A stretch of DNA of 6,425 nt, from the IMG/VR virus record IMGVR_UViG_3300045988_005617, positions 1 through 6,425 of that record; one strand, given 5' to 3'. The notes beneath the pieces were generated by a model that ran no database searches, was not told the DNA's origin, and saw only the letters and a list, made by a program, of their open reading frames with translations. Below are positions 1 to 6,425 of this stretch, in pieces (position 1 is the stretch's first letter; each line of letters opens with the position of its first letter). A program made the position numbers and the translations under genes. The stretch is from a virus.

Positions 1-55
1 TTATAACGTAGACTATTTTTCTGGAGTTTCTCCTTCGTTGGTTTCTTCTTTGCCT
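1..55. repeat. Terminal redundancy, copy 1. It is identical to 6371..6425, the signature of a circular genome linearised with an assembly overlap (unit length 6370 nt).
   Basis: A base-by-base comparison of 1..55 with 6371..6425 shows 55/55 identity. The VP1 reading frame is continuous across the junction. Confidence 0.95.
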
Positions 56-1162
56 GACTCGTCTTCTGATTATTGGAAATCTGATACAATGTTTGACCTC
101 AAATATTGTAATTGGAACAAAGATATGCTAATGGGTGTTCTCCCAAACTCTCAATTTGGCGATGTTGCTGTTGTTAATGTTGAAAGTTCTTCTATTTCTG
201 ATGTTGTTTTGGGCAAAGGTTCTGTGATGAGTCCCGTTGGTGTTGCTTCTGCTGTTGCTTCTAGCTCTGCACCAGTTCCTTTCTTTGCCCTTCAAGCTTC
301 TGCTTCAAAGACTCTCCCTGTAGGTTCTACTCTTCGTGTCGATTTGACCTCATTACAATCTCAATTTACTGTTCTTGCTCTTCGTCAAGCTGAAGCCCTT
401 CAACGTTGGAAAGAAATCAGTCAATCTGGTGATAGTGATTACCGTGAACAGATACGTAAACATTTTGGTGTGAACTTGCCTCAAGCTCTTTCCAATATGT
501 GTACTTACATCGGAGGTATTTCCCGTAATCTTGATATCAGTGAGGTTGTAAATAATAACCTTGCTGCTGAAGGTGATACTGCTGTTATTGCTGGTAAAGG
601 TGTTGGCGCTGGTAATGGTTCTTTCACCTATACTACCAATGAGCATTGTGTTGTTATGTGTATTTATCATGCTGTTCCTTTGCTTGATTATACAATTACT
701 GGTCAAGATGGTCAGTTACTTGTGACTGATGCTGAGTCTCTCCCGATTCCAGAGTTTGATAATATTGGTATGGAAGTTCTTCCTATGACACAAATTTTCA
801 ATTCTCCAAAAGCCTCTATTGTTAATTTGTTTAACGCAGGTTATAATCCTCGTTATTTCAATTGGAAAACCAAGCTTGATGTTATTAATGGCGCCTTTAC
901 CACTACTCTCAAATCTTGGGTTTCTCCCGTTACCGAATCTCTTCTTTCTGGTTGGTTTGGTTTTGGATATGCAGAAGGAGATGTTAATAAAAATAACAAG
1001 GTTGTCTTGAATTATAAGTTTTTCAAGGTTAATCCTTCTGTTCTTGACCCTATTTTCGGTGTTAGTGCTGACTCTACTTGGGATACTGACCAGTTATTGG
1101 TTAACTCTTATATTGGTTGCTACGTTGCTCGTAATTTGTCTCGTGATGGTGTACCTTATTAA
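2..1162 (+). CDS. VP1: Major capsid protein VP1, C-terminal part (5' partial in window coordinates, a continuation of 5691..6425).
   Basis: The frame is open from position 2 (YNVDYFSGVSPSLVSSLP...) and is the same frame as track ORF 38..1162, whose listed M is an internal TTG. It ends at TAA 1160..1162. 5691 minus 6370 falls in the same codon phase as position 2. Confidence 0.95.
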   Translation, partial: YNVDYFSGVSPSLVSSLPDSSSDYWKSDTMFDLKYCNWNKDMLMGVLPNSQFGDVAVVNVESSSISDVVLGKGSVMSPVGVASAVASSSAPVPFFALQASASKTLPVGSTLRVDLTSLQSQFTVLALRQAEALQRWKEISQSGDSDYREQIRKHFGVNLPQALSNMCTYIGGISRNLDISEVVNNNLAAEGDTAVIAGKGVGAGNGSFTYTTNEHCVVMCIYHAVPLLDYTITGQDGQLLVTDAESLPIPEFDNIGMEVLPMTQIFNSPKASIVNLFNAGYNPRYFNWKTKLDVINGAFTTTLKSWVSPVTESLLSGWFGFGYAEGDVNKNNKVVLNYKFFKVNPSVLDPIFGVSADSTWDTDQLLVNSYIGCYVARNLSRDGVPY

Positions 1163-1176
1163 TTTTTGTTTTGATT

Positions 1177-1659
1177 ATGATAGGAAAATTTAATTCTTTG
1201 GAGTGTCTGGAACAATGTTCTGGACTTATTCCTAATGTTGAGCCTGACGCTTTTGCAGTTGCTCCTGAATTTGATTGTACTGAGGAGCTTCGTGTAGAGA
1301 TTGATGATACTGATGAAACTCGACCAGTTCGTTATACTTCTGATGTTCGTTTGATTCTCCACACCAAGGATTTAGCTTCCCGTGCAGGTCTTGCTATTGC
1401 CTCTAAGTTTGGTCAGAGTAAACAATCTGCTTCTCAGATTCAGCAGATTATGGATAACATGTCTGATGATGACCTTTTGGCAACGGTTCGCTCTCGTCAC
1501 GTTCAGTCTCCTTCTGAGATTATTGCTTGGTCTAAAGATTTGTCTGCTTATGCTGAAAATCTTGAGTCCCAGGCTCAAGAATTGATTGATGTTGAAAATA
1601 CTAAACAAGAAGCAGAAAAAGCGGCTGCTGCTTCCGCTGATGCTGCTTCCTCTGAATAA
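1177..1659 (+). CDS. Acidic 160-aa protein lying between VP1 and VP2. It is a putative internal scaffolding (VP3-like) protein, and that function is inferred mainly from position.
   Basis: Track ORF 1171..1659 starts at a TTG, and the first ATG is at 1177. Codons are strongly T-ending, like the other phage genes. The protein has a D/E-rich centre (EIDDTDETRP, MSDDDLL) and an Ala/Glu-rich tail. Its TAA stop shares one base with the VP2 ATG (TAATG at 1657..1661), which suggests translational coupling. Confidence 0.7.
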   Translation: MIGKFNSLECLEQCSGLIPNVEPDAFAVAPEFDCTEELRVEIDDTDETRPVRYTSDVRLILHTKDLASRAGLAIASKFGQSKQSASQIQQIMDNMSDDDLLATVRSRHVQSPSEIIAWSKDLSAYAENLESQAQELIDVENTKQEAEKAAAASADAASSE

Positions 1660-2795
1660 TGGGCCTTCTTGGTTCAATTGCTGGTGGTCTCCTTAACGTT
1701 GGTTCTTCTGCAATTCAAAATTCACAGAATAGACAAAATGTTCAGGAGACTAACCGGATGAACTATAAAATTAACCAGATGAATAACCAGTTTAACGAGC
1801 GTATGGCTATACAGCAGCGTAATTGGCAGGAAAATATGTGGAATAAGGAAAATACTTATAATACTGCTTCTGCCCAGCGCCAACGTCTTGAAGAAGCTGG
1901 TTTGAATCCTTATCTGATGATGAATGGAGGTTCTGCCGGAGTTGCTCAATCTTCTGGTACCGGTGCTGCTGCATCTTCTTCCGGAAGTGCTGTTATGCAA
2001 CCTTTTCAGGCTGATTATTCCGGTGTCGGTTCTTCCATTGGCAATGTTTTTCAATATGAGTTGATGCAATCTGAAAAGTCTCAATTACAAGGCGCTCGAC
2101 AGCTTGCTGATGCTAAAGCTATGGAGACCCTCTCTAATATTGATTGGGGTAAACTTACTGATGAAACTCGTAATTATTTGAGGTCTACTGGATTGGCACG
2201 TGCTCAGCTTGGTTATGCCAAGGAACAGCAGGAGGCTGATAACATGGCAATGACTGGTCTTATTATGCGTTCTCAACGTGCTGGTATGCTTCTTGATAAT
2301 GAGGCTAAAAGTATTTTGAATAAGTATCTTGACCAACAACAACAGCTTGATTTGAATGTTAAGGCTGCGGATTATTACCAGCGTATGTCTGCTGGCTATC
2401 TTTCTTATGCTGAAACTAAAAAAGCTTTGGCTGAAGAAGCTTTGGCTGCTGCTCGTGCCCGTGGTCAGAATATTGCTAATAAGGTTGCGGACCGTATTGC
2501 GGAGTCTCAAATTGCTGCTAATATTGCAGCTAACGAGTCTGCTGCCGCTTTTCATAATGAAGAGCTTCGTTTGGGTCTTCCTCAAGATAATGCTCGTAGT
2601 AAGAATATTGAGGAATGGTATCGCTCTAGGAATGAGAAGAAAAAGTATCAGTATTTTGATGCTGATAAATGGGTAAGTTATGGCACTAGTATTGGTAATA
2701 CTATAGGTAATTTCTTGCCTCATAGAATTATTTCTAAGTCTTTTTCTCATTCTATTAATAGTAATACTAATTCTAATTATAATTACAGTCATTGA
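1659..2795 (+). CDS. VP2: VP2 minor capsid / DNA pilot protein (functional analogue of phiX174 H).
   Basis: The 378-aa product has a Gly-rich hydrophobic N-terminus (MGLLGSIAGGLLNVGSS). It is followed by the motif typical of microvirus VP2 proteins: Q/N-rich ...FNERMA...NTYNTASAQRQRLEEAGLNPYLMM. A long A/Q/E-rich predicted coiled-coil region comes next, then an S/N-rich tail. The stop is TGA 2793..2795, immediately followed by TAA. Confidence 0.85.
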   Translation: MGLLGSIAGGLLNVGSSAIQNSQNRQNVQETNRMNYKINQMNNQFNERMAIQQRNWQENMWNKENTYNTASAQRQRLEEAGLNPYLMMNGGSAGVAQSSGTGAAASSSGSAVMQPFQADYSGVGSSIGNVFQYELMQSEKSQLQGARQLADAKAMETLSNIDWGKLTDETRNYLRSTGLARAQLGYAKEQQEADNMAMTGLIMRSQRAGMLLDNEAKSILNKYLDQQQQLDLNVKAADYYQRMSAGYLSYAETKKALAEEALAAARARGQNIANKVADRIAESQIAANIAANESAAAFHNEELRLGLPQDNARSKNIEEWYRSRNEKKKYQYFDADKWVSYGTSIGNTIGNFLPHRIISKSFSHSINSNTNSNYNYSH

Positions 2796-2818
2796 TAATT
2801 TTTTTTATACTATGTTTT

Positions 2819-2852
2819 CCCGGTGCGTATCACTACGTGCCGGGTTTTTTTT
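2819..2852 (+). terminator. Rho-independent terminator closing the VP1/VP3-like/VP2 transcription unit.
   Basis: An 11-bp stem pairs CCCGGTGCGTA (2819..2829) with TACGTGCCGGG (2834..2844) around the loop TCAC, followed by T8 (2845..2852). Two stem positions are G-T/G-U pairs on the + strand and would be C-A mismatches on the - strand. No T-run follows the hairpin on the - strand, so the terminator is + strand specific. Confidence 0.85.
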
Positions 2853-2864
2853 GTTATTTGGAGT

Positions 2865-2901
2865 AATTTCCGGCAACCGCGCGAAGCGTGGTTATACACC
2901 C
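2865..2901 (+). repeat. Module A: AATTTCCGG, an 8-bp hairpin with a GAA loop, then TATACACCC.
   Basis: aatttccgg lies at 2865..2873. The hairpin pairs aaccgcgc (2875..2882) with gcgtggtt (2886..2893) and includes one G-T pair. tatacaccc lies at 2893..2901. Confidence 0.6.
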
Positions 2902-2993
2902 CCCTGAATTCCGGGAGACCCCGTCGACTGGAATCAGAGCCGTTAGGCTATAGTACTGCCATCCTCTAAGCTTGCCGTTTGCAACGCGTAAGC

Positions 2994-3036
2994 AATTTTC
3001 CGGAGAGCTTCTCTCTCCCGTCGCCGCTATACACCC
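2994..3036 (+). repeat. Module B: AATTTTCCGG, a hairpin, then TATACACCC (a paralogue of module A).
   Basis: aattttccgg lies at 2994..3003. The hairpin pairs ggagag (3002..3007) with ctctcc (3013..3018) around the loop cttct. tatacaccc at 3028..3036 is an identical 9-mer to 2893..2901. Confidence 0.6.
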
Positions 3037-3106
3037 TGTCGCTTGCGACCCCGTTTGGCCGATTTACTTAAAACGATTCAAGTCCGTAGGAAGAAGAATC
3101 GCCTAA

Positions 3107-3130
3107 GTGATGAACGTAGTGAAGAACGTG
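3107..3130 (+). repeat. Tandem 12-mer, two copies (GTGATGAACGTA / GTGAAGAACGTG), inside a purine-rich tract.
   Basis: 3107..3118 and 3119..3130 match at 10 of 12 positions. GAACGT recurs at 3112 and 3124, and GCGAAC at 3139. Confidence 0.55.
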
Positions 3131-3193
3131 TGAGCACAGCGAACATAAAAATCAGAATTCCTTAAAGTCTCTGTATATTTGGCGAAGCCTACA

Positions 3194-3265
3194 TGAGTTT
3201 GCCCGAAGGGAAAGCGATTTACCTCATCGCTTTCAGTGTCCTCTTGTCTTATATACGCAAACTCA
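3194..3265 (+). other. Nested multi-helix element: a 9-bp closing stem encloses a GAA mini-hairpin and an 8-bp hairpin.
   Basis: tgagtttgc (3194..3202) is the perfect reverse complement of gcaaactca (3257..3265). Inside lie ccc-gaa-ggg (3202..3210) and the perfect 8-bp pair gaaagcga (3210..3217) / tcgctttc (3227..3234) with a 9-nt loop. A pyrimidine-rich single-stranded run follows at 3235..3256. Confidence 0.5.
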
Positions 3266-3324
3266 CAGACATCCGTCCACCCATATAGTTTATTGTTTAT
3301 TTATGTTAATAATATATGTGCATA

Positions 3325-3357
3325 TTTGCTCATTTCAAATTTTTATTTATATCTTTG
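3325..3357 (+). promoter_or_regulatory. Candidate Bacteroidetes-type promoter (-33 TTTG, -7 TAnnTTTG) for the small-ORF/peptidase/VP4 unit, and probably VP1 as well.
   Basis: TTTG lies at 3325..3328 and TATCTTTG at 3350..3357, which matches TAnnTTTG exactly. They are separated by 21 nt and sit in an AT-rich stretch about 43 nt upstream of the ATG at 3400. Confidence 0.45.
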
Positions 3358-3399
3358 TTCCGTCTTTAAAATCAATGTATAATTAAAATTTTGAATGTT

Positions 3400-3573
3400 A
3401 TGGAAAAGTATTATTTGTGTTCTGTTCAATCAAAGGTCAACCCTAATCAGAATGAAACCATTCTTGTTCCCGTTGATGAAGTTTCCGAATTTGTTTCTTC
3501 GAATCTTCGTCCTGATTGCGTGCTTATTATTTCTCATTGTTCAACTTTTAAAACAATTTCTGATGAAAAGTGA
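3400..3573 (+). CDS. Hypothetical 57-aa protein of unknown function.
   Basis: Track ORF 3391..3573 starts at a TTG, and the first ATG is at 3400 (MEKYYLCSVQSK...). The T-ending codon bias matches the other phage genes, whereas the competing 85-aa frame (3395..) is F/L-rich off-frame noise over this stretch. The TGA stop overlaps the next ORF by 11 nt. Confidence 0.45.
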   Translation: MEKYYLCSVQSKVNPNQNETILVPVDEVSEFVSSNLRPDCVLIISHCSTFKTISDEK

Positions 3574-3652
3574 AACTAAATCTAAAATTTGGGCTGCAAT
3601 TATTGCCGCTGCTGTCAGTCTTCTTACGTCTATTTCTCAGATATTTTCGTAA
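3563..3652 (+). CDS. 29-aa single-pass membrane peptide (MKSETKSKIWAAIIAAAVSLLTSISQIFS), a holin-like or membrane-anchor candidate.
   Basis: An internal ATG at 3563 lies within track ORF 3395..3652. The peptide has a charged N-terminus (net positive), then about 20 hydrophobic residues, and uses T-ending codons. It ends at TAA 3650..3652, only 3 nt before the peptidase ATG and in the same reading frame. Confidence 0.4.
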   Translation: MKSETKSKIWAAIIAAAVSLLTSISQIFS

Positions 3653-3655
3653 GTC

Positions 3656-3964
3656 ATGAATCCAGAGTTAATGAGTTTTATTGAATGGCTTCTTCGTAGG
3701 AACATTCACTTTGTTGTCACTTCTGCTTTTCGCACCAAAGCACAGAATGACGCGTGTAATGGTTCTAAGAATTCTCAGCATTTGACTGGTGACGCTGTTG
3801 ACCTTCAGCCTTTAAGTCTTTCGGTTGATACTTTCATTTCTGAAATTAAAAGTTCTTCTTTTAAGTTCGACCAACTTATAAAGTATCGCACTTTTATTCA
3901 TATTTCTTTTGCTCGTGGTCGTAAGCCCCGTCAAATGGAACTTAATTTTACTGATAGAAAATGA
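3656..3964 (+). CDS. Peptidase M15-type (LAS / D-Ala-D-Ala carboxypeptidase-like) zinc cell-wall hydrolase, the probable endolysin.
   Basis: The 102-aa product carries VVTSAFRTKAQNDACNGSKNSQHLTGDAVD, matching the M15A pattern S.(Y/F)R...N...G....S.H..G.A.D. The H-x6-D pair is H42 (3779..3781) and D49 (3800..3802), and a C-terminal FIHIS contains H82 (3899..3901). There is no signal peptide or TM segment. The stop overlaps the VP4 start (ATGA at 3961..3964). Confidence 0.8.
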   Translation: MNPELMSFIEWLLRRNIHFVVTSAFRTKAQNDACNGSKNSQHLTGDAVDLQPLSLSVDTFISEIKSSSFKFDQLIKYRTFIHISFARGRKPRQMELNFTDRK

Positions 3965-5658
3965 TTACTAAAGCATTGCAGAATAAGTTAGAGACTCGTT
4001 GTCAAAACCCTCGTACGGTTGTCAACAAATATACTCATGAGCCTGTTGTTGTTTCTTGTGGCTCTTGTCCTTCTTGTGTTCTTCGTCGTTCTGGTATTCA
4101 GACTAACCTGCTCACTTCTTATTCTGCTCAATTTCGTTATGTATATTTTGTTACTCTTACTTATGCTCCTTGCTTTCTTCCTACTTTGGAGGTTTCGCTT
4201 ATTGAAGCTTGTACGGACGATATTGCGGACGTATCCTGCGTTCCTGATATCAATAATTTGGATGCTGGTGACCTTAATACTTATCTGTTTGGTTTTCGTA
4301 GCGTTCCTCGCTCCGCTTCTGTTAAATTAAAAACCTCTACTGTTGAGCGTGTCTTTAAGGACCCTAAGGTAAGTTTTTCTTATCCTATGAAGCCCAAGGA
4401 GTTGTTATCTATTCTTGGAAAGATTAAACATTATGTTCCGAATAGGATTCCTTATATTTGTAATCGTGACCTTGATTTATTTTTAAAACGTTTAAGAAGT
4501 TATTACCCAGATGAAAAATTGCGTTATTACGCTGTATCAGAATACGGACCTACAAGTTTCCGCCCGCATTGGCATTTGTTATTGTTTTCCAATTCCGAAC
4601 GATTCTCGGAAACTGTTCTTGAAAATGTATCTAAGGCTTGGTCTTACGGACGTTGTGATGCGTCATTGTCGAGAGGATTCGCAGCACCGTATGTTGCGTC
4701 GTATGTTAATAGTTTTGTCGCTTTACCCAACTTTTATACACAGATGCCAAAATTGGTGCGCCCTAAATCCTTCCATTCCATTGGATTTACAGAATCAACT
4801 TTCTTTCCTCGAAAGGTACGAATTGCCGAAATTGACGAAGTTGCCGATAAGTGCCTTAATGGAGTCCGCATTGAGCGCGATGGATATTTTCGCACAATTA
4901 AACCTTCTTGGCCGCATCTCCTTCGATTATTCCCCCGATTTTCGGATTCTATTCGTAAATCTCCATCGAGTATTCACCAGTTATTATCTGCTTCGTTCAC
5001 AGCGCCCGGGAGAGTCATTCGTAGCGGATGCGCTGATATAGGATGTGACCCTTTTAATGCATTTTCTAAGCAAAGCATATTATCTTTTTGTAAACAGTAT
5101 TTAAATTATGTAGATAATTATGGAAAAAGAAATGATGAGCGAAATGTTTTTTCGCCTAAAGGTAATTTACCGTATAGTGATGTTCTCATTTTGTCTGAAT
5201 GTCGTTTGTATGATGGTGTTGATTTGGACTCTGCTCATCGCACGTCCCGCCTTTACCGTTTTTTCCTCGGAATTGCAAAATTTATTCGAACATATTCTCC
5301 AACTGGAGACGCAGGATGCTTTTGGTCCAGCGGCACTCCTGAAGGAGAACTCTTTGGACGAGAAAGATTCTTGCGTATCATTTCCGACAAAATAGTTGAT
5401 TTTTGGAATCGTTACGATTATAATCGTCTTGTTGATTTTTATCAGATTTTAGAGGATTCTGATGATAAGGATTTGGTTGATTTTGAACTTCGTAACTATT
5501 CTTTTCGTTATAATAGGACTGTTCTTGATAAGGAAAAACCTTATAATGAATTACCTCTTGTTCGTCTTTTGGCTGCTGCGTCATTGATGAAATGTCGAGA
5601 TAAGGTTAAACACAAGAAGGTTAATGATTTGTTTGGTATTTTTTCTCATCAGGATTAA
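3961..5658 (+). CDS. VP4: VP4 replication initiation protein (HUH rolling-circle endonuclease, phiX174 gene A family).
   Basis: The N-terminal Cys cluster is C14...C33-G-S-C36-P-S-C39. Motif I is FVTLTY (4147..4164) and motif II is PHWHLLLF with the HUH triad (4564..4587). Motif III, YVASYVN, has two Tyr residues spaced by three (4690..4710), as I recall for the phiX174 A-protein active site (YVAKYVNK). Confidence 0.95.
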   Translation: MITKALQNKLETRCQNPRTVVNKYTHEPVVVSCGSCPSCVLRRSGIQTNLLTSYSAQFRYVYFVTLTYAPCFLPTLEVSLIEACTDDIADVSCVPDINNLDAGDLNTYLFGFRSVPRSASVKLKTSTVERVFKDPKVSFSYPMKPKELLSILGKIKHYVPNRIPYICNRDLDLFLKRLRSYYPDEKLRYYAVSEYGPTSFRPHWHLLLFSNSERFSETVLENVSKAWSYGRCDASLSRGFAAPYVASYVNSFVALPNFYTQMPKLVRPKSFHSIGFTESTFFPRKVRIAEIDEVADKCLNGVRIERDGYFRTIKPSWPHLLRLFPRFSDSIRKSPSSIHQLLSASFTAPGRVIRSGCADIGCDPFNAFSKQSILSFCKQYLNYVDNYGKRNDERNVFSPKGNLPYSDVLILSECRLYDGVDLDSAHRTSRLYRFFLGIAKFIRTYSPTGDAGCFWSSGTPEGELFGRERFLRIISDKIVDFWNRYDYNRLVDFYQILEDSDDKDLVDFELRNYSFRYNRTVLDKEKPYNELPLVRLLAAASLMKCRDKVKHKKVNDLFGIFSHQD

Positions 5659-5690
5659 TTTTTGTTTTTCTTTTAATATTTTTTATTTTT

Positions 5691-6425
5691 ATGGCTTCTT
5701 ACACTGGAATGTCCAATCTCCAAAATCATCCTCACCGTTCTGGATTTGATATTGGACGTAAAAATGCATTTACTGCGAAAGTTGGTGAGCTTCTTCCCGT
5801 CTATTGGGATATTTCTATGCCTGGTGACAAGTACAAGTTCAACGTTGAATACTTTACCCGTACTCAGCCTGTTGAAACTTCTGCTTATACTCGGTTGCGT
5901 GAATACTTTGATTTTTATGCTGTTCCTTTGCGCCTTCTTTGGAAATCTGCTCCGTCTGTGTTAACACAGATGCAGGCTGTTAATCAGATTCAAGCACTTT
6001 CTTTTACACAGAATTTGTCACTCGGAACTTATCTGCCGTCTTTATCTCTTTCTGCTCTTTCGGGTTCTTTGTATTATTTAGCCGGCAATACCTCTAATCC
6101 TGGACAGTCTAAAGCTCTCACAAATTGTTTTGGTTTTTATCGTTCTGATTTATGTTATAAATTGTTATCTTATCTTGGTTATGGAAATTTTATTAAGGAT
6201 AAGTCCTCTTCTCGTTGGTGGTCTACATCTTTAGTTGCTGCCTCTTCTGGTAATTATACTCAACAGTATATACAGAATAATTACGTAAATCTCTTTCCTT
6301 TACTTGCTTATCAGAAAATTTATCAGGATTTTTTCCGCTGGTCTCAATGGGAAAATTCAAATCCCTCTTCTTATAACGTAGACTATTTTTCTGGAGTTTC
6401 TCCTTCGTTGGTTTCTTCTTTGCCT
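5691..6425 (+). CDS. VP1: Major capsid protein VP1 (Microviridae F-protein family), N-terminal part. It runs off the window end and continues at position 56 (6372..6425 duplicates 2..55). The full protein is 613 aa on the circle.
   Basis: ATG at 5691 follows a 32-nt T-rich spacer after the VP4 stop. My hand translation has no stop through 6425: MASYTGMSNLQNHPHRSGFDIGRKNAFTAKVGELLPVYWDISMPGDKYKFNVEYFTRTQPVETSAYTRLREYFDFYAVPLRLLW. This shows the characteristic microvirus capsid N-terminal pattern (R.S.FD, G.L.P, PGD, F.AVP.R.LW). The ORF is missing from the supplied track only because it has no stop inside the window. Confidence 0.95.
   Translation, partial: MASYTGMSNLQNHPHRSGFDIGRKNAFTAKVGELLPVYWDISMPGDKYKFNVEYFTRTQPVETSAYTRLREYFDFYAVPLRLLWKSAPSVLTQMQAVNQIQALSFTQNLSLGTYLPSLSLSALSGSLYYLAGNTSNPGQSKALTNCFGFYRSDLCYKLLSYLGYGNFIKDKSSSRWWSTSLVAASSGNYTQQYIQNNYVNLFPLLAYQKIYQDFFRWSQWENSNPSSYNVDYFSGVSPSLVSSLP
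6371..6425. repeat. Terminal redundancy, copy 2 (identical to 1..55).
   Basis: Exact 55-nt match to the start of the window. Confidence 0.95.

Follow-up and report, generated by a model that had tools for sequence, protein, structure and literature searches.

A modular, strand-specific hairpin cassette shared by unrelated gut microviruses: a candidate complementary-strand origin

Results

An ORF-free island in a compact microvirus genome

The window analysed here, the whole 6,425-nt stretch of IMG/VR record IMGVR_UViG_3300045988_005617, is a circular microvirus genome in which positions 1-55 are repeated at 6371-6425, giving a unit of 6370 nt. Every gene is on the + strand; these encode VP1, the scaffold and pilot proteins, small ORFs, a Peptidase_M15_3 protein and Rep (Table 1). 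Between the pilot gene and the small ORFs lies an island that a first-pass annotation, made from the sequence alone, had described as ORF-free over 2853-3290. This was borne out, with no ORF of at least 60 aa on either strand of 2796-3390; the longest is 48 aa, and on the minus strand none reaches 30 aa. The GC content, at 57.0% for 2861-3060 and 48.8% for 2861-3290, agrees exactly with the first count (57% and 49%); the rest of the genome has 38.0%, and VP1 has 37.7-38.6%. The T-rich bias of the genome (T =.36) is lost as claimed, the first part of the island (module A, below) having a composition of A.21, C.32, G.23 and T.24.

The island is flanked, at the sites first annotated, by a terminator-like + strand hairpin and a promoter. 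The hairpin and T run upstream are the sole such site within 2600-3600 and are kept in relatives; the inner 16 nt are inverted relative to theirs. The pilot-gene transcript ends at this hairpin, which may double as the first one of the folded element. The promoter downstream, which is conserved in relatives, consists of TTTG at 3325-3328 (-33), a 21-nt spacer and TATCTTTG at 3350-3357 (-7), and matches the Bacteroides consensus of -33 TTTG and -7 TAnnTTTG. The AT-rich spacer that carries it is the boundary of the element and lies outside the element itself. Situated between the terminator-like hairpin and the next promoter, the island is probably part of no mRNA. Collinear copies in many independent assemblies refute assembly chimerism, which the first-pass annotation had wished to see excluded: the order pilot-island-small ORF is repeated in gut assemblies that different studies deposited in GenBank, IMG/VR and ENA.

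Table 1. Positions of the genes, modules and structural features at the island
Feature	Position	Strand	Remarks
Pilot gene	1659-2795	+	
Terminator-like G+C-clamped hairpin and T run	2819-2852 (stem 2819-2844)	+	11 pairs, 7 G-C
Module A	2862-3036	+	Core cassette
H1	2875-2893	+	Module A; GCGAAGC mini-hairpin, conserved G2879-T2889 pair
TATACMCC motif	2893-2900 and 3029-3036	+	Module A
H2	2904-2937	+	Module A; long hairpin
H3	2938-2949	+	Module A; hairpin CCGTTAGG
Conserved block ATAGTACTGCCATCC	2950-2964	+	Module A; almost invariant
Conserved block CAACGCGTA	2982-2990	+	Module A; invariant in 56/56 sequences
H5	3000-3020	+	Module A; weak hairpin, 74% paired
Module M	3037-3177	+	Optional inserted hairpin domain
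M hairpin	3038-3049	+	gCTTGc loop
M hairpin	3067-3107	+	Apical TCCGTAGGA at 3083-3091
M hairpin	3124-3144	+	
Module B	3178-3288	+	
Hb1	3181-3189	+	Module B; mini-hairpin GGCGAAGCC
Long-range 9-bp stem	3194-3202 / 3257-3265	+	Module B; invariant
Hb2	3202-3210	+	Module B; mini-hairpin CCCGAAGGG
Hb3	3212-3232	+	Module B; hairpin
Invariant GCAAACTCACAGAC, then tail	3257-3270	+	Module B; preceded by AC in most sequences
AT-rich spacer (52% T)	3289-3394	+	Bacteroidetes-type promoter for downstream operon
Peptidase_M15_3 gene	3656-3964	+	
Rep gene	3961-5658	+	

Modular organisation and distribution

The island had been viewed as a single unit. It proves instead to be a mosaic of at least three cassettes, divided here into modules A, M and B, of which the 140-nt middle module is optional. 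Copies of the modules were found in over 100 independent microvirus contigs, M in only about 11 of them, and the combinations seen are A alone, A+B, A+M+B and an H1 fragment together with other sequence. Copies of module A are 87-88% identical between genomes that have no other similarity, even by tblastx. The modules are thus exchanged between unrelated microviruses, which makes the island mobile. Protein coding was considered and rejected, since loop length differences of 1-4 nt among relatives disrupt every frame, and in Dulem virus 257 the annotation of a "hypothetical protein" across module B is probably spurious.

A blastn search (word size 11) with 2796-3399 against 50,697 phage records returned gut microviruses only (the Dulem, bajarodmic and mar groups). 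Against metagenomes, a module-A pattern had 30 matches, each of them collinear microvirus sequence, and a module-B pattern run against representative bacterial genomes had two, both by chance; exact patterns such as these would miss diverged copies. A plasmid search for the island gave no match. The suggestion in the first-pass annotation that the DNA was captured from a host or another element is thus unsupported, there being no bacterial or plasmid match within the limits of the pattern scans.

The same data bear on a wider form of this idea, in which the island is a mobile non-coding insert, selfish or neutral (MITE-like, a transposon-end derivative or host-captured DNA), that spreads among microviruses and brings them no benefit. 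Such an insert would be expected to show the mosaic, optional modules, the near-identity of module A in otherwise unrelated genomes and the foreign composition that we observe. It would not be expected to hold the same intergenic position across a large clade, with compensatory changes that preserve its hairpins. We noticed neither terminal repeats, inverted or direct, nor target duplications, and saw no copies in bacterial genome representatives, plasmids or gut metagenome contigs other than microvirus-like ones. Moreover, it is unlikely that a 6.4-kb genome whose genes overlap would keep 300-440 nt of useless DNA. We regard a useless insert as very improbable.

Strand-specific folding and covariation

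Folded with DNA parameters, the + strand gave a z score of -3.38 relative to dinucleotide shuffles, with none of 100 shuffles as good, as against -0.78 for the minus strand; with RNA parameters the corresponding values were -2.66 and -1.08. With either set, folding is better than in shuffled controls on the + strand only. Alignment of homologues, another check that had been proposed, gave compensatory changes that support the hairpins of both A and B. In module A (56 sequences) 92.9% of cells are paired, compared with 32-42% when the partners are slid, and 12 pairs are altered on both sides compared with 2-5; none of 500 shuffles matched the score. In module B the paired fraction is 98.8% versus 23-45% with slid partners, and three pairs are altered on both sides (in 13, 6 and 15 sequences). 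Aligned sequences of the M stem at 3067-3107, read by eye, also contain compensatory changes (CGATTC/GAATCG versus CGGTTC/GAACCG, CGATCC/GGATCG and GCGCGTC/GACGCGC), with an apical loop that varies between GTA, GAA and GGA. The G-T pairs that had been taken as specific to the + strand are real and are conserved among relatives, G2879-T2889 being G-T in 50 of the 55 distinct sequences compared, and G2913-T2929 in every one of them.

The 9-bp long stem of module B never varies and is uninformative on pairing; its invariance suggests sequence-specific recognition. Helices in 2970-3000 (GCTTG...TAAGC, TTGC...GCAA and inner CGTT/AACG stems) were rejected because their substitutions are uncompensated, and this region appears to be conserved as sequence rather than as a helix. 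A possible stem that would close the A junction (GGC/GCC or, if the 3' end takes part, CGGC/GCCG) shows only G-C to G-T changes. An all-against-all listing of column covariation was set aside, being dominated by trivial G-T/G-C combinations.

A mini-hairpin loop signature

Nearly all of the hairpins are capped by C-G-closed GNA or GNNA loops, five of them at 2880-2888, 2938-2949, 3083-3091, 3181-3189 and 3202-3210. All five + strand mini-hairpin motifs of the genome fall within the island, where 0.24 would be expected from dinucleotide shuffles of the island (0 of 2000 shuffles reached five). Among relatives the loop G and A are retained and the N is free to vary: the H1 loop is cGNAg in 50 of 56 sequences, H3 is cGNAg or cGNNAg in nearly all, and GNA loops cap Hb1 in 39/39 and Hb2 in 35/39. 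The commonest H3 loop is GTTA, which is not an RNA GNRA loop.

GCGNAGC and GCGNNAGC are extraordinarily stable DNA mini-hairpins, present in the primase origins of the microviruses G4 (GCGAAAGC) and St-1/alpha3 (GCGTTAGC) and also in RSF1010 ssiA (CCGAAGG) and the N4 hairpin promoters; they bind SSB poorly, and their RNA versions are far less stable (PMC13037366). As the ViennaRNA parameters used for folding (RNA and DNA sets) have no GNA bonus and cannot discriminate DNA from RNA loops, the argument from loops for DNA over RNA draws on this literature and not on computation.

The main rival to a DNA element, and another of the original suggestions, is an autonomous structured ncRNA, or several, with A, M and B as RNA domains transcribed from their own promoter in whatever orientation and acting on host or phage expression. 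Covarying helices, strand-specific G-U pairs and the RNA fold of the + strand are all natural for such a molecule. So are the CUUG loop in M, the GNRA variants (GCAA, GTAA) of the H3 loop in some relatives, and the cUUCGg and GCAA hairpins that adjoin the H1 fragment of Dulem virus 262; indeed the two near-universal G-T pairs and the CTTG loop are at least as typical of RNA as of DNA. For the most part, however, the loops are GTTA or GNA triloops closed by C-G, and such loops are stable in DNA but weak in RNA (PMC13037366). No Rfam 15 family matched either strand of the whole window at E<=1, and no tRNA or tmRNA was found in it. Recognisable signals for its own transcription are also lacking. 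In the lineage of the window the element begins about 10 nt past the terminator-like hairpin and T run, with no sigma-70-like site before 2862 on the + strand, although weak or unusual promoters could escape detection. By inspection, neither this lineage nor the reversed one described below has a convincing TAnnTTTG-type promoter before module A or a hairpin and T run after A or B.

Polarity follows the T-rich strand

A microvirus lineage unrelated to that of the window carries module A, and also an H1+M variant, on the strand opposite its genes; there a similar G+C-clamped hairpin precedes module A on the same strand. Composition in this reversed lineage is mirrored, with A at 45-51% of codon position 3 in place of T at 50-61%. 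Without exception, about 90 contigs with T-rich position 3 have the cassette on the gene strand and 9 contigs with A-rich position 3 have it on the opposite strand; in L176, an A-rich genome, M for example runs antisense to the genes. The nine fall into three arrangements: the mar45/mar40 type, the L015 type, and H1+M in L176. The rule, seen in about 100 contigs, stands for only some three or four independent evolutionary events. Non-coding spacers are T-rich too on the cassette-sense strand, and the cassette is always "sense" on the T-rich strand. Other A-rich relatives that lack the cassette have non-homologous GC-rich intergenic regions with clusters of mini-hairpins on the antisense, T-rich strand; one A-rich relative, L201, has its only intergenic mini-hairpin on the coding strand.

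That the element can lie on either strand with respect to the genes would be natural for an independent RNA gene. An RNA would, however, collide head-on with Rep in the reversed lineage, and the perfect association of orientation with the T-rich strand would be left without a reason. Taking all of this together, we consider an ncRNA rather unlikely.

An excess of T at silent sites is a known mark of a strand that spends time single-stranded (PMC3278643). Since polarity tracks the T-rich strand and not the gene strand, the reversed clade would package the strand opposite its genes. It is possible, with a likelihood somewhat short of even, that this gut microvirus clade is "negative-sense", packaging the strand complementary to its genes, and that complementary-strand origins are cassettes matched to the host and swapped between lineages of either sense. 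The candidate clade is defined by its A-rich position 3 and the order Rep-cassette-small ORFs-VP1, and includes Microvirus mar40, mar45 and relatives. The mirrored composition could, on the other hand, reflect codon preference and not a reversed packaged strand. If the polarity argument is correct, the rule that all Microviridae are positive-sense falls, and strand composition and origin polarity together could show which strand a metagenomic ssDNA phage packages.

Discussion

A candidate complementary-strand origin

Of the explanations offered in the first-pass annotation, a complementary-strand origin is the best supported, by the covariation, the loop signature, the position in a terminator-promoter gap and the polarity. 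We infer from these that DNA, and not RNA, is the folded molecule, that it functions in priming, and which enzymes are candidates for the reaction. The island has, in our estimate, about an even chance of being a modular, horizontally exchanged complementary-strand origin (single-strand initiation signal) folded in the packaged ssDNA.

Incoming ssDNA would be coated with SSB inside the cell, while the very stable C-G-closed GNA/GNNA mini-hairpins and the longer stems of A, M and B would remain folded and SSB-free. Folding would expose invariant single-stranded blocks (e.g. CAACGCGTA) and the 9-bp stem of B to a host priming enzyme, for which primase, a PriA-type primosome and RNA polymerase are candidates. 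The primer made by this enzyme would allow conversion of the ssDNA to the double-stranded replicative form. A signal read by host machinery and not by phage proteins would be an interchangeable cassette, and it could have moved among unrelated microviruses of the same hosts with its polarity kept on the single-stranded strand.

The strand-specific structural evidence would equally fit a folded ssDNA with a role other than priming, such as a XerC/XerD attachment site of the CTXphi kind, nucleation or condensation during packaging, or protection from nucleases or SSB. Just downstream of the island, at 3299-3313, is a partly conserved ATTTATGTTAATAAT that we take to resemble the XerD arm of E. 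coli dif. Bacteroidetes microviruses have been proposed to integrate through dif-like sites without a recombinase of their own (PMC3091885). A CTXphi-type site, however, is one forked hairpin with two inverted dif-like sites, and none was seen in the island. Packaging in microviruses is coupled to rolling-circle synthesis, and the family has no known packaging signal. Every ssDNA phage, by contrast, needs a complementary-strand origin, and the precedent for mini-hairpins is specific to priming sites (PMC13037366). A non-priming role therefore seems improbable to us.

As a candidate origin, the cassette gives priming assays that use Bacteroidota proteins a definite target, the abundant gut microviruses being mostly uncultured. 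It could also serve as a marker of hosts common to unrelated microviruses, and as a natural case of several DNA mini-hairpins acting jointly. We know of no complementary-strand origin that has been defined outside the enterobacterial phiX174/G4 group.

Relationship to known single-strand initiation signals

Plasmid sso and ssi elements (ssoA/ssoU; RSF1010 ssiA/ssiB) are structured, non-coding signals of 150-300 nt that work in one orientation, depend on the host and behave as interchangeable cassettes. The island resembles them in carrying, at 3203-3209, the CCGAAGG mini-hairpin of RSF1010 ssiA (PMC13037366), and differs from plasmid sso in that it matches no plasmid and has no recognised RSB-like element. 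Of the ssoA hallmark CS-6 (TAGCGT) there is only a mimic, formed by the loop and stem of H1 in most relatives; the window has AAGCGT.

The ori_c of G4, St-1, alpha3 and phiK is likewise non-coding and intergenic and lies on the packaged strand, as the island lies on the T-rich, presumed packaged, strand. Both have several stable hairpins with GCGNAGC/GCGNNAGC motifs and GTTA and GAA-type loops (PMC13037366), and exclusion of SSB is a proposed principle for both. The island differs from G4-type ori_c in its size, which is two to three times larger, in consisting of separable modules that are exchanged between unrelated lineages, and in having hosts that are probably Bacteroidota and not enterobacteria. 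Against the origin reading, its 300-440 nt exceed the known G4, phiX174 and Ff signals, with which it has no sequence similarity.

Intergenic hairpins with compensatory substitutions have been described in reekeekee- and roodoodoo-microviruses and proposed as possible negative-strand origins; these are one or two hairpins of 13-64 nt, confined to their own clades (PMC9865509), whereas the island is multi-hairpin, multi-module and common to unrelated lineages. The phiX174 primosome assembly site and the Ff minus-strand origin are also intergenic hairpin signals, and prime the complementary strand on SSB-coated DNA. The former is one hairpin region recognised by PriA and the latter a mimic of a sigma-70 promoter; the island is not recognisably like either of them in architecture or sequence. 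As speculation, the TGAGTTTG within the invariant module B stem might be read as a "minus-7-like" word.

Genome setting of the island

The window is a complete circular microvirus genome with a unit of 6370 nt (positions 1-55 recur at 6371-6425), and the + strand carries all of its genes. The M15 peptidase gene is an accessory gene that some gut microviruses have acquired horizontally (Roux et al. 2012). The first-pass annotation had described a GC-rich, gene-free island at 2853-3290 between a terminator and a candidate promoter, and its description proved accurate overall. ORFs of at least 60 aa are absent from both strands in 2796-3390, GC content is 57.0% at 2861-3060 and 48.8% at 2861-3290 compared with 38.0% outside the island, and the genome-wide T excess is missing within it. 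The sole terminator-like site nearby is the 2819-2844 hairpin with its trailing T run. The promoter proposed at 3325-3357 (TTTG, 21 nt, then TATCTTTG), which we take to follow the Bacteroides -33/-7 pattern, is kept in relatives.

Features of the window and of the cassette formed by island modules A, M and B
Feature	Position	Strand	Remarks
Capsid gene	spans window ends	+	
Scaffold gene		+	
Pilot protein gene	1659-2795	+	
Module A	2862-3036	+	from alignment
Hairpin H1 (A)	2875-2893	+	95-100% paired, 56 sequences; loop GTA, GAA, GCA or GGA in 50/56
Hairpin H2 (A)	2904-2937	+	95-100% paired, 56 sequences
Hairpin H3 (A)	2938-2949	+	95-100% paired, 56 sequences; loop GTTA, GTA, GAA, GTCA, GCCA, GTAA
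Hairpin H5 (A)	3000-3020	+	weak; just 74% paired alone
Module M	3037-3177	+	from alignment; insertion, in only ~1/10 of contigs
M apex loop			GTA, GAA or GGA
Module B	3178-3288	+	from alignment
Mini-hairpin Hb1 (B)	3181-3189		loop of GNA/GNNA type in 39/39 sequences
Mini-hairpin Hb2 (B)	3202-3210		loop of GNA/GNNA type in 35/39 sequences
Small ORFs	starting 3391/3395	+	
M15 peptidase gene	3656-3964	+	Peptidase_M15_3, E 1.7e-11; between small ORFs and Rep
Rep gene	3961-5658	+	

The core of the terminator-like hairpin (2824-2839, GCGTATCACTACGTGC, 16 nt) is the reverse complement of its counterpart in relatives (TCGTAGTGATACGCG) and the outer CCCGG/CCGGG clamp is unchanged, so the core has been flipped within the same clamp. 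In bajarodmic virus 410 (L004, 1293-1520) the stretch 5' of module A is doubled in tandem, in ~100-nt units that include this hairpin and the T-rich segment after it.

Distribution and modular organisation

BLAST matches to the island among GenBank phages were confined to faecal microviruses (Dulem, bajarodmic and mar viruses); with pattern scans of IMG/VR and metagenome assemblies added, the island is known from more than 100 contigs in all, mostly of ~6.3 kb and of human gut origin. Its flanks are collinear across independent assemblies, which excludes the assembly chimera considered in the first-pass annotation. The commonest form of the cassette is A+B (~303 nt). Other mosaics comprise module A alone and the first A hairpin fused to a different sequence (Dulem virus 262, L105, L186 and L189).

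A plasmid search gave no copy of the island, a module-A pattern scan of metagenome contigs gave none outside microvirus contigs, and a module-B pattern scan of one-per-species bacterial genomes gave no copy and two chance matches. A selfish insert, or a captured one as first suggested, would agree with the mosaicism, but is at odds with the lack of copies found elsewhere and with long-term, compensated conservation in a very compact genome; we consider it very improbable.

In two long gut metagenome contigs, L170 (ENA OPSU01000027, 88,276 nt) and L165 (27,412 nt), the part examined begins with microvirus sequence resembling the window, its island intact. These may be phages integrated into a bacterial chromosome, concatemers or assembly errors. 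In Dulem virus 257 (PP511330.1; L003, 1671-1874) a 'hypothetical protein' CDS is annotated over module B; frame-breaking length differences among relatives suggest that this annotation is spurious.

Conserved hairpins and covariation

The highly structured character ascribed to the island holds for the + strand: its folding beats that of dinucleotide shuffles with DNA parameters (z -3.38) and with RNA parameters (z -2.66), while that of the minus strand does not (z -0.78 and -1.08, respectively). Across 56 sequences of module A, with the weak H5 included, 92.9% of cells are paired as against 32-42% when the partners are slid, 12 pairs have changed on both sides as against 2-5 when slid, and none of 500 shuffles reached the observed score. 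The segment 2950-2999 is conserved at the sequence level, with ATAGTACTGCCATCC almost invariant and CAACGCGTA invariant, and has no pairing backed by compensatory changes. In module B (39 sequences) 98.8% of cells are paired, compared with 23-45% when slid, and compensatory changes affect three pairs (13, 6 and 15 sequences). Neither side of its 9-bp long-range stem (3194-3202/3257-3265) ever varies, and this invariance suggests that the stem is recognised as sequence, not merely by pairing. The module M stem 3067-3107 is compensated, as judged by inspection of the few copies available. Strand-specific G-T pairs had been pointed out earlier; two such pairs, 2879-2889 and 2913-2929, are conserved and can form in the cassette sense only.

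The word TATAC(A/C)CC or TATATAC is repeated unpaired after H1 (2893-2900), at the end of module A (3029-3036) and ahead of the B stem's 3' arm (3250-3256), and in contig L008 at 1533-1542 and ~1680. It is retained in Dulem virus 262 despite the different interior of that element, and may act as a start site or protein-binding site present in several copies.

Mini-hairpin loops

Almost all cassette hairpins have a C-G closure and a G-N-A or G-N-N-A cap, in which the G and A are conserved and N varies freely across relatives. All five + strand motifs of this type in the window (stem of at least 3 bp) lie inside the island, where shuffles of the island predict 0.24, and none of 2000 shuffles gave five. 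The window has GCGAAGC twice, and CCGAAGG and CCGTTAGG once each. GCGNAGC and GCGNNAGC are known as 'mini-hairpin DNA', an extraordinarily stable and poorly SSB-binding motif with far weaker RNA counterparts, which is present at the primase start sites of the microviruses G4 (GCGAAAGC) and St-1/alpha3 (GCGTTAGC) and also in RSF1010 ssiA (CCGAAGG) and the N4 hairpin promoters (PMC13037366, a 2026 review by the motif's discoverer). GTTA, the commonest H3 loop, falls outside the GNRA class. Read with this literature, the loop motif suggests that the molecule which folds is DNA and not RNA; the argument draws on the literature because the ViennaRNA parameter sets carry no GNA loop bonuses.

A reversed lineage and strand polarity

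Module A occurs alone in a second kind of microvirus with the gene order pilot, Rep, A, small ORFs, VP1 (L015, L022, L142, L144, L146, L159 and the GenBank entries Microvirus mar45 and mar40). These copies are 74-88% identical to that of the window; outside module A the genomes have nothing in common with the window, tblastx included. Phage_F and Rep domains identify both lineages as genuine microviruses. In all of the reversed genomes A lies on the strand opposite the genes, immediately after the Rep stop codon, and L176, a genome of the same kind, has H1 and M at that site, likewise reversed. Since the reversed copies keep the H1 G-T pair and the GNA loops in the cassette's own sense, the same cassette strand is under selection.

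At first sight the reversed orientation counts against a signal on the packaged strand. The coding strand of the reversed lineage contains 40-43% A and 18-20% T, with 45-51% A at codon position 3; the window clade has 48-61% T at this position, and in both lineages the cassette-sense strand is T-rich in non-coding spacers too. Without exception the cassette is 'sense' on the T-rich strand, both in the ~90 contigs of the window's kind and in the 9 reversed ones, although these counts stand for three or four independent events only. A silent-site T excess is an established mark of the ssDNA-phage strand that is exposed single-stranded, via C-to-T deamination (PMC3278643). The simplest single explanation is that the cassette acts in the single-stranded genome and that what the A-rich lineage packages is the complement of its coding strand. 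A structured ncRNA encoded by the island would account for the G-U pairs, for the covariation and for an orientation that is free relative to the genes, but would leave this polarity rule unexplained; its loops are poor as RNA motifs, no promoter or terminator of its own is recognisable, and no Rfam family matches either strand of the window at E<=1. A tRNA/tmRNA search likewise found none. We regard an ncRNA as unlikely, if worth weighing.

An A-rich coding strand is shared by a broad gut microvirus clade (codon position 3 up to 51% A, 11-17% T; members compared L015, L022, L144, L159, L176, L006 (mar45), L007 (mar40) and L198-L201), whose composition mirrors the T-rich coding strand of the window clade and of classical ssDNA phages.

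These A-rich phages may package the strand antisense to their genes, which is permissible because transcription requires the double-stranded form in any case; we know of nothing in ssDNA biology that forbids it. The cassette-less A-rich relatives L198, L199 and L200 have non-homologous GC-rich intergenic regions with antisense mini-hairpin clusters, L201 being the exception, and of five A-rich intergenic regions tested, four (L015, L198, L200 and L201) have an antisense strand whose folding, relative to shuffles, is better than that of the coding strand. We found no paper describing such polarity in microviruses, and Roux et al. (2012) state that the family has no other known case of genes on the complementary strand; if the polarity reading is true, negative-sense microviruses would exist.

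A candidate complementary-strand origin

The function that we infer for the cassette, on evidence that leaves the case evenly balanced, is that of a complementary-strand origin or single-strand initiation signal. SSB would cover the viral DNA after entry. Modules A, M and B, with mini-hairpins and stems that withstand melting and SSB binding, would offer a host priming enzyme the invariant single-stranded blocks together with the invariant stem of B, and primer extension would yield the replicative form. The terminator-to-promoter gap, the strand specificity and the loop motif fit such an origin, as does independence from phage proteins, which would explain horizontal exchange among unrelated phages of the same hosts. 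Its modularity also fits: A alone seems sufficient in one lineage, and B and M may supply further or alternative signals, comparable to ssiA and ssiB of RSF1010. Part of the invariant B stem, the word TGAGTTTG, is similar to the Bacteroides -7 element; speculatively, the origin could be of the RNA-polymerase type known from the Ff phages.

For tiny environmental microviruses, an earlier study put forward conserved hairpins as negative-strand origins (PMC9865509). The cassette has the mini-hairpin motif of the G4/St-1/alpha3 origins and of the plasmid sso/ssi signals and would act as they do, but it is homologous to none of them, and it is larger and modular. No description of such a cassette was found in the searchable literature.

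A folded-ssDNA signal with another role, in Xer-mediated integration, packaging or protection, seems improbable to us. Bacteroidetes microviruses have been proposed to integrate through dif-like sites (PMC3091885), and a possible XerD-arm-like word, ATTTATGTTAATAAT, lies at 3299-3313, just 3' of the island, resembling what we take to be the XerD-binding arm of E. coli dif (TTATGTTAAAT); the forked double site expected of an Xer role is, however, not seen. The TGTTAAT of this word is kept in most relatives, and 3299-3313 could be a dif-like attachment site as proposed for Bacteroidetes microvirus prophages.

Inside Rep, the window word at 4245-4256 (TGATATCAATAA) is one base off the phiX174 plus-strand origin core (TGATATTAATAA), which likewise lies inside the phiX174 Rep gene. 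The word shows no clear conservation in the close relative L016, and in the relatives L002-L005 a similar CTGATATTG...ATAAC word occurs not there but in the AT-rich spacer that follows the island.
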